DNA of 62,978 nt, counting the filler, from Klebsormidium nitens (lineage: Eukaryota; Plantae; Klebsormidiophyceae): the NCBI GenBank assembly GCA_000708835.1. It is 9 parts of 9 records of this genome, joined end to end, with 100 filler letters (N's around TTAATTAATTAA, not from the genome) between each part and the next. Parts side by side here need not be neighbours in the genome. Positions count along the whole stretch, not along the records: positions 17,044 to 27,225 come from DF238166.1; 8 more parts are not named here. One strand, 5' to 3'. Position 1 is the first letter of the stretch; each line of letters starts with the position of its first letter. The notes beneath the pieces are model-generated. The model was given only the letters and a program-made list of their open reading frames with translations. It was not told the origin of the DNA and made no database searches. Position numbers and translations under genes: made by a program. This document shows, in pieces, positions 1 through 62,978 of the stretch.

Positions 1-344
1 GTGACAGGATATGCATCAGTAGCATACAGCTCTACATACGACGTGGATTATGCGGCTATTCGTATAGCTCTCTCTTGTCCACTACCTTTGACAAGACCAG
101 CCACGCAAGCTGTGCAGAGCACAGATAAGCTTGGCTGCATCGAACGGCGAAGCCGAACATAACTTATCCTGAACGGTGACATCGGCTCACTGAAGCCGAT
201 CCATCCGGGATATTACGGCGTCTTGCAGACAGCCACGCAGTGCGTCGTTAAGACGTAACCACCGCCGTTTCGCTAACCCGCAGGTCAACGAAATCCTGTC
301 GAGAACGAGGTTAGGCTTAACCAGTCGTAATCGTTACACCTTGC

Positions 345-845
345 GAAAAACGCGACGAGCATAGCGGCGGTGAAGGCCATATTGCTGGGTTTAAATAGAT
401 CGAGGCGACGAATTATGCGGGTTAAGATATCGCGGGTTACCGCCAGTTTGCGGTTAGGGGTAATATCCCCTTTTGCCCTTTTGATTCCGCGCAAGGTTCG
501 TTCGAGATTAAACATAACCAGGAGCGGGTTCGGTAACCCACCTTCGAGGTGCAAGATACGGACGCCATTCAGGTAAGTTTTAATTGTCCGATAAGAGCAA
601 GTATCAGCGAGTTTAGTGACATATAAGCAAACAGTAGTTTCGTCAGGCTGCATTGGCCGAAGGTTATACGCAGAACAAAAGTTGATGTAATACCTGACGT
701 GAGCGCCATAAGTGCGCTGCGAGGAGGCGGCCAGCCAATTCATCATGTACTCGTGCATTTTGGCCACCAGGTCCGGAAGTGGGGGATTTGTAGGAAAAGA
801 ATCAATCAAACGGACTTCAGAATTAAATGTCGGCCTGTTTTCCAA
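345..845 (-). pseudogene. Tyrosine recombinase of the DIRS element, N-terminal part only
   Basis: LAASSQRTY...YYINFC...YLNGVRILH...LRGIKR...AMLVAFFA matches the DIRS YR N-terminal domain. Similarity stops at AFFA (~345), before the catalytic R-H-R-Y residues. Confidence 0.85.
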
Positions 846-2900
846 TAATTAAGCAATTCGGAAAAGCGAGAATAATCGCCGCGGGATAGTGCATCTGCCA
901 GAGAATTGTCGGCGGATGTAATATAAGTGCTGGTCAGCCGGAAACTGTGGGTCGCCGAGAGCCAAAAAATTTCTCGAACATATTCCATCATGCGGGGGCC
1001 AGTCGCCCCCTTAGGGGCTATTCGCATGCCACCGCTATCGCTACATTATCGCTACATTCTGGCGGAAAACCGAGAAAATAACCATCGCATGCACCCTTTT
1101 CCGCTTAAACCAAAACTTTCGCACGCACGGAATCCCGCTACATTGTAGCGATTCCGCTACATTGTATAACCGGCCATATACATTCTACAGATTGTAGCGG
1201 GTTCCGCTAAAAGCCGCCGTGGCACATCGAACGGCCACGATTCAATAAAGTTTGTACCCCTCCCTCGCCTGCCAGCCTCCCAGGCTCTCCGAGTCTGTTT
1301 CCAGCGGGGCTGGTCCACCCGGTGTCCGGGACCGGCCGGCCGGCCGTGCACGTGGAGCTCCGGAATCCCGGAGGTTTGCGGTAATGTCCAATTCGCGGAA
1401 AGGAATGATGCGGCCGCTATTCCGTTACCCGGGCTCGGATGAAGAGCCACGTGGTTCCGCTAAAGCCCCGTTAAAATTTTAGCGGAACGGTGGCATGCGA
1501 ATAGCCCCTTAGCCGTCCCTTTATTGATCACAGCTACGACGATTGTGTTATCAATGTGCAAACGAACGTAGAGGCCTTCTAAGGCCGCCGAGAATAATCG
1601 GCATAGAATAAGCACGGCAAAAAGTTCGTGCCAGTACGTGAATGGGTTCGGAAGGTTGGGGAGTGTCCGGAAAAATTGTGTGGGCCGCGGCGCGGAGAAG
1701 GAGAGGGAGAAATAACCCCCCATGAGAAACGCTCCATAGCCATAGCTTGAGGAGGCGTCGGTTGAGATGTCGTCGAAAGATACCGGCCGAGTTGGTATGA
1801 TATTTGTACGGCCGTTGAAATGATGCAAGAATTGATCCCACCATTGTAGGTCCAACCGGATGCCCGCGGATATACGAATGCGATGATGTGGTCGATGAAC
1901 ACTCCATTGAGCGTCAATACGACGACGCAAAAATGTGCGACCGCCGTAAACAACTTTGCATACCCAATTGAGTTTTCCGTTGAGTTGATCGAGCTCGCGA
2001 CGAGTAAGAGAGTTACGATGCAAGATATCGGACACCATTGTGGAGATGGCCGCCAATTTAGCGGGACTCAAGTGCGCTTCCATGGAGACGGAGTCGAGGG
2101 TGATGCCAAGAAAATCAATTACTCGGCATGGAGGAATGCATTTATGTGGTCGCATATTTACTTTAAATCCAAGTTTATTTAAGAGGATGCGAAGAGCCCA
2201 AAAGGTGTACCAAGCCATAGCTTGAGTTGGGCAAATTATTATAAAGTCATCTACATAAAGTACGAGGCATTTAAAACCCCGCCGAGCCATCATCCTGACG
2301 ATGGCCCGACCTATTCGATTAAAAACCTCGCAAGCATTTTTGAGTCCAAACTGCAGGTAACCGTCTAGGTATAAATCCTCTAAAGAATCGGTCGGCCAGC
2401 AAAAGGCCGTAAGGTCCCAGTCGAACGGGTCGATCGGGACGTGCCGGTATGCTGCTTCGATGTCGACCTTCGCCATAAAATAGTTGGGGCTCATAAGCCG
2501 GATGGCGTCGTCAACAGACTGAAAAGAGAAATTCGATTGGGTTAGATCTATAGGAGTTGAGCGAGCGACCCATGGGTCGCGAATGGTCATGAATGACCCG
2601 TACAGTGGTGGCCGTTTTTGGTACGGCCCCTAGAGAATGCACGAAGGACGAAGTTTGACCGTCGTACGGACGGAAAATTCGATTTGCACTAATGTCAGGC
2701 TGCAGAGCGTCATCGACAAGCGCGCGAGCTGCGTAAGCAGATTTGTAATTATTACACTTAAACGGTTCAATTAAACGGTGCGTACCAGTGGTTAAACTCA
2801 AACCGTGCGCGACCAAATAAAGCAGAAAATCTTTATCTTCGTCATGACGAAGTTCCGCCTCCCACGCACATAAGCGCAGAGGGCGAGAAGATAACAAAGA
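806..2900 (-). pseudogene. Reverse transcriptase-RNase H of the DIRS element (frameshift near 2550; MITE insertion 1014-1508)
   Basis: Motifs AKVDIEAAYRHVPI, YLQFGL, YVDDF, FLGITLD, TDASS, HEL, DNT and NSLADALSR. The RT N-terminus (LGAVPK...RVIHDHS) lies in another frame upstream of ~2550. Confidence 0.92.
1014..1508. mobile_element. PIF/Harbinger (Tourist-like) MITE, 495 bp
   Basis: Perfect 21-bp TIRs GGGGCTATTCGCATGCCACCG (1014-1034) and CGGTGGCATGCGAATAGCCCC (1488-1508). TTA duplication at 1011-1013 and 1509-1511. No coding capacity. Removing it restores the RNase H frame. Confidence 0.95.
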
Positions 2901-3009
2901 TTCGATCCATGCTACCTGGGCGGGCGGGAAGGCCCGCCAGCGACCGGGACAGCGGTTATCCTGCGTGGTTGGAAGTCCCGGCTGTGCCCCCGGTTGCTCC
3001 GGCGGTGCG

Positions 3010-4834
3010 GGTGTTGTTATTGGGGCAGGTGCTCGGGGCGTGCTCCCGAGTGTCGCCACAGGGGCACGGCTTGTGTCCCTATTCGAATCTGCAGTCTGCG
3101 CCGTCGGCGCAGCGCCCGGTGTTCCACCATGTAAAACACCGTGGCTGGCCTTTGCCTCGCGTTGCGCCCCGCGCCCCGGTTCCTGCTTCTGGAAAGGACT
3201 GGGCGGTTTTGACATTTTTGGCGGCGGCCATGGCCGCGAAATTGGCCATACGAAGAGGGCAAATGGCGTCAAATGCTGTCGTCGACCACTGCTGGAGGCG
3301 ATGAGCCTGATCAAAATCTAAAAGGACATCTAAAGCCCACCCGTGGCCCCCACATTTGGGGTCGAGCATAAGTGTAAGACACGACTCCTGGTACCGGTTG
3401 TAATCAGGGCCCTGAATGGCGCCGAGCTGGAGCAATGCTGTTTGAATACGCTGAGATGCCTTGATATATGCGGGAATATCGGGGCATTTTATCTTTTTCG
3501 CTGACACTCCCAAAATATCGGGTTGGACTGTAACTGAGCCCGTGTCAGTGTCAAACAGCAGCTTTTGAGGGGCCCCCCTGAGGGCATTTACAGCATTAAC
3601 ACTCAGAAAATCCGAAATAAGCAAGGGCTTGGCAGGTTGTACCGGTACAAAAGTCGAGGGGTACGTACTCTGTCGAGGTCCCTGTGGTACCGCCGGTACC
3701 GCCTGCAGGCGCGATTGGTCGAAGCCGGTCCGTACCAGGGGGACCGGTGCCGGTGGGGGGGGTCCGTGCGGGCGGGGGGGCAAACGCCGCCTGCTGGAAC
3801 CCCACCTGTGGGCCTCCCCAAATGAGGCGGGGCATGGCAACCGGGGGAACTGGGGCAAGGAGGGGCCGGGGGGGGGACGTACGGAGCAAATTGGGGGGGG
3901 TAAGCTGCGTGCTGTGGCTGGGGCCGAATTGGGCCGGGATTTGGGGGGGTAATGGAAGCAAGCTGAGATTGCAACAGGTTTACATAATCTTGCCCCCCTT
4001 AATCGCTTCATGAAGCTGCCTAACTTGAGCGGATTGATCACTTGGAAAATTGACGGGGGGTCCAGGGTGAATGCCTGCAGTGGTTGGAACGAAGGTTTGG
4101 CCAGGGTTAATATGGGGTTGAGAATTTGCGTGGCCATAGCCCGCAGTGTGAAAACCCTCAATATCTGCAACCGGGTGGGGCCCGAATAGGGGCCCCAGAC
4201 GTTCATGGACTGGCCGACGACCCAACAGGGAGTCCTGAAAAGGGTAATTTTCACCTGGCGCCCCATTGGGCGAAACCATACGAGCAGAGACCTGTGAAAC
4301 CATCACTGAGGGGGGAACAATGGACTGCTCAATGGGGCCATTGCCCCTCTCAAAATCTAGACCATTACCATTGCGAGCTAAGGCATGATTAACTGGTGTA
4401 ACAAATGCCCCGCCATTGCGGGGACTCGGGGTGGCGTCCCTCTCACGCCTTCCTGACAAAAGATTCCCTCGCATTATATCATTCACAATGACATTGCCTG
4501 CATCATCAGCTGTGGTAGTACCATCATGGTTACCACCTAAGTCAGCCATATCCTTACCTCGGGGAAAATTGAGGCGCCGCTTAACAGAGACCCGACCGGG
4601 AGACGCCGGTGGGGATGGTGTGCGGCAACGTTTGGGTGCTACCACCCCTTCGTCTTCAGCGTCACTAACCTCAAGGTCAGAGAATGTGTCGTTGTCGTCA
4701 AGCGGGTACCAGCTTGGACCGGAGTCCCAGGGGGAGCAGAGATTCTGCTCAGGGTCCTGCCACAACCTCAATGGAGTAGGCCGGGACTGGCTGGGCACGT
4801 TGGGGGAGGCGGCCGAGGAGAGGCGCCCATACAA
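3010..4834 (-). pseudogene. Gag-like ORF1 of the DIRS element, broken by G/C-run frameshifts and a TAG
   Basis: Pieces 3980-4834, 3603-3974 and 3079-4266 join via shifts in homopolymer runs. Pro-rich linker, W..VL.FD..HR motif and Cys/His cluster CFTWWNTGRCADGADCRFE*GHKPCPCGDTREHAPSTC. Confidence 0.75.
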
Positions 4835-4899
4835 GCGAACTTCTGCTAGAATTTTCTAAACGCGAGTTGGGAATGAGGGACTTCCTACTCCCGGAGCTC

Positions 4900-4907
4900 T
4901 ATTTATA
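4900..4907 (-). promoter_or_regulatory. TATA-like box upstream of DIRS ORF1
   Basis: TATAAATA on the minus strand, ~65 nt upstream of the ATG at 4834. Confidence 0.4.
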
Positions 4908-7269
4908 CCCATTTCTAGAGACTACGTAAAGTCTAGAAATGTTTATTCGAAGAGTCTTATCGAACAATTCACCACTATTATCGCACCCTAGCCTATTCGA
5001 TAATAGTCTATTCAAGTTGGTTCTGGGCCATCATGATCTAGGGCTTCAAAGCGCAGAGCGGTTAATATTGCCCATGATGATGAATCATGAAGCTGAAGCA
5101 GAGATCGCGGCGAAACTAAAATGGGGTTTGCACTAACCCTGATTGAAAATGCACCATCCGCGCAACTCTTAGGCTTGGCACAATTGGCGAAACGCGCACA
5201 GACTAGTACGGTAGCTGGCAGTGGCTGTTGGCCACTTTCGCGATAATGGTTTGGAAGGAAACGGTAATGGTCAGCAAGAAAGCTTTTCCGCGGCGGCCGC
5301 GTGCGGGTCTCTCACATATCTACAGTAGCTCACGGTTTTTCAAAGGCAGCTCGAATCATGTTATGGGCATGTTAACTATTAGTGTTGTCGTCAGAATGCT
5401 GAACTGCGTCTTGGATTTCGAAGCAGACGCCAACCAATGTAAACATCCTCTTGCTGCAGGCTTTTCGAATTGGCCGCGAACGAGTGATCTGGTGGCTCGG
5501 TCCCGTCTGGTCTACGTTGCTCGGTCTTGGACCAGTTCCGTGAATGTTTACTTTGCACCTGACGGCCCATACCCTTTCTACGACCGGACCCTGCTTTCTG
5601 GTAAAAGGACGCGTCGGGTAAGCGGAGCTGACATTCGACCGGAATAAGTCACTTAGCTCAAGCGAATTATATGTCCTCGTGGCATTGGTGATTGGCAGCG
5701 GGAGTTGCGGCAGGTCTTGTTCACCTTGAGCACTAGAAAACCGCCAGTAAGTTGTGATCACGTCATCAGCTGTCATAAGTCCATGTCCTTCTGAAAGGAG
5801 TTTGGTACGAAGTCAATTCCCAGGTTAAAAGCGGATGCGAGTCAAACTGTCTTTGGTGATTGCGATTTACAGGCCAGACTGAGAAGCTAGCTTGACTTGT
5901 TATGCACTTGCGTCTGCAAACCTTGTTAATTTACGATTGGATGACTTGGCCACTTGAGCCGTCATATGAATCTGATTTGTAGAGCAGCCATGCATGCTTG
6001 AGTCGAAGTTCGAGGGAAGGACCACTTTGAAGGCCACTGGTCGTAAGACCTCCGACATTGATGAAGCTTTTTCGATGTTTGATGCAGGAACAACGAGCTG
6101 AGTCTTCTGTTTTGCTGATCTGGAGATAATTAAGCCGAGATTCAAGCATTATTGAGTCAGGTTCCGTCAAGTTATGATATGTACAGATTAGTCCGTCATC
6201 TCTCTTGCTTGACTCCGGACTCTTTCTTTCTTCAGGACAGACCCTTGGTGAGGTACATGCGCATTCGAGGGTCTTCATGACCGTCGCTGCTGAAATGTGC
6301 TATTCAACTGGCATACTTAGGCAGGGCTGATAGATTCGACGAAGTTTACCTCGAGCCTTTGATTAGATTACAGACCTTATGGGCCGGCCTTATGACGCTG
6401 TAAGAGTTGATATGGTTTGATTGTAGATTTATTTGTATCCTGCCGTTTATTGTGTTGCCTTGAAGTCGATAGTTCATTTCTAAAGTTACAAAAGCAGGTT
6501 GCACAGGTTTTGGCGTCGAGGTGTCCTAGAAATAGCTCGGAGATTGTCATGCAAAGGTTTGCATCGCAACTTATTATGTTTGTTAATATGCGGATTGCAA
6601 TCGTGAGAAGGTCGGCACTCGTGAGGCTGCACGTTCTTAAGCATCCCTTTTATGAGCATGTTCTAAGCACGAAGCTTCAAGTGCATCATTGACTTGGAGG
6701 TACTGGAACTTAATATGTAGCTTGTAACGTTGGCATCGTTTACTACGTTGTCACGCTGATTTGAGCTTGGCAAACTTTTATTCTGCATGTCGTTGTTTGC
6801 ATGCGCGGCCCCGATCTCGCTTTTAGGGTTTAGCACGGCCGGCCGGGGCCCTATCGCCACACAACATAACCGCCAAGGCTCACTCATAGCCTATGCCGAC
6901 TGCTCGGTCCAATTCGCCAAGCTGACCGTCGATCGACTTCGTTTTTGCCCGGTTTTCCCTCCCGACCCTTAGAACGCGGCCCGTGGGAGGCCCTGGTAGC
7001 ACTTCTAGGGAGCAAGCTGAAGCTTGGGGAGGTGTTTTGCCAGCTGAAAGGCTGGTTCACAGAGTGCAGACCGTTCCTTGTATACACTAAACCTCTGCCT
7101 CATATGAGTCGAGTGACAATCGACTTACAAGCAATCTGCAGCGGCCTACTTTCTGATTCTCCTCATACTTCACGGCTTTTGAACGGGCAGTAGCCACGGT
7201 ATTATGTGTAAGTTGGAATACCCCTCGCCTCTTTCTTCCGCATCTCAAACGATCAAAATTGCAGGAATG

Positions 7270-10200
7270 TCATAGCTTCATCTCCGCAAAAGACACGTTC
7301 GGACTCCCCCCGTTCTGCTGCTTCACGCCGTGCGCTTCCCGCCCCGCCTTGATCGCCTCTTGGAAACCTTCGACGAGCTCCTTGTTCTCGGGATCTAGTT
7401 GCACGCCCTCGTAGAACGCGGTCGCCGCATCTTCAAACTTCAGCATAGCACGGTACGCAGCTCCTTCGCGGTAGCAAGCCTGCGAAGTTGAAAAAGAAAG
7501 TTGAACAAGATGGGAGTGCGAAAGGGAGCCTACAGGAAACGAGCAGAACCAAGATCTGGACGGAAGTCTTTTGGATCGTCTGTCGAGGGACTGCGGCTAG
7601 CGTCACCTACGATCTAGTGCCGGAGCTTGATCATCAGTCATGTGCGGCATGATTTGAGTGCGCTCACGGAAGCTTAAGTGGAAGTAAGAGAAAAACAAGA
7701 GCTCAGGAGACAACTGGTCTTGGAACAGGGCACCGCTTTTCCTAGAGTACAAAACCGCTTCTCCCCCAGCGTCGTCAAACATGATTGACTTTCGGTTCTG
7801 CAGGTTGACCGGTCTTGGCCAAAAAGACCTCCTCAAGTAGAGAGTCCGGCGCGAAAGAGAGCATCGCAGATTTTTGCCAAAATACAACTTGGTCGACGAG
7901 CAAATGCACGGATTCGCTACAGGCGAACCGAGCGCTCCTCGGAAAGGTGTCAAGGCGTGAGCTAAGAATCCCGTCGGCCATGATCAAGCTCAATACCGTG
8001 AACTTCGGCGCTAAGACTCAGACTTGATGAACAGCAGAAATCAGGGCATTGAGTATCTCTGTGCAATTAACCAACAAAAGTTCTTGGTAGAAAAAGAAGG
8101 AAACGGAAGGAATGGAAAGAAGGTAACACTAATGAACGCAATCAGTGGACGGAGAAGGAAACAGAACATCCCAGAGTCGACGAGATTGGAGAGGAGACAA
8201 TCGGAGACTCATGCTGGAACAGGGTTGCAAGCAGCGGGGGAAGTCCACAAGTGATAAGGGAGCGCTGACGCGCCAAAGACAAAGAGGCGCCCACCTTGGG
8301 CCAGTACGGTGCCAGCTTCCGCGCCGCCTTCGCGTCTGTAAGCGCATGTTCCGGTTGCCCCGCCCGCAGCCAGCAGATGCTCCGGTTGGAAAAGACAGTC
8401 GCATTCTCCAGGTCGAGATCGAGGGACTGGGTGTACGCATCCACCGCCACCATGAACTGTTTCCGCTGCAAGGAAGGAGCGGAACGGAAAGCTTAGGGGT
8501 CGAAGGTTCGAACAAGGCGACTCTGGAAGGTGTTTGCCGGAGGGGTAACGGAACGCACGATCCAGGGGCTGGGGATTGGAAGAGGGAACTCTGAGGTTTT
8601 TCGCTGCAGATCAGGGGTGGAGGGTTCGCAAAGGCAGCTCCAAACTGTCTCCGCAGCGACAGAACCGAGACGCTACGTCAAGATTTGAGGGTCTGTACAT
8701 GCTACTTTGAACCGACGATGCCGGAGGAATATAAGCAGGAACTGAACAAACTTTGCCAAGACTGGAAAGAAGACTTCAAAGTTTTGCCACCTGTAAGGAC
8801 CAGCGCAAACAAACTAAGCCTCTAACTGGAGAGGCTGATCATGAGGCCCATCACGGTGCAACGGAGCGACGGACCATCGCGGTGCAAGGGATTGACGAAA
8901 AACTCTCAATGTGCTTTGGGTTGCAGGTGATGACGGGACACACCGACGGGGAACGAGAGCATGGGAGATGTGTTACGACGGAGTGCTTTCAATGGCAGGC
9001 CGTCGACTCAAAGAAGGCTTCGGGCTCGACAGTTAGCACTTTTGAGAAGAGGTTCTTTTCGCTGCGCATCTGGCGACATACACGGATCAAGCTTGAGATT
9101 TTCCAACTTTGAAACAAGCAGACTCTGCTGCTGCTCAAAGGGAACGGGTGCTCAGTGTTCTGAGCTCTCACAAAGTTTTGCCTTCCGAACGTATCCAAAA
9201 CGAAAAAGAAAGTGAAGAAAATCAGAATATTTAAAACCCTAAATCCCACACCCAACACAAAGAGAGGCGCAAGAAAAACTCAAAACGCAACAGATAAACA
9301 CGAACCTTGAACGCCTCGTCGCCTCGCATCTTCGCCTCCTGCGCGCGCTTCACCTTCGGGTTCGACAAGTCCGGCGGCAGCGGCGGCCCGACCTTCACGT
9401 CCCCGTTCGCATCCTTCGGACCCTCTTCCGATTTTGACGGCGCAGCCTCTTCGCCCCGACCCGACGAACTCGGGACGCCGGCCTTCTTCATCAGCGCTTC
9501 GACGCTCCATTCCCCGTCCTTTGCGGCCTCCGACTTGGGAAGTAGGGCCTCGACCACTTTCCTGCAAGTCAAATTTTCACTTCCATTTAGTCTATTTTAG
9601 TTTCGTATAGCGCAAAAATTCAGACTGGGTGGGGAACACCTCACTGTTGTATCGTTATCCAGTGATGTCCAACTTTTGGCATCAGAAGATGCCTATTCAG
9701 ATTGGTTCGTGTTCAAGAGTTTTGCTCCATTTAGCCTAAATCATGTGCCCAACCGTGTCCGGAGGCGATTGGGCTGCTCATGGCAGATTCGGCAGGCTGA
9801 GGCTTTTATGAGACAATCAATGAGCAACACGCTTCTCGCCATCAGGAATATTTGCGGTCCGCTTACCTGTGGTTTCCTGCGGCCGCGGCGTCGATCGGGC
9901 GCGCTCCCTCAGCGTCACGGCGGTTGGCGTCGGCGCCCGCGGCCAGTAGTAACTGCACCATCTCGAGGTCGCCCTGATCGGACGCCACGTGGAGGGGGGT
10001 GGCGCCGCCCGCGTCCTTGTTCACTTCCGCCTTCGCCTGTTGCAGAACAAGGTGAATTCAGGTACTCTAAGCGGCAAGCTTTTTACCTCTTTCATTGATC
10101 CACTAAGGGACCGCCCAAGTCGTTGGACACATCCGCCTTGTTCTGTATCAGAAACAAGGAGATGGTAGCTAAGTTATTCTGCAAACACGTAGCCTCAAGA

Positions 10201-13200
10201 GAAATGAGTCCCGCTTCACGTCCGGCTTCGCTTTTCGGTTCAAAAAGTGACGATAGCTGCATTTGGCGTCTCCTTGGCTTCGTTGGTATATACAGCGACT
10301 GCCGACACGTCAGGTTCGCCTGTTTCTTATGACATTGCTCCGCTGCTTTGCCACTCCTTCACCTCTAGTTGCTCAGGTAAACTGACAAATGGAAGCATCC
10401 GAGTAAGCTTGAAGTGGGCGTCGGATTCTATAAGCACACTAGTGAGACTGAGTCCTGAGGAAGGCTGGAAGGAGGCTCGAAAAGGCCAACTCCGAGCCGT
10501 CCGATAGATTCAATTCGGAGGTTTGCACCGTCAATGCCAGGTGCACTCGCGAGTGCAGACGCCCACTTTAAGATTGGGTGTCAAAAGTACATTTTGGACC
10601 ACCCCTCTGTGCAGATCCACGGGATTGTCTTCCAAAAAGTCCCGATCAACGATCGGCAAGTCTCGGGCTCGAGATCGATGCATCAAGCACTGCAGCTCTC
10701 AGACCTGTGGTTGCTTAAGCCGATAGAACCGCTGAACCATACTTCGACCAGGCTCTCGGCAATGGCCAGGCTCCCAATTCATCAAACGAGGTGTTCCTCA
10801 AAGCTTATGTTACCTGCGACTCAACAAATCCGCTGGACCTACCTCAATCAAGCTCTTCGCGATTGCCAGGCTCCCAGACCCCGCCACTGCCAGGAGCGGT
10901 GTCACCCCGTCCTGGTCCGCCTGGTTCGGGTCAGCGCCGTGCTTCAGGAGCTCCTCAGCTGAAGCGACGTTTCCCCAACCTGTGAAGAATGTCCACTTTG
11001 CAGATTGGTTTTGAGATTTCGCGAGGTTGTTTGCTGTCAGAAAGTATTTGGATCTCATTTATCCGTTTGTTTCTTCCCTGCAACTGCAACCAGGTCACGT
11101 CCGAAGTGAGGCTGCATGAACCCAAGCTGACTTTGGACGCATATTGTCTTGATTGGCTTCGTTACATGAGATAAGTCTAAGATCGTATGGCCGTGAACTG
11201 ATTGATCTGAGTGCGCGCAGCATCTAGTGATGATTTCAAGGATGACGCTTTATCAAGTTGCAAGTCCAGGCCATAGCTCTCTTGTGATGCTCACCTTTTT
11301 CCAAATCAAAGAAACTACCACAAAATGGTCCTTCAAAGCATTGACCGACTGAGTGATGACTGCAGCCAGGAGAACGGTCTTTTGGTATTTCTTGAATCAA
11401 ATTGGATGATGACGTTACAAAAGGCTGAAGGCTGATGTGAGTCTGCTGACCTGCGGCCCAGATCAGGGGCGTTCCTGAGCTGCTGGGTGCATTCACATCA
11501 GCGTTCTTGGACGCGAGCATGCCCACGACCTCGCTAGCCCCAGCCCGCGCAGCGTGGTGCATTGGCACGGCCCCTGCAGCAGATCCGTTGACATCATCCG
11601 ACATCATCATCCTTGGGGCAACTCAAAAGAATCGAAAATTCATTGAAGCAGGCGCCAGATTGCAGTATAGAACAGCCCGCTGAGTCGATTGCAGAAGCAC
11701 GAACGAAAACAAACCTCCTTGTTACAGATAGACAAAGGCCGCCAACCAGACTAGTGGTTCACAATCAAAAACTGAGAAGCTTTAGCCCGTTCAGGGACAG
11801 ACAAAAAGTCAACTGCAACCACTCACCTGTCTGCTGATGAGGGATAGAGTGGTCTGCGCCCTTCTCCAGCAGCAGCTTGCTTGCTTCCGGACGGCTCTGC
11901 ATTACTGCCAGCGCGAGTGGAGTGTGTCCCTCATCGTCTTGGGCGTTGACGGGTGCTTCCAAATCCTCGAGCAGATACCTGGAAAAGAGGGGATGTCCGG
12001 CTCAACATCCTAGCGTCCTTTTGACGACGCGTGCCCTTGAAGTTTCTTGCACTGACTGGAAATGCAAAGGATCGACTGGTACATCATTCCTTGAATGCTG
12101 GTACAGAAGCTAGCTCCCCTCCCCAAGCTTCTGTTCGCTTGAAGCAATCTTCAACCACTGGACCTACTTTCCTTCCCCGCTTCCAAAGCTGAATCACAAT
12201 GTCTTTTCTGCTTCCTTTCAGCTGCACAGCTCAACATGGCTGTGAAACCGCAGAGCAGTAGCTTTCGGCCAGCCCCCCGAGACTGACTCTACTCAGAAAC
12301 GTCATTATGCTTACCTGCACAGGTCAACATGGCCCTGAGACGCCGCAAAATGAAGCGCCGTGCGCCCGTTCCCATCCTTGGTGTCGCTGACTACCTTCTG
12401 CGGCCCATGGCCCTCATCGCACAGCTCCACCTTCTCCTTGAACTTGGCGACGTCGCCTTCCTTTGCAGCAGTCAGGAGAGCGTCCACCCTTGCCCTCGCT
12501 GCGAGCGCCGTACCGCCGTCCTTCTCCTGATTCAAATTTTGAAGAGACTGCAAGTTTGAGCAGGCTGGGAGTTGTTCTCACTTTGGAGACTTTTGGAACC
12601 GATCTCCTGGTCCTTTGCATGGATTTGAGCGGCGAACTGGAAAAGGGGGGAAGAGTAGTGGGGGATACAGGAACGGCGCATGAGCAAGAGTGGAAAGCAG
12701 TCTACTGAATCCCATCTGTGACACACACTTCTTTCGATATCATGCTGATCGAAATTGGTATGATCTCAGAGTGACGAGTGGCGAAGCATACCACCTTGGA
12801 AGAACTGTATCAGAACATTTAGACGTTGATGGTGCATTCATAGAATATGATAAGCTGGGTTTTCCTGATACATCTTCCTTACAGTTCCGCACTTTCTCCC
12901 GCTTTACAATCTCCATTAGCGCTGCACCTGATGGCGTGTATTACATGTACCTCAGATATAGCAATCCCTCTTTTGATAATCCCCTGATATGCAGCATTTG
13001 TTGTTCAGTGCCCTCTATCTGCTTCTCTATGAAGCCTAATGCGAAACAGGGAAGCTAAACTCTTTGACTGCTTCTGCCAGGTCCCCTTTCAAGTCATATG
13101 CAAATGTCTTCTGCATTAGTTTTGTCACTTTCTCTTTTTCAAGATAAAAAGTACAGACTTAACAGAAGTCATATGCAATGGGGGTGCCTTTCAGGCGAGT

Positions 13201-13352
13201 TTACCTTTCTCGCCTGAAAGGTAAAGAAAACTTTGGGGCTGATTAAGGGATTGGAAAACCTGCAAACAACATGCATCATGAGATCTTGTGTGACGCCACC
13301 ACCTTTGCCAGCACCTTTAACTCACCTCATTGTTTGCTGCTCGAGACGCCAT
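7270..13352 (-). CDS. Ankyrin-repeat + C-terminal TPR protein (spliced)
   Basis: Phase-consistent GT-AG exons: 13326-13352 (tentative first exon MASRAANNE), 12315-12526, 11827-11978, 11451-11573, 10843-10979, 9867-10036, 9306-9561, 8295-8465, 7270-7479. Ankyrin motifs GRTALHFAA, GHTPLALA, GVTPLLAV, GATPLHVA. TPR motifs FSNRSICWL and ACYREGAAY. Confidence 0.9.
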
Positions 13353-14619
13353 CTATCACCACCACTGTCTCCACACAGAACTGATTTATGCTTCAGAGAT
13401 CTTGAAGCAGCTCTTCTCATAAGATGCATATGAAGCGCTCATGAACCCTTGACGTCAAACCTCCTCCTTCAACCCCTTGAATGCGCTCAGCCTGAGTCCT
13501 CAAGAGGTAAGCTCGTCCTGTAGGCTGTAGCCCGTGCGCGCAAGTCTCTACCTAGCTCATGGGCAAACTCAGCAGGCTTCGCACCTGTGTGACATCATCC
13601 ACGGTTGGATATATTTGACGTCTTTGAAACGGTGATTTCCCCGGTCGCCCGTCGTGTAGAGTTTACAATTAGGTAAGAAGGCCGAGAAGGCCGTGATGTG
13701 ACGGTTCTCCAACTTGCTGCCAATTCGGGGGCGTTCACACGGCCCTACTTTCAAGAATCTGTGATTCTAGCAGCTCGACGCCATTTTGATTGGCAGCTCT
13801 GCCCCAGCTCAGTGAACAGGTCTACACTATACGTTCGTCGGCAGCAAAATGGCGCTACATGCTGTCAGTCTTTTCTTCTGTCAATGCTTATCTATTAGGC
13901 TTTCTCAGTATGAGAGGTTTCTCGCCATTGTTGTGCGTCCAGGTGTTACGCAAAGAGCCGCTGAGCGTCCAGTAGGCATGGAGGGTCCACCAAATGAGGT
14001 CTGCAGCTGGCCAGCTCGTTCCTTGTCTGTACTGCCTTTATCCAAGAGTGCGTCCAGCTCATAAGTCACATAAGTGTAGCCGCCGGCATTTCTGCATCTG
14101 GCTTTTTGAGTTTTTGGTGGTCTGTATTGCCAAGACATGCCAGCAGCTTGAAAGTATGAACGGTGTGCTGCAATTGGAGCACGCTGAGCAGTGAGCCGTC
14201 CTCAATCGGCGCCCAGATGGACACCATGAAACGAGCTGGAAGCGGCCACAGCAACATAGGCTGAGGCCACTGCTGTGGAAAATTTGCTGAGCCCAGCGAT
14301 CTTGCATTGGGAAGCCTCAAAAGAAGCGCAACGGCTCCCTTGAGGATAAAAGGTATCATTGGCTTGTAGTATAGGGACACTGGAAAAGCATAATGCATCG
14401 GTGTCTTGAGTGCTTTAAGGTTCAGGGGACGACCTTCAGCAGGGCACGTGTGTACGACTGTCTCCGATACTGTGCCCTCTTCAAGCGTCCCTTTGTGTGA
14501 CGGTTGGACAGGGTCACACNNNNNNNNNNNNNNNNNNNNNNNNNNNNNNNNNNNNNNNNNNNNTTAATTAATTAANNNNNNNNNNNNNNNNNNNNNNNNN
14601 NNNNNNNNNNNNNNNNNNN

Positions 14620-16943
14620 GAGTGTTTGATAGCGCAATGCAATGTGTAATTACACAAGAGGTTTGGCGGCAACAGTGTGTGCTGCAAGTGATAAGCAAAG
14701 AAGGTACGGATGGATACAAAAGGACCGTTGGCTGGTAAGAAAAGTCTAAGTCTGGTGAGAAAAGTCTAAGTCTGGTGCTGAAGGCGCGGTGTGTACACTT
14801 AGACCCACGCGAGGCGCCTGCTTGACCATTCTGAATCTGCCATGCTAGCGCTTCGTGTGCAAACATATAAGGGAGCCGGTTACAATATTCCCTGATCCTC
14901 GAGCTTGCAAGCCATGGAAGTTTGCAGCATTCAAAATGCTGTTTTTGTATCATATTTGCGTCTCAAGCGTGGGCATGTGACAATGATGAGCGAAGAATGA
15001 GTGGCCTCGGTGTTGTGACAAGTGTCTCGAAACGTGATTGGACGCTGCTCGATGACCTGCGTTTCTCGCTTTGGACGAAGATCATTTGCCAAGCACTCCC
15101 TCCAATTTGCCCCAAGAAGGCATTGCACGCTGGCTTTCAGACTGAAAATTGTCAATTTCTGCTTGACATTGCGCATTTGCACCAAGATAGCCTTGTACGG
15201 TAAGCATAGGAACATGCCCCTCATTGGTAGCATCTCATGTCCGGCCCCCGATCAGTAGCAAATGCACTTCTGGAGGAAGATCGTACATAAGTGCTCACGT
15301 TGTACACCAACCAATCGACCTCTTGACTACACAATCACAAGTGATATTTGTTTCCCGGCATGGAACGTACATGTACTCTTCAGAATGTAAATATGGTACG
15401 TCTCGACAAACTTGAAAGCAAGCGCAGTGGATGAAAGTGCGCATGTTTCACATTATAAAGCTTAGCTGCTCGTCTGCAGAGTTTCCATAAGGAGGCACAT
15501 GAAGGTCCGACAAAAAGCTAGGAGAGAAACATGCTGCTGATTCAATTCACTGATCAACTCCACTTGTTTGAATATTTTCTTCTCAAAACCATCGGTGGCG
15601 CACGAGTCAAAAATTTTCACCCTCTACGGATTGCAGATTTGACTTGTAAGCGAGCACTTCTTTGCAGATTCTCTCGAGGAGATTGTGTGGTAAACTTCAA
15701 AACATTACCACCTTATGGGGTAAAGCTTGCAGTATGGCCAGGGAGTTTAAAGGCGGGCAAACCGNNNNNNNNNNNNNNNNNNNNGGGTGTTTGATAGCGC
15801 AATGCAATGTGTAATTACACAAGAGGTTTGGCGGCAACAGTGTGTGCTGCAAGTGATAAGCAAAGAAGGTACGGATGGATACAAAAGGACCGTTGGCTGG
15901 TTAGAAGAGTCTAAGTCTGGTGCTGAAGGCGCGGTGTGTACACTTAGACCCACGCGAGGCGCCTGCTTGACCATTCTGAATCTGCCATGCTAGCGCTTCG
16001 TGTGCAAACATATAAGGGAGCCGGTTACAATATTCCCTGATCCTCGAGCTTGCAAGTCATGGAAGTTTGCAGCATTCAAAATGCTGTTTTTGTATCATAT
16101 TTGCGTCTCAAGCGTGGGCATGTGACAATGATGAGCGAAGAATGAGTGGCCTCGGTGTTGTGACAAGTGTCTCGAAACGTGATTGGACGCTGCTCGATGA
16201 CCCGCGTTTCTCGCTTTGGACGAAGATCATTTGCCAAGCACTCCCTCCAATGCCCCAAGAAGGCATTGCACGCTGGCTTTCAGACTGAAAATTGTCAATT
16301 TCTGCTTGACATTGCGCATTTGCACCAGAATAGCCTTGTACGGTAAGCATAGGAACATGCCCCTCATTGATAGCATCTCATGTCCGGCCCCCGATCAGTA
16401 GCAAATGCACTTTTGGAGGAAGATCGTACATAAGTTCTCACGTTGTACACCAACCAATCGACCTCTTGACTACACAATCACAAGTGATATTTGTTTCCCG
16501 GCATGGAACGTACATGTACTCTTCAGAATGTAAATATGGTACGTCTCGACAAACTTGAAAGCAAGCGCAGTGGATGAAAGTGCGCATGTTTCACATTATA
16601 AAGCTTAGCTGCTCGTCTGCAGAGTTTCCATAAGGAGGCACATGAAGGTCCGACAAAAAGCTAGGAGAGTAACATGCTGCTGATTCAATCCACTGATCAA
16701 CTCCACTTGTTTGAATATTTTCTTCTCAAAACCATCGGTGGCGCACGAGTCAAAAAATTTCACCCTCTACGGATTGCGGATTTGACTTGTAAGCGAGCAC
16801 TTCTTTGCAGATTCTCTCGAGGAAATTGTGTGGTAAACTTCAAAACATTACCACCTTTTGGGGTAAAGCTTGCCGCAAGGGTTCGTACATGGAAAGCTCT
16901 TAAGCTCGCAGTATGGCCAGGGAGTTTAAAGGCGGGCAAACCA
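14620..16943. repeat. Two near-identical ~1.15-kb tandem units (14620-15764 and 15785-16943)
   Basis: Colinear from gtgtttgatagcgcaatgc to ggcgggcaaacc, with scattered SNPs and small indels. Separated and flanked by N-gaps. Confidence 0.9.
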
Positions 16944-17072
16944 NNNNNNNNNNNNNNNNNNNNNNNNNNNNNNNNNNNNNNNNNNNNTTAATTAATTAAN
17001 NNNNNNNNNNNNNNNNNNNNNNNNNNNNNNNNNNNNNNNNNNNAGGAACATGAGAAGCATCATGTCTACACC

Positions 17073-17468
17073 ATGGACGACGAGACGGTCGTGGAGACTG
17101 GCTTCCTGTACGCAGCCCGGGCGCCCGGATCTACGATAATGAAAGTCGGAATGTCCAAACAGCGGGACCCCAGCTTATACATAGCGAGACGGTACGCATT
17201 CGTTCTAGAGCCATTCGCCATCATGGGAGTGGCCGACGCCAACATGGCGGAAAAGATCGCATTCCACAAGCTGAAGCCATGGCACGTCACGCACGAGATC
17301 TTCGAGGCACTAGATTGGGAGTTGGTCCAAGACATATTCGAAGAGACTGCTTATCTAGTGGCTGACAGAGACCGTTGCTTAGAATATTGCAGCGAACACG
17401 GTATACCATTGGTGACAGAGGGCAGGAATACCAAGACGATACATCATTTCGAAGACTTCGCACTCTGA
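17073..17468 (+). CDS. T5orf172/MUG113-like (GIY-YIG-related) domain protein
   Basis: GFLYAA...KVGMS...AEKIAFHKLK...HEIFE pattern; intronless. Confidence 0.7.
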   Translation: MDDETVVETGFLYAARAPGSTIMKVGMSKQRDPSLYIARRYAFVLEPFAIMGVADANMAEKIAFHKLKPWHVTHEIFEALDWELVQDIFEETAYLVADRDRCLEYCSEHGIPLVTEGRNTKTIHHFEDFAL

Positions 17469-17477
17469 TTGCACATT

Positions 17478-17951
17478 TCAACGTTTGATGCCCACCACCC
17501 TAGAACCATCCGGCAACTCTACCTCTATGACTACATCAGGCGGCTTCGTATTCTCTGCTCGTACTACGCTAGGTGGTTCTACGACGGGTCCTGATAATGG
17601 CACTAGTGTCAACGGAGTCGTATCGTCTCTGTTACAATATCCTACGATCATCGCGACTGCAATCAGCATCTCTAAGAAACCTATACCTATGCACCCGTAC
17701 ACGAAGAGTCTGCCGGGTTGCCGAGTAGATCCCTCCGTCAGGAATCCTATCACCAGGAGCAAGAACTTTTGACAGCCGAATCTGACGTCCGAGTTGTATT
17801 CCAGACAGGGGGATAGAATGAAATAGAGGATGTCTAAGACGATGGGAACCAAGTAAGATAGGGGAATTTCGTTCCCCAGGGTGGACACCACCACCAACAT
17901 GAGGCTCGCTACTACCGCGTCCAATGCGAAGAGCACGGACGCCAGCATCAT
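17478..17951 (-). CDS. Hypothetical multi-pass membrane protein (viral segment)
   Basis: 157-aa ORF with about four hydrophobic segments, packed between neighbouring genes. Confidence 0.65.
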   Translation of the reverse strand: MMLASVLFALDAVVASLMLVVVSTLGNEIPLSYLVPIVLDILYFILSPCLEYNSDVRFGCQKFLLLVIGFLTEGSTRQPGRLFVYGCIGIGFLEMLIAVAMIVGYCNRDDTTPLTLVPLSGPVVEPPSVVRAENTKPPDVVIEVELPDGSRVVGIKR

Positions 17952-17956
17952 CCTCC

Positions 17957-18955
17957 TCAGAAGTCGTCCTCTACGAAATCGCCGTACGTCAGGCCTCCCT
18001 TCTTCCCCTTGTTCAGCGTCTCGATCACACCAGCCTTTTGATAAGAGCTCACGTGCGACTCGAACATGTTATTCTTGGACGTCAGGGAGATTAGTTCCAT
18101 AAACCCGAAGGGGTTCTTGCTGCCGTAGTGAGTCTCGTAACCGAGGCTATGGAGCAAGCGGTCCGCCACGCACTCGATGTATGCGGACATCAACTTCTGG
18201 TTCATCCCAATGAGGGAAACAGGGAGTGCGTCGCAAGCGAATTCCTTCTCTATGTCCACAGCCCCCTTCACGATCTCCAGGATCCTCTCGGACGACAGCT
18301 TCCGTACCAGCAGGTCGCGGTACAGGTGGCAGGCAAAGTCCGTGTGGAGCGCCTCGTCCTTGGCGATGAGCTCGTTGGAAAATGTCAGCCCCGGCAGCAG
18401 GTTCTTGCTCTTCAGCCAATAGATGGCGCAGAAGGAGCTGCTAAAAAGGATGCCCTCAACGCACGCAAACGCGACCAGCCTCTCAGCAAACGAGTCGGAA
18501 CTCTCTATCCACCTCACGGCCCAGTCCGCCTTCTTCTTCACGCACGGGATGCTGTCTATCGCCTCGAACAACCTGTCCTTCTCCTCGGGGTCCTTCACGT
18601 AGGTGTCGATCAGCAGGCTGTAGACCTCTCCGTGGATGCTCTCTATGAAGGCCTGGCAGGTGTAGAAAGCCCTGGCTTCCTGTATCTGCACCTCCGTCAG
18701 GAACCTGGTCCCGAGGTTCTCTATGACTATGCCATCAGCTCCAGCGAAGAAGGCCAAGACGTGCTTGATGAAGTGGCGCTCGTCCGCGGACAGCCTATGC
18801 TCCCACTCGTAGGCGTCCTGATCCAGCTGGATCTCCTCCACTGTCCAGAAATTGGCGACCGCCTTCTTGTAGAACGACCAGGTCTTGGGGTATTTGATGG
18901 GGAAGGTGCAGTACCTGTGAGGATCCGTCTCGAGGAGGGGTTCTCGTTCTGCCAT
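17957..18955 (-). CDS. RNR2: Ribonucleotide reductase small (beta) subunit, intronless
   Basis: [24 protein letters not shown] (radical Tyr), [10 protein letters not shown] and DEALH diiron motifs. The usual C-terminal ...F tail is present. Confidence 0.97.
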
Positions 18956-19085
18956 GTCTCAGAATGACGCCCTCGTACCTTACGACTGCACAACTTATAC
19001 ACGGTTTCGGACGCGAGCCGACCGTTTCGGACGCCCCGCGAGAAACATTCTGTGGAAGCCCTTTCGGACGCCGCTTTCGGGCGTC

Positions 19086-20165
19086 TCAGGCTTCGCCGTG
19101 GTAGATGTCGTCCACCAACTGATAGTCCACCTTTTTCACTCCATATCTCCTCTTGAATTCCTCGATGAGTCTCCCCCGCAAATACTTCTCGTTGGCACTC
19201 GTCATGTGCCCGAAATCCTTGTGCGTCGTCCGGATCAATTGCGCGAACTCCAAGCGAGAGTCTCCCTTTCGGGCGGCGAAGCCGAAATCGATCAACAGAA
19301 CTCGTCCGATATATTTAGTGCCCGGTCTGTACTTGAATGCTATGTTCTCCCAGTGGAGATCGCCGTGAGCGAGTCGCTTCTTCTGCATCTTGTCGATGAA
19401 TGATATGAGGACTTTGAGCATGACGTCTAGCTCCCACCTCTTGCGATCCCGTCTCAGCCACGATGACAGCGTGGAATCCACCTGCTGCATGAGGACGACC
19501 GACACTTTCTTCTGCTTACGGCCGTGCTTGATCTCGTCGAAGTCTAATCCGAACGCTCGCGGCGCCAATCCATTGCGCCAGAATTCGTTCTGTATGTCCA
19601 TCTCCACTCTATCTCGTGCTCTGTCGAGTTTCTTGGAGATCTTTGCGACGCGCCTCTGGCCGGTCTTCCTGTTTCGGACGAGGATCACCGACCCACTCGC
19701 CCCCTCGCCCAAGTGCTTTACGAAAGCCCACTTCTTCCAAAGCTTCATCGTAAAGCACCTCTCCGCCGCCAGGCACGGGGCCATGCTGCCGGTGCCTTTC
19801 TGACCGTTCATAGCTTTCTTCCATTCGGTGACGGAGAACCCTCCCTCGAATAAGTCGCGCCCCATCTTCTGAGCACCTTCGACCCCGGCTTCACACAGAT
19901 TCTGCTTCACGCCGAGCTCCGCGAGTCCCTCTCCCGTGATCCAGTTCACCTTCTTCCCAGTCTTAAGCACGGCCGGCTTCAAGGCTTTCCTTGGTCTCCT
20001 CTCGCGCCGGGTCCTCCGTCTCCTCGGGACTTCGAGTCTCTCACGGTGCACTCTACAGTATCGATAGTCGCCCGACCCGCAGGCCGCCTTGTTCTTGCAC
20101 CGCGTACCGTTCTTGGTCGGAGCTATGCAGCGTCCGCACGCCTTTTTCTTACGAGCTCGCGCCAT
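19086..20165 (-). CDS. Viral-type Ser/Thr kinase with N-terminal Cys/His module and Arg/Lys-rich linker
   Basis: LGEGASGSV, VAKI, HGDLHWENI and LIDFG motifs. N-terminal CIAPTKNGTRCKNK...YCRVH. Confidence 0.9.
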   Translation of the reverse strand: MARARKKKACGRCIAPTKNGTRCKNKAACGSGDYRYCRVHRERLEVPRRRRTRRERRPRKALKPAVLKTGKKVNWITGEGLAELGVKQNLCEAGVEGAQKMGRDLFEGGFSVTEWKKAMNGQKGTGSMAPCLAAERCFTMKLWKKWAFVKHLGEGASGSVILVRNRKTGQRRVAKISKKLDRARDRVEMDIQNEFWRNGLAPRAFGLDFDEIKHGRKQKKVSVVLMQQVDSTLSSWLRRDRKRWELDVMLKVLISFIDKMQKKRLAHGDLHWENIAFKYRPGTKYIGRVLLIDFGFAARKGDSRLEFAQLIRTTHKDFGHMTSANEKYLRGRLIEEFKRRYGVKKVDYQLVDDIYHGEA

Positions 20166-20233
20166 GTATCTCTCGTATGATTGAACGCGATATATTTTTC
20201 GTCCGTTCAGTGTAATCTTCGAAGCAAAGAGAT

Positions 20234-20920
20234 ATGATGCACTTCATAACATTCGGTACTCATGGAATCTACAATGATTTCGCACGTCAGCTGGCCAAGA
20301 GCGCGCTAGCAGCCGGCTTCGACACCGCGACGGTCTACGACGAGACGGATCTAGACCCCGCGTTCCGGGAATCTCACAGGGACGTGCTCGCACTCCCGCG
20401 TGGCTTCGGAGCGTGGTGCTGGAAGAGCTATTGTATACTTAAGCGTCTGAGTGAGTTGGAGGAAGGAGACGTCGTGACTTACTGCGACTCTCTGTACGCG
20501 TTCAAGAGGGACTTTAGGGAGGCCGCGGAGGACTGGCTAAAGACCCAAGACCTGGTCTTGTTCGAGAACAAGCCTTCGGAGCCGAGCTACAAGGAGAGAC
20601 ACTGGACCAAGTACGAGGCCTTCTGCATCTTGGGTGCAGACCCCGAGGTGCATGGACAGACGTCGCAATGCTGGGGTGGATTTCTGATGTTACGCAAGAC
20701 TCCAGAGACCGTGAGATTCATCCAGGAGTGGTACGATAGATGTGCCAACGTACGCCTGATGAGCGACGAAAGAAGCGTTCTAGGAGAAGAGCTTCCGGGC
20801 TTTATCGAACCGCGCCAAGATCAGATGGTCCTCAGCCTCGTAAGCAAGACGAAGGGTCTAGGATATCCTTTCTTGCATTTCCCGGCGGATCTCATGTATA
20901 ACGTCAGGATAGGCAGGTAG
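20234..20920 (+). CDS. Putative glycosyltransferase-like protein of a type common in giant viruses
   Basis: FITFG...RGFGAWCWKSYCI...GDVVTYCDS...RQDQMVLSL pattern, recognised from memory of the family; 228 aa, intronless. Confidence 0.6.
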   Translation: MMHFITFGTHGIYNDFARQLAKSALAAGFDTATVYDETDLDPAFRESHRDVLALPRGFGAWCWKSYCILKRLSELEEGDVVTYCDSLYAFKRDFREAAEDWLKTQDLVLFENKPSEPSYKERHWTKYEAFCILGADPEVHGQTSQCWGGFLMLRKTPETVRFIQEWYDRCANVRLMSDERSVLGEELPGFIEPRQDQMVLSLVSKTKGLGYPFLHFPADLMYNVRIGR

Positions 20921-21025
20921 CACTAGACGTGAAGGTTGCATTAGCTGTTTTACGGTTGGATGAACTAACGCAGACAAGTGCGTTCAAACCCTGACCCTTT
21001 TTCTATAGGGATATGTCAAACACAG

Positions 21026-21721
21026 ATGGGGTATGTCAGGTTGTCCGAAGCAGCCAACCACTTCGGTGTATGTACCAGGACTCTCATCAGATGGGAGGCA
21101 GCCGGAAAGATCAAGGTCGAGCGTAGCCCTGGAGGCAAGCGTATCTACGACCTCAAGAGCCTCGATCCCTCCAGCGAGCGCGCCTCCTACATCTATACCA
21201 GAGTGTCCAGCCAGAAACAGAAGAACGATCTTCGACGTCAAGAGTCATATCTGCGTGACCAGTACCCCGGACACTCAGTTATCAGCGACGTCGGAACGGG
21301 CCTCAACTTCAAGAGGAAGGGACTTCTATCCCTTCTGGAACAGAGCGAGAAGGGACTTGTACGAGAGGTTGTGGTTGCCTCAAAAGACAGACTGTGTCGT
21401 TTCGGATTCGATCTGCTCTCGTGGTTCTTCGAAAGACACGGTGTCCGCCTCGTGGTTCTCCAACAAGACGATAAGTCTCCGGAGGCAGAGCTGGCAGAGG
21501 ACGTGCTCGCGGTCGTTCAGGTGTTCGGTTGTCGATGGAACGGGAGAAGAGGTTACGGAGGAGGAGAAACAGAACGAAGAAAGCGAGCAAAAAGAAGCAG
21601 AGGAGTTGATCAGGATGCGAAAAGTTCGGATCCTCCCGAAGAAGTATCAGAAGAGAATGCTGAACGACTGGAGGCACGCGGCTCGATACAGCTACAACAA
21701 GGCCGTTTTCCTCATGAATGA
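21026..21721 (+). CDS. tnpA: IS607 TnpA serine recombinase (MerR-like HTH + resolvase catalytic domain)
   Basis: RLSEAANHFGVCTRTLIRWE (HTH), YTRVSSQKQ (catalytic Ser), SDVGTGLNFKRKG, DRLCRFGF, ELAEDVLAVVQVF. Confidence 0.95.
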   Translation: MGYVRLSEAANHFGVCTRTLIRWEAAGKIKVERSPGGKRIYDLKSLDPSSERASYIYTRVSSQKQKNDLRRQESYLRDQYPGHSVISDVGTGLNFKRKGLLSLLEQSEKGLVREVVVASKDRLCRFGFDLLSWFFERHGVRLVVLQQDDKSPEAELAEDVLAVVQVFGCRWNGRRGYGGGETERRKRAKRSRGVDQDAKSSDPPEEVSEENAERLEARGSIQLQQGRFPHE

Positions 21722-22769
21722 GACCGCGAGCTTCAATAAGATGTACCTCCGAGACATGATCACCCCAGCAGAAGTAAATGGAGACAAGCCACACCTCTTG
21801 AAGACACCCAAGGACGTGAGGGCCGCTGCGGTTTTCGAAGCGGCCAAGAATGCCAAAGCCTGCTTCAGCAATCGAGAACGTGGGAACATCACCGGGTTCC
21901 GACTCTCCTTCAAGACGAGGAAAAGGGAGGACTCGAAGGGGTGGTGCTTGGGGATCGCAAAGACTGCTATCAAGCGCAGGGGCGATCGCACCCTGATCAT
22001 CTACGGAGATTATTGCCCTTGGGAGTTCGAGACATTGGGTGCCATCGGCGAGATCACCAAGGACTGTCAGCTGCAATTCGATGGTGCCAAGTATTATCTC
22101 CTGGTGCCCTACTCGAAAGCGCATCCAGCAAAAGTGAAGGGAAACGCCAGATCTCTCATCAACGAGACACGAGAGGCAGTGATAGCCCTGGACCCGGGAG
22201 TCAGAACATTCCTGACCGCCTACAGCCCCAGCGAGGCATACAAATTGGGCGATGGGTGTGCGCAACGCCTCTTCTCGTTGGCTATCACCTTGGACAGACT
22301 GCTCGCTTTCGAGAAGCGCATTCCGAAGGACCATAGGAAGAAACGAAGAGCAGTGAGATTGCGAATCATCAAGACACGAAGAAAGATAGCTCATCTGCGT
22401 GACGAGATGCACTACAAGGTCGCGGACTTCCTCACACGAAAAGCGAAGATCATTCTGTTGCCGACATTCGAGACCAGCGAGATGGTTCGAAGATTCCAAT
22501 GGCGGATCGGGAGCAAGAGCGTCAGGCAGATGTCGTTCCTGTCACACTACAAGTTCACACAGCGGCTGATAGCCAAGGCTGCTGGAAGGGGAGTGAGAGT
22601 CCTGATCGTTTCCGAGCATTACACGAGCAAGACCTGTGGCAGGTGTGGGGAAGTGAAGCAAAACCTAGAGGGTGCGAGGATCTTCAAGTGCGGAAGCTGC
22701 TTCGCAGTCATAGACAGGGATTGCAATGGTGCTCGGAACATACTACTTCGTGCGATACGAAGGAAGTGA
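21033..22769 (+). CDS. tnpB: Fanzor2 / TnpB RNA-guided endonuclease
   Basis: RYSYNKA, RuvC-I ALDPG, LLPTFETSEM with the relocated Glu in SEHYTSKTC, zinc ribbon CGRC...CGSC, RuvC-III DRDCNGARNI. ATG at 21033; alternative ATG at 21615. Confidence 0.95.
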   Translation: MSGCPKQPTTSVYVPGLSSDGRQPERSRSSVALEASVSTTSRASIPPASAPPTSIPECPARNRRTIFDVKSHICVTSTPDTQLSATSERASTSRGRDFYPFWNRARRDLYERLWLPQKTDCVVSDSICSRGSSKDTVSASWFSNKTISLRRQSWQRTCSRSFRCSVVDGTGEEVTEEEKQNEESEQKEAEELIRMRKVRILPKKYQKRMLNDWRHAARYSYNKAVFLMNETASFNKMYLRDMITPAEVNGDKPHLLKTPKDVRAAAVFEAAKNAKACFSNRERGNITGFRLSFKTRKREDSKGWCLGIAKTAIKRRGDRTLIIYGDYCPWEFETLGAIGEITKDCQLQFDGAKYYLLVPYSKAHPAKVKGNARSLINETREAVIALDPGVRTFLTAYSPSEAYKLGDGCAQRLFSLAITLDRLLAFEKRIPKDHRKKRRAVRLRIIKTRRKIAHLRDEMHYKVADFLTRKAKIILLPTFETSEMVRRFQWRIGSKSVRQMSFLSHYKFTQRLIAKAAGRGVRVLIVSEHYTSKTCGRCGEVKQNLEGARIFKCGSCFAVIDRDCNGARNILLRAIRRK

Positions 22770-22870
22770 TTCGCCCCTCGGGGCGACTGCAAGATGGAGC
22801 CATGGCGAATATGTCATGCTTAGCCTGACAGACCACCGGACGATTGTATAGATGTCACGGTCTGTTCAGT
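22770..22870 (+). ncRNA. Putative omegaRNA/fRNA scaffold at the IS607 right end
   Basis: Three consecutive stems right after the Fanzor stop: TCGCCC-ctcg-GGGCGA (22771-22786), CATGGC...GTCATG (22801-22818) and TGACAGACC...GGTCTGTTCA (~22826-22868). This is where TnpB/Fanzor guide scaffolds lie. Confidence 0.65.
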
Positions 22871-22880
22871 GATTGATCCA

Positions 22881-23099
22881 TCAGACCAAGGGAAGCCACC
22901 AAGGCCCAGAGCATAGCATCAGTACCACTATCACCCCTATGAGCAGACCCGTTCCCCACTTCTCGACTCTCTTGCCTCTCGCCGCGACGGTCGCATTCGA
23001 GGACCTGCTCATGTCCCAACCCACGGCCGTCAATACGATTCCGATGAGTACGAGCAAGGTCACTACTGCAATGGTAGCAAACTCTACCGTACGGTCCAT
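22881..23099 (-). CDS. Small two-TM hypothetical protein (viral segment)
   Basis: 72-aa ORF with two hydrophobic helices and an AT-rich upstream spacer. Confidence 0.6.
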   Translation of the reverse strand: MDRTVEFATIAVVTLLVLIGIVLTAVGWDMSRSSNATVAARGKRVEKWGTGLLIGVIVVLMLCSGPWWLPLV

Positions 23100-23153
23100 G
23101 ATATATATATACTACTTTTGAACAGGAAATAAAATGTTCAACATCTGTTATGT

Positions 23154-23780
23154 ATGCGGATGAATGACTACACGCTTCTCATCCCTGGATTTGGTTCCAC
23201 AAAGACAGCTATAGAATCTATAAGAGAAATGCTTAGAGTAAAGTGCACAGGGATGATCGAGGTCTTTGACTACGACACGAGAGGTATCTGGGATCTCGGC
23301 AACTTTTTGCGTAATAGACTATTCATCAGCACAAAGACGGACAGGTTGACGAGGCTGCTGACTAAGCTCTCCGAAATCACGAGCCTGCCTTTGGACGTTC
23401 GCGTGCACATCATCGCACATTCACATGGGGCTCTCTTGCTACACAAGGCTCTCATGACGCTGTCAATCTCGGCTCGACACCAGCTTCAAGTGCAGAACGT
23501 CACGGTGGACGCATACGGACCTGCGAAGCTGATCCCTGCCTCGTGCGAGCATTACGCGCTCCGGGGCGCGACCAATCACTTTCACGAGAAGGATTGGATT
23601 CTGAGGTTGCATGGAAGGTTGCAGAGGACCGACGAACCCGAATTCGATCACAGGTCTTCCGATGGGACCGTCTTTCATATCAAGATGACCAAAGATCCGC
23701 GTTACGCTTCCGGTAGAGATGCACACCAATCCTACTACGACGAGAGCATCTGGGACGCCATGGGCTCTTGCAAGATTTGA
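23154..23780 (+). CDS. Alpha/beta-hydrolase (lipase-like) protein
   Basis: LLIPGFG oxyanion-type loop, IIAHSHG nucleophile elbow, C-terminal DAH. Confidence 0.7.
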   Translation: MRMNDYTLLIPGFGSTKTAIESIREMLRVKCTGMIEVFDYDTRGIWDLGNFLRNRLFISTKTDRLTRLLTKLSEITSLPLDVRVHIIAHSHGALLLHKALMTLSISARHQLQVQNVTVDAYGPAKLIPASCEHYALRGATNHFHEKDWILRLHGRLQRTDEPEFDHRSSDGTVFHIKMTKDPRYASGRDAHQSYYDESIWDAMGSCKI

Positions 23781-23827
23781 GGGTGGGCAGAGCCCCAAAA
23801 TAAAATCTTTCTATATAGCAAGAACGC

Positions 23828-24244
23828 ATGTCTAACATCACGATCGCTCCGGGGAGTCGTGCATACGTAAAGGATAACGACTTATTCGGAACCGTGACGC
23901 GTACCAATCTCTTAGGCCTGTCGAACACTCCGGTTATCCAGCTGGACGATGGGAAGAGCCAAGCATACATCGGACCACTGAGGAAGAACGTGGTGGATGC
24001 CGAGAAGAAGGTAGATTTCGATGGACAGAGCGTTTCGGTGCCACTGGATGTGTTTGGCGTGGGCAGAGACCAACTGACCGCGTTCGGGGTCTCGGCGGAG
24101 AAGCAGAACCAGATGTTCCAGAAGTGGAGAACACTGCCTAAGAATCAGCAAGAGGCTTACACTCAAAGCTGGGACTCCCTGGACAAGAACGATTCTACCG
24201 CTCTGCAGGGGTTCCTTCAAGGGATGATAGATGCTCTCTCCTAA
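23828..24244 (+). CDS. Hypothetical protein (viral segment)
   Basis: 138-aa intronless ORF filling the space between neighbours, with protein-like composition. Confidence 0.65.
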   Translation: MSNITIAPGSRAYVKDNDLFGTVTRTNLLGLSNTPVIQLDDGKSQAYIGPLRKNVVDAEKKVDFDGQSVSVPLDVFGVGRDQLTAFGVSAEKQNQMFQKWRTLPKNQQEAYTQSWDSLDKNDSTALQGFLQGMIDALS

Positions 24245-24249
24245 TTCAT

Positions 24250-24840
24250 CTAGCTCATCTTCGAGGCTACTACAGCTGCAGCTGCTCGCAGCACCTCCCG
24301 TGCACTCTGACGACCATCTATGCGGTACACCTCGTCGAAGTGAGCTTCCTCGCTGGAGAGGAAGTCGTGATACTTCGCCTCCAACTTCTTCAAATAGGCC
24401 AGAGTGAGCGGCGTCTCCGCCTCTCTCCCCCTCTTGCGTGCGCGTTCGAAGCAGACCTCAGCTGGAGTGTCCACCCATATGCAGATCTTGGGCACCTCCA
24501 GCTGCTGCGTGCTCCGGTCATATAGCTGCCTGAAAAGGGCCCATTCCTCAGGGTCCAGAGTTCCGTCCTCGTGCAGGAGCTCTCCAAAGACGAACCTGCA
24601 CGAGGCGGGTGATCTCTCTATGAAGCTGAGTCCGGTGCGCTTGGGCATAGACATGAAGCTGCAGAGGACCTTAGTCTGCAGTGCAAAAGCCCATCTCCTT
24701 TGGTCTTCATAAAACCTACGCAACATAGGTGCCCACTCATCCACAGGTTCCAGCTCGATAGGGCATTCGAAGAGTCGCCCCAGACCTTCAAGGAGAAGAC
24801 TCTTGCCACTACCTATGGAGCCTTCGATCGAAATATTCAT
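24250..24840 (-). CDS. Deoxynucleoside kinase (dNK family)
   Basis: IEGSIGSGKS P-loop, EPVDEW, FYED..RWAFALQ, ERS and RARKRGR lid. ATG at 24840. Confidence 0.93.
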   Translation of the reverse strand: MNISIEGSIGSGKSLLLEGLGRLFECPIELEPVDEWAPMLRRFYEDQRRWAFALQTKVLCSFMSMPKRTGLSFIERSPASCRFVFGELLHEDGTLDPEEWALFRQLYDRSTQQLEVPKICIWVDTPAEVCFERARKRGREAETPLTLAYLKKLEAKYHDFLSSEEAHFDEVYRIDGRQSAREVLRAAAAVVASKMS

Positions 24841-25836
24841 TTTCGGAATCTGTGTGTCCGAGACGCGCCACACGCCCCTCTTCTTATATAGACTGCCGCT
24901 TTTCGGGCGCTGCTCTCGGGTCCGCGTCCGAACAGCGTATTTTTCGCTACCATGCACGCGACACTCCCGTCTTTAGTTCCACGCTTGCCACTTGTCGAGA
25001 CAGGGTGTCGAACTATCCGAAAGTCTGCTGGCTTACATGACCCTCACATGGCAGTGGTGCCACTTGTTCAACGGTACATCTAAATCTCTCTTCTTATTGG
25101 ACGAATGTACCACCTAATTGTGAGGAACGTGTGCGTGGTACTTGACTGGCGTTGACTTCGACGGGATTCTTGCCCATATCTCGGATATCAACCATTAGCG
25201 GGAGATATTACGTCACAATATCCAAGTACAACATTATTAATAACAATATCAGTACGGTGCCCATTGGTTCGTCATAGAATGCACCTGAAGTACATGTCAG
25301 CAACCCTAATTGATCCGTATATTCTATCAGAAATATATATTTGCTCGGCAGTGTCTAAAATTTTCTTTCGTATACCATAAGTCCGAGGTAGTGGTAACCG
25401 CCGCTGATGAGCAGTCTGAGTCACAACTGAGAATGATCATTGGCACTTTTCACGTGTATATTTCAGTTTCGGGCGCGATGGCTACCCCAGGCGCGTTGCC
25501 TATAGCCTTCTCGGCTTCCCTTCCATTTCCACTTTGAAGATACACATACCACATAAAGCAAGAGCTCAAACATCACTGCTTCCTCCAGCATCGCTCACGC
25601 CTCCACGCCTCCTGAAAAGCGCTCACCTGGCTGACGGAGGAGCATGCCATCATGGCATCCGGGTTCTTTTCGGCAGCAGACGATGCGGGGTGAGAATCCT
25701 GGCCGAGCTGTAGCACACTTCCCTCTTTCTGTGCAATTCCAATCGCTACGCATCTGCTGTGTGCTAGACCTTTGCAAGAGAGAGGGTGGGTGGATCTCAC
25801 CAAATTGCTTCTCCAGCCCTATTATGTAGGCAGCCT

Positions 25837-25985
25837 AGAATTGCATTCAGCAGGGTGGTGGGGATTAAGAATTGCATTCAGTAGGGTGGTGGGGATCAAG
25901 AATTGCATCCAGTAGGGTGGCTTTTAAGAATTGCATCCAATAGGGTGGTGGGGTTTTAGTAGTTGCATCCAGTAGGGTGGCGGAG
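25837..25985. repeat. G-rich ~31-bp minisatellite, five copies
   Basis: Unit agaattgcat(t/c)cagtagggtggtggggat(t/c)a repeated head-to-tail with no spacers. Confidence 0.9.
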
Positions 25986-26280
25986 TACTGAATCTTAAGT
26001 TCAAAAGGTTTCACCTTGGGTTTCTCTCAAACAACCCGTCGACCGATCAGAGCAAATTCAGATTGCCTACAATTCAGATTCAGATTGTATATGCTCTAAA
26101 CCTGTAAGCTTGATCTGAGCAGAATCGCAGAGTTGCAGGGTTAGGGTTCCTTTTCCCTGCTCTCTGCTTGGATTTCTTCCTAGAAACTCATCAAAGCTGC
26201 AGAGTGGTGGTGAAGTCTGATACTTTGTGTGTAGGGTTCTGGATTCTGCGTGGATAAACCCTTCTCTCTGCATATTTGCA

Positions 26281-26552
26281 GATATGAAGCTGCACTCGCG
26301 ATTGAGCACAGTGTGGCTGGAGAGATCAACGACGGGTTTGTGGGTTTCCTTCTCGGGGATCGCTTGAGGCTAGAAGCAGAGCTGGAGTTGGCCAGACAGG
26401 CAGCCGAGAAGGTTAATGATGAGAACACGCGGTTGCGCATTCAGATGGAGATGCGCGACGAGGAGATCAAAAGGCTGAAGAGCAAAAGGGGGCGCTCTGA
26501 TCATCTTGGCCTGGAGCTACCTAACGCCAGCACTCACACGCAGTCAAGCTAG
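26281..26552 (+). CDS. Probable terminal exon of a coiled-coil host protein; upstream exons not identified
   Basis: Pyrimidine-rich acceptor ...tttgcag at 26280, then RLEAELELARQAAEKVNDENTRLRIQMEMRDEEIKRLK to a stop. Confidence 0.4.
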
Positions 26553-26705
26553 ATAAGGTCGAAAGTGATCATGAGGTAACCTTTTAGCAATCGATTGCTA
26601 TATGTGCCAAGCACGATCAATTTCGGACGGCGTTCCGACTCGCGGATCAGGGCAAACCTCTTGTTGTAGAAGGTGCAAGTGTAGAGTCGTCTGACTTTTG
26701 CACCG

Positions 26706-26930
26706 AGGTTTACGTGGAGTTTTGGTAGTTGAGACCACGGATGGAAGGCAGAACCGGTGTTTGAATAGTAAGTTGAGTCGAGGTGTAACATAGTTTGTAA
26801 CTTAGTTGTACTTGTACCAAGGTTTACGTGGAGGATTGGTTGTTGGAGATCACGGATGTAAGACTAAACCGGTGCTTCGAATAGCTGGGCTGAGTCAAGG
26901 TGTAACTTAGTTTGTAACTTAACTGTAAGA
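26706..26930. repeat. Diverged ~115-bp tandem duplication
   Basis: ggtttacgtggag...aaccggtg...ggtgtaac(a/t)tagtttgtaactta occurs twice in tandem. Confidence 0.75.
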
Positions 26931-27876
26931 TGCGGGTTGGGGCCGCGCAACTTACAGTGGTTCTGTGTCTGTACGAATAGGATAGTCTGATCTATGCTCG
27001 TCGATAGAATCCACTCATCTATAGATACAGTCTGTTCAGAGTAAAATGGCACACTCGCCACAGTACCCAGCCGTATCTCGGATTCTCACCGAAGTGCCTA
27101 GATGAACTCGTTTCTAGGCAGCTATGTCTTTCGACTAATTCTCAGTCATCCTCACAATGCTGCTCTCGTGAAGTCCGCTGGCCTGCCCTCGCCTCTGGCT
27201 ATGCTCATACAGATCCAAGCTATGTNNNNNNNNNNNNNNNNNNNNNNNNNNNNNNNNNNNNNNNNNNNNTTAATTAATTAANNNNNNNNNNNNNNNNNNN
27301 NNNNNNNNNNNNNNNNNNNNNNNNNCCCAATGCAAAAAACTCGACTCGATTTGGATGAGTTTGGACCACTTCGTGACCCAAAACGTGACCTAGGGTTCTG
27401 CAGGCGGTTGAATGCCATACTTCCACCTTAAGCTGAGACTCAAGTCTGAGAGTTCTGCAAGTTGACGATCTGTAATAGGCTTCTCAACTTCAGCCCTAAC
27501 CAGCCCTAACTCTTGGTTTGTCAAAACACGTTAAACCCTTCCTTACATAACCGTATTATTAGTCTGTAACGTGTCCCCAGAGAAGCTTGGTGAACGTTAC
27601 GTACAAAGCTGAGCACGGTTGGATTCCCTGAGTAACCCCAGTCGTAACACTTACTACAAACCCAGAGGATCTGGAAGGTGGAAGGGGGCCGCTACTAGAA
27701 CTCTGACTCTGACACTGACAGTGAGTGCACTCGTTGAGTTCACGTCCTTCTTCCTCACTTCTGTGGTGGAGGGAATGTTTGGCGTCTTCTGGGGTTCCAC
27801 GGTGCGTTGCGAGGACCACCAAAGGTGATGACCGTTGGCAGGGCGTCTCAAAGATAGGGCGTGACGGGTTTCAGCG

Positions 27877-30800
27877 ATGGCAAAAGTTGTTGATGTTGAG
27901 AAAAGGGGCGGTGGAACAGGAAGTTTGGAGGAGCTTCCGCTTGAACTCCGACAGAACACCATTGTGCTACGAGGCCCTGCGCATCCAAGCAGTAGGAAGG
28001 CGTTGGTCTATCTTCTTGGCACGGCTCATGTCTCTCAGGTAAGCTTGACTGTCATCAATATCTTTAAGGAGGTTCAAAGATGAGGAGGATTAATTTCTGC
28101 GCGCATCTGGGGATAGTGGCCCTTTCAACCAGTTGATCAACCCAGCATTTCTATGTTCATTCAATGATGCACCTTGCGCAATAAGCACTTCAAAACCAGT
28201 GCACCCGATTTACTACTTCTAGCTTGATTGTTGGAAGCACGTCTTGCAGCCATCACCTTCTAAATATGGTCAGCAACTGCCTGAAAGAACCACTACTGTT
28301 TGCATTAGAGAGCAACCAGTGCTGTGTGTATGCTTACCACTACATGAAACAAGTCTGATAGGCTGCCTGAAGTGTGATATCCCCAAAGCACCACTTAGAT
28401 TGGTCAAAAAGTTATCGAATGCTTGACATTTCTTCCGCAGCATTCAAATACCGCTAATTCTGAGTACAGCATTCTGAGTACAGCATTCAAATATTGCTAA
28501 TTCTGAGTACTTCAACCTGTGCAGGACTCTTGTAAGGAGGTCAGAGCGCTCATCAGGGAAGTGAAGCCTGATGTAAGTCCTTTTAACCCTGTAGCTGCTA
28601 TCAACCATCTTGGTGCCTCGAGTGCCAACCTTTGAAGTTGTGCCGTAGCAAACGAGAGCACTGAGAGCTTGAAGACTGGTTGAGGCGACGCACTGGACCT
28701 GCGAGTACGACTGCTTACCTGCAATATGTTCCACCCGCAATGTTGCCTGCCTGGAACCATCACCTTGGTTCTGAGAAGGTTCTTTGTTGGTGTCACATGA
28801 GCCAAAACTGAATCGCAAGCACCGGTTGATATGCAGGCCGTCTTTGTAGAGCTGTGCAGCGGCCGGACGGCGGTGCTTATGCCTCCCAAAGACCTTGTAG
28901 TGAGTATCGCTCCTCAACCAGTGTTCCTCCAGGATCTGCCGCCCTGGCAATCCCTGACAAGGTCCCGAGTTTTATGTTGATATAGCACCGTGAGATGAGA
29001 CGGAGCACACCTAGCGGTCATGCTTCACAGGTGGAGAGTAACAGTATGCTGAGTGTGTTGAGGCGCCGGGCAACACAGCTTTCAAAGAGGCAGACTTTCC
29101 CCGCCTGCTTACATTGAGAACGTTGTTGACCATCTATCTGTCCTCCAGCAGTCAGTCGCTCTTCTGTAGCATGCTCTCTGTGAAGGAGGGGAACAATCTG
29201 GACAGCAGTGTAGTTCCTGCCTTTTTCTCACAAGACTGCCTTTTGGTCTGCAGATTCCCACCTTCGCAGAGATGTTCGACCAGCTGCGCAACAAGAAAGC
29301 AAACGCCTTTGCTGTGATCTACGGCTACTTCTTGGCCAGAGTTGCATCCCGGTTGACGGTCTTGCCTGGGGAGGAGTTTCGAATTGCATATGAGGAAGCA
29401 CTCGCCTGTGGAGCGAGCATCAAGTTGGGGGACCGACCAATACAGGTGAAACGAGCCCCCTGCTATGATTCTCCGATTGTGCTTCGTTTTATAGCGGAGA
29501 TGTCTTTTGGTGTGGTTAGGTGTGACTTTTGAAGCTGCTACGGAGAGAACAATTGTTTGATGTAGTCGGACCCTCCAAGAGTGCAGTACCCTACTAGTCA
29601 GGCCCTGGTTGAGGCGCTTGCTATCTTTCATCGTGCCTGTCGAAAGATTACGCTGAGCGAACTGGCACACAGAATTCAAGGAAGTAGGACGACACAGACG
29701 AAAGGGTCCGTCACCCAGTTGCTTGTGTGATCCGCCTTCAGTCTGGCCTTGCTTCATATAGAGCTGGGAGATAAAGCCTAAACGAACTGATCTCCCCTGA
29801 GGACTTTAGTGCGGCTTGTTGTAGAGCAGACCGAATTCCGATGGGGATGCTCAAATGACTTGCGTGGGACCTGTTCCACACGGCAACTGTTCTTCCAAGG
29901 CTCCTCTCTCCAATCACAAACTTGTGCGCGTCCCAGAGTCGCAGGACGACTTTCATAGTCTGTCCTGTAAGATTGTCGATGATAGGCACGTCCGGACAAC
30001 GCCCTCTTTCGGCAACCGTTCTGATTGCATCCCGATTCTGATCCCGTTCCGTTTCCGTTCCGTTCTGGCAGGTGACGTTGCAACGGACGTGGGGCCAGAT
30101 GCCGGCGTGGCACAAGTTCAAGCTGCTGTGGCAGATGCTCGTGCAAGCCAGCTCCCTCCCTGACGCCGACGAACTTGCAGCCACGGTGAGAACGCAGCCT
30201 CTTCCTCCTCCTCTCCGTTCTCCTTTTCCAGCCGTTCCACTCGTCCATGTACCTCTCGGTTTGAGCTTAGGAGATGTTCGCTATCCTTTATGGCAGAGTT
30301 CCCTCATGTCCAGGCTGGGTTTCCATATACGGTATCCTTCTCCCAGTTCGTACAATCGGTTGATGCACCTGGAGATTGCCAAGGGAGATTGCCAAGTTGA
30401 CCAGTCAAGTCGCTTGAAAAGTGGTGATTAAGACGTGCGAATCGTCGTTTCTCCTAGGAATCTTCCACAACCACAGCAGTTGCGGCCTCCACTTTTCCTG
30501 CTCGCCCCTTCCAGACGCCTTGTCAGTGAATGCTCGATAATTCATAGATTGTAAATCAACGGCCCTTACAGCTTTGTTGATGAGAATGCCATTTGTAGCC
30601 CTCCAGCCTTTTCACTGGGGATCCTTTTGAGTGTTCGAGAGAAACAGGACACAATTTGTCTGGTGATTGAAACGTGCATCTGTCGGACGATGAACGATGC
30701 GTCCGGTGCCGTCCGCAGATGGAGGACCTGAAGGATACGGACATGCTGACGCTCGCGATCAAGGAGATGAGTAAGACCTTCCCCACGCTCTGGCGGACGC

Positions 30801-32309
30801 TCGTGCTCGAGCGCGACCAGTGAGCCACGCTTTCACTATCTTCGTCCCCCCCGCTCTAGTTCCTTTCAATACGTTGTTCCCCATATAGTTGTTCATCTGG
30901 TGAACAATCCAGTGGTTCAGTGCCTGTCGTGGATGAAGCATCTTACCGACCAGAAGGTCGGGATACCTAAACTCACGAGTCTACAGTGTGCCAATTCGCC
31001 CCGCCCCCTCTGTGATATGGTACCAAACGAAACAATCCAAGATCAGGCGCTAGTTCATTTTCATAAACTTTTTACTTCCCATCTCGTCAGTAGCTTGGTT
31101 CCTTCTGACGTCCTTCCGTCCACCCTTAACAGTGCATCTGTCAGATTCGATTCGTTGCAATCTTCTTGGGACGGTCGGAGCAAACGTGCTGAGACTTGGG
31201 CGTTTCCAGGCGGACCGCAGACCTGCTTCGATGGCCGAAACGCTGTCACAGCCGTCCGATCTTCAGCTAATGAAGCCAGTCTGAGAGTGCAAAATGGGCC
31301 TTAGCTGGTAGCACCTAGGACCTGCCACGTGATCAGGACCTCTGGTATGGGATGTGACGAGGCGATCTGAACCGTTGATGTTAACAAGATGGACGATGGT
31401 GACAGCAAGGAGGCTTGTCCCTTAGCCATTTCTCAGATCTGCAGACCGCCTGTTTCAACCAACTTGCAGGTACATGGCTGCATCACTCCGGGACCTAGCA
31501 AGGACGTCTAACAGGGTGGTTGCGGTCGTTGGGAAAGGCCATCAGAGCGGGATCCGGGAAAACTGGGAGGCCCCAATAGACGTAAGTTTTGGTTGACAGC
31601 CTAGTCTCTGGCGCGTTCAAAGTCAGTAGATCGATGAACCCCCGTGACAAAATGTTTCGGTGATTGGATTTTATCTGTCACTCTTGCCTTGATTGACGGC
31701 GGCTGCACCTTATTTCCAGTACCAGCTGCTTGTCGCACCTTTGAAACAGGTGAAAGTGTTACCTGTTAAGTAAGCCTCGAGATCCAGATTGTTTTTGGTT
31801 TTTATCATGCCCACTGCCGGGCTCAGAAGCGAATGAAGACGCCGTTACCTCCATGACGTGGGCTCGAATGCACGGAGTCTTTTGACCCATCGAAACTTAG
31901 GAAGCCGGAGAAGGTTGTCGTTAATTCTTTACGTGCTGTTTCGCGTTTCGTATCTTCGCAGAGGATTATCCTTTTGCACATTTCTTTCCAAAGCATCTTG
32001 AGTGCAAGTTGCAGATGCTGAAAGCATCCTCGACGCCATCTTCTCCAAAAGCTCAAAAACTGCTTTCCCATCCAGAGAATCCTGCGAAAACGTGTGCTTA
32101 ACAAGCTGTTTCGCTGGGTCCCCAAATCTGTCCTTGTCTCTCGTTGCCAAAGCATTCACCGTTTGCAGGTCAAAGCGCTGATGGAGATGCCGCCAGAGAA
32201 GCCACCTTGGATCTCCAAAGAAACAACGCGATGGTTGCTATTGGGGGGCCTGGTGGGCTCGGTTGCGCTTGTCTATACGGTCAGATACGCGAGGCGAAGT
32301 AAGAGTTAG
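27877..32309 (+). CDS. TRABD: TraB/PrgY-domain protein with C-terminal membrane anchor (TRABD-like, spliced)
   Basis: Exons encode LVYLLGTAHVSQ, VFVELCSGR, PGEEFRIA...LGDRPIQVTLQR, LVLERDQYM and VVAVVGKGH, then a C-terminal TM and basic tail. GT-AG junctions throughout. Confidence 0.9.
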
Positions 32310-35300
32310 CTTTCAGAACGGCCCCATTATTTATTGTTTCCGGGGATCGAAATGATGTCCGGCTGAGGTTTTTTTAGAGTAGAATGTACATGCGACTTCA
32401 GTATCTTCTCGGTAGGAACACTACAGACACGTAGGAGCTTCGTTGTAAGCCACAAAAGCTCTAACTCCAGGTCAGCTTACGTTAAGCATTGATGTATCCG
32501 TCCTGCCGCCACATCTGGGGGTTGTTTTAGGAGGGATGCCCAGTCACTACGATTCAGATCGTCTTTCGAAGGTTGCGGGACGTTGTTGATTGTATCTTTT
32601 CGATCTTCAATGCACGGTCTGACGTATCTGGGGCGCCAAGCAGGCCCGTTTTGCGTCAAGGAGCTCGTCTTGTGTTTGGGCCTGAAACTCTTCATCCATG
32701 ATTATGGCCTTCTGAAAGTCCGGATTGCAGGGGTCAAGCTTGTACGAAGTCCAACAATAGAGAGAGGCTTACATATAGACGGTCGCACGCTAGGCTGAGC
32801 AGTCAGTAGGCACGCATCTGGGGCTCAAACACAAGCGGCCGTCTTTTTGTATCCAATAGGCGGGCTGTGTACCAAGATAAAAGTTTGGGAAAGCGGCGAC
32901 GCCCTCACTTTCGTTGCTAGAAGGCGTCGCCAGCAAACTTTAGGGTCCGCATTTGTGGTTGGCAGAGAGCACTAATTGCCGCCCAATCCTATCGGACGAT
33001 GCTGAGGGTCACACTTGGGGGCTGGCCCCATCGATTGACGGTTCTAAACTTTTACTGCCGGGTCCACGAGCATGGCTTTCGACTGTGAGCTGTCAGATCG
33101 AGTGGGGTGGACAAGTCTGCGCCATTTTCCAAATTGGCCCTATACCTGATCGAGGCCGTTCAATGAAGCATCCGATCGTCACCCGATGGCACTTCCCGTA
33201 CATGGTCACTGTATACTTGATTCATATGCAGGCCGTCAAAGTAGGACTGCTGACGTGTGCAACTTGAGTTGGTAACGGGTGGGTCGTTCATCACTTTCTA
33301 TATCTAATTTCTATATCATTCTTGAACGCGTATATAGCTAGTTGCAGCTATTGACGTGATTGCAAATGATTTCGTCGAACAGATTATAGTCACTTAACCG
33401 CCTTAATATGTGCTGCACTGAGCATATACATCAGATCGATGACATGGCATGCATTTTGATGATGTGAGGCTGCATATCATATTGAACTGCATTGCTCGGA
33501 GAGCGGAAGATTAAGATGGTTGGTGAATGATCGATACATATATTCAATGCAACACCAAGCACATTCTGTCACACAAGGCACCTATGGGGCATTCTGGCCC
33601 GTGCATGACACACCGGTCACGGATTTGTCAGACCGTCGTGACCGGGGTGTCGCGCCGGTCTGTCGGGTAGGTAACACCGGCGTGCCAACGGAGCCTACGA
33701 TTTCTTTAGAACCAGACTTGCGATTCTAAAGCCGGCGCTCTTGAATGGATTCTACACCTGTGCCCGGTAGATGAGAAACATCAATTCATGGGTACTTGAT
33801 CGATGCACTAATTATAGTTCAGCGCCTAGGGTTGAATCGTATGTTCTACCATGTACCCAGCACTCCATTTGACCGTACGGTTTCGACCTGATTGTGCGAC
33901 GCGTGGCTGTTGACATCAACCTCAATGATAGACAATAGTCGTTTTGCGGACATCGTACGGTGAATGTCTATCTAATCTTCAGGATCCGACGGTAACACAC
34001 AAATTCAAATTTTGACCGTACGGTGCGGTACAGACTCAGTGCAGTGCACACTGCACACTGCACACTGCGGTACCTACATATTGAGTACCGTAGACCGTAA
34101 ACCGCGACTCAAATAACAACCGACCATGAGGAGCTTTCAGAGTGTCGCGCTTCGATTGTCTCCGCCGCCATTCCTCAAGTTCAAAGTTGAGCATAAAGAA
34201 CTTTCAGCTCATTACGAATTTTGCTATGATCTCTTTTGCATATATCCTTATTGTATTTTAGTAGAAGGTCCAGCATATTTAGATCATGTGTATCGGTCGG
34301 TAAGATTGAGTAAAGATATGTGTTCCTAGGTGCCTTGCTCATTTTAGCGTTTTAAAGTGTAAAATGTGACCCAAGTAGCTTGCGTAGCTGACACTAAAAT
34401 CGAAAGTGTGGACACCCGGTCACTTCGCCGCGACCGATCGGTCACGGGCCGTGACACGGATGCGCTGCAATCGACGTGAACCGCGTCACCNNNNNNNNNN
34501 NNNNNNNNNNNNNNNNNNNNNNNNNNNNNNNNNNTTAATTAATTAANNNNNNNNNNNNNNNNNNNNNNNNNNNNNNNNNNNNNNNNNNNNGTGTCAGTGA
34601 TTACTAATTGGACGGAGGCGCCAGCCTTACTAACATCAATTGGGTTCCATTAGTTGCGGCCACGCATGCGTCGACCGCGATACGTACCCATCATCATCTT
34701 TGTACGTACGTACGTCCGCACAAACTTGCAACTTTAGATGCTTAACTGCGATCTGAAATTAAAAGTAGCTGACTGAATTTTGCTAATGAAACTCATTGAA
34801 ACTTATGATCGGGACGCGCGCCATGAATGATGAGTTTAGAAACTACAAAGTTACGTTGGGCTACACCCGTAGATCGGACGGGTGGTTGAAGCTCGACACA
34901 TATGCAAAGCCGTCGATCGACTCTAGCTTGCGAGCATATTCAAATCATTACGTTCCATATTTTCCTACGCATAGGTGAGTCCGGTCGGGCTTGAGGTTCG
35001 TAACAACAACCGGGCAATGAGGTATGCGCCATATGATGCGAAGAACGTGTAATGGTATCACAAAGCCAAATCACGTTGCACTTTCGGTGCGAACTGCAAC
35101 TCGATCATGGACATCTGAACACTACCGGCCTCGGAGTACAAAAATCACCCGATGTACTGGTCCCCATGCATGAGGAAGCCAGCTGCAAGGCTGCCTATAA
35201 CAACACGACCTCAATGACAATCAGACACCCGGTTGCTTGAAGCTAAACCTAACTCGAAAGGTCGCACTCTCTTAGGCCCTGAGGCTGGAGCTCTCAAGCT

Positions 35301-37745
35301 GGTTAAGGGCTAACGCAGCGCGGTATCAGTCAAAGCCAATCTCATGCTACTCGAGAATGTAAGTACAATCTGGAGGGAGCAATTGTACTGATTCTGTTGC
35401 CAGTCGACGTCTATCTCCACGTTGACGAAAGGCCGCTGAGGCACTTGCCAAGACGACAAAAACTGTGCGTACGAAGTAGCAATCGAAACTAGGACGCAGC
35501 CTCGCAACAAGTAGCAACGTACCGTTTGGGAGTTCACGTGCTGCTGCTTCTCCTACTGCTTTGTTCTCAAAAGTTTCAAAAATCAAAAATGTTGCGGCAA
35601 ATGAATTTGGCCACGCTTTTCCTCCGACTGTCGTGTCGAACGATGTCAGATCGAATACCAAAGCGATAAGATAGTCCCTCACGGATATAATTTAAGCCAG
35701 TTTTCTGGAGGACTCTTCTTTATTGGCAGCTTTCCGCTTGGTAGCCCCGGCAAACTTCGATAATCGGGTCGCAGAAGCCTCTCTCGTGCATCACGGCGGT
35801 AAGGGCACTGCAAAAACCAAAATGTAAAGAGTCTTCATCATCGGCTCAGCGAGACTCACTTGATCAGACAAGCTACTACAAGTTCAGAGCACCTCGGGTC
35901 AGCATTCTTTGATTGGACACGTCAAGGCACGTTGCAGTTCAGGGAGTTCGCCCAAGACTGGCCTTCGCCGTCTGCCTGCTTTAGTGCACTGCTCCTCCCA
36001 TTCGGTGCTTCTTCAACCGCACCTGGCTGTACGCCCACCTTTCAAAACGGGAGGGGCAAACCACCGTGACGGGCTGGGAAACAATATTAACTCGGTTAAC
36101 GCCCGTCCTAACCAATCCACTGAGGGTCTTTCGTGAGAGACCCCCTTTGGTCAATCTCCTTTTTTTCAGCCGTGCAGACCGCGTTTGCAGTCTAGGGCGT
36201 TTTCCGGGCTCACCTGGACCGCAAATTGCATCTAGAGTGGGCGTCCCCACGCACTCCGAGGGGCAGCACACAAAGCGCCTGCCGTCAGAATTGAAGCACT
36301 GCAAACGGACGAGGCTCACGGTGAGACTCTACCTCTAGTCAGCTCTACTTAGCTCAGGTTTAGTACATGCCGTTTGATACGTACCCGGCACAAACAAGCT
36401 GCTTCAAGATTGTTCACAAGTTTCTGGTGAGGGAATGATGTTCTGATGTTTCGTGGGAGTAGCTGCTAGCAGATTAGCGTATTGTCCTCCAATGAGACAC
36501 TCCTCTCCGCCACACTCTGAATCGCGCACCGGCCATTTCGCGACGTTCAAGGGAACCAGACACGAGGATCAAGATCATTATACAGCTGTTCAATCTCCTT
36601 CTCAGCTTGAAACATAAGTGATCTCAAATACTTGCCGTTCTGCATCCATCTTCGGCAACGGGCACCCATTTGAAAATGCATGCTTCCTTCGAAAAGACCC
36701 ATCCCAACCTCAAACCCATTTCGCCCCAACGTTTCATCTGCACGAACCTGATTGGGTTGAAGCGTCGAGGAAGCGTCTCAAGTGAGACGAGTCGAGGTCG
36801 GTGCTGGGGTAGCGGAACCCGAGCCCGGGGTTGTAGGGACCGGGGCAGACCCACCGGCAGTAGCGCAGGCGGGGGATGACGTGGATACCTCGGGGCATTG
36901 CCCCGGGCAACAAGTGTAGAGATCGCCGTTGAGATTGAAGCACTGCGGAGGTTTACAGAAAGAAGAGCAGTCGGCGGATCTGTGACTGTTCTTTTCCGAC
37001 CTCGTTCAGGTTGCATGAATCGTTTTCTAGTCGCGCTGTCCAGATTGTCAGGAGAGGTGATCCAATCGTCGTAAGAGTTTGAAGATGCATTCGGACGGCG
37101 GTGCAAAGAATAACCCCTTGCTCTTTCTTCTTTGCATTAACTCTTCTACTTGATGAGAGTTGTGGAATGGACGAGCGGTTATAAACACCAAAAGAAACTT
37201 TTTATTTCTGCCGTACAGAGGTCAGCGTGTTTCCGACCTGACTATTCGCTTCAACATTTCAGGTCAGAGGAAAACAGCGGATGGCATTTCTGATCCTCCT
37301 TACTTGCTTGGGCCAGCGTGTGATATTCGCAACTCATCTTCAGCTTTAGAAGAAGCACTTGGCGTCTGCGAATTCCAACCTTTATCACCAAAAGGCGACA
37401 CGGGCAAGGTAGGAAGCATCACCATTTAATCTTAATCACGAACTTAACGAGTCGCAACTCGAAAAACCTGGGCTTGTATTCCTCAGCATCTGCCGACTAT
37501 TTCCGTACTCAGAAGAACTTAAAGATGGAGAAACGTGCCAAAGGACAGTATCTTACGTCAACCACTGGAAGGATAAACATAACCTCCCTTGACAATCGCG
37601 CGCGGACTCATGCATCTCGAGATAAAATCCAACTAGCATCTGCAGCTCAGTTCGTTGCTTAGCAGACTGCTTAGGAGATTCAACTGAAGTTCGTGCAAGC
37701 AAAAGAGCAGAAGCAGTCAACAACCGGGCAGCCAAACCATCTGAC

Positions 37746-39702
37746 CTGGTTCGGCAGAGCAGAGCTCGCGTTACAGATTCCGCCAACGGGGAACACGCTC
37801 GGGGGGGGGTTGGTCGGCGCCGGGGTTGTAGGCCCGGGGGTCGGTGCCCGGGTTAGCGTATTGGTGGTGCAAGAGGGAACCGCACCCGGGCCGCCGCTAA
37901 AGCAAGGCTCCGCGCAGCAAGTGTAGAGAGAGCCGTCGGTGTTGAGCACTGGCAAGGGGCAAACAAAATCTCCTTTTTGACATTTTTGGGTCTTATTTTT
38001 TTACATTTTCAGTCGGTTGCTTCGTGAGTGATTGCAGCTGAAAATGGGATTCTGGACTTTAAGTTGGAACGTGAATTGATGGCTCTTCGTTTATGCTAGG
38101 GACCTGTTTTAGCATGTGCGGCTTGAGTGTTGCAGTATGCGGATTTAATAACTATTTTACTGGAGAGGAGTTTAACCAGCCGGGTTAATTGTGACGGTGA
38201 AGAGTCCCCGTGCACAGGCTTTTACGCAAACAGGTACTTGAGACGTTTCAGCCAGCTTCGGCCGAACCGGGCAATCTTCGTGGCTTCATCATGGGCTCTA
38301 AACAAACTGATGTTTTGTTTCAGGAACCGTGAACGGGGCTTTCTGCCAACGGCAGGATCTGATCCCAGCGCTGACGATTAAACTTGGCGAGTGCGATCGA
38401 ATGCTCCATGCACTGGAACTGAGCATCACAACGAGTGCGCGGAGATAAGAACGCCTTAGAGGTCACTACGATACAAAAACGATCATATAGATCTGGGCCA
38501 ATGGCGGGTAGCGGCGCCCGAACCTGGTCTACCTGAACCACGAAGACACTGTGTCGAGCACTAAAGTCATAATCACAATTCTGTAACTCCTGCTAAAGCT
38601 ACCAGTACTATCTATAAGCTCACCTGGTTGTGGAACGCTGAAAGTGGGTCACAAGTCTCGCCGACTGGGAACACGCCAGGGGTTGCAGTAGGCGCGTTTG
38701 TGGTTGTTGGGTCGGGTGTTGTTGAAGCAGGTGTCGGGACCGGGGTTGTCGGGGCAGGGGTGGCCGGAGAAGGAGTGATAGGGGCGGGGGTGGTCGGGGC
38801 GGGAGTGGTCGAGGAAGGGGTAGTCGGGGCAGAAGTTGTGGGGAGGGAGTGGTAGGGGCGGGGGTCGTCGNNNNNNNNNNNNNNNNNNNNNNNNNNNNNN
38901 NNNNNNNNNNNNNNNNNNNNNNNNNNNNNNNNNNNNNNNNNNNNNNNNNNNNNNNNNNNNNNNNNNNNNNNNNNNNNNNNNNNNNNNNNNNNNNNNNNNN
39001 NNNNNNNNNNNNNNNNNNNNNNNNNNNNNNNNNNNNNNNNNNNNNNNNNNNNNNNNNNNNNNNNNNNNNNNNNNNNNNNNNNNNNNNNNNNNNNNNNNNN
39101 NNNNNNNNNNNNNNNNNNNNNNNNNNNNNNNNNNNNNNNNNNNNNNNNNNNNNNNNNNNNNNNNNNNNNNNNNNNNNNNNNNNNNNNNNNNNNNNNNNNN
39201 NNNNNNNNNNNNNNNNNNNNNNNNNNNNNNNNNNNNNNNNNNNNNNNNNNNNNNNNNNNNNNNNNNNNNNNNNNNNNNNNNNNNNNNNNNNNNNNNNNNN
39301 NNNNNNNNNNNNNNNNNNNNNNNNNNNNNNNNNNNNNNNNNNNNNNNNNNNNNNNNNNNNNNNNNNNNNNNNNNNNNNNNNNNNNNNNNNNNNNNNNNNN
39401 NNNNNNNNNNNNNNNNNNNNNNNNNNNNNNNNNNNNNNNNNNNNNNNNNNNNNNNNNNNNNNNNNNNNNNNNNNNNNNNNNNNNNNNNNNNNNNNNNNNN
39501 NNNNNNNNNNNNNNNNNNNNNNNNNNNNNNNNNNNNNNNNNNNNNNNNNNNNNNNNNNNNNNNNNNNNNNNNNNNNNNNNNNNNNNNNNNNNNNNNNNNN
39601 NNNNNNNNNNNNNNNNNNNNNNNNTGGGCCCAGGAGTAGTTGGGGCGGGGGTGGCCGATGAGAGGGGCGGCAAGGTGACAGAGACCGGGGAGTCGATGGC
39701 AG
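37746..39702 (-). CDS. Partial gene: Pro/Thr-rich (mucin/extensin-like) linkers with Cys-rich modules
   Basis: Exons 39702-38624 (spanning a gap; PTTPAP repeats ending VFPVGETCDPLSAFHNQ|GT) and 37948-37746 (...LYTCCAEPCFSGG...SC...VFPVGGICNASSALPNQ|GT). 5' and 3' ends not found; 1-nt phase mismatch at 37948. Confidence 0.65.
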
Positions 39703-41193
39703 CTGGGGAAATCAAACGAAGCGAATTTGTTGTCAGCAACAGCTTGTGCTAATTATAATTAAGAAGAGCCTGGCACACTTCTTAACATTGCTTTTCCAAC
39801 ACAGAAATGTTTCTTACACGACGGCTCATTCTCCAATATGTGTCTTGCACGGCAGCGAGAAGCGAGCGCTCGTGGTGATCGCCGATCACCAGTCGCGATG
39901 ATGAAACTTAAAGAAAGCGGTCGTTTCAAAGGGTTTTCAGGCCTGAACGGTCTAGCTCAGTATCTAGACGTGAGATAAAATAAAGATTCGACATTACATT
40001 CGAAGGCGATAAAATTACATGTATCTGCAATTGGGCGCTATGATGGCGCTAGTAAAGGATTGTCGAGGTTCTCAAAATGTATTGTGACGAAATAATAAGG
40101 TTTAGCCGCAAAAGCTGCGGGTCCGGCGCGCGAAGTCGCGCGGCCGCCTAGAATACGTCGACGTACGTGTCGTCGGTAGATATGTCTAAACCCCGAACCC
40201 TTGTCGTCACGAGGAGTTGAGTAGGACACTCACCGAGCGGCGGTTATAGACTTGAGATAGACATGCATGAACTGGAATGGGTTCGTCCTCTTTTCTACTT
40301 ATCGGATTTGGGAAGCAAGGCGCTTCGTTCTCTTCTTCTCCGCATGGCTTCCGCCATGCCTCTGGCCATCTCATGAGGTATCGTCATGGTGCTGAATGCA
40401 TGAAGTAAGTCTGTGAGCATGATGTATAGAATGGGAGTCATCTAGCTGTGCCGGTGAATACGGCTGATTGTCATTGCCGTCGCCGCCGGCGGAGAGTACC
40501 CCTTTCCTTAGCGGAGACCCCAGTTAATTTGGCCGGTGGCGAGAGTGGGATCCTCCGTACCTTGGCACGCCAAGGTCCCAGTGGGGAGTTCCCTTCCGTG
40601 ACTGGGCTATTGAGTTCACGAACTCAGAAGTTCAGAGGCGCTTTTTCCGGGAAGAAGGTGACCTGCTGCGGCGGCTGTCTGGAGGGCCATCCTGCGGGCT
40701 TCAACGTCTTCTGCGGAGCTGCAGAAGCTGCGAAGATTGGCTGCCGCCGACCGGGAAGCTGTCTGGCTCAAGGATCAACCACTTCCTCTGAAAAGGCCAG
40801 CTTTTGATTCGAAGAATTTTTGTTCTGAGGAGTCCCCTTCGTGTGAAGTGGTTTGGGCTTCCGGTTCTGAAGGGGGAAAAGTTGATTGGGGCTGGTGGAT
40901 TGCTTTTCAGAAGCGGAAAGGAGCTTTGCGGAATTCTGAAATGGCTCAAGAAGTTGAGCCCGGTGAGATTGTGCCTGATGGGCAGGGTGGAGAAAATGAG
41001 AATCTTGGGATACTTCCGCAGAATGGACAGAATGAAGGGGGTCAGCTCCCTTCAGAGCAAAATGCAGGGCTCCAGCACCAAGGTGCTGGAGAGNNNNNNN
41101 NNNNNNNNNNNNNNNNNNNNNNNNNNNNNNNNNNNNNTTAATTAATTAANNNNNNNNNNNNNNNNNNNNNNNNNNNNNNNNNNNNNNNNNNNN

Positions 41194-41696
41194 GGAAGCT
41201 GCGGGAGCAGCAGAACGGCAAGTGCTTCGTGGTCCTGGACGACTGCGCCTACGATCGGAAGTCCATGAACTCCAAGGTCCTCAAGTTCCTCGCGAACAAC
41301 TCCCGCCACCTGAACATCATGGTCATTCTGACCATTCAATATTGCATGTCGATCCCTCCCGACATCCGCAACAACATCGACTTCATGTTCGCCTGCGCCG
41401 ACAACAACAACACCAACCAGAAGAAGCTCTACGAGCACTACTTTGGCAACTTCAACAACCTGAACGAGTTCAAGGAGGTCTTCCGCGAGGCGACCGCCAA
41501 CTACGAGGTCCTCGTCCTCGACAACGTCGCCAAGACCGGTCTCAACAGCGACACCGTCTTCTGGTACAAGGCGAATCTGCACGCCCCCTTCCGCATGCTG
41601 CACTCGTCCTTCTGGAAGTACCACAAGAAGCACTACGACGGGGGAGGTTCCAGGCCCGGAGGTGCCGGCAAGACCCGCGTCCGCAAGACGGACTGA
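41194..41696 (+). CDS. A32: A32-like virion packaging ATPase, C-terminal half (5' part in gap)
   Basis: Walker B FVVLDD, SRHLNI (Arg finger), TIQY...IPPDIRNNIDF and VFWYKA, typical of NCLDV A32 ATPases. Confidence 0.92.
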
Positions 41697-41697
41697 G

Positions 41698-42894
41698 TCA
41701 ACTCCGACCCGTGATCCGTGGCCTCTTGGGCACCCTCCTGCTCCTCATCGCCAACGCCGTGGCCCGGCCCAGGTCGAGGGAGCCGTCCTCTCCGATCGCC
41801 GCCGGGATCTGCGAGATCATTCCAGGCGCCGCGTCCGAACTCATGATTCCCGAGAGCACGCCTCCACTCCCGCCCGGACCATCGTCCGCGAGCATTCCTC
41901 CGAGCTTCCGTGCCGCGTCCCTCAGCCCGAAGGCTCCCGCCATGCCGGAGGTTTCCAGGAGCTCCCCCATCGAGCGCGCGACCGCCTGGAGCTTCGAGGC
42001 GTCCACGCCCTTGGCCAGCCCCCGCATCTCCTCCTCGAAGTCTCGCGGGTCGATCGACCGGATGGAGTCGGCGGCCGCTTCGACGGAGCTGAGGTCGACC
42101 GCGTTCGCCGCTTTCGAGAGCGTGGACTGCAAGTACCGCGACTGGACGTTCGAAAAGGCGGACCGGAGGGTCGCCACGATCTTGGCGCACCTCTCGTCCT
42201 TCAGCTTCGCCAGCGCGTACGTCGCCACTTCGGCGGAATCGATCCTGCGATCGGATCCCATGACCTCCTTGAAGCGCGGCAACAGCGCCTTCAGCACTCC
42301 GGATAGACCGTCCTCCTCCGGCTCGGCCGCGTCGCTCGTCCCGAGATCGAGGTCGACCCCGTCCAGGAGCTCCTCGAGGTCCTCCTGCCGGATGTCGTCC
42401 TCCTCCACCGTCGCCGCGAGGCCCCTCAGGAGCTCGATCCCCTGCTCCATCTTTCCCAGGAATGCCGCCGGCACCAAGACGCGCTTCCCCACCACCTCCG
42501 AGAACACGAGGGACCAGGCCCGCGCGCCGGTCGCCAGGCCGGGGTCAGCCCCCTCGTCGAGACCAGCGGCGGCCGCCAGAGACAGCAGGTGCCTTCGACT
42601 CGCGTCCTTCGATCCCTCCGACATGCCGCCCCAGAGCTTGACCGCGAGCGCCCCGACGGGACATCGGACGACCCGCTCCAGGGACGTGAGGGTTTCGACG
42701 TCTCCGTTCCTGAGCGCGATGACAGCGTCCTGATCACCCTCGAAGAAGGATGCGAAGGCTTCCATGAGCGCGTCCGGAGAGTTGGCCATCTTCTGCTTCA
42801 CCTCGTTCCTGAGCTTTCGGAGCGGCTTGTAGTCGGGAAACGCCTTGTGCAGCTGATTCACGAAGCCGCGCAGGTTGGCGTTGAACTCGCCCAT
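41698..42894 (-). CDS. Hypothetical helical protein; N-terminus resembles a conserved NCLDV family
   Basis: 398-aa intact ORF. EFNANLRGFVNQLHKAFP matches an FN...F..QL...FP pattern recalled from algal giant viruses (unverified). Confidence 0.7.
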   Translation of the reverse strand: MGEFNANLRGFVNQLHKAFPDYKPLRKLRNEVKQKMANSPDALMEAFASFFEGDQDAVIALRNGDVETLTSLERVVRCPVGALAVKLWGGMSEGSKDASRRHLLSLAAAAGLDEGADPGLATGARAWSLVFSEVVGKRVLVPAAFLGKMEQGIELLRGLAATVEEDDIRQEDLEELLDGVDLDLGTSDAAEPEEDGLSGVLKALLPRFKEVMGSDRRIDSAEVATYALAKLKDERCAKIVATLRSAFSNVQSRYLQSTLSKAANAVDLSSVEAAADSIRSIDPRDFEEEMRGLAKGVDASKLQAVARSMGELLETSGMAGAFGLRDAARKLGGMLADDGPGGSGGVLSGIMSSDAAPGMISQIPAAIGEDGSLDLGRATALAMRSRRVPKRPRITGRS

Positions 42895-42946
42895 CGTGCG
42901 ACCGGCTTTGGGCGTAACGGGTCATTTTTTTGGAAACGAGAACGCG

Positions 42947-43897
42947 TCACACCCTACTCACGAACTGCGGAAGCCCCAAAGACCTTCCTCGGATCTTGAA
43001 ACGAAGTGTGAAGCTGTTGTCCAGCCCCTGAAAGTCCACCAGGGTCCCGTCCTTCCTCCTCCAAGAGAACTCGAGCTGGTCGAGCTTGGCGAGGGGCGGC
43101 CTGAACTCGGTGCTCACTTGCGTCGCCGTCGCTGCAGAGTAATAGATCACGTCTCCGGCCGCACCGAAGAGGGAGAGCCGAACGAAGGCGTTGCCGACGA
43201 ACGGGGCGCTGTTGCTGGTCAGCGAGCGGGTGTACGTCGTTTCGTGGAACTTGGTGTCCAGCTCGGGGCTGGACAGGTAGACGTATGTGTCCCCGAACAG
43301 GTCTGCGTAGTTGGAGGACGCTATGGAATCCGTGTACGCTGAATCGGTCGGATCCACCCCCTCGTTCGCGTACCCCAAGTTCCACTCCGTGTCCGCGGCG
43401 TCGAAGCCGAATGCCTTGCAGCAGGAACCGGGCCTCGAGAATAGTAGCTTGAATCGAGTCACGCCCGCCGCCGGCTCCGCTATCGAGAACACGAACTTCG
43501 AGCGCAACGGGTCGTACGTCACGGCGTAGGTCCTACCTCCGGAGCCCGCCGTCGTGAGGTTCATCAGCCGCGCCGTCGCCTCCGCCAGGTCTGGGCCCGC
43601 ATAATTCCCCGTCGGCAGCATGAAGCCGACCACGTCGTCCTCACCCCCGACGGTCTCAGAGAAGAAGAACATGTTCGTCGCCGTCGTGAGCGCGTACTGA
43701 ACGTTCGGAAACTCGGCGCTTATGAGCTCGCACGACACGACGTTGGTCAGGGGCGTCCGGAGATAGACCTTGAAGTGCGCCGACGAAGGGTAGATGACGG
43801 GGTCCCGCAGCGAGCTGTCCACGCATATCACGGCCTCCTGTAGGTCGAGCGCGTTGTTCTTCCCGAAATGGTCCAGCTGGTCTCTCACGTAGAAATC
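42947..43897 (-). CDS. Putative penton / minor capsid jelly-roll protein (start probably in gap)
   Basis: VDSSLRDPVIYP...F.VYL..PLTNVVSCELISAEFP, LPTGNY and FRPPLAKLDQL...DFQGLDNSFTLRF resemble DUF5901/penton-type NCLDV proteins; beta-rich. Confidence 0.7.
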   Translation of the reverse strand, partial: DFYVRDQLDHFGKNNALDLQEAVICVDSSLRDPVIYPSSAHFKVYLRTPLTNVVSCELISAEFPNVQYALTTATNMFFFSETVGGEDDVVGFMLPTGNYAGPDLAEATARLMNLTTAGSGGRTYAVTYDPLRSKFVFSIAEPAAGVTRFKLLFSRPGSCCKAFGFDAADTEWNLGYANEGVDPTDSAYTDSIASSNYADLFGDTYVYLSSPELDTKFHETTYTRSLTSNSAPFVGNAFVRLSLFGAAGDVIYYSAATATQVSTEFRPPLAKLDQLEFSWRRKDGTLVDFQGLDNSFTLRFKIRGRSLGLPQFVSRV

Positions 43898-44263
43898 NNN
43901 NNNNNNNNNNNNNNNNNNNNNNNNNNNNNNNNNNNNNNNNNTTAATTAATTAANNNNNNNNNNNNNNNNNNNNNNNNNNNNNNNNNNNNNNNNNNNNTTT
44001 TAGGCCTGTTTTGCCCCCTTTGATGCTGGTTTTGGATTTTCTTTCACTTCGCATTTTCGCACCAAGCCAAGACCTTAATTTCGTTTTTTTCGCAACGGCC
44101 TAAAATGGATATTTTAGTGCGAATGGGAATGTCGCTACGGTAGTCATTGCTGCATCCTCAAGCACCTCATCAGAACACCTTTTTCAAGGCTTGTACTTTA
44201 CCCATCATGGGCAAAGGCCCCGAAACCGAGCAGCCCCTCTTGTATTGCGCCCTGGTTGAGTAC

Positions 44264-46032
44264 CTTGTTATTGGCTGCTACCGCGCAGGTGTCTCCGTGG
44301 TAAAAGAGAGTGGACGGACCCGCAGTCCAGGTGTCTGACGTAATGTCATAAATCTCCATTGTGTTAAGGGGTGTCGAGTCAGCATTCGAAGCCCAGCCCC
44401 CCACTACGTAGATCTTGCCTGGAGGGACGGAGAATTTGTGCTTAACATGGGCAAAAAGAACCCGAGTAAGCCCTGCAAAACTGGGACTTATGAACAAGGG
44501 TGCTCAAGGTCAAGTCCGGTTCAATGATGCTTGGGAGACTACCGCATGAAAGTGCAAGAATCTTGCCCCTCAATGGTTTTTAGATTTAGGTGGCAGTTCC
44601 AAATCCTTAATCTAATCCTTAATCCTTCATCTCAATCTAATCTGTGCTCTACTGCCGGCTATCCCCCAGCGTAAGAACGACCACTTTCTTAGCCAAAGCA
44701 ACCATCGTTCTTGCAGCACACAAGAGAGCTTTCCTGCAGCACAAAGGCAGCCCCTTGCAAACAAGCCGCTTGCGTTGCAATTGAAAGCACTACGCAAAGC
44801 TAAAGATGAATTCTGAAAAGTGCCGATAGCCCCATTTCTCACCATTCAGGACGTCAGCTCCGTGTCGGTAGCGGGGCGCCAGGAGCGGTGCCACCGGCGT
44901 GTAAGTGTGAAGGAGGCTGTCATAGCGCAGGACCTGGTTCAAGGCTATCCCGCTCGAGTTGGCGCCTCCAGTCAGGTACACAAAATCGCCGGACCCAACG
45001 GCAGTAAAGTCGGTAAGAGGCGCTGCGACGACAGGAGACAGCATGTGTCGCTCTCAGCAAGTATATTCGTGGGGTGATTCATTGACGCAGAGCCTTCTGA
45101 GCCACTTCAGGGCATCTCACTGCGGAGGTTTTTCAGATGTCAGGACACTGAAAAGAAACGTCCGAGATAAGAACTTTGCTTGAGATGTGATAAAGGGGTG
45201 GTGTGTGGCCAGATTGGTGTGCCTCATTCCTAGACTTTGAATACAACTCGCGACACGTTTTTGTCGGCTGTGGCGACGAACGTGTTTGACGATTGTACAT
45301 TGCTTGTCAGCTCAGCCCGGCATGGGATTGGCATTCGCGCTGAGGTATCTAATCGCAACAAACTTGGCTATATGAAAGGCTGCAAATGAGCACGTTGAGA
45401 CCAGGTACTTGACAGTACAATTTGGTAACGGTCTTAGGTGGCGCTAGGTTGCAGCAGACACGGGCGATGGGCGGGTGGTTTACCTGGGAGAGGGTTTCTG
45501 CCTGCCCAGAAGCCACTGCCTCTGTACAGGCTGCCTCCATAGTTGAGCGGCGTTGAACCCTCCGTCTGCGGCCGAACCACAGAGCTGCAGAGAATTCCAA
45601 AGCGCTTAAGCATGGAATCCAGACAAAAGATAGACAATGACCAAGTGGCGCCTTCAAGTGCTCTTGTCAGATGATGTGGTGGCAACATGAGGACCAACGC
45701 ATGCAGAATGCTTTGACGTGAACGTTGGCTCTTCCTTCCACTGCAGTCCTTTCAGCACGATGCGCCAAGACACGAGACGATCGGAGCATTTGAAACAGAG
45801 GGAAACGCCCTTCTTCCAACCTGAAAGTAACGTTAGGAGCCACATTGTAGTCGCTTTGAAGATGCTCGATGTCATGACCCTGGTTCGAGCCCACCACCGC
45901 TAGGGCAATCAAGAGCCCCAGCACCGACAGGAAGAGCACGCCAATGAGTGCATAGGCCAGCGTGACAGCCCTCTTCAGTTTCTGCAGCTCAGAGCTGCTG
46001 CCCACCAGCTTTGCCTGCTGCTCGACATCCAT
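44264..46032 (-). CDS. Type II membrane-anchored kelch-repeat protein, 3' end missing
   Basis: Phase-consistent exons 46032-45821 (TM helix), 45584-45484, 45022-44843 (VYLTGG...RYD...PRYRHG) and 44418-44264 (IYVVGG...EIYD...W). The last exon ends at a donor site with no stop found. Confidence 0.82.
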
Positions 46033-49000
46033 GGCTGATGCACAGCTAGATACCTATGTTACGTCGCCAGTTCTCCCAGCTGAAGCCAGTGAACTGTGGT
46101 CCTGGAAGAAAGCGAACGGATACATATCACTATTATAAGACGGAAAGCAAAGCAGCACAATAGGTACATTAGGTATCCTATCGCCGATATTTCAGGTACT
46201 TGCGGAGTGGTGTCCGCAATGTGGGACATATATAATCTTCGGAACTTTGCAGACGTAGTATGCTCAAGCCGAATCCCCAAGCTTGCATGGTGTAGAACAA
46301 TGAAATCTCGGGTCCAAAGAGTTGACTTTCAAGAGCTTCTCTCCAGCATGCAAACCCGCGGAACTAAAGCTGGTCGCTTCTATGCAAATATTCGAGGAGA
46401 CACACCACATCCTGACCCCTATATATGGAACTTCGACCGGNNNNNNNNNNNNNNNNNNNNNNNNNNNNNNNNNNNNNNNNNNNNTTAATTAATTAANNNN
46501 NNNNNNNNNNNNNNNNNNNNNNNNNNNNNNNNNNNNNNNNGATTCATTACCGCGCGTGCACCGTCCGATCGGTCAGTTGCGATCCTGGCCCTTCATTTTA
46601 GTCCGAACTTCATTTGGTAGGCCCTGAGGTGCTGGGTTAGTGCCAATACATCAGCGGTTTCATAATGCTGACGGTGCTATTATCAAGCGTATTTCAGGGC
46701 TGATTTTTCTAGTTAACATTCTGGGACCCTTTTCGTGTACCCAATGGTGTCCAAAAAAACCGCTTTCAGGGTGACCTCAAATTTTCATAATCAAGTTGTT
46801 TTCAAAATTATTTGCAGATGTGAATGGCGGGAGCCTTTTGCCAGTTTTGGAGTGTCCGAGTACCCAGGAAATGTACTTGGGTATTCCAACTTTTTCATTG
46901 AGCTCTCATTGACCAGTTGATTCTAGCTTGTGGCAGCTTGCACTGGGCACCTGGGACTCTAAGTCTTGCGGCATTGTAGTCCTACCTTAGCGGTGATGCA
47001 GATGGACAACGCACTTGTACACTTGAAATGTTTATGTAGAAAAGTGCCGTAGGTGGATACCGGCTAAGGGCGAATGAGTTGGCAGACTCTTGACGAGCGA
47101 TCGGAGCCAGCAGCCGCCTGCCGGAGTCGTGCCGATCAGACCGTCTTATGCGCTGCCATGAGTCCAATCCATGCCAATCGGGCTCGGCGAATCCACTTGC
47201 AAGTTGCAGCCGACTCGTCTACATGCTGCAATACAGCAACAGCTGCAATGATGATGGCGAGCTTCGAACCACACTAGTGCATGATGTCTGTCGAGTCGAG
47301 GTGTGCTCACCGTGGACGCCCTTGCAAGGAAGAAACAACACCGATTGTTGTGATGTCTTCTTTTGTTGTGGTCACGTTTTCTTTTGGACCCCTTTTGGAC
47401 ACTTGATTTTACTCTTCCGAGGATCACTGGCAAAGAGTACTGGATTTACGTCGAGATTCTGAGAGGGTGTTGGACGTGATCCGAAACTTCCCTACCACGC
47501 ATGATTAAGCAGACTCAATCGGCCTCGTTACTGGGGACGGGCTGGGGTCCCAGGTTCGAAACGTTGAGTCACATCTACCAAAAGCTCCAGATGGTCGCAG
47601 AGAGAGGAGAAATGATGCACCCCATTGCGCCGTAACTCGAATTTTGGTATTACAACGGTAGCATGCGCTTTTTACCGTTATACTGTCCAATCTTTCTGGC
47701 CACAGCACTGAATGCAGGAAGGACGTGCCAATTATTGTTTGAGGAGTCTCCGGAGAAGCGAAGGTTCTCAAGAACCGACATCAGTGGTGTCCATCGATGC
47801 TTCGCTTAGTGATCGTAAGGAGATGGAGGAATCGTATCTACGGACACTAGCAGATCTCGCGATTGCTTGCTGAGGATTTGGAGCAGTAACGCAGACCTTG
47901 TAAAGAGTGCACATCTGTAAAGGCTGCAGGGCCGGACGTTTGCTGATTTTACAGGCCACACAACTCTACGAAGTTTCTAATCGCGATCAAGTTCCCCGTA
48001 TTATTAAGATTGTCCATTTTAGAGCATGTTCCACCCACGTTGCTGTAGCATTCGTAACTTTGTCAAGATGCAAAGGGGATGCAGAAATAAAAATGATTTT
48101 GTGGCCAGTGCTCCATTTGGTGAAAAACGAAGCATCGAATCAAGCAATACTCACCTAACTATCGGATCGGTTGTGTTCCATATCCGTATATCCGGGACTC
48201 TCCGCAATTCGCTGGTCAGGATTTTTGCTCAACGTCGTGCGGCGGCTTGCTCATATACTGCCAGTTCCGCTGCCATTGAAGTAACCAATCGTGCGTGTAC
48301 ACCGTGTGTCACGTAGCCAGATCTGAATCACGCGGGGACGGTGGCCATATGTCAGTGCCACTTCGAGGTCGGGCCGCCCGTCCCATACGTGCACGTCGGA
48401 CCATGCACATGCGACGCGGGCCCGCATGGCCGCGCGCACTTCTCGCGTCAACAATCATATGTTGACTGCATGACTCGATTCAACCATGAAGTGACTACAA
48501 CTTAGTACAACCGTGCAGTGAACGTTCACTTCGCAACCCAGCTGATTCGCGAAATCAGGCGGATGCATGACCGTAACTTGAGACGGTTCTATTGTGACGN
48601 NNNNNNNNNNNNNNNNNNNNNNNNNNNNNNNNNNNNNNNNNNNTTAATTAATTAANNNNNNNNNNNNNNNNNNNNNNNNNNNNNNNNNNNNNNNNNNNNA
48701 GACTGGTTGCTGTCAAGCTGTCAAACTCGCGCCATTGCGCCTCTGCGTCTCTCTGCGGCTGAGAGATACAGCGCATGCGTATTGAGGACGGGCGTCGTCG
48801 GGTCCGCTAAACCTGCCGGGTGGCGTGTCCCGGCCTTTGTACCGTCGATAAAACCCTACGCGCGTACTACCTAGATGTGGCACTGAATTGGCTCAAGGGT
48901 TGCTCGGCCCGACGCTCCGGGCTCATGTTCATAGGTATCACGTTCGTATACCGTATGCAGGCACGCGGCGCTGCGCTGTCGGTTTTCCGGTTTACGCGAT

Positions 49001-49880
49001 CATCATGCTCGGCACGCTTCAGCGTGCACTGCTGAAGCCATCGTTCATCAGAGGGCTAATAAGCTCAAAATCATTCATGCATACTCGTTCGATCACTTTA
49101 ACTTAGCTATCCCATACTAGTACGCCGACTCGGACCATTAGACTCAGTAGGTCTACCTATATTGCAGGCAGTGAAAGTAGAAGTCTCTCTGAATGTGCAT
49201 AATGTGCAGCACTCAAGATGCTCCGGCTTTCCTCCATGCTATTGCCGTGGGTGACTCGACAACTTTCTGAGGCGAACCTCATCCGCTTCAGCTAGTTATA
49301 TGTACAAGATATGTACGAATTAGCTTGTACGAAACCGGACGCTGAAGCCGGACGCTGAATGAAACTTGTCTGCGGGAGCCAGGAAGTTCATGGGGGTTAT
49401 CCTGACTGACATGCCCGAAAAGCTAGAAGGCAGAATTCATGTTTCGTAGCCTTTCAGTTGAGTTTGTAAAAGGCTCAATCATGGAAACGTTCCACTGAAG
49501 TAAAGTTCCACGTGACTAATTCAAAGGAGAAAAGAGCTCTGCCGCGCGCAACAAGCATAAATTTATTACATCTTATATTCTCACTCCGTTTTGCCTCTTG
49601 CCTCCACTCCTCCACGTTACCAGAAGTTGGTTCCACGTATGCAAGGCCGGGGGCCAAATCGTGATAGCCCAATCTGGTATGAGGAGTGGCCGTTTGGTTT
49701 GAGAGACATCGAGACAACACTGACCAGGTTATTTATAGTACACTTGCGCACCACGTGCTAATCACGTCGCGAACCTTGTCATCGCTGCAGAGGACTTCTA
49801 TTGCAGTCGCTCAGGCCACCGGTCGCCAAAGAGGAAGAGCCGACGTGCCTACTACCCCACTAGATTGCGATTCCCCGGTT

Positions 49881-52800
49881 CTAAGCTTTGAGTGCGCCGG
49901 CAGGAGCCGCCTCCAAGTCGCCCTTCGTGACGTCAGCCGCCACGTCAGCCGCCCCGACGTCCTTCTCGAGGCCCTCGTCTTCGAACTTGTACTTGTTCAG
50001 AGTGCCCCGCTTCACTTTGACGGCGACGATTACGAGAACCAGCAGCCAGTAGGCGATGTATGCGACCACTTGGATGATGGTCGGATCGCAGACGTAGCCC
50101 ACTAGTGCTCTGGCCAACTCGAAGAAGCCTTGGTCCTGTAGGCAAGGAGGTTTAGAAGTTCGTTAGCCGTTAATCCACCTGAGATTCCTTTGTTTACGAG
50201 GCCTTTTTATTTCCGGTCAAGTTGTGTCGGCTGGGCTCAAGCTTTGGTCCTGTGGGAACGGAGATTGAGGGAGTGAAGCAGCTGTTAACCACAGAAAACC
50301 CAGAGATGTTCGTAAGAGACGCGGCCTTCCTCCGCTTGAAAGATGATGGATCTGGGCACAGGGTCAAAACTGATTGCGAGCACATGAATCTCTGACGGAT
50401 TATCACCTCGCGGATGCTCCTTACTTTCCGATCTTGGAAAAGATTTCGACGCGCTCAGAGCAACTTCGAGTTACACGAAGAAAAGACATCCCGCAGCACG
50501 AGATCGTTCGAGAAAAGAATAAGAAACCTTCTGAAGGTACTTGTTTGGAGAATGGGCTCTATGAAACACGAGGATGCCTTCCCCTCAGAAGGGGAGGAAT
50601 CAGATTGAGGGGCGAGTGAGCTATTTGAAGGGGCGCACTCAAGCGGAGCTAGCGGGATTGTGTGGCCGTTCTTATTGTCGATTACTGCCATAATCCCAAG
50701 GGAGAATGTAAAAGTAATCGATGCACTCCTTTGGCTAATCAAAAGCGGATGCTCGCGTATGCGACTTCTTCGCAGACGTGGTCGTCTATTTGAAGTGACC
50801 AAGATGACGTACCAAAGATGACGTTTTGAGGCCTATTAGGGCTTGCAGAAGCAGACCGTTTGGAAAGCGAACCACAGAAAATCTGACAGTCGATCGGATC
50901 TGTACTAGCGTGGGGCCTAGTTGCGGTTACTGGAGCTTCGTGATCTGGGTTCTCTGGACAATCAATCTTCGTCAAGCCTCAAACACAGTGTACATTCGCA
51001 GAGCTAGAAACCCACCTCATCGTCACAACACTTGCAGATGTTCCACAGCGGCCGGTTCTGCCACGGTACGAACCGGTCTTCCTCTTCCACTGGGGAGGGA
51101 CCCGGCGCAATTGCGTTATCCTCGCTGCCCCCGTCGTCATCTTCGTCTTCTTCTGCGGAGTAGCCAAATGCCCCGGCCTGCGATAGATGAGATTCGCTCG
51201 TATGCTGTTGTGCGGGAGCGGTTCAAAATGAGCTCACACTTGGATCCAGACTTCCAAAGCTTGAAAGCGTGACAAAATTGAAAGTTGAGTTTCGTGTCTC
51301 CGAAAGAAAGGAAGGGGAGCAAGCTTTGCTGTGCTCTTGTTCTGAGCCGCTTCATTCAAACAGCCTAGAAAGCGCAAATGAAGCACAAATCTAACAACCG
51401 GAAACAACCAAAATGAACGCGTCAAGTAGTTTTGAACGAGTGGTTTCTTGGCGTATTACCTGAGCTCAGCTCATCTGCAGCCAAGCAGCAATTGTTTCCA
51501 GCATCCCTGGTTAGCCTTACTAATATTCCGAGTTAATCCGGGTTACTTCTATGCTTACCTCCTGAAATTCCCCAAACCCACTCATGAACAAGCCGGCGGC
51601 TATGAACAGCAGGATGACCGTCGAGATGTAGAAGAACCACCTCAACTGTACGGGCTTCAACCTGCAACACGGAAAAAGCAATCACGTTCTCATCTTCATT
51701 TTGCAGATGCCTTGGTTTCATCTCCTCACCGGACTCCTTTAGATGAATGTAGCTTGCGTGCGATGAAAAAGTGGACTGTCAAGTATTGAAAAGGTAGCTT
51801 GCTCTGGGGGTTGCGTCACTAGGCTTTACGTGAAAGGCTGAGAAGGAAGACTGAGAGAAGCCTGAGTAGAACGAGCATCGTTTTGGACCCTTAACATTTG
51901 GTGTTAATTGAAACAAAGGGGGATTTCAAATTCAAAAAGCCACTGGACTTTGTAAGAGTCCAGGTGTCGATCAGTCCGTCCAGCGAAGAGACAAACGAAA
52001 GTACAGAAGTGAAGAAAGTCAAGAGACCCGTCGAGGAAGATTGCCTCGCTTTCCCAGTGCTGATGCTGTGTCCGGCGTGCGGGAAACCGTCATAACAAAG
52101 CCTGCTGAAAAGGTTGACCAGAGACAAACTAACTTCGCCCAGCTGGTGATAAGGACGTGACCTAGTCTTAAGCAGATCGCTGACCTCAGAATGTCTCTAT
52201 GCAATGCAGAAGGTTCGGGTTACCGGATGGACTAGCTGACCCGAAAAAGAGCACGTAACCCAGGCACACTCCCAGAACGGCCCCCACAGCTCCTCCCAGG
52301 GGGATGGCTCGCCAGGGCGTGTTGACCCCCACCCCAGCCAGAAAGAGCACCGACTCGATGCCCTCCCGGAGGACCGCTGTGAAGGCAATGATGAAGAGCG
52401 CGTATGTGACCACGAACTTCCTTTTGCCGGTCTCCACGACCTGCAAACGAGTGAAAATAATATGTTATCAAATTAAATCATGAAATTAATATACTACTCT
52501 TCTGCTTGTGAGAACTCAGGTTATCTCGTCAAGTTTCAAAGGTATGCCGTTTTGCTGGGCAAGCACTGTAATTCCTTTGCGTGGAAGGTTTACTTGACAT
52601 ATAAACACAGGGAGAGTAGGTGTCAAATATCGCGTTAACCTGCACATTCAGCGTAGCAGGTAGCAAACTCTGCTTGACCGATCAAGGGACGTCTACTGCA
52701 GACACACAAGCAGCCAAAATCTGGCCTACCTTTGCACAGAAAGAAAGCCTGTACTGTTGTTTTGAAGCTTTCCCGTCTGCATGAATCCCATCAACAGGGC

Positions 52801-53941
52801 AGCGGTGCGCCGCAGGATTCAAACAAGACTTGAAGTTACGGAGTTTTGCAACTCCCAGATTCTAACTTCTCACAGTAGCCAGATTGAAAACAAGACGGCT
52901 CAGAGAGATCAAATCAAAGGACTCCGAACCAGGCCTCGCTTCTGGTAACCCACCTCTAGCGTTGCGGCCTTGAGCTTCCGGTCCCACTTCTTCTGCAGCT
53001 CCATCATCTTAAGCATACCAAAGGCCAGGACTGTGATCATTACCGAGGCAATGATACATACGATGCCTTCAAAGATGGCCTCTCCTTTCCCAGTGAACAC
53101 TTCGTGGTCAAGCGTGTAGTATATGATGATGAAAACCACGGCGAAGACGAGCGAGAGGAGGAAGCCCAATCCGGCGCCCAGCCAGACTGCAAGAAAAACG
53201 GGAGCAGGTCAGAGAGACACAAGAAACCCCGAGTCTAGTTGTTGAAAGGCCTTTCAACCGAGCTGAAAGTGCGTTACTGGCGGAATGGTGTTTGAAATGA
53301 CCAATTCCTAACCAGCCTTGAGTAACAGGGCTTAATCCCTGCATAAGTTGGGGATATTATAAGCTGAAAAGCACAAAGTCAGGAAAGTGGTAATTCCGAA
53401 GATGTGTGAGACGGAAGTGGGGCAGTGTGTGGGGGTCTGTTGACCTATCTCTGAGCAAAGCTATGCAGGTTTGTGGGCAGGGAGGAGGCAAGAAACTTTC
53501 ATGCACTTTGTTAGAGATGTTGCAGCAAGCTGGGATGGGTATTGAGGCTAGTCATGGGGGGCAGTTTCAAGCGACACCCAGCAAACATCGACCAATTTCA
53601 TCACATATAACGGGGCTGAAATCCTCACATCCCCTAACTAAGCTGAACCCCGGTCCTTACCCGGTCATTCAGCTGACTTTATGAAGGTTATAGAAATCCT
53701 GAATCTGCTCAAGCAACCAGCATTGACACAGTCTTCTATCTATCAATACAAGAAGCCTTCCAGCCACGGCCACTGAAGCCAAGCCTGATGGGATGCTCTG
53801 GAGCTCACCTTGTTTCCTCAGGTGCAGCTTCCCCGTCTTGGTCACGTACTGCAACAGCACCGCTAGAATGACCGCCGCCTCCATACACTCTCTGAACATC
53901 ACAAACATTGCCGTGACGCTGAAGACATTGTCGCTCCCCAT
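49881..53941 (-). CDS. FTR1: High-affinity iron permease (FTR1/OFeT family, spliced)
   Basis: Two REXXE motifs (RECME, REGIE) and about seven TM helices across six phase-consistent exons; the last exon is 50135-49881. Confidence 0.93.
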
Positions 53942-54730
53942 TGTTGCTCAGATGAGGTCCGACGACGATCAGGGGGCAAATGTGGGGCGGAATAACGTCA
54001 GCTGGAAGCGCAATCGGAGAGTCTATCGAGGAATTAGCCTGAAGGGTTGGAATCAGCTATAGCTAATTATAAGCAGCTGAGAAGGATGGAGATCAGGGAC
54101 ACAGGCACCAATGTAGTAGAGAGGCAGTTCTATAATTTTGGTTGTTATCACTTCTGCTGATCAGTGTTCAGCTTGAGCAATTATTGCAAAGCGAAGGAAT
54201 GCTGCTGCGTTCACTGCCTGGTTACCCCTCAGCAGAATATTTCGCCCTCTCTGTCAATTGACGTGCCGCCTATATACCCAAAAGAGGAGGTGAAAGGCAG
54301 ACTTCCATTCATCTGTTATCATCGACAGAGCTCCGGACCCACCGTCAGTGAGCCTGAATGCTGCAGTACAGGCGCTGAGCCTGTACGGTACGGTATAGCG
54401 GGTTGTTCTTGTAGCGCAGCTCGATTCACTCGAGCATTCCGGATCCCCTGAGCTGCAGTAATGCTGAATACATCAATTCAGCCGTTGCCACTGCATATGC
54501 TTATGGTATGCATGCTGGGATGGCAAAGAATGCTCCCCACAGTGCGCATATGAGGATGAACGAGTATGGTGGACACACGCTGCATGTTGACATCGCAATT
54601 CGGCACAGGTAGGTAAAACCCGCACCAAATATCTATCCAATTTCCGCCAGGCTGTCGTAAAGCTGGCACCGGATTGGACGATTTCTGGTCTTTACTGCGT
54701 GACACGTACGCGGACTGGCATATGTACAGG

Positions 54731-55461
54731 CAACCCAGCCTCACAGATTTTATGAGGAATCTCTTATATTACCCAAGGCCGGCAATTGGCAAGTAAGTCC
54801 ATGACGGAACTTCCAGTTCGGTATGGAGAATCTGCTCAGAGCTTATGGTAAATTTGAATCCCCGGGCGGTTGTCACAGGGAAGTACCGGGCACACTAAAA
54901 ACCTAGGAAAAATTGACCGCCACACACTAATGTTACTGGGAGGTGCCCGGTTGTCACCCGGTTGCCCGCGAGACCCTAATGTCACAGGGAGGGCCCGGTT
55001 GCTCTCCGGGTAGTGTGCGAGACCCTAATGCTAGTGGACTTGCAGTGTTGGTGGCACCCGGGGCAAGCCGTCGCGGACCACCACCCCACCCCCTCCAATT
55101 AGGGGCGCCGCCCTTATCAGGCTTACGTACTGCAATCCACACGGTCGCGGCGAGCAATTCTTTGTGGGTCAAAACGGTCGCTTCGGCCGTCCTTCACGGT
55201 CGATATTAGGCCGTGCACTGCCGATCGGACGGCGCAGATACCTCGCCGTGGATATGTTGCTCAATGCTGAGCCCGGGGCCCGCCGGGCGGCAGCACACCG
55301 GGTGGCACATATCCGCGCCGGCGGCAGCCTAATTCTTCATACACCCTTTTCAAATATCTCATACCAATATGGAAGTTTCGTCATTGACTTATGGCAATAA
55401 TACCGTTTTCCGGACGTGGGTAAAATGAGAGATTCCTCATAAAATCTGTGAGGCTGGGTTG
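54731..55461. mobile_element. Non-autonomous long-TIR DNA transposon (731 bp), P/Galileo-like by TSD
   Basis: TIR CAACCCAGCCTCACAGATTTTATGAGGAATCTC.. matches the reverse complement at the right end (2 mismatches in 45 bp, imperfect to ~110 bp). 7-bp TSD GTACAGG at 54724-54730 and 55462-55468. Confidence 0.9.
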
Positions 55462-55781
55462 GTACAGGACCGGCTCCATCGGAGTTTCCGATCTATTGAC
55501 TGCTGGGGCCGGCGGCCGGGCCGGCCGCGGCACCGGCCGGGCTGACGGTCGGCCTCGCCTCAGGTGCCGCCGGCGCTAGCTGATACTGATACTGTTACTC
55601 AGCTATCTATACTGTATAATTGCAACTGCTAAAAACTACACGCGAGGAGCGGCTTTCTCAGTAAGTGCTCGGATATGCATACTAATAAGCTGCAAGAAGT
55701 TGGACTGCTGATGAACGTACGATGTTCTGCGATCGGGTCACCTGATTTGCCTAAAGACAATATGTCTCAGTTCTTCGCGCC

Positions 55782-56105
55782 CTTGCTAAACCCCTTTCAA
55801 TTTGGCTCAGACCTGAACTTTCATCCCACTAGGCTCTGATTCAACTTCTATTTTATCGTGTGAAGCAGCCGAAGCAGCCCAATATATAGGAATAGATCGT
55901 TGATACCCAGTGACGTTTGTCTACAATTGGGGCACCTTTGCATGCCAGAAGGCAATATGTCTTCTTCGCGCTGGGTCTTATAAAATCCCGGTTCAATTTT
56001 GCTCAGACCCAGTGGACTTTCATACCACTAGGCTCTTCTTTACCTTCTATCATATCGTGTCAAGCAACCGAAGCAGCCCACAACAATAGATCGTCGACTA
56101 TTAAC
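55782..56105. repeat. Diverged ~190-bp tandem duplication downstream of the GH10 gene
   Basis: ttcaattt.gctcagacc...ccactaggctct...atcgtgt.aagca.ccgaagcagccca...aatagatcgt occurs twice. Confidence 0.7.
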
Positions 56106-56314
56106 CTTTTTCTAAAATGCCTACTGATCTCAACGTTTACGACTGCATAGCCGGTGCCTACGAACGTTCATCACGTTTTATTCCGCGGCAGCAACCGGCA
56201 GTCTTCGCAAGCGGCCAAGAAAGTCATCCGGCCGGGCGGCGTCCCTCTTGCGCTAACAAAATAGGAACGTTTTTTGCGGGCCCTAAAATTAGCTTGACAC
56301 GCCACCGTGCAGTT

Positions 56315-59300
56315 TCACAGTCCCTGGTAACTCCCGGAGGCGCAGGTGGCGTGTCCGTTTGCAAACGGACCGCACCCCCGGTTGTCGCAGCAAATGAAGC
56401 CGGATCCATCTGGGCCGTAGCACTGCCAGGAAAAGGAAAAGCGCGCGCTGTTCAGAGCAAGGAACCGCCGAGGATCCACAGGGGTTTTTGGCAATTAACC
56501 ATAGTCGGTTACGGGCTGGTTCAAAGCTGGTTAACGGTCCAATAACCAAACTCGAGCAGTAACCATGATTTTTACATGGCTGTAACGCGGTTATTGGTCA
56601 GAGAACCACACTAAATTCTGGTTATCAAACCTGGTCAGCAGCCAAACCTTCATGTGATCGAAAGTTGAAGAAGCGCAACCGAGAAGAGATGGCAAGGGAT
56701 ACAGGTCTTGCCCAACCCTGAAGGGAAAAGCAGAACAAGACAAACGGAACGGAACAGAGCCAGCCGGGGCCGGAACGCACGCGCGCGTCAAAGGACAAAC
56801 AAAATCACGAGCAGATCACAATCTCGTTGCACCAACCTGGTTGGGGAACTGGCCCTGGAAGTCGCAGAGTCCGCCGCGCGCTGCAACGGAAGAAGAAAGT
56901 GGCGGGACCCGTTAGTGGGCTTTTAAACCGGACGGCGAAAGAGAGTGCGGCACTCGACGACTGGAGACAAACGCGGCTGCCGCGAAGCTCGTAAGAGTCT
57001 CTGAGTCCCTGACTTATGGAAAGGTCTGATGCCAATTCGGAAAGACGTTTGCGTGACTTGGGCGCCAAGCAAGAACTGAAATTCGCAAGGTCTGATTTAG
57101 CGAACCAACACGCGAACGAGAGTCGATTCTACAGTAGTAGCCTGTACCTCCGATTGTGGTCTGTCAAGCGGATCTTCGAAGGGGTAAGCAGCCCGTCTTA
57201 ATCGCGGCCACTCTAATCCGCCTACTCCAAGACAACTCGATTTTCCGAGTCGCTTCCCGCCCGCTACAGAGCCGCGGCACCTGTATCCGATTTGCATCGA
57301 ACATTCCCTGCCGATGGGTCTAGCATAAAATGAGTCATTCGAATCAAGCCGCTAACCTGGGCTCGGGTTGGGAACGGCACCCGGCGCAGAGGTCGGGTTA
57401 ACCGGGGCGGGGGTCTGGTTGACCGGAGCCGAAGTCGGGTTAGCTGGTGCCGGAGTCGGGTTAACGGGTCCCGGGGTAGGGTTAACCGGTCCTGGGGTCG
57501 GGTTAACCGGTCCTGCGGTTGGGTTAACCGGTCCCGGGGTCGGGTTAACGGGTCCAGGGGTGGGGTTTGCAGTCGGAGAAGCGGTTGTGGGGCTCGGGTT
57601 AGTGGGAGCTGCGGTGGGGTTTGAGACCGGGGCACCGGCGTACCGGTTGCTTGCACACGTGGCTCGTGACCCGGAGAAGGGGCCGCACCCACTGCCGTCA
57701 CAGCAGACGAAGGTATCACCGCCTGGGGCGTAGCACTGGACAATAAGGAGGGTTTGGTTTAAATGGGTTAGCGACCCGAATTGAGCGTGAATGTGGAGAA
57801 GGAAAGTCAGCTCACGGTACGCTGTGAATCTTTCTCGCCTGTGGCATAAGAGTGGACGAGCACTTGATTAATAAAACCGATTAGTGGTCGGCCGGTTACA
57901 GGCGTGAAAGCTCAGGACACAGGTTTGGCTGCCGCAATCAAAGGCGGTGGTCCGAGAGACAAACATACCAAAAATGTCACCATTTACGAGACTGTGAAGG
58001 ATGCAAGCGACCGAGTAGAAATGGAAGTGCGAACAGCGCACGAGCTATCGGGCTGCAATTTGGGAACAGGGAGACACCCACGGTATTGTTTAACCCATAA
58101 GAGATTACCTACCTGATTTGGAAAACCGGCCACTCCGACACAAGTTCCACCTGCAAAACAGGACAGGGAATGTCAACATCCAAGGAAAGATAATCACGTC
58201 AGAGCTCTTTTAGATAGATGGGATATACGCAGAGGGCCTCGAAGCCGTGACTTTGATTGTTGATTGCCTCCTCACGAGACACTCAACACCACGATTGGGT
58301 GACGCGAATTGTATCTTCTGACCATTCGCCCTTTCAAAGAAGGTCGCTGGCTGGGGAAAGTAAGGAGCCGACTCGGAGCGTCGAGCATTGAACCGGATAA
58401 CAGCATCATGTCTAAAGGCTAACGCCTAAGTTTCACGTCCCAGCTTCGCGGGCTTCTAGAATGATGCGAACGGCAACAAGACATTGCTTGACCTGAACAA
58501 GGAAAAGACGTTGGCTCGATCCCCGCAAGACCAAAACGGCAGGTACTTCGGAAGACTCATCCACCGGAAACCGTGAAAGGTGAGTAAAGATTTGAGATCA
58601 GAGCAAACGAATTCTTGCAGAGGCGGCATAGCTTTGTGGGTGATTTAGCAAACTCACCCGCTGGGGAGGGGGCGGGCGTGCCGGAAGGCGCGTTTGCTGC
58701 GTAAGAAAACGGTGAGCAGTTTGAGTGTCGTTGCAGTCCATAAGTAAGTAAATTTCTCAAAGTGTAATATTTCACTTGCTTTCAGATATCATTACCATAT
58801 CCAATCGGAACGCATGATTGCACCCATATCAGTCGATGCACGGCCGCGATCCGTTGTTTTCGCAGCGACCATTGGTGCGAGATGCGCTAGCCGTGCACTT
58901 GGAAGGCGCAGCTGTCGCAGCAAGCTCGCAGCAAGCCTTCGCCTAAATCTAAGAAGATAGATATCAGGGGGCGACAGAAGAAAACAGACCTGGAGTAATT
59001 GTCAGGAAAGCTAGCGGCGATGCCGCGAAACAGCGCATGACTGCAAACTCCTTTAAAGGCTCAACCGCGCCCTTCGCAAGAGCTCGTCCCCGAAAAAAGT
59101 GTTAGCTTCAGGAACAGATCCGCTGAAAGAGACGACTAGCTCTGCTAGGGCGTAAAATTCGGAACCTGCAAGTGTGTATTAAAAGACGCACTGCAGAGAT
59201 GACGGGTTTGGCAAGAGCGAACCTGGATGCGACCATGCTGTCATATTATCGCCGTGGATTTTTTTTGACCCTGAAAAGCTGTCGCCAAGGAAACGCGGAA

Positions 59301-62300
59301 GCTTAAACTTCAGAGGCAATAAAGGCCGTTGAGGCTGTTCAAGTTGAAGTAGACTTACTGGGTGATGACGTGGCAGTTGGGGTGGAAGTCGGGCTCGCTG
59401 ACGTGGCGGTCGGGGTGGGGGTCGGGCCTGCTGACGTGGCAGTCGGGGTAGGGGTGGGCGTGGCAGAGGAGCCGTTGAGGCTCAGAACAACGTTTCTCAT
59501 TACTGCAAGAAGAGAACAACGAAGGTAAAGTCAATTGGACCGCGCGTTTGAATAAGAGGCGTCCGCGAAAAGGATGCTGTGGTTCGACACCGGCCGTCAC
59601 GGTGCCGTCACACGAAGAGTGTCGGTAATGGCCTCCGTCAAAGCGGGGCTCTAGGTGGCGACCTTCGCATGCGGATCCAACGCCAGAATGCGCTGGAGGC
59701 TGGAAACCGGGCGCGGCCCCTTCCAACAATGACAAATTGCGACATTTCGGCGTCGAGTCGGAGCTCTTGGTGGCGACCTGCTAACAATTAGGATTAGGCC
59801 AAAGTGTCGCTGCGATTGCGGCGCCCAGTTCCGCCTCTGAGCTTGGAGCCGGCGGCAGCTTTACCGATTGTCCATGGGAGCTCTCTGGTAGTGACACGTG
59901 ATTTTACGTGGAATGAATCAATAACTTCGCCGTTCCTCGGCGGCGCCTCTCAACATTATTCAAGCGAGCGAAGATTTACCCGGCAGCTGGATTGGACATA
60001 CCGCATTCCGGCGGCCAGTTCCGCGAGGAACGAATTAGCCATAAACGTCGCTGCAAACTAGAATTCGCTTTCGTTATTACGCTCGTCTTACCTCCCGGGG
60101 TTTCAGGAACGGTGAAGCTTGTTGTCGTTGTGACGCCGCCGACGGTAATCTTCGCTTCGAAGTTGCCGAAAAAGGCGTTGAACGTCGGCAGCCGTCCGCT
60201 ACTGTCGGTTGTGCCGGTTCGAGGCGGCGTTGTGAACTCGTTCTTCAGAGCCTGCACGAGACAGTTTGATTTCAGCTTTGATTTGAAGCCTTCAACCAAC
60301 ACCCTGCAAGCATCATCTTCTTTTTCAGCAATCGTTTAAGACGGTCTTAACCGAGAATAAGAAGCATCATCTTCGTCTCTATCCCATCTTTATCCCGTCT
60401 TTATCCCATCTTTATCCCGTCTTTATCGCTTTGAAGTGGACTTCGAGCATAAAAAGAGATTGCGGGTTTACCCGGTGCTGGTGGCATACGGGGAGGGCGG
60501 CCTCGATTGCCGTCTTTTCAAAAAGGAAGAAAGGCGAGATTATCCACAATAATCCGCAACCATTCGCGTCAAAAAAAGGAATGGAGTAACGACAAGCAAA
60601 ACTGACCATCACTCTCTGCCCGGTGTTGCACCGGCGGCATTCAGCGTGAAGTCTAGGTTGACAAGGCACGCGTTGCACTGTCCGCCGTTCTTGGCATACG
60701 CAGACGGCGGATGGTTCTTGTACCGAATAGCCAGAAGGAACAAGCCAGACCGATCCACAACGATCGCAACAATACGTACTGAAATAGGGGATGGAGAATT
60801 AACGAGCAAGACGTCCCATCACTCTCTGCCCGGCAGCATTCAGCGTGAAATCCAAGTTGACCAGGCACTCGCGGAAGATGAACTCCAGATAGTCGGCGCG
60901 CTTGTTGACGTCCAGGATATTGACGTTCACTTCGGACATCCAAATGGGAATGCCGGCGCTCGCGATCTTGTCGAGGCGGGCGCGTAGCTGGAGGGGCTCG
61001 ACGCCCAAAAATTGGCCCTGCGGAAGCATTATCACCTCATTAGTCTTTTAGTGTATTGAAGGAGGTACCATTCATCTTGAGGAACATGAGAAAACAAGTC
61101 CAACTCGCAGGAGGTGAGTAAGTTGTAGGAGCGCGCGCGCAGCTTGGAGTGGTCGACCTGCATGGATGGCCTTTTTGAACGATTACTCTTACATTGAAAG
61201 ACGTTTAGATACAAAGAGGAAGATGTAATATCCAGGGAAAGCAAATCTAGACGAGTCCAGATTGTAGGCGTCGGCAATCTTGTCGAGGCGCGCGCGCAGC
61301 CGAAGGCGCTCAAATCCCAGGAACTGGCCCTGCAGAAAGATTGTCCTTTTAGAGTGGTTTCGAAGTTCTAATACTGTCGAGAACCAATCTTAACGACTTT
61401 CCCTCTCCTCCTGAAACAAGAGGAAAGATATGCAAACCGCAGGATCTGCAATCTTATTGTCGCGAGCGCGCACCTGGAGGGGCCCAATCGAAAACCCAAG
61501 TGACATCAGCGGGGCTCGTTCATTTTGATAATTTTGTGAGAGTTTGGGGCCAGTAAAAGCACTTACCTGAAAGGCCAGGATGTCGATTGGGAGCCCACGT
61601 GACGTCAACGCATTGAGCTGCTGCAGGTAGAACTCGGGATAGGCTACGGGATCGGAGCACGTCTCCACCAAGTTGTAGTCTGCAAAGAACAACGAAAGTG
61701 GATTCTCGACTCGACAGCGACATGATGTTGACGAACAATATTTTGCCAGCTCGTTATAACGAGATTCACCGAGAATTCTCAATCGGAGCATGTCCCCATG
61801 AGATCGAAAAACAAAATCAGCAGAAATCATCGTTGTACACTTACCCCCTAGTATTTCCCGCGGCTCAAAGGATCTGATTGGTCGCCTTTCGTACGTTGTT
61901 AGACGTCAACGGAGCAAAAGTGAAAATCCACTAGCTTATTAACAGCGAGATTTCAAGGCATGCTTAATCTTAGTGTCGAGCTTTCTTCTACATACCGTTG
62001 AGGGCGTTCTTCACGCTGGGGTCGATCTGCTTCACGGCTGGGTACATCCAGTCATCGATTGCGTTTCCAAGTTTGTTCTCGTAGTACCTGGGCAGGAAAA
62101 TTGCTCAACTTAATATGATAAGCAAGAGATTCCATGGTGATTCAAATAAAGATGTGGAGGCTCCGTTCTTAACAGGCTTCATGCACGGATGATTCTTGAA
62201 AGCTGCTACCTCGCCGGACCTTGAAAGATGGCCAGAAAAACAGTTTCTCGACACCCGAAGGCTTGTCAGTCTAGGGGCACGGACAGGCTGAGGGTTTTGC

Positions 62301-62743
62301 CCCGAGGCGCTTCTGCTCCCGGGACGGAACGGACCGAAACGGAACGGAAGGAACGGGACGGATCATGCACCAGTCATGCACCGGGGATCCGTCCCGGGGT
62401 GCGGGACAGCTGCGCTCAGGCGACCGGGCACGAGCGCTCGGCCCTCTTCCAGCGCCTGGTGAATACTGGGGCCGAGGCAATCGTAGTGGCTTTTAGGGGC
62501 CACGCACCTGTCTGATTGGGCTCCATCCGCAGCCTTCTGGGCTGATCTAGACCTATAAGCTGGCCTGATTTTGCTTCTGAGTAATTTCATCGAAGTCGGT
62601 CAAAGTCGGGCTCAATGTTGGGATGTTTCTCGCTAGCAGGATTCGAGTCAGCCGTTTTGGGGACGTGTTTCCCAGGGCATAGGGGTTCAATGGAAGACTC
62701 ACCCTCCTTTAAACTGCTCGTTATTGACATCCCAGTGAATGAC
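56315..62743 (-). CDS. GH10 endo-xylanase-like protein with Pro/Thr linkers and two Cys-rich modules; 5' part not found in window; internally disrupted
   Basis: Exons: 62743-62703 (HWDVNNE acid/base), 62087-61996, 61679-61567 (DYN), 61017-60869 (IPIWMSE nucleophile), ~60605-60720, 60251-60092, 59502-59359, 58696-58658, 58150-58113, 57735-57357, 56880-56837, 56422-56315 (stop). Confidence 0.85.
57385..57560 (-). repeat. 21-bp coding tandem repeat (PTPGPVN)n
   Basis: ccccgggaccggttaacccga-type unit repeated about 8 times inside exon 57735-57357. Confidence 0.9.
60378..60428. repeat. 11-bp intronic tandem repeat (tttatcccRtc)x4-5
   Basis: Read directly from the sequence. Confidence 0.85.
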
Positions 62744-62978
62744 CTGCAACCAGTGCAGTACCGCCGTTCAGAGAGAGGGGAAATAGTAGCGCTGTCGTGC
62801 GATATGACGTCCTTGCGAGATGACGTCCTTGACATGCGATCATGGTCAGAATGAAAAAGATATGTACAATCATAGGCACACATCATCATCTCATGATCCT
62901 ACTACCTATATATATACTACCTATAACTACCCTATAGGTCGTCGATCTTGGTCCTCTGAGGTACTTGGACGATCTTGG

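Follow-up and report, generated by a model that had tools for sequence, protein, structure and literature searches.

An IS607-family Fanzor2-type insertion sequence, very probably intact and recently mobile, among giant virus genes of a Klebsormidium nitens assembly, with a nuclease frame open across the whole of tnpA

Between two convergent giant virus genes, in Nucleocytoviricota-like DNA, lies what is very probably an intact and recently mobile insertion sequence of the IS607 family that carries a Fanzor2-type nuclease gene. It was found in the piece at 17044-27225 (DF238166.1) of the window, by which we mean the whole stretch analysed, 62,978 nucleotides with filler included, taken from the Klebsormidium nitens assembly GCA_000708835.1. 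We read it as an intact mobile element because none of its parts is broken and purifying selection acts on them, its copies occupy different sites, the site is empty in a relative, the junctions are GG, and a conserved RNA fold stands at its right end. The ends, drawn from an alignment of seven copies, place the 1.95-kb IS607-Fanzor2 element at 20934/20936 to 22884, correcting the bounds of 20921-22870 that an earlier note on this DNA had proposed; the same note's description of a complete IS607-type element inside viral DNA was borne out, with an intact TnpA, a nuclease and a predicted 3' RNA among giant-virus-like neighbours.

The seven copies are 72-95% identical and have unrelated flanks, giant-virus-like in every case. 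The studied copy and copy L001 share 94.9% identity over 1962 nt and are set in unrelated flanks, and there are five further copies. A related, virus-like contig (L171) has collinear genes and lacks the element at the corresponding site, where GG is found at the point of insertion. Taken together, the copies at different sites and the empty site suggest transposition driven by TnpA. Single-protein pattern scans of IMG/VR and of JGI metagenomes found no relatives, and a conserved 21-mer of the right end had no match in IMG/VR; a metagenome match to this 21-mer (L173) was discarded as spurious, its likeness being limited to the 21-mer itself. Of ten proteins of the window looked up by exact sequence, one alone was recovered, an ORF of 138 aa that occurs on a contig of the Logan set. 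Near-identical DNA is also present in the sequencing runs SRR28023443 and SRR16630550.

Homology among the copies begins with the left end (LE), a non-coding segment of 90 nt (20936-21025, + strand) with a mean pairwise identity of 62.6%. The left-end alignment of the seven copies and the empty site in L171 define the left junction dinucleotide GG (20934-20935, +), the presumed crossover site, and the corresponding right-end alignment and the same empty site define the right junction dinucleotide (22883-22884, +), with which the element ends. GG occupies 13 of the 14 junction dinucleotides of the seven copies, and the studied copy departs from it by a single base at one of its two junctions. 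According to the left-end alignment the 5' flank of the copies reads A-(A/G)-G-G, which is presumed to be a transposon-adjacent motif. A search for terminal inverted repeats of the element found none, nor was a target-site duplication found in the junction alignments of the seven copies or at the L171 empty site; IS607 elements target GG and have neither inverted repeats nor duplications (PMC6188088). Scans for sigma-70 promoters and terminators gave nothing above shuffles. A 396-aa antisense ORF (21309-22499) was rejected as spurious, being absent from the other copies.

The departure of one end from GG, the fact that the 10-kb piece contains just one copy, and the end of the adjoining small ORF, which is adapted to the element edge, could also mean that the genes are intact and this copy is now fixed in the genome of the virus, where it has lost mobility or been co-opted, perhaps as a weapon in competition with other viruses. 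The packaging of Fanzor proteins by the virions of an algal giant virus (bioRxiv 10.1101/2024.09.03.611062) would fit such a role. On the other hand, a 95%-identical copy is found at another site and purifying selection acts on tnpA too, so that we consider fixation unlikely, if by no means negligible, and retain the reading as a recently mobile element.

The first gene of the element, tnpA (21026-21721, +), encodes an intact IS607-family serine transposase of 231 aa, as assigned from NCBIfam, Pfam and PDB matches. Its product scored 162.6 bits against the IS607 transposase model NF033518 (cut-off 110) and matched the TnpA proteins of ISC1904, ISC1926 and IS1535 in the PDB. An N-terminal MerR HTH domain (Pfam, residues 7-41) is followed by a catalytic Resolvase domain (residues 55-177) and, from about residue 178, by a variable tail rich in K and R. 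The catalytic serine S61, encoded at 21206-21208 within an R-V-S-S motif, is invariant in nine aligned TnpA relatives, in agreement with the intact TnpA with a serine in RVSS noticed before. In those pairs of copies divergent enough to be measured, dN/dS was 0.06-0.25 for both tnpA and the Fanzor gene: the transposase and nuclease genes are under purifying selection and are not chance ORFs.

The TnpB-homologous Fanzor2 core comprises 384 aa (21615-22769, +), delimited by its matches to NF040570 (111.6 bits; cut-off 100) and PF07282 (70 bits) and by residue conservation. Numbered along this core, the RuvC residues are D193 (22191-22193), E334 (22614-22616), which is the rearranged RuvC-II glutamate adjoining the zinc ribbon, and D369 (22719-22721). 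The zinc-ribbon cysteines C341, C344, C359 and C362 are encoded inside 22635-22700 and precede the R-D motif formed by R368 and D369. D193, E334, R368, D369, C341, C344 and C362 are invariant in 24 relatives, among which the conservation of C359 is 90% or higher, so the three RuvC acidic residues and the zinc ribbon of the intact Fanzor2 first described are all present. D193 and E334 align with D324 and E467 of ApmFNuc, whose mutation abolishes cleavage (PMC10530073). Intact catalytic residues and homology thus suggest RNA-guided DNA cleavage. The best solved relative, by sequence as well as by fold, is the mimivirus Fanzor2 9b0l, and the Fanzor1 protein SpuFz1 ranked 49th (E 7e-5); judged by this ranking of matches, the nuclease is of Fanzor2 type, nearer to Fanzor2 and IS607 TnpB than to Fanzor1.

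The frame of this core stays open upstream across the entire tnpA gene, up to an ATG placed 7 nt after the tnpA ATG, giving an intact long ORF of 578 aa (21033-22769, +) that is +1 relative to tnpA; its residues 1-194 form an N-terminal extension over tnpA and residues 195-578 the TnpB-like core. Evidence for it comes from stop depletion, dS, twin ATGs and an S-W-F motif. The +1 frame of tnpA contains no stops in six of the seven copies, as opposed to 3.4-12.7 stops per 100 codons in nine other genes of the piece used as control, and the observed against expected numbers of +1-frame stops were 0/14.3 in the clade of the studied element, 53/170.6 in viral and 7/71.6 in bacterial relatives. In the +2 frame, stops were as expected in the viral (500/495.2) and bacterial (216/216.0) sets, and numbered 26/37.3 in the studied clade. 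The dS of tnpA is 0.20-0.50 of that of the Fanzor core, that is, 2-5 times lower. The start codons of tnpA and the nuclease gene are paired ATGs, 4-10 nt apart. The S-W-F motif (extension residues 140-142) shows a conservation of at least 90%, and its counterpart in ApmFz2 is part of the RuvC-R subdomain resolved there (PMC11832414); a profile of the long form aligns to mimivirus L79 from residue 76 on, with S-W-F against S83-W84-Y85. Stop depletion, low synonymous change of tnpA and the S-W-F motif are common to viral and bacterial relatives.

It could be argued that the nuclease consists of the 384-aa core alone, started from an internal Met (21615) on a transcript of its own, and that the upstream open frame is a by-product of tnpA composition. 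The public annotation of bacterial relatives is indeed short (395 aa, for example), the Pfam and NCBIfam models span only the core, and most of the extension is of low AF2 confidence, with two short structured pieces at a moderate pLDDT of about 57-63 and the remainder below 50. However, the internal Met is not conserved, being replaced by Thr in four close relatives; the stop depletion is family-wide and specific to +1, with +2 at expectation in two large sets; and the conservation of S-W-F, its alignment with a resolved part of ApmFz2 and the reduced synonymous rate of tnpA also speak for translation of the extension. A short nuclease is accordingly improbable in our view, and the start of the nuclease ORF is most likely at 21033 (578 aa) rather than at the internal Met where the gene had been started earlier.

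A second alternative would join TnpA and Fanzor into one protein through a +1 ribosomal frameshift or through splicing, as the gene models deposited for K. nitens suggest. In P0018 a TnpA-Fanzor ORF occurs naturally in one frame, locus L022 has TnpA and Fanzor parts in a single frame, and the gene models P0001 and P0013 link both parts. Yet P0018 lacks a complete Fanzor part, and the introns of the gene models, which a gene finder for eukaryotes predicted, are not common to the copies. For a fusion, moreover, a short overlap would suffice, and the frame would not have to be open all the way from where tnpA begins or to have an ATG of its own, and active ApmFz2 begins at its own ATG and includes the N-terminal domain (PMC11832414). 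A fused product therefore appears very improbable. We favor instead, with somewhat better than even confidence, a layout in which the N-terminal domain of Fanzor2, the one resolved in ApmFz2, is encoded in the +1 frame across the whole of tnpA, so that about 190 codons are read twice, and which is shared by IS607 elements of cyanobacteria, those of giant viruses and the copies associated with Klebsormidium. A search of the literature found no mention of a nuclease gene written over all of tnpA. We rejected the view that so complete an overlap arose as an adaptation to translation in eukaryotes, as the bacterial relatives share it, and more cleanly.

At its 3' end the ORF overlaps a presumed omegaRNA (fRNA) scaffold of about 240 nt (22644-22884, +; 5' limit uncertain), identified by RNAalifold and pair counts on the seven copies, which stops at the right end of the element and whose non-coding part, downstream of the ORF, spans 22770-22884 (+). 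Across the seven copies, its 63 pairs are 94.3% paired, compared to 35-43% when the partner is slid, and compensating changes occur at 12 pairs compared to 0-4 in the slid controls, a covariation that is modest as it comes from seven close copies only. Identity among the copies is higher in the 3' non-coding part (80.7%) than in the Fanzor core (74.7%). No family match for the 3' structure was found in Rfam. The structured 3' non-coding end of the earlier note is hence upheld as a conserved fold with compensating changes in seven copies that ends at 22884, and it is predicted from the sequence to be the omegaRNA. The right-end alignment showed that the flank past this end differs in every copy, with immediate divergence. 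In TnpB and Fanzor systems the guide comes from the flank (PMC10432273, PMC10530073, PMC11832414), and transcription of the omegaRNA is presumed to continue into positions 22885-22904 (+), which would serve as its guide, with a length assumed from the 21-nt guide of ApmFz2.

These features can be assembled into a proposed mode of action. Going by what is known of IS607, the TnpA serine recombinase would cut and join DNA at GG, without terminal inverted repeats and without duplicating the target. The nuclease ATG lies 7 nt past that of tnpA, and therefore a single transcript can yield both proteins by alternative initiation, the 578-aa nuclease presumably being made in the +1 frame from this second ATG. 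Transcription of the element 3' end would produce the omegaRNA, the final 20 nt or so of which would be supplied by the flank, and the complex of Fanzor2 and omegaRNA would cut DNA in which the flank sequence comes directly after the G-rich motif, as it does at a site not occupied by the element. Genome copies without the element would thus be cut and then repaired from element-bearing copies, which may provide both retention and homing.

On its left, the element is adjoined by a 228-aa viral ORF (20234-20920, +), located outside it, with a stop 14 nt before the junction and a homologue that adjoins the empty site in L171. The right neighbour, also outside, is a 72-aa ORF on the opposite strand (22881-23099, -) that ends at the element edge; its homologue in L171, which is not interrupted, is 81 aa long. 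Further neighbours are giant-virus-like and collinear with L171 (a ribonucleotide reductase small chain, a deoxynucleoside kinase and a protein kinase), and the ribonucleotide reductase (RNR) near the element is plant-like. Neither a gene of the host nor a junction between host and virus DNA was identified in the 10-kb piece, and its last 2.2 kb or so (24958-27225), which have no long ORF and a lower GC, could be non-viral. The closest copies are on small K. nitens scaffolds bearing viral genes; all seven adjoin virus-type genes, and for none can a place in a host chromosome be demonstrated. On these grounds, neither the statement that the system was carried into a eukaryotic genome nor its presentation as a direct snapshot of the virus-to-eukaryote route could be sustained.

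The piece may instead derive from a free or episomal giant virus that was sequenced with its host and is not chromosomally integrated, a tentative reading to which we attach considerable weight, short of favoring it. Its ORFs are dense, intact and intron-free, it shows no host junction, and its relatives are on short scaffolds or metagenome/SRA contigs with viral genes throughout, whereas the deposition of close copies as K. nitens nuclear scaffolds and the possibly non-viral final 2.2 kb point the other way.

IS607-Fanzor2 elements have been known in giant viruses since 2013 (PMC3627910) and were characterized in 2023-24 (PMC10530073, PMC11832414). The best sequence and fold match of the studied nuclease is ApmFz2/ApmFNuc, encoded by L79 of Acanthamoeba polyphaga mimivirus in an IS607 element (PDB 9b0l), with E values of 5.9e-26 when the single sequence was used, 2.6e-62 with the profile and 1.1e-20 in Foldseek. 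Both systems have the catalytic D and the rearranged E, an N-terminal extension with an S-W-aromatic motif, an IS607 TnpA partner, a G-rich flank motif (GGG in ApmFz2) and a right-end omegaRNA (about 200 nt in ApmFz2). In contrast, identity is only about 23%, the extension has 194 aa here and 134 aa in ApmFz2, the linker preceding the core is acidic in the studied protein where the ApmFz2 "thumb" is basic, and the virus lineage is associated here with a streptophyte alga and has 52% GC. Elements of chloroviruses and other giant viruses (ISvAR158_1, ISvNY2A_1 and ISvMimi of Bao and Jurka 2013; loci L011-L090) likewise combine tnpA and Fanzor2, and their Fanzor frame, again +1 relative to tnpA, is open across the greater part of that gene or its entire length; they differ in their protein identity of 30-37%, their AT-rich genomes and the many copies without tnpA. 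The bacterial ISArma1-like IS607 elements (cyanobacteria, Ca. Uabimicrobium, deltaproteobacteria; L091-L170) share with the studied one the two genes, their frame relation, the twin starts, S-W-F/Y, the GG target and the lack of inverted repeats and duplications (PMC6188088), and differ in their prokaryotic hosts, their identity of 31-36% and the short annotation of TnpB.

Among the K. nitens gene models in GenBank, the locus of P0001 (DF237727.1) is 94.9% identical across the whole element and that of P0006 (DF237878.1) about 81% identical, whereas P0013 (KFL_003890030) is in a 58%-identical sister lineage; the insertion sites at these loci differ from that of the studied copy. The deposited models are chimeras in which predicted introns bridge the two reading frames, and they are labelled "transcription regulator HTH" or "hypothetical", not Fanzor.

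As the closest named proteins come from Klebsormidium, and bacterial IS607 relatives are 31-36% identical with the same layout, we also considered whether the element is the already characterized KnFNuc of K. nitens (Jiang et al. 2023) or a bacterial contamination. KnFNuc is from the same alga, has several copies, is intronless and is of the RNA-guided nuclease type, but it is described as a member of the Fanzor1 clade, with a TTA motif and focused nicks, whereas here Fanzor2 is the best match, SpuFz1 is 49th and the flank motif ends in GG; the flanking genes, for their part, are viral with a plant-like RNR, not bacterial. Identity with KnFNuc or a bacterial origin of the sequence is thus hardly credible, and the studied element and KnFNuc, judged by its published description, are different systems. 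The novelty that the earlier note had left to be checked consequently holds with respect to KnFNuc and not for IS607-Fanzor2 elements in giant viruses as a class.

The element provides a well-preserved example of a Fanzor2 lineage associated with a streptophyte alga and its giant viruses, about 23% identical to the mimivirus enzyme. Its ends are defined, a scaffold for its guide RNA is predicted and its flank motif is G-rich; its analysis also shows the Klebsormidium GenBank gene models for it to be chimeras. The overlapping layout bears on the annotation and comparison of these nucleases and on the origin of Fanzor from TnpB. If it is correct, the real nuclease of this whole IS607 clade would be some 190 residues longer than its bacterial annotation, both proteins would be coupled at translation start, and the "eukaryotic" N-terminal domain of Fanzor2 would be older than the move into eukaryotic viruses. 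One mRNA would then give both proteins, which may explain how this particular IS607 clade was able to become established under eukaryotic cap-dependent translation.

Comparison with its copies fixed the limits of the IS607-Fanzor2 element, which lies on the plus strand at 20934-22884. The copy on K. nitens scaffold DF237727.1 (L001) is 94.9% identical over 20934-22885 and has unrelated flanks. Five further copies are 72-83% identical and share identical start and stop points; four of them come from ENA or JGI metagenome contigs and the fifth from K. nitens DF237878.1. End alignments of the seven copies placed the left junction GG at 20934-20935, preceded by the 5' flank A-(A/G)-G-G, and the right end at 22884; GG was found at 13 of 14 junction dinucleotides, and the only exception is a single-base departure at one end of the window copy. 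No terminal inverted repeats were found at the element ends, and comparison of the junctions revealed no target duplication, which together with the GG at ends and target constitutes the signature of IS607, known for a GG target and GG at its ends (PMC6188088). The G-rich flank also fits the GGG motif of ApmFz2, the mimivirus L79 Fanzor2. A related virus-like contig (L171), whose ribonucleotide reductase (RNR) shows 90% identity, is collinear with the window piece, with nothing between the homologues of a 228-aa ORF and a small ORF and with GG at the insertion point; by sequence comparison, this is an empty site. The small ORF to the right (22881-23099, minus strand) ends at the element's edge with 72 aa, whereas its homologue beside the empty site has 81 aa, indicating that the insertion replaced its C-terminal end.

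The viral surroundings claimed in an earlier note were borne out. Neighbors within the piece (17044-27225) include an RNR small chain, a protein kinase and a deoxynucleoside kinase, and all seven copies adjoin virus-type genes, among them EsV_1_7_cys, DUF5901, DNA ligase, TBP and UvrD helicase. The best named relatives of the viral RNR small chain (17957-18955, minus strand) are land-plant enzymes (60-66% identity), with unnamed SRA-assembly proteins at 80-98%; the similarity to land plants suggests that the gene was acquired from a streptophyte host. Neither host genes nor a host-virus junction could be identified within 17044-27225. The stretch 24958-27225 has no ORF above 100 aa, a lower GC content (44-51%), no similarity to the collinear L171 contig and two tandem repeats (31 nt x 4.7 at 25837-25980; 117 nt x 1.9 at 26698-26921); it could be a virus repeat region or non-viral DNA. 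Elsewhere, locus L006 carries a second TnpB-like gene (1-1829, 654 aa, weak TNB match) 4 kb upstream of its element, and L004 a partial second Fanzor match near 7246, also upstream.

Two plus-strand ORFs stand out in the piece. The first, tnpA (21026-21721, 231 aa), matches the NCBIfam IS607 transposase equivalog with 162.6 bits (cut-off 110), and its product contains the Pfam MerR HTH and Resolvase domains; the nearest solved structures are those of the ISC1904, ISC1926 and IS1535 TnpA catalytic domains. The gene has no stops or frameshifts and the serine of its R-V-S-S motif is invariant in nine relatives, so that the intact transposase with a catalytic serine proposed previously holds. The variable tail of TnpA (21575-21601) contains a K/R run resembling a nuclear localization signal, both in the window copy and in L001, L003 and L004; read in the Fanzor frame, this DNA encodes an acidic linker.

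The second encodes a nuclease whose 384-aa core (21615-22769) scores 111.6 bits against the RNA-guided TnpB family (cut-off 100) and also matches the Cas12f1-like TNB domain. D193, E334, R368, D369 and cysteines 341, 344 and 362 of the core are invariant in an alignment of 24 relatives, with C359 nearly so, and the window gene has no stops or frameshifts, in agreement with the proposed intact RuvC D/E/D triad and zinc ribbon. Among solved structures, the best sequence match is to mimivirus L79 (chain 9b0l_P, E 5.9e-26), in which the residues aligned with D193 and E334 are D324 and E467; mutating these residues abolishes cleavage (PMC10530073). The predicted structure of the core (mean pLDDT 84.4) has the mimivirus Fanzor2 complex as its top fold match (E 1.1e-20), followed by the ISFba1 and ISDra2 TnpB structures, with the Spizellomyces Fanzor1 only at rank 49. 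On these sequence and model matches, the nuclease is therefore of the Fanzor2 type and not a Fanzor1. The earlier note had warned that the locus might already be known. It is a different system from KnFNuc, the characterized K. nitens nuclease, which by its published description is a Fanzor1 with a TTA motif; the presence of IS607-Fanzor2 in giant viruses, on the other hand, is already established (PMC3627910, PMC10530073, PMC11832414). The K. nitens GenBank gene models (L001 2371-4123; L004 8767-11799; protein P0013) are chimeras in which predicted introns join TnpA to Fanzor parts, under the product names 'transcription regulator HTH' or 'hypothetical protein'.

Past the Fanzor stop codon, 115 nt show 80.7% mean pairwise identity among copies, compared to 74.7% for the Fanzor core. 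RNAalifold applied to the last ~245 nt of the seven copies predicted 63 pairs, for which 94.3% of alignment cells can pair (35-43% with slid partners) and compensating changes occur in 12 pairs (25 cells), compared to 0-4 pairs and 0-6 cells for the slid controls; covariation is modest, the alignment consisting of seven related sequences, and the 5' limit of the fold is placed only at about 22644-22663. The non-coding part alone is 97.2% paired with four compensated pairs, and the closing helix (22793-22797/22878-22882) lies immediately before the right junction. No Rfam family matches this RNA. No two copies have the same 3' flank, as would be the case if the guide is transcribed from flanking DNA. 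The structured 3' non-coding end noted earlier thus corresponds to a conserved predicted fold.

The nuclease frame extends well upstream of the core. It is stop-free over 578 codons (21033-22769, plus strand), in the +1 frame of tnpA, from an ATG only 7 nt downstream of that of tnpA, and it is also stop-free in five of the six other copies (586-618 codons). Synonymous shuffles of tnpA generated 3.2-4.7 stops in this frame, so that the probability of finding none is 0.001-0.012 in the six stop-free copies; as a control, in nine other genes of the piece the frequency of such stops was 3.4-12.7 per 100 codons, matching the prediction from their own shuffles. The internal Met at 21615 is replaced by Thr in four close relatives. 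Moreover, no other stretch of the element is as conserved as tnpA (85.4% mean pairwise identity), and the synonymous rate of tnpA is 0.20-0.50 times that measured for the Fanzor core of these copies. Purifying selection acts on both genes (dN/dS 0.06-0.25, from copy pairs far enough apart to measure). The long frame is interrupted once in L007, the Fanzor part of P0018 is incomplete, and one relative's contig carries the nuclease gene as two separate ORFs (P0016 and P0041). A 396-aa antisense ORF (21309-22499, minus strand) is absent from the other copies and was therefore discarded as a chance ORF.

The overlapping layout is shared by distant relatives (~35% identity), such as L008 (tnpA 124-738; 624-aa ORF from 128) and L009 (tnpA 5997-6632; 594-aa ORF from 6001). 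Among 80 IMG/VR and 80 bacterial loci surveyed, 50 of 51 viral cases and 57 of 59 bacterial ones had the nuclease in the +1 frame relative to tnpA; in 31 and 46 of these, respectively, the frame covered 95% or more of the tnpA match. In non-redundant sets, observed versus expected stops in the +1 frame were 0/14.3 (window clade), 53/170.6 (viral) and 7/71.6 (bacterial), compared to 26/37.3, 500/495.2 and 216/216.0 in the +2 frame. In roughly half of the distinct loci, the nuclease frame has its first ATG no more than about 10 nt from that of tnpA; in a second group it is located at +64 to +73. P0018 and L022 are natural in-frame fusions, with tnpA and nuclease in one reading frame. The bacterial relative is present in six or more copies in the planctomycete Candidatus Uabimicrobium sp. 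(L097, L099, L101, L102, L111, L113), and in many copies in Heteroscytonema crispum and several Microcoleus strains.

Within the overlap-encoded protein, F101, S140, W141 and F142 reach 90% conservation or more among 24 long forms, and the S-W-F/Y motif is present in 7/7 window-clade, 36/43 viral and 52/54 bacterial loci with tnpA. The alignment of a long-form profile with mimivirus L79 (E 2.6e-62) begins at L79 residue 76 and places S140-W141-F142 on L79 S83-W84-Y85, inside the structured N-terminal domain of ApmFz2 (residues 53-130; subdomain RuvC-R, 65-91), which Schargel et al. called unique to Fanzor2 with no mention of tnpA (PMC11832414). In the 578-aa model, only a helix (104-112) and a strand (145-147) of the extension reach moderate confidence, the remainder being of low confidence. 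Most likely, then, the nuclease gene overlaps the whole of tnpA in this IS607 clade, with the nuclease's N-terminal domain encoded in the overlap. The literature searched describes IS607 ORFs only as ones that 'often overlap', with no mention found of a whole-tnpA overlap. As the same layout is common in bacterial relatives, an adaptation to eukaryotes is ruled out as its origin; the overlap may instead have pre-adapted the clade to expression from a single mRNA.
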